From Alphaproteobacteria bacterium (GTDB lineage: Bacteria > Pseudomonadota > Alphaproteobacteria > MPNO01), in contig CBDFLJ010000002.1 in the NCBI GenBank assembly GCA_965248835.1, positions 1,280,001-1,344,000 of the forward strand: a stretch of DNA of 64,000 nucleotides, read 5' to 3'. Position numbers and translations under genes: made by a program. Shown piece after piece: positions 1 through 64,000 of the stretch (the first letter of the stretch is position 1; each line of letters opens with the position of its first letter). The notes beneath the pieces are model-generated. The model ran no database searches. It was not told where the DNA came from and saw only the letters and a list, made by a program, of their open reading frames with translations.

Positions 1-908
1 CCCGGAAGACGCCCAGCCCGCCGGTCAAGTCGCCGCTGGGCTGGCATGTGCTGGTGGTCGACGAGATCAAGCCCGGACGGCAGCCCGGCTTCGCCGAGGT
101 CAGGTCGAAGCTGCAGGCCGATCTCGCCCGCGAGCAGGCGATCGATGTGCTGGTCAAGCTCGCCAACCAGCTCGAGGATTCGCTGGCCGGCGGCGCGACC
201 CTCGAGGAGGCCGCGGCCCAGCTCGACACCAGGCTGGTGCGCCTGCGTGGGGTCGAGGCCTCGAGCAGGACCGCGACCGGCCCCGAGGGGGAGAAACTGC
301 TGAAGAGCCAGCGGTTCCTCAGGGTGGCCTTCGAGACCGGCGAGGCTCAGCTAAGCGACCTGACGGAGACGTCGCAGGGGGGGCATTTCATCCTGCGGGT
401 TGACCGGGTCGATCCACCGGCGCTGGAGCCGTTCGACAAGGTGCGCAAGGACGTCGAGACGGCCTGGCGCAACGACAAGCTCGCCAACGCTGCCAGCGAA
501 CGGGCGAAGAAGTTGCTGGAGGAGGTCCGTGCGGGCCGCACCCTGGAGGATGTGGCGGCGGACGCTCGGCTTACCGTGGCGGTGACACCGGCGTTTACCC
601 GCTACGATCAGGGCGAGAACCCGGCGCTGCCCAGCGCGCTCGCCACCGAACTGTTCGGCGCGAAGCTCGGCGAGGCGATGGGCGGGCCGACCGGAGATGG
701 CTATGCGATCGCCGTCCTCCACAAGATCGAGCCGGCCACGGCCAAAGCAGGAGACCCGGCCTTCGACAGCCTGGGGGCGGAACTCAGAAACGCCATTGCC
801 GCCGACCTGCTGGATCAGTACACGCGCTCGCTGCGCCGGATCTATGCGGTAAGCGTCGATTCGGCCGCGCTCGACCGGCTGTTCGACGGCGGAATCATCA
901 CCCGCTGA
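1..908 (+). CDS. ppiD: PpiD/SurA-family peptidyl-prolyl isomerase/periplasmic chaperone (5' truncated by window)
   Basis: Frame runs from the window start: rotamase motif PVKSPLGWHV, then LANQLEDSLAGGATLEEAA; usual position upstream of the trp genes in Alphaproteobacteria. Confidence 0.8.
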   Translation, partial: RKTPSPPVKSPLGWHVLVVDEIKPGRQPGFAEVRSKLQADLAREQAIDVLVKLANQLEDSLAGGATLEEAAAQLDTRLVRLRGVEASSRTATGPEGEKLLKSQRFLRVAFETGEAQLSDLTETSQGGHFILRVDRVDPPALEPFDKVRKDVETAWRNDKLANAASERAKKLLEEVRAGRTLEDVAADARLTVAVTPAFTRYDQGENPALPSALATELFGAKLGEAMGGPTGDGYAIAVLHKIEPATAKAGDPAFDSLGAELRNAIAADLLDQYTRSLRRIYAVSVDSAALDRLFDGGIITR

Positions 909-1136
909 GTGGCCGGGGCACCGCAAAACCCGGGCCGGACCTGTGCCCCATAGGGCGAACGCTGATCATCCCGGGTTGCTTAAAGCCGATTTGCCAAGCC
1001 AGCATCGGCAGGCCGGCTGCGATCGGCTATGATGGCCGGAGCTTAGCTGCTATAAGGAGGTGAAAAGGCTGATATTTTACATTATAAATTTCTGTCAATT
1101 AATTGTTATTTTTCCATATTTCAAAATCAGAATGAC

Positions 1137-2204
1137 ATGAGCAGGGATTTCGACACCTTCAAGGAAGTCCTCGGCCGGGTGGCCGACGGCGCGCGGCTGG
1201 ACGAGTCCGAGGCCGAGGGCGCGTTCGACACGATCATGTCCGGCAATGCGACTCCGGCGCAGATCGGCGCTTTTCTGATGGCGCTCCGGCTGCGCGGCGA
1301 GACGGTCGACGAGATCACCGGGGCTGCACGGATCATGCGCGCCAAGGCGGCACGGATCACCGCACCCAAGGGCGCGATCGATGTCGTCGGTACCGGCGGC
1401 GACGGGGCGGGCACGCTCAACATCTCCACGGCCGCGGCGCTGGTCGTCGCCGGCTGCGGCGTGCCGGTGGCCAAGCACGGCAACCGGGCGCTGTCCTCGC
1501 GCTCCGGCGCGGCCGACGTGTTGACCGCGCTGGGCGTCAACATCGATGCCGATTTCAGCCAGATCGAGCGCTGCATCAGAGAAGCCAAGGTCGGCTTCAT
1601 GATGGCGCCGCGCCACCACAGCGCCACGCGCCACGTTGCCGGCCCACGGGTCGAACTGGCCGTACGCACGATCTTCAACGTGCTTGGCCCGCTGTCGAAC
1701 CCCGCCTTCGTCGATCGGCTGCTGGTCGGTGTCTATGACGGCGCATGGGTCGAGCCGCTGGCCGAGGTGCTGGGCCGCCTGGGCTCGGAGCGTGCGTGGG
1801 TGGTCCACGGCGCCGGCGGGCTCGACGAATTGACCTCGGTTGGCCAGACCCAGATCGCCGAGTGGGCCGATGGCAGCGTCCGGCAGTTCGTGCTTACCGC
1901 CGCCGATGCGGGCCTGGGCGAGGGCAGGCTCGAAGAGCTGAAGGGCGGCGACGGCGCATACAACGCCGAGCAGCTAACCGCGCTGCTCGACGGCGCGCCC
2001 GGCACATACCGCGACACGGTGCTGATGACGGCAGGCGGCGCGCTCGTCGTCGCAGGCCTCACCACAGACTTCCGCGACGGCGTCGACCGGGCCGCGCGAT
2101 CGATCGATCAAGGCGAGGCCGGCACATGCCTCGCGCGCCTGGTCGAGATCTCCAACGAAGTCCCCGAGCCGCCGCCGGAAGCATCCGCGGAAGGCGGCCG
2201 ATGA
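1137..2204 (+). CDS. trpD: Anthranilate phosphoribosyltransferase
   Basis: DVVGTGGDG, NISTAAA and KHGNRALSSRSGAADVL motifs. Confidence 0.97.
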   Translation: MSRDFDTFKEVLGRVADGARLDESEAEGAFDTIMSGNATPAQIGAFLMALRLRGETVDEITGAARIMRAKAARITAPKGAIDVVGTGGDGAGTLNISTAAALVVAGCGVPVAKHGNRALSSRSGAADVLTALGVNIDADFSQIERCIREAKVGFMMAPRHHSATRHVAGPRVELAVRTIFNVLGPLSNPAFVDRLLVGVYDGAWVEPLAEVLGRLGSERAWVVHGAGGLDELTSVGQTQIAEWADGSVRQFVLTAADAGLGEGRLEELKGGDGAYNAEQLTALLDGAPGTYRDTVLMTAGGALVVAGLTTDFRDGVDRAARSIDQGEAGTCLARLVEISNEVPEPPPEASAEGGR

Positions 2205-2998
2205 GCGACGTGCTCGCGCGCATCTGCGAGGTCAAGCGCGCCCACGTCGCCGATGTCCGCGCCCGCCACCCGCTGAGCGAGGTGAAGGAGCGCGCGTGCG
2301 CCGCATCGCCGCCGCGCGGGTTCGCCGCCACCCTGGCCGAGGCCAGGACGGCCGGCGTCTACGGCCTGATCGCCGAGATCAAGCGCGCCTCGCCCAGCAA
2401 GGGAATGATCCGTGAGGAATTCGAGCCCGCCATGCTGGCGCGCGCCTATTGCGAAGGCGGCGCGCGCTGCCTGTCGGTGCTGACCGACATGCCGTATTTC
2501 TGCGGTGCGGACGACCATTTGCTGGCCGCCCGCGCCGCCGTCAACCTGCCGGTGCTGCGCAAGGACTTCATGCTGGACCCCTATCAGATCGTCGAGGCGC
2601 GATCGATCGGCGCGGATTGCGTGCTGCTGATCATGGCGGCGCTGGGCGACGGCCAGGCGGGCGAGCTTGCCGGTCTGGCGCAGAGCCTGGGCATGGACAT
2701 CCTGGTCGAGGTGCATGATGAGGCCGAGCTTGCCCGCGCGCTCGATCTCGGCACCGGGATCATCGGCGTCAACAACCGCAACCTCAAGACCCTGGTTACC
2801 GACACCGCGACCACGATTCGGCTGGCGCCGCTGGTGCCGGAAGACCGCCTGGTCGTCGCCGAGAGCGGCCTGTCGAGCCCCGCTGATCTTGCCGCGATGA
2901 AGGCTGCCGGCGTGACCACCTTCCTGATCGGCGAAGCGCTGATGAGCAAACAGGACGTGCGCGCCGCGACTGCGGAAATCCTGGGCCGGGCCGCGTGA
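2201..2998 (+). CDS. trpC: Indole-3-glycerol phosphate synthase
   Basis: ATG at 2201 overlaps the trpD stop (ATGA); [24 protein letters not shown] and VAESG motifs. Confidence 0.97.
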
Positions 2999-3480
2999 TG
3001 GCCGAGTTCAGCCACATCGACGAAGAAGGCAAGGCGGTGATGGTCGACGTCACAGCCAAACCGGCCACCGAACGGGTTGCGACCGCGCGCGGCGAGGTCG
3101 CGATGTCGCCCGGGACCATCGCCCGGATCGCTGAAGGCAGCGTGGCCAAGGGCGATGTGCTGAGCGTGGCCCGGCTGGCCGGCATCATGGGCGCCAAGCA
3201 GACCGCCAACCTGATCCCGCTGTGTCATCCGCTGGCGCTGAACGCGATCGACCTCGACTTGCGCTGCGATACCGCGCGCGGGGTCGTCGCGATCGAGGCG
3301 ACCTGCCGGCTTGTCGGGCGTACGGGCGTGGAGATGGAGGCGCTGACCGCGGTCAGCATCGCCGCACTGACGATCTACGACATGTGCAAGGCGGTTGAGC
3401 GCGGCATGCGGATCGGCGAGATCCGGTTGGTTCACAAGGCCGGCGGGCGGTCCGGCACCTACCTGTCTGAGGAGAGATGA
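2998..3480 (+). CDS. moaC: Cyclic pyranopterin monophosphate synthase MoaC
   Basis: [23 protein letters not shown] and YDMCKA motifs; TGATG coupling to trpC. Confidence 0.97.
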
Positions 3481-4694
3481 TCCCGGTCGCCGAGGCGCGT
3501 GCGCGGATTCTGCAGACGCTGGAGCCTACCCCAGCCGAACAGGTCGCGCTCGCCGACGGGCTGGGCCGCGTGCTCGCGCACGATGTCACGGCCAGGCGCA
3601 CTCAGCCGCCGCTGGCGGTCTCGGCGATGGACGGCTATGCGGTTCGGGCAGCCGACGTCGAGTCCCTGCCCGCGCAACTCACAGTGATCGGCTATGCCCC
3701 GGCGGGCAGCGCCTTCACCGGCGCCGTCGGGCCGGGCCAGGCGGTGCGCATCTTCACCGGTGCGCCGGTGCCCGAAGGTGCCGACACGATCGTCATCCAG
3801 GAGAACACCGAAGAGGCCGATGGCGGGCTCACCGTGGTTGCAGGATCCGCGCCGCTGGGTCGCTATGTCCGGCCGGCCGGGCTCGACTTTTCCGAGGGCG
3901 AGGTGTTGCTGCGCGCCGGCCGCGTGCTGACCGCGCGGGACCTGGGTCTGGCCGCGGGCATGAACGTCCCCTGGCTGATGGTCCACCGCAAGCCCAGGGT
4001 CGCGATTCTGGCGACGGGCGACGAGATCGTCATGCCGGGCGAGCCGATCGGCGACAACCAGATCGTAAGCTCGAACGCTATGGCCCTGGCCGGCTTCGTC
4101 GAGGCCGAGGGCGGCATCGCCGTCGACCTCGGCATCGCACCGGACTCTGCCAAGGCGCTGAAGGCGATGGCCGCCGGCGCGCGCGGCACCGATCTGGTGA
4201 TTACCACTGGCGGCGCTTCGGTCGGCGATCACGACCTGGTCAGATCGGTGCTTGGCGAAGTCGGGCTCGAAGTCGATTTCTGGCGCATCGCGATGCGGCC
4301 CGGCAAGCCGCTGATCTTCGGCCGGCTGGCCGGCACGCCATTGCTCGGCCTGCCCGGCAACCCGGTTTCCTCGCTTGTCTGCGCGGTGATCTTCCTGCGC
4401 CCGGCGCTGGCTGCGCTGCTCGGTTCGGACAGAGGTGGACAGGCCAGCGAGACCGCTATCCTCGGCGTCGATCTACCGCCGAACGACGAACGGGAGGACT
4501 ATCTGCGCGCCACACTGGCGCGCGACGAGCGGGGCCGGGCGGTCGTCCGCCCGTTCCACATCCAGGACAGCTCCATGTTCGCCAACATGGCGCGCGCGCA
4601 CTGTCTGGTGATCCGTCCGCCGCACGCGCCGGTCGCGCCGGCGGGAAGCGACGTCGAAATTCTCCTCCTTGGCGGCGGCATCTGCGGCATCTGA
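3477..4694 (+). CDS. moeA: Molybdopterin molybdenumtransferase MoeA
   Basis: [35 protein letters not shown] and LPGNPVS motifs. Confidence 0.96.
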
Positions 4695-4748
4695 GCCTGG
4701 ATTTCTTCATCGGCGAATCGTCGGCGCGTCGTCGGGCCGCTTCGATGC

Positions 4749-4802
4749 TTGACGAGACACCAGAACTTAACTAGAACCTGTGGCGAGGTTTTCGTTTTGT
4801 TC
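4749..4802 (+). promoter_or_regulatory. lexA sigma70 promoter with two alphaproteobacterial SOS boxes
   Basis: TTGACG(4749-54)-N17-TAGAAC(4772-77); perfect GAAC-N7-GAAC at 4763-4777 overlaps the -10; second box GTTT-N7-GTTC at 4788-4802. Confidence 0.85.
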
Positions 4803-4836
4803 CAGATGTTGTGTGGCTGCAACCGAGGCGAGGAGA

Positions 4837-5541
4837 ATGTTGACAGCAAAGCAATACGAGCTGCTGCTCTATATTGATACCTTCATCACACAGCACGGCG
4901 TCTCTCCGTCTTTCGACGAGATGAAGGAGGCGTTGAACCTGAAGTCCAAGTCGGGGATCCATCGCCTGATCACGGCTCTGGAGGAGCGCGGGTTCATCGG
5001 CCGCCTACCCTATCGCGCCCGCGCGCTGGAGGTGCGCCGCCGCCCGGAAAAAATGTCCAGAGAGGGGCATCGGCCGCCCGACCGCGGCTTTGCGCCGCGG
5101 GTTATCAAGGGCGATTTCTCGACCGGGCTCGGCGGGGCGGCCGCGCCGTCGCAGGGCGATATCGTTGCCTTGCCGCTCTACGGCCGGATCGCGGCTGGCG
5201 TGCCGATCGAAGCGCTGCGCGACACCACGCAGACCTTCGGCATGCCGGCGAGCCTGTTGGGCGGCGGCGAGCATTACGCGCTGGAAGTCGCCGGCGATTC
5301 GATGATCGACGCCGGCATCCATGACGGTGATATCGCGGTCATCCGGCGTGGCGAGACCGCCGAGAACGGCGACATCGTGGTCGCCCTTCTGGCTGACGAC
5401 GAGGTGACGCTGAAGCGGTTCCGCAGGCGCGGAGACTCGATCGCGCTCGAGCCGGCCAACCCGGCCCACGAGACCCGGATATTCGGACCCGATCAGGTCA
5501 AGGTTCAGGGTCGCTTGGCCGCCTTGTTCCGCCTGTACTGA
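4837..5541 (+). CDS. lexA: SOS repressor LexA
   Basis: AGGAG RBS then MLTAKQ; [21 protein letters not shown] helix-turn-helix, AG cleavage site (IAAGVP), GDSM catalytic Ser, TLKR catalytic Lys. Confidence 0.97.
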
Positions 5542-7636
5542 GCCGTCCAGGGCCGCAGCCCCCTGCCCTGAGCGACGCTGCGCACGCGGACCGTATCTCC
5601 CTCCGACCACAGCGCGTGCGCACCGTTGCTGTAGCGCGCACGGCGATCGATGATTGGATCCGGGCCACGGCAGCGCCATCGCTTTACGGCAACCGCCGCG
5701 ATCACTGCCGCCGCCCTGGCGCAGTCCTCCAGCAGTGCGGCGCGGTCGGTGACGATCGCAACCACTGGGCCCGTGCCGGCACGCACACATCCCAGGCGGT
5801 CGCAGGCGAGCTGGCCTGCCGCCGGTGCGCCTGGGCGAGGCCAGGGCGCTGCCGCACCCAGCCCGGCACGGCGCAGCCACAGATCGCGGGTATAGCTACG
5901 GGTGCCGGGCGAGACCGCGAGCCCGCCGTCGGCGAGCCGCACAGCGAAGGCTCCAGGCGCCCGGCCGGCAAAGATATCGGGCGGCCGATCCAGCAGCGCG
6001 ATGGGAATTGCCGCGAGCATGGGCAGAACGCCCGCCAGGCGCAAACGGCCCTGCCACAGCGCGAGCCACAAGCCACCCGCCGCCACCGCGACCAGGCATG
6101 CGACCGGCACCGCGCGGACCAGAAGCACCGCATCGGGCCAGGACGAGACTTCGCGCGCAACGGCGACGACCGCACCGATCCCCCAACCCATCGGTGTCAG
6201 TGCCAGCCCTTCCAGCCCCAAGCACATCAGGGCGAAGGCGGCGATCGCCCACGGCATGATCCATAACCCGGTGATTGGGATCGCGATCAGGTTGGCGATC
6301 ACGCCATAAAGCGCGAACCGGTTGAAGTGATAGATCGCAAACGGCGCGGTGGCCGAGCCGGCGATCAGCGTGGTGAGCGCAATTCCCGCGCCATAGAGCA
6401 CGAGCCGGCGCGCCGGTCCGGCATCGCTTCTGAACGCTGCCAGCCGCTGGGCGTTGGCCTCGTAGAGGCGACAAGAGCGACGACGGCGGCGAAAGAGAGC
6501 TGGAAGCTGGCGCTGAGCACGCTTTCCGGCGAGATAAGCAGGACGACCGCGCCTGAGACGGCAACCAGCCGCATCGAGATCGGGTTGCGGTCGAGGATAA
6601 TCGCCAGGAGGACGATGCCCAGCATCAGGAACGCGCGCTGCGTCGGGATCGAAGCGCCTGAGATCACGAGGTATCCGAGCGCGCCGATGAACGCGCCCAC
6701 GGCGGCCCATTTTTTGATCGGGTAGCGCAGCGCTAGCGCGGGTACCGACGCCATCGCCCCGCGCAGCACACCGAACAGCAGTCCCGCAACCAGGGCGAAA
6801 TGAAGCCCGGAGATTGCCAGCAGGTGCGCAAGCCCTGAATCGCGAATCGCAGCCAGGATCTCGGGTGGGATCGCGCGGCGCTCCCCGGTGGTCAGCGCCG
6901 CCGCAATCGCGTTCTCCGGTGCCGGCAGGGCGGCCAGGATCCGCGCGGTCACTGCGTGACGGAGCCCGTTGATGGCTGCGCGAAGCCCCGGGGTGTCCGG
7001 CCCTGGCGCCACCTGCGCGGTCCCGAGCGCGAAGCCGACCGCGCCGATCCCATCAAAATAGGCCCGCCGGGCGAAATCGAACGCGCCAGGCGCGGCGGGT
7101 TCGGGCGGCGGTTGAAGGATCGCAAGCGCGCGCAACCGCGTGCCCGGCGCCGGGTCGGCAGCGGCCCGGCGGACCCTTATCCGGATCCGCCGGGGAGAGG
7201 AAGCGGGATCATGCCCGACGATCAGCGGATCGGCCAACCGCAAGCGCCAACCGCCGACCCCGTCAGGCGAGGCCGCCTCGATGAGCCCTTCGACCATTAC
7301 CGGCCCCAGCCGTTTGTCCAGAACGGGCGCAGCTACCGTGGCGGTGCGGAGCTGGGCAACGCCAAAGCCCAGCCCGGCGACGCCCGCGACCAACAGAGCC
7401 GGTGCCGCTCCATGGCGGTACAAACCGACGGCCGGCACCATCAGCAGCGCGCATGCGAGGCCCAGCCAGCCTGCGGGCTCGGCCGGAAGGGCGAAGTAGA
7501 CGGCGATGCCCAGCCCGAGCGCCGGCGCCAGCCAGAGGACCCAGCGATCGCGCTGCGCGGCGATCTCCCGTATCGGCGCCAGGCACGCACGCACACCCGC
7601 TGCGCCGGATGCGAAATACGCGCTCAGCCCGGCCAT
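5505..7636 (-). pseudogene. comEC: ComEC/Rec2 competence protein, split by a 1-nt frameshift at ~6465
   Basis: 5' frame has SGLAHLLAISGLH and SFQLSFAAV; 3' frame continues YE...TAPFAIYHFNRFALYGVIANL; junction reads GCC TC TAC GAG (one base missing). Confidence 0.8.
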
Positions 7637-7698
7637 GACATATGGCGCCCGATCGTGTATGCGCTGTCCGCCAAGATCTTCGGCGCCGAGGAGACAGC

Positions 7699-9102
7699 AT
7701 GACCGTGATCACGCGCTTTGCCCCCTCGCCCACCGGATTCCTTCATATCGGCGGAGCGCGCACGGCGCTGTTCAACTGGCTTTTCGCACGTCATCACGAC
7801 GGCCGATTTCTGCTGCGCATCGAGGACACCGACCGCCGGCGCTCGACGGAAGAAGCGGTCGAGGCGATCTTCGACGGGCTATCCTGGCTCGGCATCGACT
7901 GGGATGGCGAGCCGGTCCGCCAGTTCGCCCGCTCGTCCCGCCATGTCGCTGCCGCCCAACGCCTGCTCGCCGAAGGAAACGCCTACCACTGTTATGCCAC
8001 ACAAGCCGAGCTGGCCGAAATGCGTGAACGCTCCCGCGAGCAAGGCCGCACCATGCTTTATGACGGCCGGTGGCGCGATCGGGATCCGGCGGAGGCGCCG
8101 CCCGACGCCGCCCCGGTAATCCGGTTCAAGGCGCCGCGCGAGGGCGAGACCTTCATTGAGGACGGTGTGCAGGGAACGGTCCGGGTCGCCAATGCGCAGC
8201 TCGACGACATGATCCTGCTGCGCGCCGACGGCACGCCGACCTACATGCTCGCCGTCGTGGTCGACGACTACGAGATGGGGATCACCGACGTGATCCGGGG
8301 CGACGACCACTTGACGAACGCATTTCGCCAGACCCAGCTCTTTCGCGCGCTCGGCTGGTCGCCGCCGCGCTTTGCCCACATCCCGCTGATCCACGGCCCG
8401 GACGGCGCGAAGCTCTCCAAGCGCCACGGCGCGCTCGGCGTGGCGGCCTACCGCGACATGGGGTTTCTGCCCGATGCGCTTGTCAACGCACTGTTGCGGC
8501 TCGGCTGGAGTCACGGCGACGAGGAGATCATTGCGCGCAAGCAGGCGATCGGCTGGTTCGACTTGGACGGCATCGGGCGCGGCGCAGCGCGGTTCGACAT
8601 GGCGCGGCTCACGAGCCTCAACGCCCACTATATCCAGCAGGAGGACCCGGCGCGGCTGGTCGCCTTGATCCGCGGCGGTATCGAGCGGAGGCTCTCCCGC
8701 AGGCTCGATGAAACCGAGATCGAGCGGCTGGAAGCGGCCATACCCGGCTTAAAGACGCGTTCGAAAACATTGCTAGAACTTTCTGAAAACGCCTTCTTTT
8801 ATGTCATACCACGCAAAATTCCGATTGGGGAAAAGGCCAACAAGGCCTTAAGTCAGGCGGCCCGCGCGATGCTGGCCGAGCTGGCCGCGGTGCTGCCGGG
8901 GCCCGAAGGCTGGAGCGAGAAAGAGATTGAGGCCGCGGTGCGGGGCTTCGCCGAGGAACGCCGGCTCGCGCTTGGCGCGGTCGCCCAACCGTTGCGTGCC
9001 GCGCTGACCGGCAGCACGGTTTCACCCGGAATCTTCGAGGTCGCCGCCGTGCTCGGGCACACCGAAACGCTCGGCCGGATCGGCGACATCACCGAAGCCT
9101 GA
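7699..9102 (+). CDS. gltX: Glutamate--tRNA ligase
   Basis: [14 protein letters not shown] (HIGH motif), LRIEDTD, KLSKR (KMSKS motif); GAGGAG RBS before ATG 7699. Confidence 0.97.
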
Positions 9103-9209
9103 AGGCCCTGGCGTCCCTGGCCAAATTTGCGTCGCCGAGCCGATCCCGGTAAATTACGGCAATTCGGTCGCACCGAACCGAAACCCTTACGAAACACGGG
9201 GAATACCAT

Positions 9210-10541
9210 ATGAGCGATGACTCGTCGGCCGCCGTGGCGATACCTCCCAAAGACAGCGTGTCCGTGACCAACAACGCAAGCGGCGAGACGGTTACGATGC
9301 CTGTCCTGCAAGGCACCGCCGGCCCGAAGGTCATCGATATCCGGAAGCTTTACGCCACAACGGATATGTTCACCTATGACCCGGGCTATACGGCGACGGG
9401 AAGCTGTGAGTCCAAGATCACCTATATCGACGGCGACAAAGGCGTCCTGCTGCACCGCGGCTATGCGATCGACGAGCTGGCGATCCAAAGCGACTTCATG
9501 GAAGTCTGCTATCTGCTGCTCTACGGCGAGCTTCCGACCCATGACCAGAAGGAGACTTTCGTTACCGCGATCACCCGTCACACGATGGTTCACGAGCAAC
9601 TGCACAAGTTCATCGACGGGTTCAGGCGCGATGCCCATCCGATGGCGATCATGTGCGGCGTCGTCGGCGCGCTGTCCGCGTTCTATCACGACAGCACCGA
9701 CATCGCAGATGCCCGCCAGCGGATGATCGCCTCCTACCGGATGATCGCCAAGATGCCCACCTTGGCCGCGTGGGCGTTCAAATACTCGCTTGGCCAGCCA
9801 TTCATCTACCCGCGGAACGACCTCTCCTATGCGGAGAACCTGATCCATATGTTGTTCGCCACGCCGTGCGAGGACTACGAGATAAGCCCGGTCGTCGCCA
9901 GGGCGCTGGACCGCATACTGATCCTGCACGCCGATCACGAGCAGAACGCCTCGACCTCGACGGTGCGCCTGGCCGGCTCCAGCGGCGCCAACCCGTTCGC
10001 CTGCATCGCCGCGGGGATTGCAAGCCTGTGGGGACCGGCCCACGGCGGCGCCAACGAGGCGGTGCTCAACATGCTCAATGAGATCGGCAGCACCAACCGG
10101 ATCGCCGAGTTCATCGAGCGCGCAAAGAACCCCGAGGATCCGTTCCGGCTGATGGGCTTCGGCCATCGGGTCTACAAGAACTTCGATCCGCGCGCGCGCC
10201 TGATGCGCGAGTCCTGCCACGAGGTGCTCAACGAGATGGGGATCCACGACGAGCCGCTTTTGGAGCTCGCGATGGAGCTCGAGCGGATCGCGCTGGAGGA
10301 CGACTACTTCGTCGAGCGCAGGCTCTATCCCAATGTCGACTTCTATTCGGGCATCATCTTCAAGGCGATCGGCATCCCGGTCACCATGTTCACGGTCATC
10401 TTCGCGGTCGCACGCACCGTCGGCTGGGTCGCCCAGTGGAACGAGATGATCGAGGACCCGAACCAGAAGATCGGCCGGCCCCGCCAGCTCTACACCGGCC
10501 CCGACCAGAGAGCCTTCGTGCCTCTGAGCGAGCGCACCTAA
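9210..10541 (+). CDS. gltA: Citrate synthase (type II)
   Basis: [30 protein letters not shown] and YPNVDFYSG motifs. Confidence 0.98.
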
Positions 10542-10951
10542 GCGCGCTGGATCAACTCGATGCGGTAGCCGTCGGGATCTTCAATGAAGGCCATATGAGT
10601 CTGGCTGCCGCCGAACTTCATCGGGCCCGGCTTGCGCGGCACGCTGACCCCCTCGCCTTCGAGCGCCTCGCAGACGCCGTAGACGTCCGGCACGCCGACT
10701 GCGAGGTGGCCGAACGCCGAACCGAGCTCGTAGGCCTCTTCCTGATCCCAGTTATGGGTCAGCTCGATGACCGTCGTTGCGCTCTCATCGCCGTATCCGA
10801 GAAAGGCCAGAGTGAACCGCCCGTCAGGGAACTCCCGGCGGCGCAGAACCTTCATCCCGAGATGGCGGGTGTAGAAATCGATCGATTTATCGAGATCCAG
10901 CACCCGCAGCATCGTGTGAAGAAACCGGTAGTTCGTCGCGGCATCGCTCAT
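10538..10951 (-). CDS. gloA: Lactoylglutathione lyase (glyoxalase I)
   Basis: [20 protein letters not shown] and [14 protein letters not shown] motifs. Confidence 0.95.
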
Positions 10952-11070
10952 ATTTTATCTCCCTCCTCGGCGCACGCGACAGTCTGCTGCCGGCGTGCGA
11001 TCTCCAGAACCATGTCGGCCGCCCTTGCGCTCGGCCGCAGCCCGACTAGGCAAAGCGCCGCGATCGCGCG
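10948..11070 (-). pseudogene. lpxB: C-terminal scar of lipid A disaccharide synthase LpxB
   Basis: Manual translation RAIAALCLVGLRPSARAADMVLEIARR...* resembles the LpxB C-terminus (PSxRAADxVLE); its TGA still overlaps the gloA ATG; syntenic position. Confidence 0.65.
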
Positions 11071-11152
11071 GCTCGGGGGCGGCGGCCAAGCGGCCACCGC
11101 CGCCTCGCTCTGCCTAGCCTGGGGGCGATCACGGGCATCACGGGCGATAGAA

Positions 11153-11224
11153 CGGGCCGACTCAACAATAAGAGCCTATACGCTCGCCATCAGCCGGCGA
11201 AGCACCGGGGTGGACATCGATCGT
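11153..11224 (-). pseudogene. lpxA: N-terminal scar of UDP-GlcNAc acyltransferase LpxA
   Basis: Directly after the fabZ stop: (ACG)IDVHP-GASPADGERIGSYC*VGP versus the typical LpxA start M-x-x-IHPTAIVDPGAxLADGVxIGPYCVVGP; start codon mutated, internal deletion, TGA at 11162-11164. Confidence 0.7.
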
Positions 11225-11230
11225 GTCTGC

Positions 11231-11704
11231 CTATTGCTCGACGATCATCGCGGCGTAGGTCGCCTCGGCAACGACCGTCCCGGCGACGACGGCCTTGCCG
11301 GCGAATTTCCACACGTTCCCGCGCATCTGCAGCTTCTCGACCTCGATGTGCACCGAATCTCCCGGTACGACCGGCTTGCGGAACCGCGCGCTGTCGATCG
11401 ACATGAAATAGACCAGCTTGCCCTCAGCCTCCGGTCCAAGGGTATGAACGACCAAAACCGCAGAGGTCTGCGCCATCGCTTCGATCAGCAGCACCCCGGG
11501 CATGACCTTATGGTGGGGGAAGTGCCCCATGAAATGCGGCTCGTTGACGGATACATTCTTCAAGCCGGTCGCCCGGACGGCCGGCACAAGCTCGAGGATC
11601 CGGTCGATCATCAAGAACGGATATCGGTGCGGAATCATCTCCATGACCCGCGCGATATCCATGCCTTCCAGTGTTTTCTCGGTCTCTACGGTGTCCATCT
11701 TCAT
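11231..11704 (-). CDS. fabZ: 3-hydroxyacyl-ACP dehydratase FabZ
   Basis: IPHRYPFL, KNVSVNEPHFMGHFP, MPGVLLIEAMAQ and FRKPVVPGD motifs. Confidence 0.97.
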   Translation of the reverse strand: MKMDTVETEKTLEGMDIARVMEMIPHRYPFLMIDRILELVPAVRATGLKNVSVNEPHFMGHFPHHKVMPGVLLIEAMAQTSAVLVVHTLGPEAEGKLVYFMSIDSARFRKPVVPGDSVHIEVEKLQMRGNVWKFAGKAVVAGTVVAEATYAAMIVEQ

Positions 11705-12185
11705 CCGCTGTTCTTATCCGCGAGCCGTTTCAAGGTGGCGACGCCGCGAAAGTATTTGCTGGCCGGCATTAACGGGTAGCCGGCCACGTCTCGCCGTCAC
11801 CGACTTTGCGCGTCATCCCCGCTTTCGCGCCAACCTAGGCCCCTTCCCCTTTGCCAATCTTCAAATGTCCAGCGGCATTACCCTGGGCAGCAATGGCGGC
11901 GTACCCACTGAGGGTCGTGCTTCCCAATATTCCGGCTTGGGCAACGACGATGCAACCTTGTCCAAGGATGACGTTGTGCCCGATCTTGAGCAAATTATCA
12001 ATCCTGGACCATCGGCCGATGACCCTATCGTGCCCCGCCCCGCGATCAATGATCGAATTGGCCCCGATCTCAATATCGTCCTCGATGACAACGTGGCTTT
12101 CTGGAGCGGCGCCGCACCGCGGATCGAGCGATCCGCGTCGGCGCCGCTGGACAGTTCCGCACCGGCGAGCCCGGACAGTCGCCGT
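11701..12185 (-). pseudogene. lpxD: Degraded UDP-3-O-acylglucosamine N-acyltransferase LpxD
   Basis: Manual translation: N-fragment [28 protein letters not shown]; out-of-frame join to [54 protein letters not shown]; TAG at 11835-11837; frameshift ~11785; C-terminus GYPLMPASKYFRGVATLKRLADKNSG*. Confidence 0.92.
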
Positions 12186-12188
12186 GGT

Positions 12189-12785
12189 CTATTTCTTGGT
12201 CTTCGATCCACCGGGCGAAGCGGCCTTGGGCATGGTCACCTTGACCGAAGGCAGTATCTTGTTCACCCGCTCGAGCACTTCCTTGGTGATGTCGAGGTTT
12301 TTGGCCGACAGGATGATGATCGATTTGGGCAGCACCAGATCGAGCTTACGCTCGTTGGCGATCTTCGCTGCACCGACCAGCATCGATTGCTGCACCTTGC
12401 CAATCGCGATGTTGTAGGCGCTGTCGAGCTGGCGCTTGCGGATCTGGAACTCGGTCTGTGCCGCGCGCGCCTTGGTTTCGTACTCTCGCCGCTTCTTGGC
12501 GAAGGCATCAGGGGACAGGATCGCCCGTTGGCGCTGCAGATCCTGGCTCGCCTTGCGTAACTCGCCCTCGCGCTTGCGGACGGCGGCCTGATAGGTCGCG
12601 TGCAGATTTTCGATCTGCGGCCGGATGCTCTTGGAGGCCTTGGAATCGCGAAGGATGGATTGGACGTCGACCACCGCAATGGACGGGGACGAATCCTGCG
12701 CGCCGGCCGGCGGAGTCCAGGCCAGGACGGCGGCGATCAGGATGGACGCCGTGCTGATTTGCCACCGAAGCGTTGTCGATTGCAT
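12189..12785 (-). CDS. skp: OmpH/Skp outer-membrane protein chaperone
   Basis: Signal peptide ending AGA-Q, IAVVDVQSIL, coiled coil, DITKEVLERVN; lies between bamA and lpxD. Confidence 0.9.
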   Translation of the reverse strand: MQSTTLRWQISTASILIAAVLAWTPPAGAQDSSPSIAVVDVQSILRDSKASKSIRPQIENLHATYQAAVRKREGELRKASQDLQRQRAILSPDAFAKKRREYETKARAAQTEFQIRKRQLDSAYNIAIGKVQQSMLVGAAKIANERKLDLVLPKSIIILSAKNLDITKEVLERVNKILPSVKVTMPKAASPGGSKTKK

Positions 12786-12792
12786 GGCTGGC

Positions 12793-15072
12793 CTATAACC
12801 TCGCCCCGAAACTGAAATGGATGAGCTGGCGCTCGTCGAAGCTCTCATCGAGCAGCGGCTTGGCGATGTTGATTTGGATCGGTCCCAAGGGCGACCACCA
12901 ACCTATGCCAACGCCGACGCTCATCCGCAAGCTGCCGGTGTCTTTGATCCCGTCGAAGCGCCCCTCGGTTCCGCCCAGGCTGCCGAAATCGCTGAACACG
13001 CGGCCGCGGATCCCGAATTCGTTGGGCAGGCCCAGCGGGAAGAACACCCCGAGCGTGCCGCGGTAGAACCATTTTCCGCCGACCGCATCGCCAGTGGTGG
13101 TGTCGCGCGGGCCGACGCCGGCGATGGTAAAGCCGCGCAGGTCCTCGCCACCCAAAAAGAACCGGTCGAGGATCCGGATATCGTCGCCCAGGCCGAAGAT
13201 ATAGCCTCCGCCGATTCCGGTGAAGGCGGTCAGGTCCTCGGTCATGGGATAGAATGCCTCGGCCCAGACCTCGTTCTTCAGGAAGCGTTCAGTCCCGCCG
13301 ATGCCGGCGAACTCGTTGTCCAGGCTGACCAGCACACCGCTTTTGGTATCGAAGCGGGAATCCCGCGTGTCATAGGCTAGCACATGGCCGATCGCCGAGA
13401 CCGAGCTGTTGCCCGCCTGGTCCCGAATTTCCGGCGAGGCGTTGGCGCTGATGTCGGTGACGTCGTCGCGGCGCAGTGTGTAGCGCCAGCGCTCCGAGAC
13501 ATTCTCGTTGACCTTGTAGCCGACGCGCAGCCGGAAGCCGAGCGTGTCGCGGTCGAAGGAGCTTTCGCTCTGGAGGTCACGCGCGGTGCTGAACAGATCG
13601 AACCCGGCGCTGAGGTTCCGATCCAGGAAATACGGCTCGGTGAAGCCGAGATCGATCTGCTGCTGGCGCTGGCCGAGCTGAAGGCTGAGGCGCAGGTCCT
13701 GGCCTCGACCGACGAGGTTGCGCTCTCGGAGCGTAATGTCGCCGAGCACGCCGCTGGACGAGGAATATCCGGCGCCGAAGGAAATTTCGCCGGTCGACTG
13801 CTCCTTGACGTCGACTTCGATGACCGTCCGGTCAGGCGCGGATCCCGGCACGTTATTGACCGCAATCTCCTGGAAGAATCCCAGGTTGCGCAGGTCGCGC
13901 CTGGCGCGTCGGATGTGCTCGGTATTGAACGCATCGCCCTCGACGATGCGGAACTCGCGGCGCAGCACCTGGTCCTGCGTGCGCACGTTGCCGCGGATAT
14001 CGATCCGCTCGACGAAGACCCTCGGGCCCTCCTGGATGTTGAAGGTGATGTTGATCCGGCGCTCCTCGCGCTCGCGCCGTACCCGCGGCCGAACATCGAC
14101 GAAGGCATAGCCGACCTTGCCGGCGGCATCGGAGAGCTTGCCAATGGTGCGCTCGACGGCATCGGCGTCGTACCAATCCCCCTCGTCGAACTCGAGCTTC
14201 TGCTTGAGCACCTGCGGATCGAGGTCCCGCAAAGCGGTAGAGATTTCGAGCTTGCCGAACTTGTAGCGTTCGCCCTCCTCGATCGTGAACGTGATGAAAA
14301 AAGCCTCACGGTCGGGCGCCAGCTCGGCCACCGCGGAGACCACGCGGAAATCGGCATAGCCTTCGCTGAGATACTTGCGCCGCAGCAGCTCGCGATCGAA
14401 GGTCAGGCGGTCCGGGTCGTAGCTGTCGCCGCCGGACAGGAAGCGCCAAAATGCGGACTCCTTGGTCTCGATCACCCCGCGCAACGTGCTGTCCGAAAAT
14501 CGACGGTTGCCGATGAAGGTGATTGAGCGGATGCCGGTAAGGCTGCCCTCTTCGATCTCGAGGACCAGATCCACCCGGTTCTGCGGTAGCTGGATGACCT
14601 TGGGCACGACACGGGCCGCGAACCGGCCGCTACGCCGGTAGATCTCGATGATCCGCTGGACATCGGCCTGTACCCGCGTGCGGGTGAACACCACGCGCGG
14701 CTGCAGCCTGATCTCCTGCATGAGCGAGTCGTCTTCGATCCGTTTGTTGCCCTCGAAGGCGATGCGGTTGATGATCGGGTTCTCGACGACGCGGACGATC
14801 ACGCTCGCGCCTTCGCCACGGATCGTCACGTCGGCGAACAGGCCGGTGGCGAACAGCGCCTTGAGGGATTTGTCGAACGCCTCCTCGTCGGCGACATCGC
14901 CACGCTTGAAGGTCATATAGGACCTTATGGTCTCTGCCTCGATCCGCTGCGAGCCTTCGACCTGGATCCGTTCGACTATCCGCTCACCCGTCTGCGCGCC
15001 GGCCAGACCTGCCAAAAGGCAGGCAAGCCCGATGACCGCAATCGCCCATCGCCCTGAAACCCGGCCCGCCAT
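12793..15072 (-). CDS. bamA: Outer membrane protein assembly factor BamA
   Basis: POTRA repeats (GSQRIE, LFATGLFADV), LRGF loop motif, SPLGP and terminal FSFGARL beta-strand; start could also be GTG 15081. Confidence 0.97.
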   Translation of the reverse strand: MAGRVSGRWAIAVIGLACLLAGLAGAQTGERIVERIQVEGSQRIEAETIRSYMTFKRGDVADEEAFDKSLKALFATGLFADVTIRGEGASVIVRVVENPIINRIAFEGNKRIEDDSLMQEIRLQPRVVFTRTRVQADVQRIIEIYRRSGRFAARVVPKVIQLPQNRVDLVLEIEEGSLTGIRSITFIGNRRFSDSTLRGVIETKESAFWRFLSGGDSYDPDRLTFDRELLRRKYLSEGYADFRVVSAVAELAPDREAFFITFTIEEGERYKFGKLEISTALRDLDPQVLKQKLEFDEGDWYDADAVERTIGKLSDAAGKVGYAFVDVRPRVRREREERRINITFNIQEGPRVFVERIDIRGNVRTQDQVLRREFRIVEGDAFNTEHIRRARRDLRNLGFFQEIAVNNVPGSAPDRTVIEVDVKEQSTGEISFGAGYSSSSGVLGDITLRERNLVGRGQDLRLSLQLGQRQQQIDLGFTEPYFLDRNLSAGFDLFSTARDLQSESSFDRDTLGFRLRVGYKVNENVSERWRYTLRRDDVTDISANASPEIRDQAGNSSVSAIGHVLAYDTRDSRFDTKSGVLVSLDNEFAGIGGTERFLKNEVWAEAFYPMTEDLTAFTGIGGGYIFGLGDDIRILDRFFLGGEDLRGFTIAGVGPRDTTTGDAVGGKWFYRGTLGVFFPLGLPNEFGIRGRVFSDFGSLGGTEGRFDGIKDTGSLRMSVGVGIGWWSPLGPIQINIAKPLLDESFDERQLIHFSFGARL

Positions 15073-15081
15073 CGAAGGCAC

Positions 15082-16257
15082 TCAGGTCACTAGCTCGACA
15101 AAGAAATCGAACACCCTCAGCTGCACCAGGTCGTTCCATGTCACGAAGATCATCAACGCCAAGACCATCGCAAGGCCCAGACGATAACCGTACTCGCGGG
15201 CGCGCCGGCCGAGCGGCCGTCTGGCAACGGCTTCGATCGCATAGAACATCAAGTGTCCACCATCCAACATCGGGATCGGGAAAAGATTAATCAGCCCCAG
15301 ATTGATCGACAAGGCGGCGACGAACAATAGCATGCTGACCACGCCAGCCTGCCAAACATCCCCGGATATCTGGGCGATCCGCAAAGGACCGCCGAGCTCG
15401 CTGGCGTCTCGGGTTCCAGTGAACATCTGTCCCAGAGCCTGGAAGATGCCCCCGATCATCGAGAACATGTCATGGACCGCGCGCACCACCGCGGTTGCCG
15501 GGTCGTGACGGACGATATGGACCGGCCCGCCGCTGCGACTGACGCCGAGCCGGCCGATCAGCTCACGCGTGCCGAAACTGTTGGTCTGGCGGATCGCGTC
15601 GGGAACGGCGGTCAGCACGACGGTGCGACCATCCCGCTCGACCTCGATTTGCAGCCTTTCGCCGGGCGCAATGCGCACGATGCGCACGACCTGCTCGAAC
15701 CGGTCGATCACGGTACCGTCGATCTTCGTGATCGAGTCTCCGGGCTTGAAGCCCGCACGCTCGGCCGCGCTGTCGGGCACGACGGCGGAAATGTTCGCCG
15801 GCGTGGACGGCTCGCCGACGGTGGCAAAGATCGCTGCCAAGATGAGGATGGCGAACAGGAAGTTCGCCAGCGGGCCAGCGGCGACGATCGCGGCGCGGCG
15901 CCACAGCGCCTTGGTATGGAAGCTCGCCCGGCGCTCCTCGTCGCTCGCGTCCGCGTCCGCCTCTGCGGTTTCCGGCCCGGCGATCATCTCGCCGAACATC
16001 TTCACGTAGCCGCCGATCGGAACCGCGCTGAACCTCCAGCGAGTCGCCTGGGAGTCGGTCCAGCCATAGAGTTCCGGGCCGAAGCCGATCGAGAACACCT
16101 CGACCCGCACGCCGCACCACCGCGCGACGAGGTAATGGCCCATTTCGTGGACGAACACCAGCGCCGTGAGCGCGACCAGGAAGGGAATCACGTAGTCGAT
16201 CAAGAAGCCCGCAAACGACAGCGCGAGACCTCCCAGGCCGGTCGCAACGTCGATCAC
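15082..16257 (-). CDS. rseP: RIP metalloprotease RseP
   Basis: HEMGH, PIGGYVKM, AGPLANF, PDZ domain, NLFPIPMLDGG. Confidence 0.96.
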   Translation of the reverse strand: MIDVATGLGGLALSFAGFLIDYVIPFLVALTALVFVHEMGHYLVARWCGVRVEVFSIGFGPELYGWTDSQATRWRFSAVPIGGYVKMFGEMIAGPETAEADADASDEERRASFHTKALWRRAAIVAAGPLANFLFAILILAAIFATVGEPSTPANISAVVPDSAAERAGFKPGDSITKIDGTVIDRFEQVVRIVRIAPGERLQIEVERDGRTVVLTAVPDAIRQTNSFGTRELIGRLGVSRSGGPVHIVRHDPATAVVRAVHDMFSMIGGIFQALGQMFTGTRDASELGGPLRIAQISGDVWQAGVVSMLLFVAALSINLGLINLFPIPMLDGGHLMFYAIEAVARRPLGRRAREYGYRLGLAMVLALMIFVTWNDLVQLRVFDFFVELVT

Positions 16258-16281
16258 GCGATACGCTCCCGGTTTCGCGAT

Positions 16282-17475
16282 CTAGGCATCGACGTGCGCA
16301 GACGCGGTCAACACGCCGGCGCGCCGGCGGGCCTGAGCGTCCGCGGCGTAGACGTCATCGAGGCAGGAAAACGGCAACCCCGGCAGTTCCTCCAGAGTCT
16401 CCGCGACGATGCGCGTGATTTCGAGGAAACCGATCCGGCCATCCAGGAACCCGCTCACCGCAACTTCGTTGGCGGCGTTGAGCACCGCCGGCGACGCGCC
16501 ACCCGCCTCGAGTGCTTGGCGCGCGAGATCCAAGGCCGGAAACCGCTGCGGATCGGGATCTTCGAAGCTCAAAGTGGCGATGCTCGCGAGGTCGAGCCGT
16601 TCGCTGGGCGCAGCCATCCGCCGCGGCCAGTTAAGCCCGTACGAGATCGGCGTGCGCATGTCGGGCGTGCCGAGCTGTGCAAGCATGGAGCCGTCAACGT
16701 AGGCGACCAAGGAATGGATGATCGACTGCGGATGGATGATGATCTCGATCCGGTCCTGAGGCAGGCCGAAGAGGTAGTAGGCCTCGATCAACTCCAGGCC
16801 CTTGTTCATCATCGTCGCCGAATCCACGGATATCTTCTTTCCCATGTCCCAATTGGGGTGGGCGACCGCTTCGGCCGGGGTCGCCTGGGCGATGCGCTCG
16901 AGCGGGGTGGTCCGAAACGGCCCGCCCGAGGCGGTCAGTATGATCCGCTCGATGCTGTCCCGGTCGTCGAAATCGAACACCTGGAAGATCGCGTTGTGCT
17001 CGGAATCGACCGGGATCAACGCCGTGCCGCTTTTCGCGATTTCGTCCATGAACAGCCTGCCGGCGCAGACCAGGCATTCCTTGTTGGCCAACGCGACGAT
17101 CGCCCCGCGGCGTACGGCGGCGAGCGTTGGAGCAAGACCGGCGGCTCCGACGATGCCGGCCATCACCCACTCAGCAGGCCGGTGGCCCGCCTCGATCAGC
17201 GCCTCGGACCCGGCTGCGGGCTCGATATCCGTCCCCGATAACGCTCCGGCAAGCTCGGCGTACCGGTCCGGATCGGCGATGACGGCCAAACGCGCGCCAA
17301 GGCGCCGGGCCTGTTCCGCCAGCAGGCGGACGTTCGTGTTGCCCGTCAGCGCAACGACGTCATAGTCTTCCCTGTTCCGTTCGATGAGATCGATGGTGCT
17401 ACGGCCGATCGAGCCGGTCGAGCCGAGGATGGTCACCGTGCGAGGTCCCGGGCTGCGATCCGCGGTGGTGCTCAC
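16282..17475 (-). CDS. dxr: 1-deoxy-D-xylulose-5-phosphate reductoisomerase
   Basis: LGSTGSIG, LANKE, PVDSEHNA, ILTASGGPF, HPNWDMG and NKGLE motifs; GTG start overlaps the cdsA stop. Confidence 0.96.
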   Translation of the reverse strand: MSTTADRSPGPRTVTILGSTGSIGRSTIDLIERNREDYDVVALTGNTNVRLLAEQARRLGARLAVIADPDRYAELAGALSGTDIEPAAGSEALIEAGHRPAEWVMAGIVGAAGLAPTLAAVRRGAIVALANKECLVCAGRLFMDEIAKSGTALIPVDSEHNAIFQVFDFDDRDSIERIILTASGGPFRTTPLERIAQATPAEAVAHPNWDMGKKISVDSATMMNKGLELIEAYYLFGLPQDRIEIIIHPQSIIHSLVAYVDGSMLAQLGTPDMRTPISYGLNWPRRMAAPSERLDLASIATLSFEDPDPQRFPALDLARQALEAGGASPAVLNAANEVAVSGFLDGRIGFLEITRIVAETLEELPGLPFSCLDDVYAADAQARRRAGVLTASAHVDA

Positions 17476-18290
17476 CACGCGAAAATCCCCCCTTCGCTGA
17501 GCAAGACCAGCCCGACCAGTAGCGGTGCGGCGGTCAACATCCCGTCGAGGCGGTCGAGCACCCCGCCGTGGCCGGGGATCAGGTTGCTTGCATCCTTGGC
17601 GCCGAACCGGCGCTTGACGAATGATATGGCAAGGTCGCCGCTCTGGGCCACAATTGCCATGCAACCGCCGAGCAGGGCGAACAGCGCCGGATTCACGGCG
17701 CCAAACCAGAACCCGCAGACGATGCCCCACAACGCCGAGCCGATGACCGCCCCGATCAGCCCGGACCAGGTCTTTTGCGGGCTGATCCTGGAAGCCAGGC
17801 GCTTTCCGCCGATCATCCGGCCGGTGACGAAGGCCACTATGTCGGTCACCCAGATCGAGCCGATCAGCCAGAAGGCGGTTGCCAGCCCGTCGGCAGGCAA
17901 GCCGCGCAGCCATGCGAGTGCCGCGCACGGAAAGCCGATGACGATCGGCCCGGCCGAGATCCAGGCGGGGTGATTACGCTGCGAGGCCGTGGCGGCTGCG
18001 TAGGCGGCGCCGGCACCGAGAACCAGCGCAAGCGTGACGATATCGAAGCGCCGTGCCCAGGCCGCGATCCCGGCCACGAGGATGGCCAGCACCATGGTCC
18101 AGCCGCTGAGCCCGAACCGCTGATCGCCGCATAGACGGTCCCATTCCCAGACCATCAGAATCGCTGCGATGGTCAGGATGATCTCGAAAACCGGGGTGCC
18201 CAGATAGATTGCCGCGAGGGCCAGCGGTGCCAAGATCAGCGTGGAGACAAACCGTCGGCGCAGTTCGGGTTCTGCTGGACTATCCTGCAC
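17472..18290 (-). CDS. cdsA: Phosphatidate cytidylyltransferase
   Basis: [25 protein letters not shown] and [13 protein letters not shown] motifs; GTG start approximate. Confidence 0.93.
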
Positions 18291-19017
18291 CGGTTGCCCC
18301 GAATCGACGCTCGCGTCGGTGGAATTCGCGCACGGCGGACTCGAAATCTTCCCGCGAGAAGTCCGGCCAGAGCGTGTCGGTGAACACCAGCTCGGAATAG
18401 GCGCACTGCCACAACAGGAAGTTGCTGATCCGCTGCTCACCGCTGGTACGGATCAACAGATCGGGATCGGGGATGTTGCAGGTATACAGGTTGCGGTCGA
18501 GCGCGGCGTCATCGATGGCATCGGGCTCGATCTCGCCGGCGACCGCCTGGCGGGCCAGAGTGCGGGCAGCGCGAGTGATCTCCTGCCGCCCGCCGTAGCT
18601 CAACGCGATGATCAGGGTCAGCCGCGTGTTGCGCCGAGTGCGCTGTTCGGCCATTTCGATCAGGGTGACGATGTCGTTGGCCAGCCGGTCGCGGTCGCCA
18701 ATGAAGCGGATGCGCACGCCCTCGCGGTCGAGTTCGCCGACCTCGCGGCGGAGATAGAGCCGCAGCAGACCCATCAGATCGGTGATCTCGGTCTTCGGCC
18801 GCTTCCAGTTCTCGTTGGAAAAACCGTACAGCGTCAGGAACGACACGCCCAGCTCGACGGCGCTCCTGACGGCGGTCCTGATTGCCTCGGCGCCCTGCTG
18901 ATGGCCGCCCGCGCGCGACAGCTTGCGTGCCTTGGCCCATCGTCCGTTGCCATCCATGATGACCGCCACGTGGACCGGCGGCGGCGGCGAAGCGGCATGT
19001 GAAGGGACTGCTTTCAT
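18280..19017 (-). CDS. uppS: Undecaprenyl diphosphate synthase
   Basis: [42 protein letters not shown] motifs. Confidence 0.97.
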
Positions 19018-19022
19018 CGATA

Positions 19023-19580
19023 TCAGACCTGCATTATTTCCTTTTCCTTAGTCGACAACGTCTCATCGATGACCTTGGTCGTCGAATTGGTCAGTTGCTG
19101 GATCTCTTCCGACCAGGCCCGTTGATCGTCCTGAGAGATTTCGCCTTCTTTTTCCATCCGTCTCAGCTTCTCGATTCCGTCGCGGCGAACATTGCGTACC
19201 GCGACCCGTGCCTGTTCGGCGTATTTGTTGGCAACCTTGGTCATCTCGACCCGCCGCTCCTCGGTAAGCTGCGGGATCGGCACCCGTACAAGGTTGCCCT
19301 CGGTCTGCGGGTTCAGACCGAGCCCGGAATCGCGAACGGCTTTCTCGACCGCGCCGGCCAGGCCCTGGTCCCATACCTGTACCGTCAGCATCCTGGGATC
19401 CGGCACGCCGATCGTGCCCACCTGACTGATCGGCATCTTGCTGCCATATGCATCGATCATCACCGGCTCCAGCAGGGCCGCCGACGCCCGGCCGGCCCGC
19501 AAACCGGCCAATTCGCGTTTGAGCGCTTCGATGGCACCCTTCATCCGCCGTTCGATGTCGGCGATGTCAGGTTCGGCCAT
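19023..19580 (-). CDS. frr: Ribosome recycling factor
   Basis: [20 protein letters not shown] and RNVRRD motifs. Confidence 0.97.
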
Positions 19581-20298
19581 GGCCTCCCTCCCCCTCGCAG
19601 ATAATGGTAAACGTACCATTGCCGCTCACGATATCGGCGAATGCGCCCGAATTCTGTAACGAAAAAACCAGAATCGGTATCTTGTTTTCGCGCGCCAGGG
19701 AAACCGCAGAGGCATCCATCACCTTGAGGTCGCGGGAAAGCACCTCCAGGTAGTCCAGGCGGTCATAGCGCACTGCATCGGGCACGATCTTCGGATCGGC
19801 GGAGTAGACTCCGTCAACCTGGGTTCCCTTGAACAACGCATCGCAGCCCATCTCGGAGGCCCGCAGCGCCGCCGCCGTGTCGGTGCTGAAGAACGGATTC
19901 CCGGTGCCCGCGGCGAAGATGACCACCCGCCCCTTCTCCATGTGGCGGATCGCGCGGCGGCGTATGTAGGGCTCGCACACCGATTCGATAGGCACCGCGG
20001 ACTGTACGCGGGTCTTCACGCCGTGGCGCTCGAGCACGCCCTGCAGCGCCAGAGCGTTGATCACCGTCGCTAGCATGCCGATATAGTCTGCGGTCGCCCG
20101 TTCCATGCCTTGGGAAGCGCCGAAGACCCCACGGAAGAAGTTGCCGCCGCCGATGACCACGCACAGCTCCACCCCCAGCCCGACGACGGAACGGATCTCC
20201 TCCGAGATCCGATCGACCGTCCCGGTGTGGATGCCGAACTGTCCGGGCCCCATGAGGGCCTCGCCGGACAACTTGAGCAGGATCCGTCTATAGGTCAC
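19567..20298 (-). CDS. pyrH: UMP kinase
   Basis: [27 protein letters not shown] and VDGVYSADP motifs. Confidence 0.97.
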
Positions 20299-20347
20299 TC
20301 TCGGGCGTCCTCGACACGGTCGTTATTGCGGCACCGGCGGTTTGGGC

Positions 20348-21271
20348 TCAGCCTCCTAGAGTCGCGGCGACTTCGGCCGCGAAATCTTCCTCCTTGCGCT
20401 CTATGCCTTCGCCCAAGGCAAAGCGGACGAACCCCTTGACGACGATCGGGGCGCCGATCTCCTCGGCCACCACCTCGACCGCCTTGGCGACCTTGGTCTC
20501 GCCATCGATCACGAAAGTCTGCTCGAGCAACACGGCCTCCTCGAAGAATTTGCGCAGCCGACCCTCGACCATCTTCTCGATGATCTGCTCCGGCCTGCCG
20601 CTCGCCCGGGCCTGCTCGCTGAGCACGTCGCGCTCGCGCTCGAGGGCTGTGGCATCGACGTCATCGATCGAGATCCATTGCGGGCTCGCCGCTGCGACGT
20701 GCATCGCAAGCTGTCTTGCAAGCGCGTCCAGCCGCTCCGAACCGCCGGTCGACTCCAGCCCGACCAGGACCGCGATCCGCCCCAGACCAGTCGCCACCGC
20801 GTTGTGCACATAGCTGCCGATCACGCCGTTCCCGATCGACAGGGTTTCTGCGCGACGGAGCGAAATGTTCTCGCCGATCCGTGCGATCAGATCGGTCAGC
20901 GCCCCACCGACCGTCTTGCCGTCGGCCATTGGTGAGTCCGCCACCACGTCGATCCCGCCCGGCCTGTTGAGCGCGATCGCCGCCACCGCGGAGACGAAGG
21001 CTTGGAATTCCTCGTTGCGCCCGACGAAATCCGTCTCGGCATTGACCTCGACCACCGCGCCGCGTTTGCCGTCGGCCGCAGCCGCGACCAGACCCTCGGC
21101 GGCGACTCGGCCGGCCTTCTTCGCCGCCGCGGCCAAGCCTTTCTTGCGCAGCCAATCGACCGCGGCATCCATGTCCGCATCGCTCTCCGCCAGCGCCTTC
21201 TTGCAGTCCATCATGCCCGCACCGGTCTTCTCGCGGAGCTCTTTGACCAGACCTGCGGAAATTTGCGCCAT
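20348..21271 (-). CDS. tsf: Elongation factor Ts
   Basis: [25 protein letters not shown] and AMHVAA motifs. Confidence 0.98.
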
Positions 21272-21341
21272 CGCTTCCTCGCTAAACCGCGCGGGCCCGG
21301 ATCGAGCCCGCAGCTTCTCCCCTAGATGCGGCGGATGGAGC

Positions 21342-21362
21342 CGGCCGGTTGCTAACCGGCCG
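21342..21362 (-). terminator. Hairpin at the rpsB stop (possible rpsB-tsf attenuator or processing stem)
   Basis: CGGCCGGTT-GCT-AACCGGCCG, perfect 9-bp stem; no U-tract. Confidence 0.4.
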
Positions 21363-22209
21363 CTTGGTCGGGCTCCGGTGCGCTCGTCACATCGTCCAGC
21401 GGTGCCGGGACCACCTCCTCGGCACCCGGCGCGGAACCGGCATCTTCGGCCACGTCATCGGCCGGCAACTCGCCCGCCGGCACGTCCTCGGCCTCACCGA
21501 TATCGGATCCCGTCGCGATCGCCTCCTGCTGCAGGCCGTCGAGCACCGCCCTGGAGACCAAATCGCAATATAGCGCGATCGATCGGATCGCATCGTCGTT
21601 GCCGGGGATCATGTAGGCGATACCCTGCGGGTCGGAGTTGCTGTCTATCACCCCGACCACCGGGATGTTGAGCTTGGCCGCCTCCTGGATCGCGATCGCC
21701 TCTTTGTTGGTGTCGATCACGAACAGGACGTCGGGCAGGCCGCCCATCTCCTTGATGCCGCCGAGCGCGCGTTGCAGCTTCTCACGCTCTCGGGTCAGCC
21801 CCAGCAGCTCCTTCTTGGTCAGGCCCGATCCGGCTTCCGACAGGGTCTCGTCGAGCTGATGCAGCCGTTTGATCGAGGCGGTGATCGTCTTCCAGTTGGT
21901 CAGCGTGCCGCCGAGCCAGCGATGATTGACGAAATACTGGCCGCAGCGCACCGCCGAGTCCGCGATCAGGTCGGAAGCCTGGCGCTTTGTGCCGACAAAC
22001 AGCACCCGCCCGCCCGCCGCGGTGATCTCGCGGATCGCCGCCAGCGCCGCAAACAGCATCGGCATCGTCTGCTGCAGGTCGACGATGTGCACCCCGTTAC
22101 GCACGCCGAACAGATAGGGCGCCATCTTGGGGTTCCACCGCCTGGTATGGTGTCCGAAATGCACGCCGGCTTCGAGAAGCTGGCGCATGGTGAACTCGGG
22201 TATCGCCAT
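21352..22209 (-). CDS. rpsB: 30S ribosomal protein S2
   Basis: [25 protein letters not shown] and PGNDDA motifs. Confidence 0.98.
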
Positions 22210-22371
22210 GATCAAAGGTCCTTATCCGGTTGGGCCGCCGCGAGCACAAGAGCGGGCGCCGGAATTCAGCCCGGCCACCGCCCACCGGATGGGGTACAAG
22301 ACCGCACTCCCCAACGCTCGCGTGTGGATTTGAAGTGGCAGTTTGATAAACCCGAAACCGCCGAACCGCAA
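22210..22371 (-). promoter_or_regulatory. rpsB promoter and structured 5' leader (probable S2 autoregulatory element)
   Basis: TTGCGG(22371-66)-N17-TATCAA(22348-43); ~125-nt GC-rich leader from CCACACGCG to GCGGCGGCCCAACCGGATAAGGA. Confidence 0.55.
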
Positions 22372-22406
22372 GACTTTTCAAGCCGATCGGGCGCCCCGTG
22401 CGGGTC

Positions 22407-25400
22407 TCAGGCCTCGATCACCGAAGATACGCCGCTGAGTGATCCGAGGCGGTCGGACGCCTCGGCCGGCACCGCATAACCGCCCGGCAGCACCAGTTCG
22501 ACCTCGCGGGCAGCCTCGATGCCGATCACCAGGCTCACCCGGCCGCAGCCGGGCTGCCATGCCGCGATCTGGCCGCGCACGCTCTCTAGACAGTCCGGAT
22601 CATCGATGCGGACCTGAATCCCGGTTTCAATCCGTTTGACGACCTCGTCCAACGCCTCGATCTTCTGGGCCATCAACCGAACGCCCTCGCCGTCGGAGCG
22701 GACCTCGGCGGTGACCAGCACCCGTGCGTTGGGCTCCAACAACGCGCGCGCGCCGGCCAAGAGCTCCGAGAACGCGAGCACCTCGTATGCCCCGGCGGTG
22801 TCGGCGAGCCGGATATAGGCAAACCGGTTGCCCTTGGACGAGGTCCGTTCCTGGCGCCCGAGAACGACCCCGGCAAGCCGCTTGGTGTCGCCCTGGGCCA
22901 CCTCCGCCACGGCATTGGAAGGGACCACGCGAAGCCGGCTCAGCCGCGCGCCGTAGGCATCCAGCGGATGGGCGGAAAGATAGAAACCCACCGCCTCGAA
23001 CTCCTGGTCGAGCCGTTCCATCGGCGACCAGTCGGCGATGTCGGGACGGCCCGCCCCAAGCGGTGCGAGCTCCCTGGCGGCCTCGCCGAACAGGTTGGCC
23101 TGGCTGGTCTGGCGCTCCTCGGCCGCGGTCTGTCCGAGCTTCGCCAGGAGATCGATGCTCTCGAAGAGCTGCCGCCGGTTGGGGTTCAGGCAATCCAACG
23201 CACCCGCGCGCACCAGGTTCTCCATCTGGCGGCGGTTGGCCATCCGCCCGCCCAGGCGGCGAGCGAAATCGAACTCGTCGGTGAACGTGCCGTTCCGCTC
23301 GCGCTCGTCGAGAAGGTCGGCCATCGCCTGTTCGCCGACATTCCTGATTGCCGCAAGGGAATAGCGGATCGCAGGCTTTGCGGCGCCGTTGCTGGCCGGC
23401 TCGACTGCGAACGAGACTTCCGACCGGTTGACGTCGGGCGGCAGCAACGGCACGCCGAGACGGTCGAGCTCGTGGCGAAACGCACTCAGCTTGTCGGTAT
23501 TGCCGACATCGAGCGACATCAGGGCGGCCAAGAACTCGACCGGGTAGTTGGCCTTCAACCAAGCGGTCTGGTAGGCGACCAGCGCATAGGCCGCGGCGTG
23601 AGACTTGTTGAAACCGTAGCCGGCGAACTTGTCGACCAGCTCGAAGATCTGCTCAGCCTTGGCGGCATCGACCCCGCGGGCGGTGGCACCTTCGACGAAG
23701 GCGCCGCGCTGGGCCTTCATCTCGGCCTTGATCTTCTTGCCCATCGCGCGCCGCAGCAAGTCGGCTGCGGCCAGGCTGAAGCCCGACAGGCGCTGGGCGA
23801 TCTGCATGACCTGTTCCTGATAGATGATCACGCCGAATGTCTCGCGCAGGATCTCTTCCAGGTCCGGATGCAGGTAATCGGGCTCCTCACGGCCGTGCTT
23901 GCAGGCGTTGTAGCGTGGGATGTTGTCCATCGGCCCGGGCCGGTAGAGCGCGACCAGAGCGATCAGGTCCTCGAAGCAATCGGGCTTCATCTGGCGCAGT
24001 ACGTCGCGCATGCCCGCGCTTTCCATCTGGAACACCCCGGTGGCATCGCCGCGGCCGAGCATCGCGTAGGTCGCCGGATCGTCGAGCGGCAGGGACAGCA
24101 GGTCGGGCGGGCTTTCCCGTCGGGCGATAAACTTCAGCGCCCTGTCGAGGACGGTGAGCGTCTTCAGTCCAAGAAAGTCGAACTTCACCAGACCGGCCAA
24201 CTCGGTGTATTTCATCGAGAACTGGGTCGCCGGCAATTCCGAACGCGGATCGCGATAGAGCGGGATCAGTTCCGTCAACGGCCGGTCGGCGATCACCACG
24301 CCCGCAGCATGGGTCGAGGTGTGGCGGTATAGGCCTTCCAGTTTCATCGCGATGTCGATCAGCCGGGCGACGGTCTCGTCGCCGTTGCGGATCTGGCGAA
24401 GCTGCGGCTCCTGCTCCAACGCCTGGGCCAGTGTCGGCGGCTTGGCCGGGTTGAACGGCACGAGCTTGCAGATCCGGTCGACCTGGCCGTAGGGCATGCC
24501 GAGGACACGACCGACATCGCGCAGTGCCGCACGGGCCTGGAGGGTCCCGAAGGTGATGATCTGGGCGACCCTGTCGGCGCCGTACTTGTCCTGAACGTAG
24601 GCGATCACCTCGTCGCGCCGGTCCTGGCAGAAGTCGATGTCGAAGTCCGGCATGGAGACCCTGTCCGGGTTGAGGAAGCGCTCGAACAGGAGGCCGAACC
24701 GCAGCGGATCGAGGTCGGTGATGGTGAGCGCCCACGCAACGACGGATCCGGCACCGGAACCGCGCCCGGGACCGACCGGGATGTGCTGCTGCTTGGCCCA
24801 TTGGATGAAGTCGGCAACGATCAGAAAATAGCCCGGAAAGCCCATCGAAATGATCACGTCGAGCTCAAATTCGAGTCGTTCGAAATAGGGTTCGGGATCG
24901 ACGTGCAATTTCGCCAACCGCGCCTCGAGCCCCGAACGGGCGGCCGCGCGCAGCGCATCGGCCTCGCTCCTGCCCTCGGCGTCTTCGAAGCCGGGCAGGA
25001 TCGGATCGTGGGGCCGGGGCATGAAGGCGCAGCGTTGGGCAATCACCACGGTGTTGTCGACCGCTTCGGGCAGGTCGGCGAAGACCGCGCGCATCTCCGC
25101 TGCATCGCGAAACCGATGGTCGGGTGTCAGCCGCCTGCGTTCGGTATCGGCGACGTGGGTGCCCTGGGCGATGCACAGCAGCACGTCATGGGCCTCATAC
25201 ATCGAGGCGTCGGCGAAATAGATGTCGTTGGTCGCGACCAGCGGCAGGTCGTGGGTCATCGCCAGGTCGATCAAGTCATCCTCGATCCGGCGCTCGATCT
25301 CTTCTCCGTGGCGGGTGAGCTCGATATAAAGCCGGCCGGGGAACGCGCCGCGAAGCTGCTGCAGCACCCCGCTCGCCTTTTGCACCTGGCCGTCGGCGAG

Positions 25401-25853
25401 CAACCGTCCCAGCGCGCCCGAAGCACCGCCGGTCAGCGCGATCAACCCTTCCGCACGGGCCTCCACATCGGCGAAGCCGACATGGGGCTCGCCGCCGCCT
25501 GAGTCCAGATAGGCCTTGGTGACCAGTGTGACCAAGTTACGGTAGCCGTCCCGATTCTGAACCAGCAGCACCAGGTTGTCGTGGCCCACCGGCCGGCCGT
25601 TGCGGATGGTGCTGCCGGCATCGGCTTCCATCCGGGCAATCGAGAGCTGGCAGCCGATGATCGGCTGCACGCCGGCCTCCGCAGCAGCGAGCGCGAACTC
25701 GAGCGCACCGAACATGTTGTTGGTATCGGTGACCGCGATCGCCGGTATGCCCTGGGCGACGCAAAGCGCCACCAGGTCCTTAACCTTCAGCGCTCCCTCG
25801 GACAGCGAGTAGGCGGTGTGGGTGCGCAGGTGAACGAAGTCGGCATGGGCCAT
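22407..25853 (-). CDS. dnaE: DNA polymerase III alpha subunit
   Basis: PHP domain FVHLRTHTAYSL, GPGRGSGAGS, SMPDFDIDF, KFDFLGL and YGFNKSHA motifs; no intein evident. Confidence 0.98.
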   Translation of the reverse strand: MAHADFVHLRTHTAYSLSEGALKVKDLVALCVAQGIPAIAVTDTNNMFGALEFALAAAEAGVQPIIGCQLSIARMEADAGSTIRNGRPVGHDNLVLLVQNRDGYRNLVTLVTKAYLDSGGGEPHVGFADVEARAEGLIALTGGASGALGRLLADGQVQKASGVLQQLRGAFPGRLYIELTRHGEEIERRIEDDLIDLAMTHDLPLVATNDIYFADASMYEAHDVLLCIAQGTHVADTERRRLTPDHRFRDAAEMRAVFADLPEAVDNTVVIAQRCAFMPRPHDPILPGFEDAEGRSEADALRAAARSGLEARLAKLHVDPEPYFERLEFELDVIISMGFPGYFLIVADFIQWAKQQHIPVGPGRGSGAGSVVAWALTITDLDPLRFGLLFERFLNPDRVSMPDFDIDFCQDRRDEVIAYVQDKYGADRVAQIITFGTLQARAALRDVGRVLGMPYGQVDRICKLVPFNPAKPPTLAQALEQEPQLRQIRNGDETVARLIDIAMKLEGLYRHTSTHAAGVVIADRPLTELIPLYRDPRSELPATQFSMKYTELAGLVKFDFLGLKTLTVLDRALKFIARRESPPDLLSLPLDDPATYAMLGRGDATGVFQMESAGMRDVLRQMKPDCFEDLIALVALYRPGPMDNIPRYNACKHGREEPDYLHPDLEEILRETFGVIIYQEQVMQIAQRLSGFSLAAADLLRRAMGKKIKAEMKAQRGAFVEGATARGVDAAKAEQIFELVDKFAGYGFNKSHAAAYALVAYQTAWLKANYPVEFLAALMSLDVGNTDKLSAFRHELDRLGVPLLPPDVNRSEVSFAVEPASNGAAKPAIRYSLAAIRNVGEQAMADLLDERERNGTFTDEFDFARRLGGRMANRRQMENLVRAGALDCLNPNRRQLFESIDLLAKLGQTAAEERQTSQANLFGEAARELAPLGAGRPDIADWSPMERLDQEFEAVGFYLSAHPLDAYGARLSRLRVVPSNAVAEVAQGDTKRLAGVVLGRQERTSSKGNRFAYIRLADTAGAYEVLAFSELLAGARALLEPNARVLVTAEVRSDGEGVRLMAQKIEALDEVVKRIETGIQVRIDDPDCLESVRGQIAAWQPGCGRVSLVIGIEAAREVELVLPGGYAVPAEASDRLGSLSGVSSVIEA

Positions 25854-25947
25854 GGCGGCATTGAAGATACCGGCCATGCGGGCGAATCAACAGATCCGCC
25901 CGTCGTCCCGGGAAATCAAGATGTGGACAGTTTCGGGCCGGCGGGCG

Positions 25948-27048
25948 TTAGCCCGGCTTGTGCCTGAACGTGTTGACCGCCGAGCCGAAACCGCTGAGCC
26001 CGAGCCGTGCGCGCAGATCCTCGGTCGCCTTCAGGACCATGTCGTCGACGGGGATGCCGAGGCCGTTGGCGATCCGGTCGTTCTTGGTGAAATTGCCCGC
26101 AATCGCCGCGGCTCCGGCAACGGCTGCCGGTCCCAGCGCCTCGCTCAACGCGGTGCGCGCGCGCTCCAGCGCAGCGAGGTCCGCGCCGACCACGGCATCG
26201 GCGTAGGCCAGCAGCACGGCGCCTGCCGGCACGCCGCTGTCCACTTCCGAGCGCATCAGAGCCTCGAGATCGATGTCCAGATCGGCGACTCGTCCACTCT
26301 CACGGAGGAACCTGGCATGGCCGGTGGTTCAGTAGAAGCAACCGTTCAAGGCCGAGATCCGGCCGGCTACGACCTCCGCCTGGACCCGAGCCAGCCCTTC
26401 GTGGTGCCGGTAGTCGTATTCCAGGATACGATGAAGCGGCAGGTATTGGGCCTGTTCCAGCGCCAGATGCAGGCGCAACTCCTCGGGCACCAGACTCATG
26501 GCACGGACGATGTAGGGCATCGGACGACCGCCATAGAGCGCCTCGCCGAGCGCTCTGCCGTCGGGGCCGTTGGGAACCGTCGGCACCCAGGCCAACTCCT
26601 GAACCGCTTCCGCCGGGCGTTCGCGGCTTGGCCGACCGGGCTCGGCTGCCGGCAGCGGCCGCAGCGGCACGCCGATCCCGCGCGCGAAGACATCGATGTT
26701 GGTAATGCGCGAGACCAGACCGATGATCTCGACATACTCGGCGTCACCGAGCCCGTCCTTCAGCGCATCCCGGCAGAACGCCTCGTCGACATCGCCGAGC
26801 GAGAACGCAACCGCTCGGACGACCCGGCGCACCACCTCGGGAAGCTCGGTCTCGACCGCGGCCCCGCCATCGGCGGGCTCTTCGAGGACCCCGGCGTCGT
26901 ACCCCGCCTGCCGGGCTTCGGCTGCGACCGCCAATCGCTGGGCGCCCGTCCCCCACGTCCCCGGCGCGCCCCAACCCGATAGCTGAGTCGCATGGGTCGC
27001 GGCCAGATCGTCCCGCACCGGATAGGCGGAATCCGAATAGAGGCTCAT
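25948..27048 (-). CDS. AhpD/CMD-like alkylhydroperoxidase-related protein, probable selenoprotein (CxxU), 366 aa
   Basis: AAGGAG RBS before ATG 27048; ...RISALNGCFY-TGA(26331-29)-TTGHARFLRESG reads stop-free and in frame into ORF 25948..26256; TGA sits at the second Cys of the AhpD NxCxYCxxxH motif. Confidence 0.82.
26284..26328 (-). promoter_or_regulatory. Putative bacterial SECIS element
   Basis: UUCCUC-[CGUGA]-GAGUGGA hairpin with a bulged U; loop starts 24 nt after the UGA and has GU at loop positions 2-3. Confidence 0.55.
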
Positions 27049-27157
27049 CCACTCTCCTTGCGGGCTGCGTTCGGGTCCGAATTTACCGGGTGAAACAGTC
27101 TGAGAAGCCCCCAGGTCTGTCAATCCCGTGAACTCGCCGGCCGATCACAGTTCCGCG

Positions 27158-27844
27158 CTATGACCGTCGGATCAACCCGTCCTCGAGTACCAGGCGACGG
27201 TCCATGCGCTCGGCGAGCTCCGGGTTGTGGGTGGCGATCAGGGCGGCGGCACCGCGGCCACGGACAATCTCGACCAGGAGCTCGAAGACCGCGCCGGCGG
27301 TCCGACGGTCGAGGTTGCCGGTCGGCTCGTCAGCGATCAGCACGCTCGGCTCGTTGGCCAGCGCGCGGGCGATCGCCACGCGTTGTTGCTCGCCGCCAGA
27401 CAGCCGCGCCGGACGGTGGCTTGCCCGATCGGCGAGCCCAACCTGGGCGAGCAGCGCCTCGGCCATACCGCGCGCAGTGCGCCGCGCCGCCCCGTCGATC
27501 ATCCGCGGCAGGGCGACGTTTTCCAGCGCGGAGAACTCGGGCAGCAGGTGGTGGAACTGGTAGACGAAGCCGAGTTCGGATCGGCGCAGCGCGGTGCGGC
27601 GGTCATCGCTCATCTCCGCGCAGTCCTCGCCGGCCAGACGGATCGAGCCGGCGCTCGGCCGATCGAGAAGCCCAGCGATGTGGAGCAGCGTCGACTTGCC
27701 GGCGCCCGAGGGTCCGACCAGGGCGACGATCTGGCCGGGATGGATCGCCAGCGATACGCCGCGCAGCACCTCCAGCCCGCCGCCCGCCTGGGCGTATATC
27801 TTGCGGATATCTTCCATTGCGAGCGCCGGGACGGGCTCAGCCAT
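27158..27844 (-). CDS. lolD: Lipoprotein-releasing ABC ATPase
   Basis: [40 protein letters not shown] and ADEPTGNLD motifs; overlaps the lolC/E stop. Confidence 0.95.
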
Positions 27845-29081
27845 AGCGCAGTGCCTCGACAGGATCGAGCCGCGCCGCCCGCCATGCCGGATAGATCGTC
27901 GCCAGGAGCGACAGCGCGATCGATATCGCAATCACCGTCACGACGTCGCCGGCTTCCACTTTGGAGGGCAGGCGGGACAGGAAATAGATCTCGGCCGCGA
28001 ACAGCTCCGCCCCCGACAGGCTTTCGAGCCAGCGACGCAGGGTCTCGATATTGCTGGCGAACGCGAGGCCCAGGACGAAGCCGATGAGCGTGCCCAGCAC
28101 GCCCACCGAGGCCCCGGCCAGGAGGAAGACCCGCATCACCGCGCCGCGGGTGGCTCCCATGGTGCGCAGGATCGCGATGTCGCCGCCCTTGTCCTTCACC
28201 AGCATGATCAAGCTGGAGACGATGTTGAAGGCGGCAACCAGGATGATCAGCGTGAGGATCAAGAACATCACGTTGCGCTCGACCTTGATCGCGTTGAAGA
28301 AGGTCGCATTGGCCTGTTGCCAGTCGATGATCCGCACCGGCCCATCGGCGCTGGCGCGCAGCACCGGCGCAATCCGGTCGACCCGGTCGGGATCGTCAAT
28401 GAAGATCTCGAGCTGGCTGACAGCCTGCCCGGTGCGGAAATAGACCTGGGCCGCCTCCAGCGGCATGAAGATGAAGCCGTTGTCGTATTCGAACATGCCG
28501 ACTTCGAAGATCGCCGCCACCGTATATGTCTTGATCCGGGGCAGGGTTCCGAACGCGGTGGCCTTGGCCTGGGGCGCGATTAGGCGCAGCTTTGAGCCGG
28601 TGGTGAGCCCCATGCGCTGCGCGAGCCGCGTGCCGATCATCACCGCACTGCCGCCGCGAAAGGCCTCCAAACTGCCGGCTCGGATGTTCTCGGCCAGGAT
28701 GGAGCGCTTGGCGATATCGGCCGGCCGCATGCCGCGGACCAGCGCACCGCGAGCGACTTTGTTAGCGCTCGCCATTACCTGGCCTTCGACGATCGGAGTG
28801 ACGCTCTTCACGCCGGGCAGGACGCGCAGCCGCTCGGCAAGCGTGTCGAAGTCCTTCAGCGCACCGGTCTGGGCGCGGACGCCGATATGGCCGTTGAGCC
28901 CGAGGATCCGCGACAGCAGCTCGGCGCGGAATCCGTTCATCACCGACATCACGACGATCAGCGTCGCCACCCCGAGCGCGATTCCGGCGAGCGAGAAGCC
29001 GGCGATGACCGAGATGAATCCCTCTTCCCGCCGGGCGCGTAGGTAGCGGAAGGCGATCATCCGCTCGACGGGCGAGAACAT
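27837..29081 (-). CDS. lolE: Lipoprotein-releasing ABC permease LolC/E
   Basis: [25 protein letters not shown] and [17 protein letters not shown] motifs. Confidence 0.95.
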
Positions 29082-29093
29082 ACGGCGGAACGG

Positions 29094-30407
29094 CTAAGTG
29101 GTGAGCCGGGCGAGTGCGGCTTCCGCGGACAGCTCCTCGCGCTCGCCGCTGCCGCGGCGCTTGACCTCGACGAGCCCCTTCCCGAGCCCGCGCGGCCCGA
29201 CCACGACCTGCCACGGCAGCCCGATAAGGTCCATGTCCGCGAACTTCGTTCCCGCCCGCTCCTCGCGGTCGTCAAGGAGAGTCTCCACGCCGGCCCGGCC
29301 GAATTTGGCGTAGAGATCCGCGCACGCCGCATCGCACTGCGCATCACCGGCCTTCAGGTTGATCAGCCCGATGTGGAAGGGTGCAACGGGCTCCGGCCAG
29401 ATGATGCCTTCTTCGTCGTGATAGGCCTCGATGATCGCGCCCACCAGGCGGGAGACCCCGATGCCGTATGAACCCATCTCGAAGAAGATCTCCTCGTCGT
29501 CGGGCCCGCGGACCGACGCGTTCATCGCCTTGGAGTACTTGGTGCCGAAATAGAAGATGTGCCCGACCTCGATGCCGCGCGCCCGGATGAGATCCTCGCC
29601 GAGTGCCGCGGCGGTATCCGGGTCGTGCATCTCATCGGTTGCGGCATAGAGACTGGTCCAGCGCCGCACCTCCGGCTCCAGGTCGGATTCGTAGTCGACA
29701 TCGTCGGCAAGCACATCGCGCTCAACCAGCGCGCGGTGGCAGTAGACTTCGCTCTCGCCGGTGCCGGCGAGAATGATGAACTCGTGGCTCATGTCGCCAC
29801 CGATCGGGCCGGTGTCGGCCTTCATCGGGATCGCCCGCAGCCCCATCTGGGCGAAGGTCCGCAAGTAGGCGACGAACATCTTGTTGTAAGCGCGCTTGGC
29901 CGACTCGTAATCGACGTCGAAGGAGTAGGCGTCCTTCATCAGGAACTCGCGGCCGCGCATCACCCCGAAACGCGGGCGGACTTCATCGCGGAATTTCCAT
30001 TGAATATGATACAAGTTTTTAGGGAGTTCTCGGTAGCTTTTAATGTAATTCCTGAAGATTTCGGTGATCTGCTCCTCGTTGGTCGGGCCGTAGAGCATTT
30101 CGCGGTCGTGGCGGTCGGTGATGCGCAGCATCTCCTTGCCGTAGCCGTCGTAGCGGCCGCTTTCGCGCCACAGATCGGCCGACTGGATGGTCGGCATCAG
30201 CATTTCCTGGGCGCCGGACCGGTCCTGCTCGGCGCGCACGATCGCCTCGATCTTGCGCAGCACCCGCAGGCCCATCGGCAGCCATGAATAGATCCCGGCG
30301 CTCGCCTGGCGAATCATCCCGGCGCGCAGCATCAGACGGTGCGAGACGATCTGGGCCTCGGCCGGCTCTTCCTTGGAGGTCGGCAGGAAAAAGCTGGAAA
30401 GTCGCAT
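29094..30407 (-). CDS. proS: Proline--tRNA ligase (short alphaproteobacterial form)
   Basis: [41 protein letters not shown] and [10 protein letters not shown] motifs. Confidence 0.97.
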
Positions 30408-30426
30408 GCGCCCCTCGCGCGTGGCC

Positions 30427-30454
30427 CCCGCCCCGCCGATGCGGGCGGGGCGGG
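30427..30454. repeat. GC-rich inverted repeat between the BMP gene and proS
   Basis: CCCGCCCCGCC-GATGCG-GGCGGGGCGGG, 11-bp perfect stem. Confidence 0.6.
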
Positions 30455-30525
30455 CGCGGACCATAGCGCATTTGCCCGGCAGGGGGAATCTGCGCCGGCC
30501 GGGCGCGGCGGGCGGGCGGTTCCAG

Positions 30526-31599
30526 CTACTTGGGAAGCTTGCCCTGGACGCCCTTGACGTACCAGTCCATCGACAGCAGCGCCTTGTCATCGACCTTCTG
30601 GCCCTTGGCGATGACCAACTTGCCCTCCTGGTTGTAGATCGGGCCCTGGAAGGGATGCCGCTTGCCAGACCGGATGTCGGCCTCGGCCTGTTTGGCGATC
30701 GCGACCACGTCCGCCGGGATCCCGGGGTTGTAGGGCGCCATCTCCAGCATGCCGGCGGTAAGCCCGCCCCAGATGTCGTTGGATTGCCAGCTCCCGTCGA
30801 GCACCGCCCTTGTGCGGTCGATATAATACTGGTCCCACACGTCGACGATCGCAGTCAGATGGGCCTTGGCGCCGAACTTTGTCATGTCGGACGCTTGGCC
30901 GACCGCCCATACGCCGCGTTGCTGGGCGATCTGCAGCGGTGCCGGAGAATCGGTGTGCTGCAGGATGACGTCCGCGCCCTGGTCGATCAACGCCTTGGCG
31001 GCGTCGCTTTCCTTGCCGGGATCGTACCAGGTATTGACCCAGACCACCTTGACGGTCGCTTGCGGGTTGACCTCGTGCAGCGCCAGGGTGAACGCGTTGA
31101 TGCCGCGCACCACCTCGGGGATCGGGAACGAGCCGACATAGCCGATGACGTTGGACTTGGTCATCTTGCCGGCGATCAGCCCGGCGACGGTGCGGCCTTC
31201 GTAGAACCGTGCGGCGTAGGTCGAAACGTTCTTGCCACGCTTGTAGCCGGTCGCGTGCTCGAACTTCACCTTGGGAAAGCGCTTGGCAACCTTCACCGTC
31301 GGGTTCATGTAGCCGAACGAAGTGGTGAAGATCAGCCCGTGGCCGGTCGAGGCGAGCTGACGGATCACGCGCTCTGCATCTGCGCCTTCGCTGACGCTTT
31401 CGACATAGCTGGTCTCGACCCGGTCGCCGAAGGCCTTCTCGACCGCCAGGCGCCCGACGTCGTGGCGATAGGTCCAGCCGTGGTCGCCGATCGGCCCGAC
31501 ATAGACGAAACCGACCTTGAGCTTGTCGGCCGCCTGCGCGCTGAACCCGAGTGCCGCCGCTGCTATCAGGCAAGCGGTGATAATCGTTGCACGTCTCAT
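30526..31599 (-). CDS. BMP-family ABC substrate-binding protein (purine/nucleoside)
   Basis: Signal peptide; [32 protein letters not shown] and QHTDS motifs. Confidence 0.9.
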
Positions 31600-31674
31600 G
31601 GATTGCCCCTCCTGTCTTCGCTGCAATTGTCCTGCCGGATCAAAACATAGCCCGTTCCGGCAGCCGGGTCACGA

Positions 31675-32595
31675 TCATGTCTCGGGCCGGAAGGTCTTAC
31701 CGATGTCTGCCGGCGCGTTGAGCCGGATCAGGGTCTGGTCGCGTGATATCAGCACCAGCACCAGGATGGTCGCCAGATACGGCAGCATCGACAGCAGTTG
31801 CGAGGCGATGTCGAGGCCGATCCCCTGGACGTGGAGCTGCAGGATGGTCACCCCGCCGAACAGGTAGGCGCCGAGCAGCACCCGACCCGGCCGCCATGTC
31901 GCGAACACCACCAGCGCGAGCGCGATCCAGCCGCGGCCGGCGGTCATGTTCTCGATCCACATCGGGGTATAGGCGAGCGAGAGATAGGCGCCGCCGACGC
32001 CGGCCATCGCCCCGCCGAAGGCGACAGCCAGATAGCGGATGCCGATGACCGGATAGCCGATGGCATGCGCGGCATCGTGCGATTCCCCCACCGCGCGCAG
32101 CACCAGTCCGCCACGGGTGTGATAGAGGAACCAGATCACGCCGCCGACCATGGCGAAGGACAGATAGACCAGGATGTCGTGGCCGAAGATCACCGGTCCG
32201 ATGATCGGAATATCGCTGATGCCTGGTATGTCGAGCCTGTGCAGGGCACCGAGCGGCGTGCCGACATAGTCCTGGCCGATCAACGCGCTGAGCCCTATGC
32301 CGAAGATGGTCAGCGCGAGTCCCGTCGCGACCTGGTTGGCGACCAGGCTCAGACTCAGCAGCCCGAACAGCAGCGACAGCACGGTCCCCGCCGCGGCCCC
32401 GGCGAGGATACCGAGATAGAGGCTACCGGTTCCGGCCGCAGTGGCGAAAGCTGTCACCGCGCCTGCCAGCATCATCCCTTCGATGCCGAGGTTGAGGACA
32501 CCGGCCTTCTCGGTGATCAGCTCGCCCAGCGCCGCGAACAGCAGCGGGGTCGCCGCGGCGATCATCGAGACCATGATGGCGGCCGCGGTATCCAT
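31675..32595 (-). CDS. Nucleoside ABC transporter permease
   Basis: EKAGVLNLGIEGMM, LRAVGE and GRGWIALALV motifs. Confidence 0.9.
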   Translation of the reverse strand: MDTAAAIMVSMIAAATPLLFAALGELITEKAGVLNLGIEGMMLAGAVTAFATAAGTGSLYLGILAGAAAGTVLSLLFGLLSLSLVANQVATGLALTIFGIGLSALIGQDYVGTPLGALHRLDIPGISDIPIIGPVIFGHDILVYLSFAMVGGVIWFLYHTRGGLVLRAVGESHDAAHAIGYPVIGIRYLAVAFGGAMAGVGGAYLSLAYTPMWIENMTAGRGWIALALVVFATWRPGRVLLGAYLFGGVTILQLHVQGIGLDIASQLLSMLPYLATILVLVLISRDQTLIRLNAPADIGKTFRPET

Positions 32596-32596
32596 C

Positions 32597-33679
32597 TCAG
32601 GCCTTTGCCGCCTGCGCGGCCGGCCGGCCGAAGCGGATGCGGTAGCGGATCAGGACGTCACTCGCCAGCAGGAAGAACAGCAGCATGCCCTGGAAGACGC
32701 CGGTCACCGCGAGCGGCAGCTTGAGCTCGATCTGGGCAAGCTCGCCGCCGATATAGCTGAGCGCGATCAGCAGCGCCGCAAACAGAATGCCGATCGGGTG
32801 CAGGCGCCCGAGAAAGGCCACGATGATCGCGGTGAAGCCGTAGCCCGGCGACACGCTGGGCAAGAGTTGGCCGATCGGGCCGGCGACCTCGAAAACCCCG
32901 GCGAGCCCGGCGAGCCCGCCGCTCATAAGCAAAGTCGTCCAGATCAGCCGGCGCTGCGAGAACCCGGCATAGCTCGCCGCCGCAGGCGACTGGCCGACCA
33001 CCTTGATCTGGAAACCGATGAAGGAGCGGCTGATCACCACCCAGCCGCCAAGGACGACCAGGAGCGCGATCGGGGCGCCGATGTTGAGCCTGGTCTCGTC
33101 GAGGATGATCGGCAGCAGCGACACGTCTTCGAACATGCGCGATTCGGGAAAGTTGAGTCCTTCGGGGTCGCGCCAAGGCCCATGGACCAGGAAGCTCAGG
33201 AACAGCGTTGCCACGTAGGTGAGCATCAGACTGGTCAGGATCTCGTTGGCGTTGTAGCGCACTCTGAGCCAGGCGGGGATCGCACCCCAGGCAAGCCCGC
33301 CCAGTGTTCCGGCGAGAACCATCGCCGGCAGGATCAGCACGCTGTCGCTGCCGTGGAAAGCAAGCGCCACTCCGCCGCCGCAGATCGCACCCAGGGTGAA
33401 CTGGCCCTCCGCGCCGATGTTCCAGACATTTGCCCGGAACCCCATGGCGAGGCCGATCGCGATCAGGGCAAGGGGCGTTGCCTTGACCACGAGCTCGGTC
33501 AGGCCGTAGAGGCTCGCGACCGGCTTGATGAAGAAGGTATAGAGCGAACGGCCGGGATCGAAGCCCAGGGCCGCGAACAGGATCACGCCCGCAACCAGCG
33601 TGAACGCCACCGCGATCACCGGCGTTGCCAGCAGCATCGCCGCCGAAGCGCCGCCGCGCGGCTCCAGCCTAGGCAGCAC
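32597..33679 (-). CDS. Nucleoside ABC transporter permease
   Basis: WNIGAEGQ, NEILTSLML and GYGFTAIIVAFLGRLHP motifs. Confidence 0.9.
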   Translation of the reverse strand: MLPRLEPRGGASAAMLLATPVIAVAFTLVAGVILFAALGFDPGRSLYTFFIKPVASLYGLTELVVKATPLALIAIGLAMGFRANVWNIGAEGQFTLGAICGGGVALAFHGSDSVLILPAMVLAGTLGGLAWGAIPAWLRVRYNANEILTSLMLTYVATLFLSFLVHGPWRDPEGLNFPESRMFEDVSLLPIILDETRLNIGAPIALLVVLGGWVVISRSFIGFQIKVVGQSPAAASYAGFSQRRLIWTTLLMSGGLAGLAGVFEVAGPIGQLLPSVSPGYGFTAIIVAFLGRLHPIGILFAALLIALSYIGGELAQIELKLPLAVTGVFQGMLLFFLLASDVLIRYRIRFGRPAAQAAKA

Positions 33680-35213
33680 GGTTCTCGATGATCTTGCCGT
33701 CCTCGTCGAACATGCCGCCCATCAGCAGACCCGCCTGCTCGACCGTCGTATCTTTGGTCGGCCGGCTGGCGGACAGCCTTCCCTCGCAGATCACCGCCAG
33801 GCGGTCGCTGATGGCGAACAGCTCGTCCAGGTCCTGTGAGACAACCAGGACTGCCGCCCCGCCCTTGGCGAGGTCGATCAGCGCCTGGTGGATCGCCGCG
33901 GCCGCTCCGGCATCGATCCCCCAGGTCGGGTGGGCGGCGATCAGGATCTCCGGCTGCTGCAAGATCTCCCGACCGATGATGAATTTCTGCAGGTTGCCGC
34001 CGGACAGGCTGCGCGCCTCGGCCGCCGGACCGGTGGTCATGACATTGTAGCCCTCTACGACGCCGGTGGCGAAGCTGCGGATCTTCGCCAGCTTGAGCAG
34101 GGCGTTCTGCAGCAGGCCCGCGCGGTCATAGGCGCTGAGGAGGCCGTTCTCGGCCAGCGACATCTCCGGCACCGTGCCCTGGCCGAGCCTTTCCTCGGGC
34201 ACGAAGCACAGCCCCATCGCACGGCGCTCGCGCGGACCCATCCGGCCGACCGGCTTGCCGTCGAGGCGGACGTTGCAGGCGTCCGGTGCCAGGGTCTCGC
34301 CGGCCAGAGCGGCCAGAAGCTCCGGCTGGCCGTTGCCGGCAACGCCTGCGATACCCAGGATCTCGCCGGCCCGGACGACGAGGCTGACGTTGCGGATCGG
34401 CGTGCCGAAGGGGTGCACGGAGACGAGGCTCAGGGCTTCGACCGCAAGCCTTTCCGCGCCAGCCTCCGGCCTCGGCCGGTGGGTGGGGGTGGGCAGCTCG
34501 GTCCCGATCATCATCTGGGCGAGGCTGCGCGCGGTCTCGATGCGCGGATCGCAGGTCGCGACCACCTTGCCGCCGCGCAGCACCGTCGCCTTCTCGCACA
34601 GCGCGCGGATTTCCTCCAGCTTATGGGAGATGTAGAGCACCGTGCAGCCTTCGCCGGCGAGCCTGCGCAGGGTCTCGAACAGGCGGTCCGCCTCCTGCGG
34701 GGTCAGGACCGAGGTCGGCTCGTCCATGATCAGCAGCCGCGGGTTCTGCAAGAGGCAGCGGACGATCTCGACCCGCTGGCGCTCGCCGACAGAGAGTGTA
34801 TGGACGTGGCGGCCGGGATCCAGCGCCAAGCCGTAGCGCCCGGAGACCTCGCCGATCCGCGTGGTCAGGTCGCGCATCGGCACCCGTTCATCGATGCCCA
34901 GCGCGATGTTCTCCGCGACCGTGAGCGAATCGAACAGCGAGAAATGCTGGAAAACCATGCCGATGCCCAGGCGCCGTGCCTGGGCCGGCGAGGCGATGAC
35001 GACCCGTGTGCCGTCCCAGTCCATCGTCCCCGTATCCGCGCGCAGCACGCCGTAGACGATCTTTACCAATGTCGATTTGCCGGCGCCGTTCTCGCCGAAG
35101 AGCGCGTGGATCTCACCCGGCATCAGGGTGAGCGAGATGTCATCGTTCGCGACCGTGCCCGGGAACGTCTTGCCGATCCCGCTCAGCGCGAGCCGTGGTG
35201 TTGCCTCGGCCAT
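33669..35213 (-). CDS. Nucleoside/sugar (CUT2) ABC ATPase with two ABC domains
   Basis: GENGAGKSTL, MVFQHFSL, DEPTSVL, GVAGNGQ and LSGGNLQK motifs. Confidence 0.92.
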   Translation of the reverse strand: MAEATPRLALSGIGKTFPGTVANDDISLTLMPGEIHALFGENGAGKSTLVKIVYGVLRADTGTMDWDGTRVVIASPAQARRLGIGMVFQHFSLFDSLTVAENIALGIDERVPMRDLTTRIGEVSGRYGLALDPGRHVHTLSVGERQRVEIVRCLLQNPRLLIMDEPTSVLTPQEADRLFETLRRLAGEGCTVLYISHKLEEIRALCEKATVLRGGKVVATCDPRIETARSLAQMMIGTELPTPTHRPRPEAGAERLAVEALSLVSVHPFGTPIRNVSLVVRAGEILGIAGVAGNGQPELLAALAGETLAPDACNVRLDGKPVGRMGPRERRAMGLCFVPEERLGQGTVPEMSLAENGLLSAYDRAGLLQNALLKLAKIRSFATGVVEGYNVMTTGPAAEARSLSGGNLQKFIIGREILQQPEILIAAHPTWGIDAGAAAAIHQALIDLAKGGAAVLVVSQDLDELFAISDRLAVICEGRLSASRPTKDTTVEQAGLLMGGMFDEDGKIIENRAA

Positions 35214-35280
35214 GGGCGGGCCGTTCTCCCGTCAGATCCTCATCAGGCCCCGCGGGCTGCGGGCGGATTATCGCATAACC

Positions 35281-35814
35281 CTACACCGCTGCCCACGGCG
35301 GGCGAAGCTCCAGGATCCTGGCGTGCACCGGGCAGGTCCGGTCATGGGCGCCGGGCAAGTAGCCGGTGCTCATCAGAAACTCGCCGGTGATCTCCCCGCC
35401 AGTAAATTTGAAGGTCTTCTTGAAGAGCTTCACCCAGTCTTCCTTCGGCAGCGGATGCCGGGCGTCGAGCCAGCCGGCGAACGAGCCGTGCGCCTCGATC
35501 AGCGCGGCCAAGCGGCGCGCGTTCTCGATCACGGCATCGACCTTCAGCCGGTTGCGGATGATGCCGGCATCGGCCAGCAGCCGCGCCCGGTCCGCCTCGC
35601 CATAGGCGGCGACGGTGGCGACGTCAAAGCCCTCGAAGGCCCGGAAGAATGCGGCGCGCTTCTTGAGGATAGTGAGCCAGGAAAGCCCGGCCTGGTTGAT
35701 CTCCAGCGCGAAGCGCTCGAGCAGCACCGCATCGTCGCGGACGGGAAAGCCGTACTCGGTATCGTGGTAGGGTCCGTGAAACGGGTGGCCGGGGGCGATC
35801 TCGCAGTAGGACAT
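35281..35814 (-). CDS. tag: DNA-3-methyladenine glycosylase I
   Basis: YHDTEYG, LEINQAGLSW, IIRNRLK, FKFTG and H-x3-C zinc motif. Confidence 0.92.
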   Translation of the reverse strand: MSYCEIAPGHPFHGPYHDTEYGFPVRDDAVLLERFALEINQAGLSWLTILKKRAAFFRAFEGFDVATVAAYGEADRARLLADAGIIRNRLKVDAVIENARRLAALIEAHGSFAGWLDARHPLPKEDWVKLFKKTFKFTGGEITGEFLMSTGYLPGAHDRTCPVHARILELRPPWAAV

Positions 35815-35906
35815 CTCGCTCAGCTCGGCCGAAAGGCGATCAGATCGTCGGCGATAGCGGCCGGAGTCACGAACCCGGAGGCCCTGTCCTCATGGCACAA
35901 CAGCGC

Positions 35907-37583
35907 TTAGATCCTGACCACATGGATGTCGGTGATCGGGCGCTTGCCGATTGCCTTGTGGACGGTCCGCCGGATGGCCCGGCGGGCGGCGTCCGCGACC
36001 GCCTGGTCGTCGCGGCTCGCGGCGTCGCTGAGCGCGTCGACCGCATCGATCACCGCATCGACCGCGTCGTCTTCCAGCCCGTCGTCGTCATCGGCCTCGA
36101 CCACGCCGTGCAGCGTCAGCCTGGGATCGTCGGTCAGCTCGCCGCGGGCGTTGATGAGCACGGTTGCCACCGCGCTTCCCGAGAAGCCGATCTGGTTGCG
36201 CGCGCGCAGCACCCCTCCGTCCATCGGCACCAGGCGAGTACCGTCGAGTGCGAGCCGGCCCGGCTCGATGCCGTCCTCGAGCCTCGTCGGGCCGGGGCAA
36301 AGCCTCACCAGGGTGCCGTTCTCGGCAACGACGGCTTCTTGTATGCCGGCCTGAAGCGCGAGCGCGACATGCTCCACCAGATGGCGGGTCTCGCCGTGGA
36401 TCGGGATCAATGCCCTGGGCCTGAGCCAGCCGTAAAGCGCCGTCAGTTCGTCGCGGCCGGGGTGGCCGGAGACGTGGACAAAGCGCGGGCCGTCGACGAT
36501 GACCTCGATCCCTTTACGCGCGAGCTGGTTCTGCACCCGGCCGATAGCGATCTCGTTGCCGGGGATCATGCGCGAGGAAAAGATCACCGTATCGCCCCGC
36601 CCCAGCGAGACCGCGGGGTGGTCGTTACCGGCTACCCGGGTCAACGCGGCGCGCGGCTCGCCTTGGCTGCCGGTGATGATAATCACGACCCGCTCCGGCG
36701 GCAGGTAGCCGGCGTCGTGCTCGGTGAGCAGCCGGGGGATATCTTGCAGATAGCCGGTCTCGCGCGCGGCCTCGACCATGCGCCAGAGCGAGCGGCCGAC
36801 CAGACAGGTCTGGCGATCGTTTGCCGCCGCAGCCCGCGCGATCGTGGCGATGCGCGCGATGTTGCTGGAAAAGCACGCGACCGCGACCCGGCCGGTGCAG
36901 CCGCCGATGACCTCCGCCAGGCTCGGGCCGAGCGCGGCTTCCGAGCCGGCACGTCCGTCGAGGAAAGCGTTGGTCGAATCGCACATCAAAGCCGCGACCC
37001 CTTCATCGCCGAGCGCCCGAAGCGCCGCCTCGTCGGTCGAGGAGCCCACAACCGGGCCTGGGTCGAGCTTCCAGTCGGTGGCGTGGACCAGCAGCCCCGC
37101 CGCACTGCGTATCGCGAGAATATGGCCCTCTGGGATCGAGTGGGCGGCAGCCACGAATTCCACCGAGAACGGACCCACATCGAAGGGCGTGCCGGGCGCG
37201 ATGACGTGCAGCGGGACTTCGGCAATCAACCCGGCATCGGTGAGCTTGCGGCGCAGCACCGCGGCCGCGAACGGCGAGGCATAGACGGGACAGCGCAGTC
37301 GGGGCCACAGGATCGCCACCGCGCCCAGATGGTCCTCGTGAGCATGGGTCAGAACGATCCCCGCGAGCGCGTCGCGTCGCCGGACGATGAAATCGGGATC
37401 GGCGACCATCACATCGACACCCGGCGCCTCGCTATCGCAGAAGCCGATGCCGAGGTCGACCATCATCCATCTTCCGTCGCTGCCGTAGAGGTTGAGATTC
37501 ATTCCGATCTCGCCCGAGCCGCCGAGCGGCAGGAACAGGATCTCGCCGGCCTTCGGGCGGAAGGGATCCTCGCCCGCGCTCAT
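35907..37583 (-). CDS. rnj: Ribonuclease J
   Basis: PLGGSGEIGMN, THAHEDH, HSIPE, TGSQGE and HVSGH motifs. Confidence 0.95.
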   Translation of the reverse strand: MSAGEDPFRPKAGEILFLPLGGSGEIGMNLNLYGSDGRWMMVDLGIGFCDSEAPGVDVMVADPDFIVRRRDALAGIVLTHAHEDHLGAVAILWPRLRCPVYASPFAAAVLRRKLTDAGLIAEVPLHVIAPGTPFDVGPFSVEFVAAAHSIPEGHILAIRSAAGLLVHATDWKLDPGPVVGSSTDEAALRALGDEGVAALMCDSTNAFLDGRAGSEAALGPSLAEVIGGCTGRVAVACFSSNIARIATIARAAAANDRQTCLVGRSLWRMVEAARETGYLQDIPRLLTEHDAGYLPPERVVIIITGSQGEPRAALTRVAGNDHPAVSLGRGDTVIFSSRMIPGNEIAIGRVQNQLARKGIEVIVDGPRFVHVSGHPGRDELTALYGWLRPRALIPIHGETRHLVEHVALALQAGIQEAVVAENGTLVRLCPGPTRLEDGIEPGRLALDGTRLVPMDGGVLRARNQIGFSGSAVATVLINARGELTDDPRLTLHGVVEADDDDGLEDDAVDAVIDAVDALSDAASRDDQAVADAARRAIRRTVHKAIGKRPITDIHVVRI

Positions 37584-38353
37584 GGCTTTGTGTTCCGGCG
37601 ATGGATCGACGCGAGCCCGCGCAGGGTCATCTCCAGGTCCAAGGCATCGATTGCTTCGGTGCCCTCGGCGAACAGCGGCGCCAGCCCGCCGGTCGCGATC
37701 ACCTGCATCGGCTCCGCGAACTCCTCACGGATCCGCATGACCAAGCCTTCGATGAGTCCGATATAGCCCCAATAGACGCCCGAGAGCATCGCCGGCACGG
37801 TGCGCTTGCCGATGACCGTCTCGGGCCGGCGGACGGCCACGCGCGGAAGCTGGGCTGCGGCCATGTGGAGCGCATCGAGTGACAGGTTGATACCGGGAGC
37901 AATCGCCCCGCCGGCATAATTGCCCTCCCCATCGACGACGTCGAACGTGGTCGCGGTACCGAAGTCGATGACGATCAGCGGCCCGCCGAAGCGCTCGTGC
38001 GCGCCGACCGCGTTAACCAGCCGGTCGGCGCCGACCTCGGCCGGACTGTCGACCAGCGCGTCGATGCCAAGGTCGACCTCCGGCTCACCGATCACCAGCG
38101 GCTCGCAGCCGAAATAGATGCGGCACAGCATGCGCAGGCTGTAGAGGGCTTCCGGCACGACGGTCGCGATGATCGCCTCGTTGACGTCGGCGGCCCGGAA
38201 ATCGTGCAGCATCATGAGTTGGCTCAGCCACACGCCGTATTCGTCGGCGGTCCGCCGCGGGTCGTTGACACTGCGCCACACGCCGCGCTGTTCCTCGCCT
38301 TCGTAGAGAGCGAAGACGATGTTGGTGTTGCCTGAATCGATGGTCAGCAGCAT
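37580..38353 (-). CDS. coaX: Type III pantothenate kinase
   Basis: IDSGNTN, GADR, DFGTATT, IAPG and ATGG motifs. Confidence 0.95.
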   Translation of the reverse strand: MLLTIDSGNTNIVFALYEGEEQRGVWRSVNDPRRTADEYGVWLSQLMMLHDFRAADVNEAIIATVVPEALYSLRMLCRIYFGCEPLVIGEPEVDLGIDALVDSPAEVGADRLVNAVGAHERFGGPLIVIDFGTATTFDVVDGEGNYAGGAIAPGINLSLDALHMAAAQLPRVAVRRPETVIGKRTVPAMLSGVYWGYIGLIEGLVMRIREEFAEPMQVIATGGLAPLFAEGTEAIDALDLEMTLRGLASIHRRNTKP

Positions 38354-39045
38354 GCCGGCTCTCCGAACAAGACCTCGCCGCCGGTGATCACGTGCGCGGT
38401 GCCGGAGCCGTCAACCAGGATCAGGCCGCCGTCCGCGTCGAGTCCGGCGAACCGGCCGGTCCGCCCGCCGGCGCCGAGGGGTGCATCGAGCCCCGCCGCG
38501 CGGTCGAGCCAGGCGGTGCGCACCGGTGCGAACCCCTCTTCGATCCAACGGCGATACCAGAGATCGAAGGCCTGGCACAGCGCTTCGGCGGCGGCGATTC
38601 GATCCAGCCGGCCGCCGAGATCGCCAGCCGTCGCGGCGAGCTCGTCCGGGGCCGCGATCAGGTTGACGCCGATGCCGATCGCGGCCGCGCCATGATCGGC
38701 CTCGATCAGGATTCCGGCAATCTTCCGGCCCGCAGACAAGATGTCGTTGGGCCATTTGAACATGATATCGGCGAAGTCGGCCAGGACCTCGCCCAGCGCG
38801 ACCGCAGCGACGAACGAAAGTTGCCCCGCCGTACGGGCGGCCGGGGGCCGCGCCAGAATGGTGATGAAGAGGTTGCCGGGGAGCGATGCCCAGGCACGGC
38901 CGCGCCGGCCGCGTCCGGCGCTCTGGGTCTCGGCAAGGATCACCGTGCCATGCGCAGCGCCGGCCGCGGCGCGGCGCAGCGCGATCGTGTTGGTGCTGTC
39001 GACCTCGGCGTGCCGCTCGAGCGTATATCCGTGCGGCAGGTCCAC
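38344..39045 (-). CDS. birA: Biotin--protein ligase
   Basis: DSTN, QSAGRGRRGR, KWPND, KIAGILIE and GIGVN motifs; no N-terminal HTH. Confidence 0.93.
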   Translation of the reverse strand: MDLPHGYTLERHAEVDSTNTIALRRAAAGAAHGTVILAETQSAGRGRRGRAWASLPGNLFITILARPPAARTAGQLSFVAAVALGEVLADFADIMFKWPNDILSAGRKIAGILIEADHGAAAIGIGVNLIAAPDELAATAGDLGGRLDRIAAAEALCQAFDLWYRRWIEEGFAPVRTAWLDRAAGLDAPLGAGGRTGRFAGLDADGGLILVDGSGTAHVITGGEVLFGEPACC

Positions 39046-39052
39046 CGGTTGC

Positions 39053-40495
39053 TCAGGGCAGAAACAGCACCGAGGCGGCGGCCCCGGCACTGTCGAGGAT
39101 GGGCGTCTGGAAGGCGACGAACAGAACGACGAACAGACAGGTCACTGTAAGGATCGTGCCGAGGTCCCGACCGATCGGGCGGTCGAAGGCTTCCGCCGGC
39201 TCGTCGAAATACATGATCTTGACGATCCGCAGGTAGTAGAAGGCCGCGACCACACTGGTCAACACCCCGATCACCACGAGCAGGTAGAGCCCGGCATCGA
39301 TCGCGGCAAGGAAGACGTAGAGCTTGCCGAAGAAACCCGCCAGCGGCGGGATGCCGGCCATCGAGAACATGAAGACCGCCAGGGCCAACGCCAGCAGGGG
39401 CGAGGTCCGGGACAGCCCGGCCAGATCCTCGATGTCCTCGAGCATGCGGCCCTGGTGGCGCATCGCCAGCACGCAGCAGAACGTGCCGACGTTCATCGCC
39501 AGATAGATCGTCATGTAGATCGCAACGCCGCGCACGCCCTCCGGCGTGCCGGCCGCAAGCCCGACCAGCGCGAAACCGACGTGACCGATGGAGCTGTAGG
39601 CCAGGAGCCGCTTGATGTTGGTCTGCCAGATCGCCGCCAGCGAGCCCAGCAACATCGACAGGATCGAGATGCAGATCACGATCTGCTGCCATTGCTGGAA
39701 CAGATCTGCGAAGGGGCCGACCATGGTGCGTATGAACAGCGCCATGGCGGCGATCTTGGGCGCCACGGCGAAGAAGGCGGTGACCGGCGTCGGCGCGCCC
39801 TCGTAGACATCGGGTGTCCACATGTGGAACGGGACCGCGGAGACCTTGAAGGCAAGACCGGCAATGACGAAGACCAGGCCGACGACGATGCCAATGCCCT
39901 GTGTGGCCGCCTCGCGGTTGAACAGCCCGGCCAGCGTCTCGAAGCTGGTTGAGCCGGCAAAACCGTAGACCATCGAGCAGCCGTAGAGCAGCATGCCTGA
40001 GGACAGCGCCCCGAGGACGAAATATTTCAGCCCGGCCTCGGTGGAGCGCGCCGAATCGCGGCGGAAGGCAGCGATGACATAGAGCGACAGGGACTGAAGC
40101 TCCAGCCCGACATAAAGCGAGATCAGGTCGTTGGCCGAGACCATCATCGCCATGCCCAGGGTGGCGAACAGGATCAGCACCGGATATTCGGGCCTGGCGA
40201 TGTCCTCACGCCGGTTGTAGTCGAGCGACATGATCAGCGCGAGCGCCGAGCCGATGAAGACCAGCCACTTCATGAAGTGTCCGAAGGAGTCGACGATGAA
40301 CTGATCGCCGAACAGGGTGGTGCGGATCTCCGTCGTTGCGGTGACTGCGACGCCGGCCAGGAGGATGACCGCGACGGCCGACCATGTGATTGCCCGAAAG
40401 GACCTCGGGCCCGAATAGACGCCGGCCATCAGAAGCGCCATCGCGCCCACCACCAGGATCAGCTCGGGCAGGATCAGGCTCATATCGGGCAGCAC
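39053..40495 (-). CDS. nuoN: NADH-quinone oxidoreductase subunit N
   Basis: [27 protein letters not shown] and KRLLAYSSI motifs. Confidence 0.97.
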
Positions 40496-40511
40496 GTCTC
40501 CCTCCCCGCCC

Positions 40512-42026
40512 CTACCGGCCGGCTACCGCGGTATCGCTGATCGCGCGGAGCGCGACCTCGTGGTTGCGGACCAGTTGGCCTACCGATGCCTCCATCACAT
40601 CCAGGAACGGCTCCGGCCAAATGCCCATCCACAGCGTCGCCACGACCAGCGGCGCAAAGACCACGACCTCGCGCGGGCTGAGGTCGATCATCGACATCAG
40701 CTCCTGCTTGGTGAGCCTGCCGAAGATCACCCGGCGATAGAGGTAGAGCATGTAGGCGGCTCCGAGGATGATCCCGGTGGTCGCCAGCATCGCAACCCAG
40801 GTGTTGACCTGGAAGGCACCGACCAGGACCAGGAACTCGCCGATGAACCCGCTGGTCCCCGGCAGCCCGACCGAAGCCAGCACGAAGACCATGAAGACGA
40901 AGGCGTAGACCGGCATACGGTGGACCAGCCCGCCATAGCGCGCGATGTCGCGGGTGTGCAAGCGGTCGTAGACCACGCCGACGCACAGGAACAGGGCCGA
41001 AGAGATGATGCCGTGACTCAGCATCTGGACGATCGCGCCCTCGACGCCCTGGAAGGTGACGGTGAAGATGCCGATGGTGACAAACCCCATATGGGCGACC
41101 GAGGAATAGGCAATCAGCTTTTTCATGTCCTCCTGAGCCAGCGCCACCAGCGAGGTGTAGATGATTGCCACCACCGAAAGGGTGAAGACGAAGGGCGTGA
41201 AGAAATCGCTGGCGTAGGGCAGCATCGGCAGCGAGAAGCGCAGAAAGCCGTAGGCGCCCATCTTCAACAGCACCCCGGCCAGGATTACCGAGCCTGCGGT
41301 CGGCGCCTCGACATGGGCATCGGGCAGCCAGGTGTGCACCGGCCACATCGGGACCTTGACGGCGAAGCTGGCGAAGAAGGCGACCCATAGCCAGATTTGC
41401 AAGTCCGGATCGAACGTCTTGCCGAGCAGCGCGGTCACGTCGGTGGTCTGGGCATCGAAGTAGATCACCAGGATCGCGACCAGCATCAGCACAGAGCCGG
41501 TCAGCGTGAACAGAAAGAACTTGAACGCGGCGTAGACCCGGTTGCTGCCGCCCCACACCCCGATGATCAGGAACATCGGGATAAGGACGCCTTCGAAGAA
41601 GATGTAGAACAGGACGAAATCGAGCGCGCAGAACATCCCGACCATGAAGGTCTCGAGCAGCAGGAAGGCGATCATGTATTCCTTGACGCGGAGTTGAATC
41701 GCCTCCCAGCTCGCCAGGATGCATAGCGGCGTCAGGAAGGTGGACAGGATGACGAACAGCACCGAAATGCCGTCGACCCCCATGTGGTAGGAGATCCCCA
41801 TCGAGGGAATCCACGCGGCGCGCTCGACGAACTGGAAGCCGGGATTGGCGGTGTCGAAGTCGATCCACAGATAGAGCGACAGCACGAATGTGATCAGCGA
41901 GGTCCAAAGCGCCGTCATCCGTGCGTTACGCGCAACTGTCGGCGCATCGCCCCCGATCACCAGGATGAACAGCGCGCCGACCACCGGCAGGAACGTCACC
42001 AGGCTGAGGATGGGCCATTCGCTCAC
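40512..42026 (-). CDS. nuoM: NADH-quinone oxidoreductase subunit M
   Basis: [19 protein letters not shown] and [13 protein letters not shown] motifs. Confidence 0.97.
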
Positions 42027-42038
42027 GCGCAGACGCTC

Positions 42039-43970
42039 CTAGATCCGGGCATATAGGTGCCAGGAGACGAAGACCGCGACCCCGATCAGCATCGCGAACG
42101 CGTAGTGGTAGACGTAGCCGGACTGGAAGCTGCTGATACGGCGCGCCAGAACGCGCGCGGCCGACGAGATGCCGTCGGGTCCCAGCCCGTCGATCAGGCT
42201 GCCGTCGCCTTCCTTCCATAGCCCGTGGCCCAACCGGCGCGCCGGACGGACGAAAGCCCAGTCGTAGAGCTCGTCGAAATACCACTTGTTGAGCAGGAAC
42301 AGGTAGAGAAGGCGCAGCCGCGCGGCCAGCATCCCCGGCAGGCCCGGTATCGCCATGTAGAACACATAGGCGAGCGCGATACCGCCCAGCCCCATGACGA
42401 TGGGCAGCACCTTTACCCAACTCGGCACATGGTGGGCATCGGCAAGCGCATTGTGGTCCGGCAAGACCTTGATGGACTCGCCCCAGAAGGCCTCGAGCCC
42501 GGAGCCGACGAAATAATCGTAGCCGAGATAGCCCGAGAACACCGCGCCGAGCGCCAGAACGATCAGCGGGACGGTCATCGATCTGGGCGATTCGTGGACG
42601 TGGGCCAGGGTCTTCTCATCAGCTCGCGGCGTGCCGTGGAAGGTCATGATCAGCAGCCGCCAGGAGTAGAACGCGGTCATCGCCGCGGCCAGGATGCCGA
42701 GCCAGAATGCGTAGGTCCCCGCCCCGGTATGGGCCGCGAACGCCGACTCCAGCACGATGTCCTTGGAGTAGTAGCCGGCGAACAGCGGCACGCCGGCAAG
42801 CGCCAGGCTGCCGATCCACATCAGGGCGTAGGTCAGTGGGATCATCCTCCAGATGCCGCCCATGTTGCGCATGTCCTGCTCCGATGACATCGCGTGGATC
42901 ACCGAGCCCGCGCCCAGGAACAGCAGCGCCTTGAAAAAGGCGTGGGTCATCAGGTGGAAGATGCCCGCCGAATAGGCCGACACCCCGCAGGCGAAGAACA
43001 TGTAGCCGAGCTGGCTGCAGGTCGAATACGCGATCACCCGTTTGATGTCGTTCTGGCACAACCCGATTGTCGCGGCAAAGAACGCCGTCGAGCCGCCGAT
43101 GACGACGACGACGGTCAACGCCACCGGCGAATGCTCGAACAGCGGCGACATACGGGCGACCATGAAAACGCCGGCGGTGACCATGGTCGCGGCGTGGATC
43201 AGCGCGGAGACCGGGGTCGGGCCCTCCATCGCATCCGGCAACCAGGTATGCAGGCCGAGCTGCGCGGATTTTCCCATCGCGCCGATGAACAGCAGGATGC
43301 ACAGGACCGTCAGTGCGTGCGCCTCGTAGCCGAGGAAAGCGATCGATTCGTCCGCCTTTTCCGGCGCGGCCGCGAAGATGGTTTCGAACTCGATCGAGCC
43401 GAAGATCAGGAACACCCCCATGATCCCCAGCGCAAAGCCGAAATCGCCCACCCGGTTGACGATGAAGGCTTTGATCGCCGCGGCGTTGGCGGCCGGGCGG
43501 TCGTACCAGAAGCCGATCAGGAAATAGGAGCACAGCCCGACGCCTTCCCAGCCGAAGAACATCTGGAGCAGGTTGTCGGCGCTCACCAGCATGAGCATGA
43601 AGAAGGTGAACAGGCTCAGATAGGCCATGAACCGCGGGATCGAGGGGTCGTGGTGCATGTAGCCGATGGAATAGATGTGGACCATCGCCGAGACGACGGA
43701 GACCACGAAGACCATCACCGCGGTGAGCTGATCGAAACGCAAGGACCAGACGACATCGAACGCGCCGGAGTTCATCCAGGTGAACAGCTCGACCGTTCGC
43801 GGCGCGCCGCCGAGTGCGACCTCGATAAGGATCACCACCGAAATCGCGGCCGAGCCCAGCATCGCTCCGCAGCTCACGAGCTGGGAGCCGGTGTCCTTCA
43901 GGATGCGGCCGAACAACCCGGCCAGCACGGCGCCGATCAGCGGCAGGAAGACCGCAAGCGAATACAGCAC
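42039..43970 (-). CDS. nuoL: NADH-quinone oxidoreductase subunit L
   Basis: WEGVG, NRVGD and GKSAQLGLHTWLPDAMEGPTPVSALIHAATMV motifs. Confidence 0.97.
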   Translation of the reverse strand: MLYSLAVFLPLIGAVLAGLFGRILKDTGSQLVSCGAMLGSAAISVVILIEVALGGAPRTVELFTWMNSGAFDVVWSLRFDQLTAVMVFVVSVVSAMVHIYSIGYMHHDPSIPRFMAYLSLFTFFMLMLVSADNLLQMFFGWEGVGLCSYFLIGFWYDRPAANAAAIKAFIVNRVGDFGFALGIMGVFLIFGSIEFETIFAAAPEKADESIAFLGYEAHALTVLCILLFIGAMGKSAQLGLHTWLPDAMEGPTPVSALIHAATMVTAGVFMVARMSPLFEHSPVALTVVVVIGGSTAFFAATIGLCQNDIKRVIAYSTCSQLGYMFFACGVSAYSAGIFHLMTHAFFKALLFLGAGSVIHAMSSEQDMRNMGGIWRMIPLTYALMWIGSLALAGVPLFAGYYSKDIVLESAFAAHTGAGTYAFWLGILAAAMTAFYSWRLLIMTFHGTPRADEKTLAHVHESPRSMTVPLIVLALGAVFSGYLGYDYFVGSGLEAFWGESIKVLPDHNALADAHHVPSWVKVLPIVMGLGGIALAYVFYMAIPGLPGMLAARLRLLYLFLLNKWYFDELYDWAFVRPARRLGHGLWKEGDGSLIDGLGPDGISSAARVLARRISSFQSGYVYHYAFAMLIGVAVFVSWHLYARI

Positions 43971-43973
43971 GCC

Positions 43974-44279
43974 TCAGCCCCGCATCAGATTGATGTCCTC
44001 GACCGCGATCGTGCCGCGGTTCCGGAAATAGACGACGATGATCGCAAGCCCGATCGCGGCTTCCGCGGCCGCGATTGCCAGCACCAGCAGCGCGAAGACC
44101 TGTCCCACCAGGTCCTGATGGTGGACCGAGAACGCGACCAGGTTGATATTGACGGCAAGCAGGATGAGCTCGATCGACATCAGGATGATGATCACGTTCT
44201 TGCGGTTGAGGAAGATGCCAAAGATCCCCAGGGTGAACAGGATCGCCGCGACCGAGAGGTAGTGCGCCAGACCGATCAC
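43974..44279 (-). CDS. nuoK: NADH-quinone oxidoreductase subunit K
   Basis: LMSIELIL and [10 protein letters not shown] motifs; GTG start at 44279. Confidence 0.95.
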
Positions 44280-44280
44280 C

Positions 44281-44895
44281 TCACACCCCGCTTCCGGGTT
44301 GGACCTTCTTGAGCTCGACCGTCTGGTCGCGCCGTCGCGCAAGCTGAGCCGCGACGCGCTGCTTGCGGACGCCCTCGCGCGCCCGCAAGGTGAGCACGAT
44401 TGCACCGACCATCGCGATCAGCAGGATCACCCCGACCGCCTGAAAGGCGTAGATGTAGTCGGTATAAAGGATCCGACCGATGGCGTGGGTGTTGGTGACC
44501 TCGCTCGCCGGCGGCATGGGCGCGGCGCGAACCAGCACGTCCTCCGGCGCGATCGCCCAGCTTGCGAAAATCAGCACGAGCTCGGCGAGCAGCACGATCC
44601 CGATCAGCGCACCGACCGGCAGGTATTGCAGGAAACCCTGGCGCAGCTCGACGAAGTTGATGTCGAGCATCATCACGACGAACAGGAACAACACCGCGAC
44701 CGCGCCGACATAGACGATCACCAGAGTCATGGCGATGAACTCGGCGCCCATCAGCACGAACAGCCCCGCCGCGTTGAAGAAGGCCAGGATCAGGAACAGT
44801 ACCGAATGGACGGGGTTGCGCGAGGAGATCACCATCACGCCCGCGGCGACCGCGACCGCGGCGAACAGGTAGAAGGCAATGCTTTGAATGATCAT
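44281..44895 (-). CDS. nuoJ: NADH-quinone oxidoreductase subunit J
   Basis: NPVHSVL and [17 protein letters not shown] motifs. Confidence 0.96.
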
Positions 44896-44905
44896 CGCGG
44901 CGGGT

Positions 44906-45394
44906 TCAGCGGTAAGGGGCGTCTGCGCTCAGCCGGGCGGCCAGGTCGGCCTCCCACCGGTCGCCGTTATCGAGGAGCTTCTCCTTGTTGTACATCAGCT
45001 CCTCGCGGGTCTCGGTGGCGAACTCGAAGTTCGGCCCCTCGACGATCGCATCGACCGGGCAGGCCTCCTCGCAAAAACCGCAATAGATGCACTTGGTCAT
45101 GTCGATGTCGTAGCGGGTGGCTCGACGGCTGCCGTCGGCACGCGGCTCGGCCTCGATGGTAATCGCCTGGGCCGGGCAGATCGCCTCGCACAGCTTGCAG
45201 GCGATGCAGCGCTCCTCGCCGTTGGGATAGCGTCGAAGCGCGTGCTCGCCGCGGAAGCGCGGACTGAGTGGACCCTTCTCGAAGGGGTAGTTCACCGTCA
45301 CCTTGGGCTTGAAGAAATAGCGCAGCGTCAAGCTCATGCCCGAGATCAGTTCGGCCAGGAACAGAGCGCGTGCGGATCGATCGAGCAATGCCAT
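44906..45394 (-). CDS. nuoI: NADH-quinone oxidoreductase subunit I
   Basis: Two CxxCxxCxxxCP 4Fe-4S motifs; RFRGEH. Confidence 0.97.
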
Positions 45395-45418
45395 GGCGGT
45401 CGAGCCTCCTCGCCCCGA

Positions 45419-46435
45419 TCAGGCCGTCACCGGCGCCCAGCCGAAAGCGACCAGGACGCCCGCGGTGAGCACCAGCCAGAACAGGGAGAGAGGCAGGAAC
45501 ACCTTCCATCCCAGCCGCATGAGCTGGTCGTAACGATAGCGCGGAAAAGTCGCACGCACCCACAGGAAGAAGAACAGACACAGCGCCAGCTTGGCGCCGA
45601 ACCAAATCGGACCGGGGATCCAGTTGAACGGCGCTACGTCGATGATCGGCAGCCACCCGCCCAGGAACAAGACGGTCGTCATGCCGCTCATCAGGATCAT
45701 GTTCGCGTACTCGCCGAGAAAGAACAGCGCAAACGTCATCGAGGAGTATTCGACGTTGTAGCCGGAGACCAGCTCCGCCTCGGCCTCGGGCAGGTCGAAC
45801 GGCGCGCGGTTGGTCTCGGCAAGCGTGCAGATGAAGAACATCACGAACATCGGCAGCAGCGGGATGCAGAACCACAGCCCCTCCTGCGCCTTGACCACCG
45901 CCGAGAGGTTGAGCGAGCCGACGCACAGCAGCACCGAGATGATCACGAAGCCGATCGCGACCTCGTAGGAGACCATCTGGGCCGCCGAGCGCAGCGCGCC
46001 GAGGAAGGCGTATTTCGAGTTCGACGCCCAGCCGGCCATGATGATGCCGTAGACGCCGAGCGAGGAGATCGCGAACAGGTAGAGCACCCCGACATTGATG
46101 TCGGCCAGCACCCAGCCCTCATCGAACGGGATCACCGCCCAGGCGACGACGGCCAGGATGAAGGTCAGCATCGGCGCCATCAGGAAGACCGCGCGGTTGG
46201 CGCCGCTGGGGATGATGGTCTCCTTGAACAGCAGCTTCAGCCCGTCGGCCACGGGCTGGAGCAAACCGAACGGACCGACCACGTTGGGCCCCTTGCGGAG
46301 CTGCATCGCCGCGATCACCTTGCGTTCGGCGAGCGTCAGGTAGGCGACCCCTCCGAGCAGCGGGATCAGGATCGCGATGATGTAGGCGACGATCAGGACC
46401 GCCGGCCAGACATATATCGTCCAGAGGCTATCCAT
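45419..46435 (-). CDS. nuoH: NADH-quinone oxidoreductase subunit H
   Basis: [14 protein letters not shown] and [13 protein letters not shown] motifs. Confidence 0.97.
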
Positions 46436-48491
46436 CGGTGCCCGTCTTCCCGGCCGGTGCGCCGAGGAAGGTGCGCGTGCAGGCCGCCATGGTCTCCGAA
46501 GAACGGCTGATCGGATCGGTCATGTAGAAGTTCTCGATCGGCGAGGCGAACGGCGCAGCATCCATGCTGCCGGGCTCTCCGAAGGCGCCCCAGGCGGCGG
46601 GCGCGACACGGCCGATCGCGCCGAAGACCGGGTTGGCCTCGACCAGCCGGGTGCGCACCGCATCGAGGTCGTCATAGGGCAAGGTCCTGCCGAGGACCTC
46701 GGAGAGCGCGCGCAGGATCCGCCAGTCCTCGCGCGCCTCGCCAGGCGGGAAGACCGCGCGCGCGGTGCGCTGCGCTCGGCCTTCGAGGTTGACGTAGGTC
46801 GCGTCTTTCTCGGTATAGGCGGCGCCGGGCAGCACCACGTCGGCGCGCATCGCACCGGTATCGCCGTGATGGCCCTGGTAGACCACGAAGGCCTGGCCGA
46901 GCCGCCCGGTGTCGATCTCGTCGGCGCCCAGCAGAAAGACGAAATCGATCTCCCCTGTCTCGGCGCCGGCGAGGATCCCCGCGACATCCCGCCCGCCCGC
47001 ACCCGGAACCAGGGAGAGATCGAGCGCGCCGACGCGTGCGGCCGCAATGTGGAGCACGTTGAAGCCGTTCCAACCCTCGCCCACCATGGCGAAGCGCTCG
47101 GCGATCGCGTGTGCCGTCGCCAGGACCGCCGCCCCGTCGGGGCGGGCAAGCGGCCCCTGGCCGAGGACGATCATCGGCCTTTTGGCTGCCTCCAGATGCT
47201 CGCAGAAGAGGTGGCGGCCGTCTGCGATCTCCGACAATGTCTGACCGCCCATGCCCAGATGTTCGACCCGATAGGTCAGATCGACGGGCCGGCCGATCAG
47301 GCCGACCGGAAAGGCGCCCGCCAATGCGCGCTTGCGCAGCCTCGCATTGACCAGCGGCGCCTCCCAGCGCGGGTTTGTGCCCACCAGCAGGCATGCATCG
47401 GCATGCTCGATACCGGCGATGGCGGTGTTGAACAGATAGGCCGCGCGCGGAGCGGCCGGCAGCTTGGCGCCGTCCTGACGGCCATCGATACTGGCCGTAC
47501 CCAGACCGGAAAAAAGGTCCCTGAGGACGATCATGGCTTCGCAATCGGCCAGGTCGCCGGCGATCGCTGCGATCCGATCCGGCGTGGTCGCGGCGACCGC
47601 CGTCTCGATCGCAGCGAACGCCTCGGACCAGCTCACCGGACGCAGCCGCCCGTCGCGCCGGACATAGGGCCGGTCGAGTCTCTGGCGCCTGAGCCCGTCA
47701 TAGGAGAACCGCGTCTTGTCGGAGATCCACTCCTCGTTGATCTCCTCGTTGATCAGCGGCAAGACGCGCTGGACCTCCCCGCCCCTGGCATCGATGCGGA
47801 TGTTGCTGCCGAGTGCGTCCATGGCGTCGATCGACTCGGTCTTGGTCAGCTCCCAGGGCCGCGCGTTGAAGGCATAGGGCTTGGAGGTCAGCGCGCCGAC
47901 CGGGCAGAGATCGATGATGTTGCCGGACAGCTCGGACGTCAGCGCGCTTTGCAGCGTGGTATCGACCTCCATGTGCTCGCCACGACCGGTCGCGCCGAGC
48001 TCTTCGACGCCGGCGACTTCGGTGACGAACCGGATACAGCGTGTGCAATGGATGCAGCGCGTCATGTGGGTTTCGACCAGCGGGCCGAAATCCTTGTCCG
48101 GCACCGCGCGCTTGTTTTCCTCGAACCGCGACCGGTCGAAGCCATAGGCCATGGCCTGGTCCTGCAGGTCGCATTCCCCGCCCTGGTCGCAGATCGGGCA
48201 GTCGAGCGGGTGGTTGATCAGCAGGAACTCCATCACGCCCCGGCGCGCCTTGCGAACCGTCTCGGTGTTGGTGCGGATGACCATGCCGTTGCCGACCGGC
48301 ATCGCGCACGATGCGATCGGCTTGGGCGAGCGCTCCATCTCGACCAGGCACATCCGGCAATTGCCGGCGATCGACAACCGTTCGTGATAGCAGAACCGGG
48401 GGATCTCCTTGCCGGCGATCTCACAGGCCTGGAGGACGCTCAGCCCGTCCTCGACCTCGATCTCGACGCCGTCGATCGTCAGTTTCGCCAT
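46428..48491 (-). CDS. nuoG: NADH-quinone oxidoreductase subunit G
   Basis: [27 protein letters not shown] and RCIHCTRC motifs. Confidence 0.97.
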
Positions 48492-48515
48492 CGGGCGCCT
48501 CTCAACCCTCCGCGC

Positions 48516-49805
48516 TCATGCTGCCGCGACGCTATCGGTCTTGCGGGCAATGATGCGGGCCTCCACGTCGTCGCGGAAATGCCGCATCAGGCCTTGGATC
48601 GGCCAGGCAGAGGCATCGCCATGAGCACAGATCGTATGGCCCTCGATCTCGTAGCCCACCGCGAGCAGCATGTCGATGTCGGCGATCTCCGCATCACCGG
48701 TGACCAGGCGCTCCATGACGCGCCACATCCAGCCGGTGCCTTCGCGGCAGGGCGTGCACTGGCCGCAGGACTCGTGCATGTAGAATTTCGAAAGACGCGC
48801 GATCGCGGCGACCACATCGGTCGATTTGTCCATCACGATCACCGCCGCGGTGCCGAGACCGGACTGGACCTCGCGCAGGCCGTCAAAGTCCATGATCGCG
48901 CTGTCGCAGACCGAGCGCGGTATGATCGGAACCGAGGAGCCGCCGGGGATGACGGCCTTCAAATTGTCCCAGCCGCCGCGCACCCCGCCGGCATGTTTGT
49001 CGATCAGCTCGCGAAGGCCGATGCCCATCGTCTCTTCGACGTTGCACGGGCTGTTCACGTGGCCGGAGATGCAGAAAACCTTGGTGCCGGTGTTGTTCTC
49101 GCGCCCGAAGCTCGAGAACCAGGACGCGCCACGCTTGAGGATCGCCGGCACCACGGCGATGGTCTCGACGTTGTTGATCGTCGTCGGACAGCCATAGAGC
49201 CCGGTGTTGGCCGGGAACGGCGGCTTGATCCGCGGCATGCCCTTCTTGCCCTCCAGGCTTTCGAGCAAGCCCGTCTCCTCGCCGCAGATATAGGCCCCGG
49301 CGCCGCGATGGACGACGATGTCGAAGTCGAAGCCGGAGCCGCAGGCGTTGGCGCCGATCAGCCCGGCCTCGCGGGCTTCCTCGACAGCGGCCTCCAGCAC
49401 TTGGGCCTCGCGCACGAACTCGCCGCGGATGTAGATGAACGCCGTGTTCGCCCCCATTCCGAAGCTTGCCAGGAGCGCGCCTTCGATCAGCTTCTGCGGA
49501 TCGTGGCGAATGATATCGCGGTCCTTGCACGTCCCGGGCTCGCTCTCGTCGGCGTTGATCACCAGATAGGACGGGCGGGCGTCGGACTCCTTGGGCATGA
49601 ACGACCATTTGAGCCCGGTCGGAAACCCCGCCCCGCCGCGGCCGCGCAGGCCGGAGGACTTCACTTCCTCGACCACCCAGTCGCGGCCCTTGGCGATCAC
49701 CGCCTTGGTGCCGTCCCAGTCGCCGCGTCCCCGAGCGGCCGGCAGCCGCCAGTCGTGCTGGCCGTAGAGATTGGTAAAGATCCGGTCCTTGTCGGTCAGC
49801 GCCAT
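48516..49805 (-). CDS. nuoF: NADH-quinone oxidoreductase subunit F
   Basis: [27 protein letters not shown] and [12 protein letters not shown] motifs. Confidence 0.97.
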
Positions 49806-50455
49806 CAGGCCTGTTCCTCCTCGCCGGCCCCGGCCGCCGCGATCGGCTCCCGATCGGTATCGACGGACGGCATAGCGGCCGCGACGGCGGTCAGGGTCCG
49901 GGGCCCGCCGAGGGGCGCCGATTTCTGCCGGCCGATCTGGGGGCCGGGTGCGGGTCGCTCGCCGGCGCGCAAGTCCCTCAGGATCTCCCGGATCCGATCC
50001 GGCTCCAGATCCTCGTAATAATCGTCGTCGATCCAGACGACGGGCGCATTGACGCAGGCGCCCAGGCATTCGAACTCGGCGAGCGTGAACTTGTCGTCGG
50101 CGCTGGTCCCGCCGACCTCGATGCCGAGCTCGTCCTTGCAGGCAGCCAGGATCTCGGTGCTGCCGCGCAGCATGCAGGGCGTGGTCGTGCACACCCGCAC
50201 CATGTGCTCGCCGACGGGTTGGGAATTGAACATCTCGTAGAACGAGATCACCTCGTAGACCCGGATCAGCGGCATATCCAGCATCTCGGCGACCGTGGCG
50301 ACCGCCTGCGGCGACAGCCAGCCGCCGTTCTGGCGCTGGGCGAGGTCGAGCACCGGAAGGATTGCCGAGGCCTGGCGCCCTTCGGGGTAGCGCGCAATAG
50401 TGGCCCTCGCCTTGTCGAGATTCTCGGAGCTGAAGGCGAACGGCGCCTCGCTCAC
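49805..50455 (-). CDS. nuoE: NADH-quinone oxidoreductase subunit E
   Basis: [17 protein letters not shown] and [10 protein letters not shown] motifs; GTG overlaps the nuoD stop. Confidence 0.95.
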
Positions 50456-51630
50456 CGATCGATCTCCCCGAAGACGATGTCCATCGAGCCGATGATGGCG
50501 ACCAGGTCGGCCAGCATGTGGCCCTTGCACATGAACTCGGCAGCCTGCAGGAAGGCGAAGCCCGGCGCGCGGATCTTGCAGCGATAGGGCTTGTTGGTGC
50601 CGTCCGCGACCAGGTAGACCCCGAACTCGCCCTTGGGCGCCTCGACGGCGGTATAGGTCTCGCCGGCCGGGACGTGATAGCCCTCGGTATAGAGCTTGAA
50701 GTGGTGAATCAGGGCTTCCATCGAGGTCTTCATCTCGCTGCGCCGCGGCGGGGTGATCTTGTGGTCCTCGGTCCGCACCGGGCCTTCCGGCAGCTCCGCC
50801 AGGCATTGCCCGATGATTCTCAGGCTCTGGCGCATCTCCTCGATGCGGACCAGATAGCGGTCGTAGCAGTCCCCGTTCCTGCCCACCGGAATATCGAAAT
50901 CCATCCCGGCATAGACGTCGTAGGGCTGGGACTTGCGCAGGTCCCAGGGCAGACCCGAGGCCCGCAGCATCGGCCCCGACAGACCCCAATCCAGCGCGTC
51001 CTCGATCGAAATGGCGCCGATGTCCACCGCACGCTGCTTGAAGATCCGGTTTTCCGTCAGCAGCGATTCCGTATCGTCGATGAACTTCGGCAACGTCTCG
51101 CAGAACGCCGCGATGTCTTCGGCCAGCCCCACCGGCAGGTCGCGGTGAACCCCGCCCGGGCGGAAATAGGCGGCATGCAGCCGCGCACCGCTCACCCTCT
51201 CATAGAACTCCATCATCTTCTCGCGTTCCTCGAACCCCCACAGGAACGGCGTCATCGCGCCGACATCGAGCGCGAAGCTGCAGATGTTGAGGATGTGGTT
51301 GAGCAACCGCGAGATCTCGCAGAACAGGACGCGCACATACTGGCCGCGCGCGGGCACCTCGATCCCCAGGAGCTTCTCGGTCGCCAGGGCGAAGGCATGC
51401 TCCTGGGACATCGGCGAGACGTAGTCCAGCCGGTCGAAATAGGGCACCGCCTGGATATAGGTCTTGTGCTCGATCAGCTTCTCGGTGCCGCGGTGCAGCA
51501 GGCCGATATGGGGGTCGGCGCGCTCGATCACCTCGCCGTCCATCTCGACCACTAGCCGCAAAACCCCATGTGCCGCAGGGTGTTGCGGGCCGAAGTTCAT
51601 CGTAAGGTTCTTGATTTCGGTCTCGGCCAA
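50452..51630 (-). CDS. nuoD: NADH-quinone oxidoreductase subunit D
   Basis: [30 protein letters not shown] and FGEIDR motifs; probable TTG start at 51630. Confidence 0.96.
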
Positions 51631-51634
51631 GGGT

Positions 51635-52252
51635 CTATTCCTTGGTCCCCGCGCCATCGGCCTTCTCGTCGCCGGGCAGGATATATTGCGCACCCTCCCA
51701 CGGGCTCATGAAGTCGAAGCTGCGGAAATCCTGAGTCAACTGGACTGGCTCATAGACCACCCGCTTCTGCTCCTCGTCGTAGCGTAGCTCGACATGGCCG
51801 GTCAGCGGGAAGTCCTTCCTCAGCGGGTGGCCCTCGAAGCCGTAATCGGTCATCAGCCGGCGCAGGTCGGGGTTGCCGGCGAAATAGATTCCGTAGAGGT
51901 CCCAGGCCTCGCGCTCGTACCAGCCGGCCGCGGAATAGACCTCGCAGACACTGGGCACCGGCGTCGTCTCGTCGACCGAGACCTTGACCCTGATGCGCTG
52001 ATTGTGGTGCAGGCTCAAGAGGTTGTAGACCACCTCGAACCGCTGTCCGCGCTCCGGATAGTCGACTCCGCAGAGATCGACCAGAACCTTGAACAGGCAG
52101 CTTGCGTCGTCGCGCAGGAAGCTCAGCACCGCGACGATGGATGCGGCGGGAACCTCGATCACCAGCTCGTCGTTGACGATCCGCCCGACGGTCCCGGCGA
52201 CCGGAATCGAAGAGGAAAGGTAATCGCCGAGATCGATGAGGGCCTGATTCAT
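51635..52252 (-). CDS. nuoC: NADH-quinone oxidoreductase subunit C
   Basis: WYEREAWD and GHPLRKDFP motifs. Confidence 0.97.
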
Positions 52253-52291
52253 GGGGGACCTTGTCGTGCCCGGGCCGGTCCCGGGCCGCGT

Positions 52292-52810
52292 TCAGCGCGC
52301 GATGGTGCTGGTTCGCCGAATTTTCTTCTGGAGCTGGAGGATGCCGTAGAGCAGCGCCTCAGCCGTCGGTGGACAGCCGGGGACGTAGACGTCGACCGGC
52401 ACGATCCGATCGCAGCCGCGGACCACGGAATAGGAATAGTGGTAATAGCCGCCGCCATTGGCGCAACTGCCCATGGAGATGACCCAGCGCGGCTCGGCCA
52501 TCTGGTCATAGACCTTGCGCAGCGCGGGCGCCATCTTGTTGGTCAGCGTGCCGGCGACGATCATCACGTCGGATTGACGCGGGCTCGGTCGGAAGACCAC
52601 GCCGAACCGATCGAGGTCGTAGCGGCTGGCTGCGGTATGCATCATCTCGACCGCGCAGCAAGCAAGCCCGAAGGTCATCGGCCACAACGAGCCCGATTGC
52701 GCCCAGCCGACCAGCTTGTCGAGTTGGGCGATCACGAAGCCCTTGTCGGAGAGCTGCCGGCTGACCTGACCGACAACCGCGTCCTCGTCCGCGGTCCGGG
52801 TCACTCCCAT
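52292..52810 (-). CDS. nuoB: NADH-quinone oxidoreductase subunit B
   Basis: [16 protein letters not shown] and VPGCPP motifs. Confidence 0.97.
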
Positions 52811-53172
52811 TCCAGCGCCCCCTTCTTCCATTCGTAGACGAAACCGATCGTCAGCACGGCCAGGAACACCATCATCGACCAGAAGCCGAGCATGCCGATC
52901 GCGCTCAGCGAGATCGCCCACGGGAACAGGAAGGCGATCTCGATGTCGAAGATGATGAACAGGATCGCCACCAGGTAGAAGCGGACGTCGAACTGGCTGC
53001 GCGCGTCGTCGAAAGCCTCGAAGCCGCATTCGTAGGCCGAGAGCTTTTCGGTGTCGGGACGCTGCCGGGCAACGATATAGGACGCGGCGACCATGGCAAC
53101 CGCCAGCCCGGTGGCGATGCCGATGAAGATCAAGATCGGCAAATACTCGATCAGCAGTGCTTCGAGCGCCAT
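52801..53172 (-). CDS. nuoA: NADH-quinone oxidoreductase subunit A
   Basis: YECGF, FIIFDIE and KGALEWE motifs. Confidence 0.97.
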
Positions 53173-53252
53173 ATCCGCTCCATCCCCGTTCGCGCACGCC
53201 CGACGCGCGGCCGTCGGTGCGGCATCCCGAGCATGCCCACGATGCCGCGGGC

Positions 53253-53358
53253 TTTATAGGCCATGACGCCCCGAATTCAAAGCTGTTGCGCGCGACGGCG
53301 TCGTTCCCCGGCCCGCCGCTTCGCCTCGGTTGACTCCGACTCCGAAGCGCGCCTAAAT
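53253..53358. promoter_or_regulatory. Divergent sigma70-like promoters for nuo (-) and the TAXI operon (+)
   Basis: Minus strand TTGAAT(53280-75)-N16-TATAAA(53258-53); plus strand TTGACT(53330-35)-N17-CTAAAT(53353-58). Confidence 0.5.
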
Positions 53359-53420
53359 CGTGCTGCGGCCTGCCGCAGAGGCGGTGTTGGCACATATTCG
53401 AACGCAATCCGGAGCGAGGA

Positions 53421-54419
53421 ATGATGATCAGAGGAATAGCGGCCACCGCGATAGCCCTCGCGGTGGTCTGTGTGGGCCTTCCCCAGACGGGCGAAGCGGC
53501 CAGCAAGCGCACGTTCATAGCCATCGGCACCGGCGGGCCGACCGGCGTCTATTTCGTTGCCGGCAACGCGATCTGCCGGATGCTGCACAAGGAAGCCGCG
53601 GAAGGCCGCAAGAAGGGCCGCAAGCACGGCATCCGCTGCTCTGCGCCGTCGACCAACGGCTCGACCTACAACATCGCCCAGATCAAGGCCGGCGAGCTCG
53701 ATTTCGGCGTCGCGCAGTCGGATTGGCAGTATCACTCCTATAACGGATCCTCCAAAAAGGTTACCAGCTTCCCCAAGCTGCGGGCGGTCTTCTCGGTCCA
53801 TCCCGAGGCCTACCACCTTGTGGTCCACAAGAACTCCGGCATCAAGTCGTGGAAGGACCTGAAGGGCAAGCGGTTCAACATCGGCAATCCCGGCTCGGGT
53901 CAACGCCAGACGACCGAGCTTCTGATGCAGCTCTACAACACCCCGAGGAGCTATTTCGGGCTGGTGACCGAGCTGACCTCGACCGAGCACTCGACCGCGT
54001 TGTGTGACCGCAAAATCGACGCCTACGGTTATGTCGTGGGCGTTCCGAACTCCGGCGTCGCGGTGGCGACCGACGGCTGCTTTGCCAAGATCGTCACGCT
54101 CAACACCGACGTCGAAAAGAATCTGATCGCCAAGCGGCCCTATTACGCGCGCACGGTCGTCCCGCAGGGGACCTACAAATCGACCACTTCCGATGTGGTC
54201 ACGTTCGGCGGCATGGCGACCATCGTCACTTCCGCAGACGTCGCCGACAACACCGCCTTCGAGGTCACCCGTGCGGTGATGGAGAACATCAATGACTTCC
54301 GGCGGCTGCATCCTGCCTTCGCCAACCTCAAGCCCGAGAACATGATGAAGGACGGCCTGTCCGCGCCGCTTCATCCCGGTGCAGCGAAGTACTATCGCGA
54401 GAAGGGCTGGCTCAAATAG
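53421..54419 (+). CDS. TAXI-family TRAP solute-binding protein
   Basis: Signal peptide; [22 protein letters not shown] and PLHPGA motifs. Confidence 0.92.
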
Positions 54420-54466
54420 AGCATGTTTCGAACAGGCTCTAGGCTACGCCCCCGCGCATCGCGGAA

Positions 54467-56803
54467 TTGAGCACCAGGCCTGACGACCTGATCGAACGCC
54501 TCGAGTCCACCGGTGGTGGGCTCGTCACTTTTTGGGCGCGTATTCTTGCCGCGCTCGCGCTGATCTGGTCGCTGTTCCAGCTTTGGATCGCCTCCCCGCT
54601 GCCGTTCTCGACCGGGATCGCCATCTTCGTCGACATGCCGGCGCGCAGCGTCCACTTGGCGTTCGGGCTGCTGCTGTGTTTCCTCGCCTTTCCCTTCCGG
54701 CGCGGTACCCGCAGGACCAGGGTGCCGCCGTTCGACATCGTGCTGGCGGTGATTGCGTTTTTCTGCTCGGCCTATCTGTGGCTCGACTATGACGGGATCA
54801 CAGGGCGCGACGGCATCCTGCACACGCTCCAGTTCGCCGGCATCAAGGTGCCTTTCGAGGCGATCCTGGGAGGTGCCGGGATCGTGCTGCTGCTCGAGGC
54901 TACACGGCGGTCGGTCGGTTGGCCGCTGGTGATCGTGTGTGCGGTCTTCATCGGCTATTCGCTGGCCGGGCAGTCGATGCCGGAGTTGATCTCCCATAAG
55001 GGCGTCTCGCTGGAGCGGCTGATCGGCTATCAGTGGCTGACCGGCGAGGCGATCTTCGGCATCCCGATCAACGTCTCGGTAAGCTACGTCTTCCTGTTCG
55101 TTCTGTTCGGCGCCTTCATGGACCGGGCCGGCGCCGGGCGCTATTTCCTCGACCTCGCCTTCGCCATGGTCGGCAAGTACCGCGGCGGGCCGGCCAAGGG
55201 GGCGATCCTCGCCTCCGGCATGACCGGCATGGTCTCCGGCTCCTCGATCGCCAACACCGTGACCACCGGCACCTTCACCATCCCGATGATGAAGCGGATG
55301 GGCTTCACCTCGGTCAAGGCCGGGGCGATCGAGGTCGCGGCCTCGACCAACGGCCAGATCATGCCGCCGATCATGGGGGCGGCTGCCTTCATCATCGCCG
55401 AGTTCGTCGGCATCTCCTACTACGACGTGATCGTGCATGCCGCCCTGCCGGCGGTGATCAGCTACTGCGCGCTGTTCTATATCTCCCACCTGGAAGCGCT
55501 GAAGCTCGGGCTGAAGGGGCTTCCCAAGGCCGATCTGCCGGCGCTCAAGGCGACGTTCCTGGGCGGCGCCCATTTCCTGATACCGATCGGGGTCTTGATC
55601 TATTTGTTGGTGGTCGAGCGCTGGTCGCCGGCAAGCGCTGTCTTCTACTCGATCCTGCTGATGATGGCGATCATCCTGATAAATGCGGTCCGCAATGCCG
55701 GCAGTGTCGCCTCGGGCCTCGGGAACGGACTTGCCGTGATCCATAACGCCCTGGTCGCCGGCGCGCGCAACATGATCTCGGTGACCGCGGCGACCGGGTC
55801 GGCCGGACTGATCGTCGGCGTGGTTTCGGCGACCGGGCTCAACAACGCGATGCTGGGCGTGGTCGAGACGCTGAGCCAGGGTAACGTCTATATCCTGCTG
55901 CTCTTGACCGCGCTGGTGTGCATCGTGCTCGGCATGGGACTGCCGACGACGGCGAACTACATCGTCGTGGCGTCCCTGATGGCCGGCGTCATCGTCGAGC
56001 TCGGCAACGCCTCGGGGCTAGTCCTGCCGCTGATAGGCGTCCATATGTTCGTATTCTATTTCGGGCTGATGGCCGATTCGACGCCGCCGGTGTGCCTTGC
56101 CGCCTTTGCGGCCTCGGCGATCTCCGGCGCCGATCCGCTCAAGACCGGCGTGCAGTCTTTCATGTACGACATCCGGACGGCGATCCTGCCACTGGTCTTC
56201 ATCTTCAACCCCGCTCTCCTGCTGGTCGATGTCGACAGCGTGGGCGAAGGCGTGATGGTCTTCGTGGTCTCGCTGATCGCCATCCTGTCGTTCAGCGCGC
56301 TCACCCAGTGGTGGCTGTTCGTGCGGCTGCGGGTGTGGGAGGGGATCGTGCTGGTCGTGGTGATCGTCTGCCTGTTCCGGCCCGATTTCGTGCTCAACCA
56401 GGTCTTGCCGGACTTCGCTCCGGTCGACGCGGCGGAAGTTCAGGCCGCCCCATCCCCGGTCGAGCCCGGCCGCAAGATCCGCATCCGCATTGTCCGGCAG
56501 ACCGATTATGGCGACCGCTTCAAGCTGTTCGCCATCACGCCGGTCCCCGGCCGACCCGACCAGTCGCTGGCGGACGTACTGGGGCTCACGCTGGCGCCGC
56601 TCGACGACGGCCGGATCGAGATCGCCAACACCGCCTTCATGGGGCCGGGCGAGAAGGCGGGGCTCGCCTTCGGCGACATCATCACCGGCATCGAGGTCGA
56701 GCAGACCGGGCGGCCGCTCAAGGAGATCGTCTATCCCTTCGGGCTCGCCGCACTTGCCCTGGTGCTGGCGAGCCAGGCTCGGCGGCGGCGGCGCAGCGCA
56801 TGA
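54467..56803 (+). CDS. Fused TRAP permease (4TM/12TM type) with C-terminal extension
   Basis: GPAK, SGSSIANTVTTG, GQIMPPIMGAAAF, GMGLPTTANY and ADSTPPV motifs; TTG start uncertain. Confidence 0.9.
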   Translation: MSTRPDDLIERLESTGGGLVTFWARILAALALIWSLFQLWIASPLPFSTGIAIFVDMPARSVHLAFGLLLCFLAFPFRRGTRRTRVPPFDIVLAVIAFFCSAYLWLDYDGITGRDGILHTLQFAGIKVPFEAILGGAGIVLLLEATRRSVGWPLVIVCAVFIGYSLAGQSMPELISHKGVSLERLIGYQWLTGEAIFGIPINVSVSYVFLFVLFGAFMDRAGAGRYFLDLAFAMVGKYRGGPAKGAILASGMTGMVSGSSIANTVTTGTFTIPMMKRMGFTSVKAGAIEVAASTNGQIMPPIMGAAAFIIAEFVGISYYDVIVHAALPAVISYCALFYISHLEALKLGLKGLPKADLPALKATFLGGAHFLIPIGVLIYLLVVERWSPASAVFYSILLMMAIILINAVRNAGSVASGLGNGLAVIHNALVAGARNMISVTAATGSAGLIVGVVSATGLNNAMLGVVETLSQGNVYILLLLTALVCIVLGMGLPTTANYIVVASLMAGVIVELGNASGLVLPLIGVHMFVFYFGLMADSTPPVCLAAFAASAISGADPLKTGVQSFMYDIRTAILPLVFIFNPALLLVDVDSVGEGVMVFVVSLIAILSFSALTQWWLFVRLRVWEGIVLVVVIVCLFRPDFVLNQVLPDFAPVDAAEVQAAPSPVEPGRKIRIRIVRQTDYGDRFKLFAITPVPGRPDQSLADVLGLTLAPLDDGRIEIANTAFMGPGEKAGLAFGDIITGIEVEQTGRPLKEIVYPFGLAALALVLASQARRRRRSA

Positions 56804-58059
56804 GCGTTCGCGCGTTGCTGCGCCGGCGCGTGGCGGAATCGCGGGACCGGTTGATCGCCATGGCCGCCGGGTTGGTGCAGACTCCCAGCGCCAATCCGCC
56901 CGGCGATACCACGGCCATCGCCGCGGTCTGCGCCGACCTGCTCTCGGAGGTCGAGGGCATCGAGATCTCCTCCCATACGAAGGTCGAACCGATCACCAAC
57001 ATCGTTGCCGTCCTCAGGGGGGCCGCGCCGGGCCGGCGGTTGGTCTTCAATGGCCACCTGGACACCTACCCGGTGGGCGGTGCGGGCGGTTGGAGCGAGG
57101 ATCCTCTGTCCGGCGCGGTCCGCAGCGGCAGGCTCTACGGCCGCGGCGTCTCGGACATGAAGGGCGGGATCGCGTGCTCGATGCTCGCGCTGGCGCTGAT
57201 GGCCGAGTGCCGTGAGGCTTGGGCGGGCGAGCTGGTCATGACCTTGGCCGGCGACGAGGAGACCATGGGTACGGCGGGCAGCCAGTTTCTGATCGAGACG
57301 GTGCCTGAGGCGCGCGGGGATGCGGTGATCTGCGGCGATGCCGGCTCGCCGCGTGTGCTGCGCTTCGGCGAGAAGGGCATGTTGTGGCTCGATCTGGCGG
57401 CGGCCGGCAGGCCGGCGCACGGCGCCCACGTCCATCTCGGCAGCAACGCGATCGAGGCGCTGATGACCGGGCTCGCCCGCCTGCAGGCGCTGTCCGGAAT
57501 CGAGGTCGCGGCCCCGCCGGAGGTCACGGCGGCCATCGCGGCAGCCTCCTCGATCTCCGAGCCGATTTCCGGCACCGGCGAGACCGCGACCCTCGGCGCG
57601 GTGACGGTCAATATCGGCACCATCGAGGGCGGCCGCGCGGCCAATCTGGTCGCCGATGCGGCGTCCGCCCGGCTCGATCTGCGCATTCCGGCAGGGCTTA
57701 CCGCGGCTGCGCTGGAAGACCGGGTCGAGGCCGCGCTGGCGGATCTTCCGGGGATCAGCCACCGTGTCCGGCGGCGCTACGATCCGACCTGGACCGACCC
57801 CGGTCACGAGATCATCCGCCTGACCGCGGCCAGCGCCGCCGAGGTGCTGGGCACCGCGCCGGTGCTCACGATGCGCGTCGGCGCTTCGGACAGCCGGTTG
57901 TACAGGCTGGCCGGGATGCCTGCAGTGGTCTGCGGCCTCACCCCATACAACATGGGCGCCGCCGACGAGCACGTCACGCTCGACGAGTTGGAGGCGGTCG
58001 CCGCGATCCACACCCTGACAGCCTTCGACTTCCTGGCCGCTGATCAGAACAGCGTTTAA
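56800..58059 (+). CDS. M20/ArgE-DapE family metallo-amidohydrolase
   Basis: NGHLDT, GRGVSDMKGG, DEE, GEKG and ADEH metal-binding motifs; ATGA coupling to the permease. Confidence 0.88.
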   Translation: MSVRALLRRRVAESRDRLIAMAAGLVQTPSANPPGDTTAIAAVCADLLSEVEGIEISSHTKVEPITNIVAVLRGAAPGRRLVFNGHLDTYPVGGAGGWSEDPLSGAVRSGRLYGRGVSDMKGGIACSMLALALMAECREAWAGELVMTLAGDEETMGTAGSQFLIETVPEARGDAVICGDAGSPRVLRFGEKGMLWLDLAAAGRPAHGAHVHLGSNAIEALMTGLARLQALSGIEVAAPPEVTAAIAAASSISEPISGTGETATLGAVTVNIGTIEGGRAANLVADAASARLDLRIPAGLTAAALEDRVEAALADLPGISHRVRRRYDPTWTDPGHEIIRLTAASAAEVLGTAPVLTMRVGASDSRLYRLAGMPAVVCGLTPYNMGAADEHVTLDELEAVAAIHTLTAFDFLAADQNSV

Positions 58060-58072
58060 TCGGAGGCGGGGC

Positions 58073-58500
58073 TCAGAAGCGGAACAGGATCTCCGGCAGG
58101 TAGGTCGCCGTCCACGGGACGAAGGCGACGAGCGCCAGCGTGAGGAGCTGGATGACGACGAACGGCGCGACGCCTTTATACATGTCGGTATAGCTCATCT
58201 CGGGCGGCGCGATGGCCCGCAGGTAAAAGATCGACGGTGCCATCGGCGGAGTCAGGTAGGAGGTCTGCAGCGCCACGCACACCATCACCCCGAACCATAC
58301 CGGATCGATCTGGAAGGACTGGACCAGAGGATCGAAGATCGGCAGCGCGATCAGGAGACCGAGATCCAGTCCAGGATGAACCCGAGGATGAAGATGATGA
58401 TGACGCCGTTCGCCGTCAGATCGAAATCCTTGACCATCGCCTCGACCAGCGAGTCGCCGCCGACGATGATGAACACGCTGGCGAACATCACGCCGCCCAT
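58073..58500 (-). pseudogene. Truncated, frameshifted TRAP large permease (DctM) paralog
   Basis: Only the C-terminal third is present: GGVMFASVF..FILGFILDWISV, 1-nt frameshift at ~58356, then LIALPIFDP..QTSYLTPPMAPSIFYLR; clearly paralogous to the adjacent 58527..59849 gene. Confidence 0.85.
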
Positions 58501-58526
58501 CCGCGATCCGTATCCCAGGCGCGCCG

Positions 58527-59849
58527 TCAGAAACCGAAGAGGACCTCGGGCAGCCAAGTGGCCGTCGCCGGATAGAAAGCCACCATGCCGAGCGTCAGCA
58601 TCTGCGCCGCCACATAGGGCACCACCCCTCGATACATGTCTCCATAGGTCATTTCGCGAGGTGCGATCGATCGCAGATAGAAGATCGAGGGCGCCATCGG
58701 CGGGGTCAGATAAGACGTCTGCAAGACGATGCACACCATCACACCGAACCACAGCGGGTCGACGTCCGCGCCGCGAATAATGGGATCGGAGATGGGAAGC
58801 ACGATGATCAGAACCGAGATCCAGTCCAGGATGAAGCCCAGGATAAAGACCACCAGCAGGAACAGGAGGATGATCTCAAACTGGCCGAAATTGCGCCCCG
58901 ATATGAGGTCGGACACCAGGTCGCCGCCGCCGTGGATGATGAAGATACTGGCGAACAGAACACCGCCGACGACGATCAGCATGACCATCGAGGTGATCTT
59001 GATTGTCTGCGTCAGGGCTTTCAGAAGGACGTCGAAGGAAAACTTCCTGTAGACGATGCTCAACAGAACCGCGCCCGTCGCACCCACCGCCGCCGCCTCG
59101 GTCGGCGCCGCAATGCCGGCGAAAATGCTCCCGAGAACGGCGAGAACCAGGAGTGCGGCGGGGATCAACGCCGTCAGCGCGAGCCAAAGCTTTTCGCCGA
59201 TTGTGGCGTCGACCTCGGACGGATCGAGCCCGGGGCCCGCGTCCGGCTGGATCGCGCAGCGACCGATAATGTAGAGCAGGAACAGCGCGACCATGACGCC
59301 GGCGGGGATGACGATCCCGGCAAACAGGTCGCCGACGGACATTTCCGTGATCGAAGCGTAGACGATGATCACCACCGAGGGCGGGATCGTGGTGCCGAGC
59401 GAGCCGCCCGCGCACACTGTCCCCGCGGCCAGATCCTTGCGGTACCCCGCTTCCATCATCGCCGGCACGGCCATCAGCCCGACCACGATCTCCACCGCGC
59501 CGACGACGCCCGAAGAAGCCGCGAAGATGCCGCACATCACGATGGTGGTAATGGCGAGCCCGCCGCGGAACGCCCCGAACCAGACCTTGATGGCGTTGAA
59601 CAGCTGGGCCGCGATGCCGGCGCGCTCCAGCATCGCACCCATGAACACGAAGAGCGGGATCGCGGCCAGGATGAAGTTGGACGTAACGTCGTACATCCGG
59701 CTGTGAAACTGGATCGGCAGGTTCATCCCGTAGGCGAATATGCCAAAAATGAAGGCCGTCCCGATCAGGCTGAACGCTACCGGTATTCCCGCGAATACCA
59801 GCATGAACAGGAACGGGAACATGAAGACGGCGAGCGAGATGTCACCCAT
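58527..59849 (-). CDS. TRAP transporter large permease DctM
   Basis: AIPLFVFMG, GGSLGTTIPPS, PTEAAAVG and LTPP motifs. Confidence 0.92.
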   Translation of the reverse strand: MGDISLAVFMFPFLFMLVFAGIPVAFSLIGTAFIFGIFAYGMNLPIQFHSRMYDVTSNFILAAIPLFVFMGAMLERAGIAAQLFNAIKVWFGAFRGGLAITTIVMCGIFAASSGVVGAVEIVVGLMAVPAMMEAGYRKDLAAGTVCAGGSLGTTIPPSVVIIVYASITEMSVGDLFAGIVIPAGVMVALFLLYIIGRCAIQPDAGPGLDPSEVDATIGEKLWLALTALIPAALLVLAVLGSIFAGIAAPTEAAAVGATGAVLLSIVYRKFSFDVLLKALTQTIKITSMVMLIVVGGVLFASIFIIHGGGDLVSDLISGRNFGQFEIILLFLLVVFILGFILDWISVLIIVLPISDPIIRGADVDPLWFGVMVCIVLQTSYLTPPMAPSIFYLRSIAPREMTYGDMYRGVVPYVAAQMLTLGMVAFYPATATWLPEVLFGF

Positions 59850-60393
59850 GGGACGACGCCGGAATGTCTTCGGAGGGGTGCTCTAGCGGCGAGGGCCCCA
59901 GGTTCAGAACGCTACGCCAGTGGCGGATGAATTCCGCGATCGATTGAAGCGTCAATGAGGCAAAGCCGATCAGAATCCCGGCATAGAGCGGCCAGAGCAG
60001 CGGCTTCCAGGGACTGACCGGCTCAAGCTGTCCCGTCAGAAAGGCCTTCAGCCATCCGCTATAGGCGCCGATAATCAGGCAGATCAGCGCCGGAAAAACC
60101 AGGAACAGATAGACGAACAGGTTGATCAGATCCTGGTTCCTGCGCTTGAAGCGTGTCGACAAGAAGTCGATCCGGATATGGCCGTTTCGGCGCAGCGTGT
60201 AACCGGCAGCGAAAAGAAAGCCGGCGCCGTTCAACATGTAGGCGATGTCGTAAGCCCAAAGCGTCGGCGCCGAAAAAACCCGCCGCGAAACCACCTCGTA
60301 CAACATGTCGCCGATCATCACGACGAGAAACACCATCGCGATGCCGCCGAGGACATCGTTGATGCGATCGATCGCGCGCAGAACTGAGGTCAC
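59842..60393 (-). CDS. TRAP transporter small permease DctQ
   Basis: Four hydrophobic segments; EVVSR, PTLWA and HIRID motifs. Confidence 0.9.
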   Translation of the reverse strand: MTSVLRAIDRINDVLGGIAMVFLVVMIGDMLYEVVSRRVFSAPTLWAYDIAYMLNGAGFLFAAGYTLRRNGHIRIDFLSTRFKRRNQDLINLFVYLFLVFPALICLIIGAYSGWLKAFLTGQLEPVSPWKPLLWPLYAGILIGFASLTLQSIAEFIRHWRSVLNLGPSPLEHPSEDIPASSHG

Positions 60394-60414
60394 GATGGAT
60401 TCGGGGCAGAAAGG

Positions 60415-60447
60415 GCGCGTGGGGCCGAGGATTCGCCCCCGCGCGCG
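60415..60447. repeat. Intergenic hairpin between dctP and dctQ
   Basis: GCGCGTGGGGC...GCCCCGCGCGC imperfect inverted repeat, typical mRNA-stabilising stem after a binding-protein gene. Confidence 0.45.
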
Positions 60448-60465
60448 CTCCCGTCTCCTGTCGGC

Positions 60466-61548
60466 CTAGTTATGCCGATAGATACCGTACTTCTGGAACC
60501 GGTCGTAGAAGCCCCAGTAGGAGCTCGAGGCCCGGGCCATCCAGGGATTACCCTTGGCGGTCTGCTTCTTGGCCTGCTGTTCCGACCACATGCGGCCAAG
60601 CTCCTCGATCTTCTTCTGGGCGGCCTCGTCGAGCGTGATCCAGGTATTCCTGCCCGCCTGCAGCTTCTTCATCGCATCGAGATCCTGGACGCCGAGCTGC
60701 AGCGCCGATTGAACGCCCGAATAAATGGCGGCCGCATTCATCTGCTCCCTGATCAGCTTGGGAAGCTTGTTCCAGACTTCCAGCTTGAAGACCGCTTCGT
60801 TCATGTGCGAGGGATTGTGGATCCCCGGCATGATGATGTACTTGGCGATCTTGTGGAACCCGACCTTGATGTTGGTCGCCGGCGTGATGAACTCGGTCGC
60901 GTCGATCACGCGCCGCTCGAGCGCCGTGTAGATGTCTGCGGGCGGAATCACCGTCGCCGAAGCCCCGACCATCTTGAGGATATCGGCCCAGGGGCCCGCG
61001 GTCCGGATCTTCATGCCTTTGAGGTCGGCGATGCTTCTGACCGGCTTGTGCGAATGCAGGAAGAACTCGGTCGAACCCATGCCGGTGACAAGCGGATGTA
61101 GCTGCTGGGTTTCGTGCCGGAAGTCCTCCAGGAGCTTGGTGCCGTCGGCGGCGATGTACCAATGCATGAACTCTTCCAACGGCATGCCGCCGACCATCCC
61201 GCCGAAAATTCCGTTCGCCGGGTCGGTGTTGACCGCGAAACCGGGATAGTTGTAGGCGACGTCGGCCGTACCCTTTTGCACGGCTTCCCAAGCGTCGAAG
61301 GGACCGGCGATGACACCGACGCTGAAGCCCTTGATCTTGACCTCGCCGCCGGTAAAGAGCGCCACCGCATCGACGAAACGCTGCATATAGTTGTTCCACG
61401 TCCCCGATTTGAGCGGGACGTAGGACGTCATCTTGAACGTGTATTTCTGCGCTTGCGCCGGGCTGACGACCTGCGGCGCCGTCATGCCGAGGGCAAGAAC
61501 CACGGCCGCGACACCGATCGCTCTCGTACGCCATCGTCTCAACATCAT
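60466..61548 (-). CDS. TRAP solute-binding protein DctP (TakP-like)
   Basis: GGAGG RBS; signal peptide ending AQA; DLKGMKIR and IYTALERRVIDATE motifs. Confidence 0.88.
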   Translation of the reverse strand: MMLRRWRTRAIGVAAVVLALGMTAPQVVSPAQAQKYTFKMTSYVPLKSGTWNNYMQRFVDAVALFTGGEVKIKGFSVGVIAGPFDAWEAVQKGTADVAYNYPGFAVNTDPANGIFGGMVGGMPLEEFMHWYIAADGTKLLEDFRHETQQLHPLVTGMGSTEFFLHSHKPVRSIADLKGMKIRTAGPWADILKMVGASATVIPPADIYTALERRVIDATEFITPATNIKVGFHKIAKYIIMPGIHNPSHMNEAVFKLEVWNKLPKLIREQMNAAAIYSGVQSALQLGVQDLDAMKKLQAGRNTWITLDEAAQKKIEELGRMWSEQQAKKQTAKGNPWMARASSSYWGFYDRFQKYGIYRHN

Positions 61549-61676
61549 CGAAAAGCCTCCCACTAGCGATATGCTGGTTCGTTGGTTCCGACCGATACTA
61601 GCCATGCGGCTCCGGTTGGCCAAGGGGAAGAATTCCCGACGCGGAGACCGCACCGCAACGCCGGCTCCACGCCCGC

Positions 61677-62990
61677 TCAGTCCATCAGGCGGGGCAGCCA
61701 GAGCACGATCGACGGGAAGGCGATCATCGCCGCCATCACAATGACGTTCAGCCCGACGAACGGCAGCGCCGCCCGGTAGATGTCGTTGATCGTGGTGCTG
61801 GCCGAGGCGATGCCTTTCATGACGAACAGCGACAGCCCGAACGGCGGCGAGATCGTCGCCATCTCCAGGTTGAGCACCATGATCGCGCCGAACCACACCG
61901 GGTCCCAACCCATCGCCGCGACGATCGGCATGAATATCGGGATGGTGACCATGACGATCGAGGTCTGTTCGATGAACATGCCGAGAAAGATCACGACGAG
62001 CTGCATCAGGATCAGCAGCATGATCGGATCGATCGCCGTGTCGATCGCAAGGCGGGTGATCGCCGGCGTCACGCCGGAGAAGCTCAGAAGCTGGCCGAAG
62101 GCGGCCGAGCCGGTCAGGATCACCAGCACCATCACCGACAACGAGGTCGCCGAGCCGATCGCCTTCTTCGCCACCTCCCAGCCCAGTTGCCCGTAGCACG
62201 CCGCGACCACGAAGCTCATCAGTGCACCCACTGCCGCGGCCTCGGTCGGCGTGGCGATGCCGAGAAACATCGTGCCGATCACCAACATGACGATCGACAG
62301 CGGCGGCAGCACGTAGCGCACGGTCTCGCGCAACCGGTTGACCAGCGGCACCGGCTCGACCACATAGGCCGGCGCGAGAGAGGGCTGCAGCCGGCAGCGG
62401 ATGACGATGTAGGTGACGTAGACCACAGCCAGCAGCAGCCCCGGCACGATGATGCCGATGAGAAGCTTGCCGACCGAGAACCGCCCGAGCGAGGCGACGA
62501 TCACCGCCAACGCGCTCGGCGGGATCAGGATCGCCAGCGAGCCGCTGGCGAGGATCGGCCCCAGCGACATCGACTTCGCATAGCCCCGCCGTTCCATGTC
62601 CGGAGCAAGGGTTGAGCCAAGCATGGCGACGCTGCCCATGGCAACACCGGTCAGCGTCGCAAACAGCGCACCGGCGCCCACCGCGAGCACGGCCAGACGC
62701 CCGGCGATGCGTCCGAGCCAGTGGTCGAGCACGTCGATCATCCGGTAGGCGACCCCGGAATGGAACATCACCGATCCCATGAGGATGAACATCGGCAGCG
62801 GCACCAGCACGAAGGTCGAGACCGAGCTGTCGACGCTTAGGACAAGCTGGTTCAGCCCCATCGCGCCGCCCCAGAACACATAGACGCCGACCAGGTTGAC
62901 CAGCATGAAGGCAAAGGCGACCGGCAGCCCGATCAGCAGCAGCACGCCGAGCCCGCCGAAGAAGAAGACCAGGTAGGCTGACCACTCCAT
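61677..62990 (-). CDS. TRAP transporter large permease DctM
   Basis: PLPMFILMG, GSLAILIPPS, TPTEAAAVG and SPPFG motifs. Confidence 0.92.
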   Translation of the reverse strand: MEWSAYLVFFFGGLGVLLLIGLPVAFAFMLVNLVGVYVFWGGAMGLNQLVLSVDSSVSTFVLVPLPMFILMGSVMFHSGVAYRMIDVLDHWLGRIAGRLAVLAVGAGALFATLTGVAMGSVAMLGSTLAPDMERRGYAKSMSLGPILASGSLAILIPPSALAVIVASLGRFSVGKLLIGIIVPGLLLAVVYVTYIVIRCRLQPSLAPAYVVEPVPLVNRLRETVRYVLPPLSIVMLVIGTMFLGIATPTEAAAVGALMSFVVAACYGQLGWEVAKKAIGSATSLSVMVLVILTGSAAFGQLLSFSGVTPAITRLAIDTAIDPIMLLILMQLVVIFLGMFIEQTSIVMVTIPIFMPIVAAMGWDPVWFGAIMVLNLEMATISPPFGLSLFVMKGIASASTTINDIYRAALPFVGLNVIVMAAMIAFPSIVLWLPRLMD

Positions 62991-62996
62991 CGCCGC

Positions 62997-63533
62997 TCAG
63001 TCCCCGCCCGTGGCCGGCGCGGCATCGAGCGTGCGGACCAGCCTACGGATGAACTCCAGACCGAGGCAGAGGCAGCCGAGTGGAATGACCACGAGGTTGA
63101 TGGCCCTTGGCATCTCGATCTCGGCAGGAATGCGGATGCCGCGCTGGATCGAGGAGATCACCTCGAGCGTGCCGAACAAGGCCAGAACGAGGCAGACCGC
63201 GGCTCCCAGAAACGAGGTCAGGATCAACAAACGGCGGCGGACCGCCGGGCCAAGCCCGCCGACGACCAGATCGAGCGTGACGTGCTCGTCCCGGCGCAGA
63301 ACCCACGCCGCGCCGAGGAACGCGATATAGAGCAGCATCGTCCCGCTGATCTGGTCGATCCCGATCAGCCCTTCGCGGAAGCCGTAGCGGAAGACGACCT
63401 TGACCGTGGTCATCACCATCACCGCGATCAGCAGCGCAGCGGCGAGCACCGCCCCGGCGTTGACGGCGTGGTCGAAGACCGCCAACGCGCGCCGGCCAAG
63501 ACCGCGCGCTGGGATGCGGCGGTGCCGGCTCAT
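62997..63533 (-). CDS. TRAP transporter small permease DctQ
   Basis: Four hydrophobic segments; VVFRY and FLGAAWVLRRDEHVTLD motifs. Confidence 0.88.
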   Translation of the reverse strand: MSRHRRIPARGLGRRALAVFDHAVNAGAVLAAALLIAVMVMTTVKVVFRYGFREGLIGIDQISGTMLLYIAFLGAAWVLRRDEHVTLDLVVGGLGPAVRRRLLILTSFLGAAVCLVLALFGTLEVISSIQRGIRIPAEIEMPRAINLVVIPLGCLCLGLEFIRRLVRTLDAAPATGGD

Positions 63534-63589
63534 CGGTGATTTCCGCCGAACACGCGGACGAAGGTGCCGCCGGCACCTCGGCTCAGGGT

Positions 63590-64000
63590 CTAGTTGTGGC
63601 CCAGAAGGCGTCTCGCGGTCGCGTAGTCATCGGCCTTCATCACCGACTTGAAGTGCGCCCACAACGAATCGTTGGCGGTCGAACGCCAGCGCTTGGTCTC
63701 TTCGGGCGAGAACCTGACCAGCTTCATACCGCCCTTGAGCATGCCATTGAGCTGGGTCGCCTGGTAAGCGGAAACCCAGCCTTGCGACCAGGCCTGGGTC
63801 TTGGCCACCGCCTGATAGACCAACGTCTGCACTTCGCGCGGCAGCTTGTTCCATTTGGCGAGGTTCATCTTGACGCTGATGCCGTCGCGATAGAGCGGGT
63901 GATGGATGACGAACTTGGAGACCTTCTCCCAGCCGAAGGCGGTAAAGCCGTCATAGAACGGCCAGGTGAAGCCCTCCACGGTGCCGCGGTCGAGCGCCAG
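63590..64000 (-). CDS. TRAP solute-binding protein DctP (5' part outside window)
   Basis: ALDRGTVEG and MNLAKWNKLPREVQ motifs; directly upstream of dctQ-dctM. Confidence 0.85.
   Translation of the reverse strand: MALDRGTVEGFTWPFYDGFTAFGWEKVSKFVIHHPLYRDGISVKMNLAKWNKLPREVQTLVYQAVAKTQAWSQGWVSAYQATQLNGMLKGGMKLVRFSPEETKRWRSTANDSLWAHFKSVMKADDYATARRLLGHN

What the first reader, a model, noticed from the sequence alone, without database searches (positions are those of the whole stretch)
25948..27048. Hidden selenoprotein: AhpD-like protein with a C-F-Y-U motif, split into two ORFs by standard translation
Seen: ORF 26329..27123 stops at TGA exactly after SALNGCFY. The next 24 codons (TTGHARFLRESGRVADLDIDLEAL) are stop-free and in frame with ORF 25948..26256, giving one 366-aa protein. 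Known: AhpD/CMD-family peroxidase-like proteins have an N-x-C-x-Y-C-x-x-x-H redox motif, and CxxU variants of AhpD-like proteins have been reported in marine bacteria. Here the His lies at the expected +4 position after the TGA. Inference: UGA is recoded as selenocysteine and the organism uses Sec. The gene sits between lolD and dnaE, which are often adjacent, and its substrate is unknown.
Basis: partly seen in the sequence, partly recalled or inferred. Interest (0 to 1): 0.8.

Follow-up and report, generated by a model that had tools for sequence, protein, structure and literature searches.

The report
Known AhpD-related selenoprotein gene (CFYUT family)
The apparent stop codon in the middle of this gene is almost certainly read as selenocysteine, so the two "half genes" are one 366-residue redox enzyme, but it belongs to a selenoprotein family that is already curated and was first reported in 2005.

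Summary
On the minus strand, 27048..25948 is one frame. Its single TGA (26331..26329) follows SALNGCFY and precedes TTGH.

The reading as selenocysteine (Sec) is strongly supported:
- The genome has selA, selB, tRNA-Sec and selD.
- The read-through protein scores 356.8 bits (cut-off 175) on NCBIfam NF041238, [quoted passage not shown].
- This genome holds five paralogues, each with one TGA.
- All 100 above-cut-off matches in 41 related genomes carry exactly one TGA.
- 27 of 29 distant full-length homologues have Cys at that column.
- Synonymous sites are frozen just downstream of the TGA, over a conserved hairpin.
- Glu225, Cys237, Sec240 and His244 align with Glu118, Cys130, Cys133 and His137 of M. 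tuberculosis AhpD.

It is not new. A 2026 review equates NF041238 with "hypothetical protein 1" (CxxU) of the 2005 Sargasso Sea selenoproteome. This scan has noted AhpD-like CxxU genes on other DNA many times (221 notes), though none matched this two-domain family by sequence.

- The protein is a tandem double AhpD fold; its best structural match is Sestrin2.
- The window copy's branch lacks the N-terminal CxxC of the main branch and has its own bulged-U hairpin.
- Gene callers truncate the family at residue 239.

The substrate remains unknown.

The parts
25948..27048 (-). Complete coding sequence of the AhpD-related selenoprotein: 366 codons plus TAA, with Sec at codon 240.
   Evidence: NF041238 scores 356.8 bits against a cut-off of 175 over residues 11-355. 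The start ATG 27048 is shared by 12 orthologues that begin M(S/T)(L/F)Y(S/A)DS.
27054..27059 (-). AAGGAG ribosome-binding site, 5 nt upstream of ATG 27048.
   Evidence: Read directly from the sequence.
26329..26331 (-). In-frame TGA, read as the selenocysteine codon (U240).
   Evidence: The same column is TGA in 100 of 100 family matches and Cys in 27 of 29 distant full-length homologues.
26292..26311 (-). SECIS-like hairpin GUUCCUC-[CGUGA]-GAG(U)GGAC: 7 bp with a bulged U and a 5-nt loop containing G. The stem starts 18 nt after the UGA.
   Evidence: It is the minimum-energy fold of the local 29 nt, -5.9 kcal/mol. The sequence is identical in 12 orthologous loci. It sits at the position of the family hairpin, which has a covarying pair. 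Synonymous-site identity peaks here.
26317..26376 (-). Active-site stretch: Glu225 (26376..26374), Cys237 (26340..26338), Tyr239, Sec240 and His244 (26319..26317).
   Evidence: phmmer alignment to M. tuberculosis AhpD 1gu9 places these on Glu118, Cys130, Cys133 and His137. E225, C237, U240 and H244 are invariant in 27 family members.
26599..27048 (-). N-terminal lobe (residues 1-150): a degenerate AhpD/CMD-like helical domain with no CxxC in this copy.
   Evidence: AlphaFold2 model pLDDT 89.8. The top 8 of 48,161 chains are all CMD/AhpD folds at Z 9.2-5.4, and the next is 4.5. The main-branch CxxC and 7 residues are missing here.
25951..26523 (-). C-terminal lobe (residues about 176-366): the catalytic AhpD/CMD domain.
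   Evidence: Pfam CMD PF02627 covers residues 210-284. Foldseek and VIA-align match it to 2prr, 3c1l, 2pfx, 6ohi and 1gu9.
25948..26256 (-). The 102-aa 'second ORF' of standard translation. It is really the last 102 codons of the same gene.
   Evidence: dN/dS downstream of the TGA is 0.36 against the same-genus copy.

Best explanation
This is one intact gene for a 366-residue selenoprotein of the curated family NF041238 (AhpD_rel_CFYUT).

How decoding most likely works: as the ribosome reaches UGA-240, a small hairpin 18 nt downstream (7 bp, bulged U, loop CGUGA) recruits SelB carrying Sec-tRNA(Sec). Selenocysteine is then inserted instead of termination.

The product is a single chain of two AhpD/CMD-type helical lobes. 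The C-terminal lobe carries a complete AhpD-type redox site (Glu225 ... Cys237-Phe-Tyr239-Sec240 ... His244). I infer that Sec240, activated by the Glu/His relay, attacks an oxidised substrate, either an organic hydroperoxide or an oxidised cysteine of a partner peroxiredoxin. Cys237 would then resolve the intermediate into a selenenylsulfide, which a cellular thiol reductant reduces again.

Shown here: the frame, the Sec machinery, the family membership, the Sec/Cys column, the RNA constraint, the fold, and the alignment of catalytic residues.

Inferred: actual Se insertion, the catalytic cycle, the reductant and the substrate.
For: Frame and motif.

Family: NF041238 at 356.8 bits against a cut-off of 175, full length, and 348.2 bits in the genome search.

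Sec machinery in the same genome:
- selA, 517 bits.
- selB, 443.9 bits over model positions 1-577 of 581.
- selD, 309 bits.
- tRNA-SeC(tca) by ARAGORN, and RF01852 at 74.7 bits against a gathering score of 47 at the same place.

The TGA column:
- Five paralogues in this genome each have one TGA.
- 100 of 100 above-cut-off matches in 41 relatives have exactly one TGA.
- 37 of 37 listed matches in a 401-genome class sample do too.
- 97 of the 150 best representative proteins end exactly at query residue 239, which is truncation by gene callers (counted by eye).
- 27 of 29 aligned full-length representatives have Cys at the Sec column.

The region downstream is translated and also constrained as RNA:
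- Amino-acid conservation continues to the C-terminus.
- Synonymous-codon identity is 0.88 and 0.80 in the 8-codon windows starting at codons +3 and +7 after the TGA. The gene-wide value is 0.51, and 0.68 is the highest value in any other window.
- RNAalifold predicts the hairpin, and pair 34-50 covaries (CG 27, GC 3, AU 2). 91.6% of cells are paired, against 25-53% when one arm is slid.
- The window copy's hairpin is the local minimum-energy fold and is identical in 12 orthologues.

Catalytic residues align to Glu118, Cys130, Cys133 and His137 of AhpD 1gu9. The role of these residues is taken from passages of PMC3141380 and PMC4674687.

The structure model has pLDDT 90.9, and both lobes match AhpD/CMD folds.
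Against: - No direct evidence of selenium in the protein.
- The window copy is the lowest-scoring of the five paralogues.
- Its hairpin is weak: -5.9 kcal/mol, against -8.7 to -12.1 for three main-branch copies.
- A 71-nt fold around the TGA is no more stable than shuffled sequence, z +0.55.
- No Rfam family, SECIS models included, matched at E up to 10.
- Covariation rests on one pair only.
- Two members of this branch in other genomes look damaged: G012 has an extra TAG, and G001 has a frameshifting deletion of about 88 codons in a short MAG contig. The branch is therefore not always maintained.
- The 'C' at the Sec column of distant homologues could in principle be a stored U, because the tools show U as C. 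I judge them true Cys, since ordinary gene callers do not read through TGA.
- There is no ahpC or other redox partner next to the gene, so the peroxidase role is by analogy only.
Confidence: 0.9

Rival explanations
1. Nonsense pseudogene: this particular copy is a decaying paralogue whose TGA now simply terminates translation. The other four copies would do the work.
For: - It is the lowest family score of the five copies (348 against 409-475 bits).
- It has a weak hairpin.
- It has lost the N-terminal CxxC.
- Two relatives of this branch are damaged.
- It lies between housekeeping genes, with no redox partner.
Against: - The TGA is the ancestral state of the whole family, not a new mutation.
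- Both halves are intact, with no further stop or frameshift.
- All invariant family residues are kept, including T241, H244, L248 and R249 after the TGA.
- The hairpin sequence is identical in 12 orthologues from other genera.
- dN/dS downstream of the TGA is 0.36.
Confidence: 0.05
2. Two separate proteins: a 239-residue protein that ends at the TGA, and a 102-residue protein started at ATG 26256 behind the weak GAGG.
For: - Standard ORF calling gives exactly these two ORFs.
- Public predictions list the 239-aa form (97 of 150 representatives). A few list the downstream piece as its own protein (P0244, P0245, P0250, P0254).
- GAGG lies 5 nt before ATG 26256.
Against: - The 24 codons between the TGA and ATG 26256 are conserved as protein and include the catalytic His244.
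- The Met at 26256 is not conserved in homologues; that column is M, I, L, V and others.
- Cys-form homologues are single chains of 360-420 residues.
- The AhpD helix-turn-helix would be cut through its active site.
Confidence: 0.02
3. Sec is inserted, but the enzyme is not a peroxidase-type protein. Instead it would be a thiol/selenol-dependent reductase of another substrate, for instance a reductive dehalogenase like the CMD-family debrominase Bmp8, or a partner-specific disulfide reductase.
For: - Bmp8 (6ohi) is the second-best structural match, Z 12.7, rmsd 2.9, 176 residues aligned.
- There are five to eight paralogues per genome in varied gene neighbourhoods, which suggests several substrates.
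- No ahpC lies beside the gene.
Against: - Bmp8's Z is tied with plain peroxidase-related CMD proteins (12.2, 12.0, 11.1), so the match only says 'CMD fold'.
- The full Glu/Cys/Tyr/Sec/His relay is the AhpD-type one.
Confidence: 0.15

Closest known systems
NCBIfam NF041238 'AhpD_rel_CFYUT', alkylhydroperoxidase-related (seleno)protein. A 2026 review (PMC13188914, passages seen) equates it with 'hypothetical protein 1' (CxxU) of the Sargasso Sea selenoproteome (Zhang et al. 2005, PMC1088965, passages seen).
   Same: Full-length match at twice the curated cut-off. Same C-F-Y-U-T motif, same length, same single TGA.
   Different: The window copy belongs to a side branch. That branch lacks the N-terminal CxxC and 7 residues, and it uses a bulged-U variant of the hairpin.
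'AhpD-like protein' / 'AhpD-like 1' selenoproteins (COG2128, TIGR01926; CxxU; about 180-190 aa) of marine metagenomes (PMC1088965 and PMC2398784, passages seen).
   Same: CxxU at the AhpD redox site, and the same CMD fold in the C-terminal lobe.
   Different: Those are single-domain proteins. Here TIGR01926 scores 27.4 bits against a cut-off of 81.8, and there is an extra N-terminal lobe.
Mycobacterium tuberculosis AhpD (1gu9/1knc) and the 'peroxidase-related' AhpD-core proteins 2prr, 2pfx, 3c1l and 6k40.
   Same: The Glu ... Cys-x-x-Cys ... His relay aligns residue for residue, with Sec at the second Cys. The fold matches.
   Different: Sec replaces Cys. The chain has two lobes. It is not next to ahpC. 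The AhpD model TIGR00777 scores 21.1 bits against a cut-off of 191.95.
Human Sestrin2 (5cuf).
   Same: It is the best whole-chain structural match: Z 16.8, rmsd 3.3 A, 247 residues aligned, model residues 1-332. Both are single chains of two AhpD-like lobes, one catalytic and one degenerate. Sestrin2's pseudo-symmetry and alkylhydroperoxidase site are taken from passages of PMC4674687.
   Different: No sequence similarity was detectable: a Pfam scan at E up to 1 lists only CMD. In Sestrin2 the catalytic lobe is N-terminal and keeps only the first Cys. Here it is C-terminal, with Cys plus Sec. Shared ancestry is not shown.

Membership tests
NCBIfam NF041238 (AhpD_rel_CFYUT) | Score over the curated cut-off across the full model | tested here: met
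   356.8 bits against a cut-off of 175, residues 11-355 on model positions 1-356 of 357. 348.2 bits in the six-frame genome search.
NCBIfam NF041238 (AhpD_rel_CFYUT) | C-F-Y-U-T motif with the U encoded by an in-frame TGA | tested here: met
   NGCFY-TGA-TTGH at 26346..26317.
Bacterial selenoprotein gene | selA, selB, selC (tRNA-Sec) and selD in the same genome | tested here: met
   with 70, and 10. All are over their curated cut-offs.
Bacterial selenoprotein gene | The UGA column aligns with Cys in homologues, with conservation on both sides | tested here: met
   27 of 29 full-length representatives have Cys there and 2 have Gly. I aligned 29 of the 36 listed rows that span the site. Conservation on both sides.
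Bacterial selenoprotein gene | SECIS stem-loop just downstream of the UGA, with a small apical loop containing G | tested here: met
   Family hairpin with one covarying pair. Synonymous identity is 0.88 and 0.80 against a gene-wide 0.51. The window-copy hairpin is -5.9 kcal/mol with loop CGUGA. It is weak in this copy, and no Rfam model matched.
Bacterial selenoprotein gene | Selenium actually present in the full-length protein | not testable with these tools
   Needs 75Se labelling or mass spectrometry.
CMD/AhpD superfamily (Pfam PF02627) | Domain score over the gathering threshold, and the fold | tested here: met
   26.6 bits against 23, residues 210-284. Structural matches at Z 11-12.7 for the C-lobe and Z 7-9 for the N-lobe.
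AhpD proper (TIGR00777) | Score over the model's cut-off | tested here: not met
   21.1 bits against a cut-off of 191.95.
AhpD proper (TIGR00777) | Catalytic Glu ... Cys-x-x-Cys ... His relay | tested here: met
   E225, C237, U240 and H244 align with Glu118, Cys130, Cys133 and His137 of 1gu9.
AhpD proper (TIGR00777) | Gene adjacent to ahpC (recalled as typical of AhpD; not taken from any call) | tested here: not met
   The neighbours are a LolD-like ATPase and DnaE. I did not search the rest of the genome for ahpC.
Single-domain AhpD-like selenoprotein (TIGR01926/COG2128) | Score over the cut-off, and a single-domain length of about 180-190 aa | tested here: not met
   27.4 bits against 81.8. 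The protein is 366 aa with two lobes.
Sestrin (PA26) | Tandem AhpD-like lobes in one chain | tested here: inconclusive
Best whole-chain match is 5cuf_A at Z 16.8.
Sestrin (PA26) | Sequence match to the family | tested here: not met
   The Pfam scan at E up to 1 lists only CMD.

The most novel reading that the evidence does not exclude
The NF041238 proteins are bacterial counterparts of eukaryotic sestrins. On this reading they are single-chain, pseudo-symmetric tandem AhpD folds with one catalytic and one remodelled lobe, here with selenocysteine at the catalytic site. They are expanded to five to eight paralogues per genome in one alphaproteobacterial order, and each paralogue would serve a different oxidised substrate. 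If the resemblance reflects shared ancestry rather than independent duplication of a CMD domain, it would give sestrins a prokaryotic origin and a tractable bacterial model.
Probability: 0.12. Interest if true: 0.5.

Novelty: already known. Interest (0 to 1): 0.15.

Why it matters
The main value is for annotation. Public gene predictions cut this family at residue 239: 97 of the 150 best representative proteins do, as does this genome's own gene call, P0002. Selenoproteomes of these alphaproteobacteria are therefore undercounted by several genes per genome.

Biologically it confirms that the organism uses selenocysteine. It also shows that the organism invests in five copies of one uncharacterised Sec enzyme. 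No member of that family appears to have been studied biochemically. My four literature searches turned up only bioinformatic listings.

Tried and rejected
- Rfam scan of 25500..27500 at E up to 10 gave no SECIS or other credible family.
- The 71-nt fold around the TGA is not more stable than shuffled sequence, z +0.55. My first 28-nt cut of the window hairpin started too far 3' and gave a meaningless fold (first row). The correct 29-nt cut gives the bulged-U hairpin as the minimum-energy fold.
- Conserved-neighbour search found no link to dnaE or lolD in 13 loci fetched as candidate orthologues (12 are orthologues of the window copy; L060 belongs to another branch). The only conserved neighbour, in 10 of 11 loci, is a convergent 257-aa CMD-family gene that is not near the window copy.
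- Neighbours of four other paralogues in this genome share nothing: MetE-like and PhyH; cupin and MFS; dienelactone hydrolase and citrate synthase; tgt and queG.
- Test for internal duplication by sequence: hhalign of the N-lobe against the C-lobe gave only 39 columns, P 9e-4, probability 23%. This is suggestive, not proof.
- A profile of the N-lobe against PDB sequences gave only marginal hits: annexins at E 0.007-0.02, which I judge spurious, and AhpD 6k40 at E 0.017.
- Foldseek on the whole model gave no match at E <= 0.001. The best was 2prr at E 0.013.
- Earlier-findings look-ups by place and by sequence returned nothing.
- One search failed on a script error and was rerun.

Full report
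**Observation.** On the minus strand, the ORF that starts at 27123 stops at TGA 26331..26329, right after ...SALNGCFY. The next 24 codons (TTGHARFLRESGRVADLDIDLEAL) are open and lead in frame into ORF 26256..25948. Read with TGA=U from ATG 27048, the frame gives 366 residues with U at position 240 and His at 244. ATG 27048 has AAGGAG five bases upstream. Twelve orthologues start at the same place with M(S/T)(L/F)Y(S/A)DS. The flanking genes are dnaE (22407..25877), a LolD-like ATPase (27158..27844) and lolC/E (27837..29081).

**Selenocysteine machinery.** The window's genome (two contigs, 4.89 Mb) encodes all four components:
- SelA, 517 bits.
- SelB, 443.9 bits over model positions 1-577 of 581.
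- SelD, 309 bits.
- One tRNA-SeC(tca), found by ARAGORN and by Rfam RF01852 at 74.7 bits against a gathering score of 47 at the same site.

selA, selB and the tRNA gene lie within 5.4 kb of each other on contig 1.

**Family.** The read-through protein matches NCBIfam NF041238, 'AhpD_rel_CFYUT, alkylhydroperoxidase-related (seleno)protein'. The score is 356.8 bits against a curated cut-off of 175, end to end. Pfam sees only a CMD domain at residues 210-284.
- This genome has five matches over the cut-off, each with exactly one in-frame TGA. The window copy scores lowest.
- In 41 related genomes, 32 have the family. All 100 matches over the cut-off contain exactly one TGA, and one of them has an extra TAG (counted by eye).
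- In an even sample of 401 genomes of the class, 21 have the family. All 37 listed matches have one TGA, and none is a Cys form.
- In the large protein collections the family appears almost only as truncated calls. All 120 listed hits cover at most 65% of the query. In one search, 97 of the 150 best representatives end exactly at query residue 239 (counted by eye).
- 36 of those 150 rows span the site. I aligned 29 of them, leaving out P0192, P0194, P0196, P0213, P0216, P0225 and P0243. Of the 29, 27 have Cys at the Sec column and 2 have Gly.

This gives the classical Sec/Cys pair. One caveat applies: the tools display U as C, so I infer rather than know that these are true Cys forms.

**Translation continues past the TGA, and the RNA there is constrained.** In an alignment of 27 full-length read-through proteins, E225, C237, U240, T241, H244, L248 and R249 are invariant, and conservation runs to the C-terminus. 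I then compared 45 family genes using the 872 pairs below 75% amino-acid identity. Gene-wide, identical residues are encoded by identical codons 51% of the time. The highest value in any other 8-codon window is 0.68. In the windows starting at codons +3 and +7 after the TGA, the values are 0.88 and 0.80, and codons +7 to +10 are at 1.00.

RNAalifold on 34 members predicts a 6-bp stem with loop CGUG(C/A) starting 18 nt after the UGA. Pair 34-50 shows compensatory change (CG 27, GC 3, AU 2). 91.6% of cells are paired, against 25-53% when one arm is slid.

The window copy deviates at one pair. Its local minimum-energy fold is GUUCCUC[CGUGA]GAG(U)GGAC, 7 bp with a bulged U, at -5.9 kcal/mol. The same 20 bases are identical in 12 orthologous loci from other genera. 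This hairpin is weaker than main-branch ones, which fold at -8.7 to -12.1 kcal/mol. A 71-nt fold is not special, and no Rfam model matched. A small apical loop containing G is the feature the 2005 paper names for bacterial SECIS elements (passage seen). The usual figure of 16-37 nt from the UGA to the loop is recalled, not taken from a call.

**Active site and fold.** phmmer against PDB sequences aligns residues 211-276 with M. tuberculosis AhpD (1gu9). It places E225, C237, U240 and H244 on Glu118, Cys130, Cys133 and His137. It also aligns the motif with the CxxC...H of 6k40 and 3c1l. Passages of PMC3141380 name Glu118, Cys130, His132, Cys133 and His137 as the proton relay. Passages of PMC4674687 give the equivalent Glu74, Cys86, Tyr88, Cys89 and His93 in 2prr. 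That Cys133 is the attacking nucleophile in AhpD is my recollection, not from a call.

AlphaFold2 with the 27-sequence alignment gives an all-helical model (pLDDT 90.9, pTM 0.92). Foldseek matches the C-terminal half to AhpD-core proteins (2prr, 3c1l, 2pfx; TM about 0.65 on the target; E about 0.01). The wide VIA-align search ranks human Sestrin2 first (Z 16.8, rmsd 3.3 A, 247 residues aligned, model residues 1-332). Single-domain CMD proteins come next: Bmp8 at 12.7, 2pfx at 12.2, 3lvy at 12.0, 2gmy at 11.1 and AhpD at 8.2.

Folded alone, the N-terminal 150 residues (pLDDT 89.8) have CMD/AhpD folds as their top eight matches of 48,161 chains (Z 9.2 to 5.4), followed by a drop to 4.5. A profile comparison of the two halves finds a weak repeat of the last helix pair (39 columns, P 9e-4). 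The protein is thus a tandem double AhpD fold, the architecture Sestrin2 is described as having. Whether that reflects ancestry is open.

**What is particular to the window copy.** It and its orthologues form a side branch at 57-66% identity to each other and 35-40% to the main branch. The side branch lacks a CxxC (RNAxxCxLC) and seven residues that the main branch has in the N-lobe.

Its position between lolD and dnaE is not conserved:
- In G006 and G007, lolD abuts dnaE with nothing between them.
- In G002 (same genus), a histidine kinase lies upstream of dnaE. G005 shows neither gene within 1.5 kb.
- In G001 (same genus, a 64%-complete MAG), the gene lies upstream of dnaE but carries a frameshifting deletion of about 88 codons.

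Downstream of the TGA, dN/dS against that copy is 0.36.

None of the 13 loci fetched as candidate orthologues in other genera (12 are true orthologues; L060 belongs to another branch) is near dnaE or lolD. Ten of the eleven orthologous loci compared with L050 share a convergent 257-aa CMD-family neighbour. The other four paralogues of this genome have unrelated neighbours. Gene context therefore gives no functional partner.

**Literature.** AhpD-like CxxU selenoproteins were reported from the Sargasso Sea in 2005 (27 sequences). The same paper describes 'hypothetical protein 1', with four sequences and a conserved CXXU motif (passages of PMC1088965). 'AhpD-like 1' was among the most abundant selenoprotein families in the GOS data, with 299 sequences (passages of PMC2398784). 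[quoted passage not shown] It is the only paper in the library that holds the accession. This scan holds 221 notes on AhpD-like CxxU genes in other genomes. None matches this family by sequence.

**Verdict.** This is a real and intact selenoprotein gene (confidence about 0.9) of an already curated family. The mechanism of decoding is well supported. The chemistry is inferred from conserved AhpD residues, and the substrate is unknown.

Noticed in passing
G000 loci L013, L014, L015, L016, plus the window copy (L017): This genome holds five NF041238 paralogues, each with one in-frame TGA. Relatives hold up to 8 matches at E<=0.001 per genome, of which roughly 5-6 are over the family cut-off. That is an unusual expansion for one selenoprotein family.
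   Followed up: partly
Alignment A2, columns about 50-66 (window residues about 49-58): Main-branch family members have a second, N-lobe CxxC (RNAxxCxLCxxRK). The window copy and its orthologues have lost it together with 7 residues. Its role is unknown.
   Followed up: partly
L065 (G001:C268) 723-1539: The same-genus orthologue upstream of dnaE has a frameshifting deletion of about 88 codons (model positions about 142-231) between short GGCC repeats. It is either a real pseudogene or a MAG assembly error on a 2.1-kb contig.
   Followed up: partly
L056 (G012:C1:2147504-2148538): This orthologue has an extra in-frame TAG about 25 codons before the Sec codon, so it is probably a pseudogene.
   Followed up: no
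L050:5106-5879 (minus strand) and the same place in 10 of 11 orthologous loci: A convergent 257-aa CMD-family gene is the only conserved neighbour of the window copy's orthologues. It matches PF02627. Its best NCBIfam hit is 'YciW-related (seleno)protein' at 61 bits, far below that model's cut-off of 310.
   Followed up: partly
L016 (G000:C1:744713-748768): Another paralogue sits between tgt and queG, the queuosine genes. Like the window copy between lolD and dnaE, it looks inserted between housekeeping genes.
   Followed up: no
G000:C2:114413-114497: A second RF01852 (tRNA-Sec) hit scores 47.1 bits, just at the gathering score of 47. ARAGORN called only one tRNA-SeC, so this is probably a long-arm tRNA.
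   Followed up: no
window 26332-27048 (protein P0002): The protein collection holds this genome's own call of the gene as a 239-aa protein. The source annotation therefore truncates it at the TGA.
   Followed up: yes
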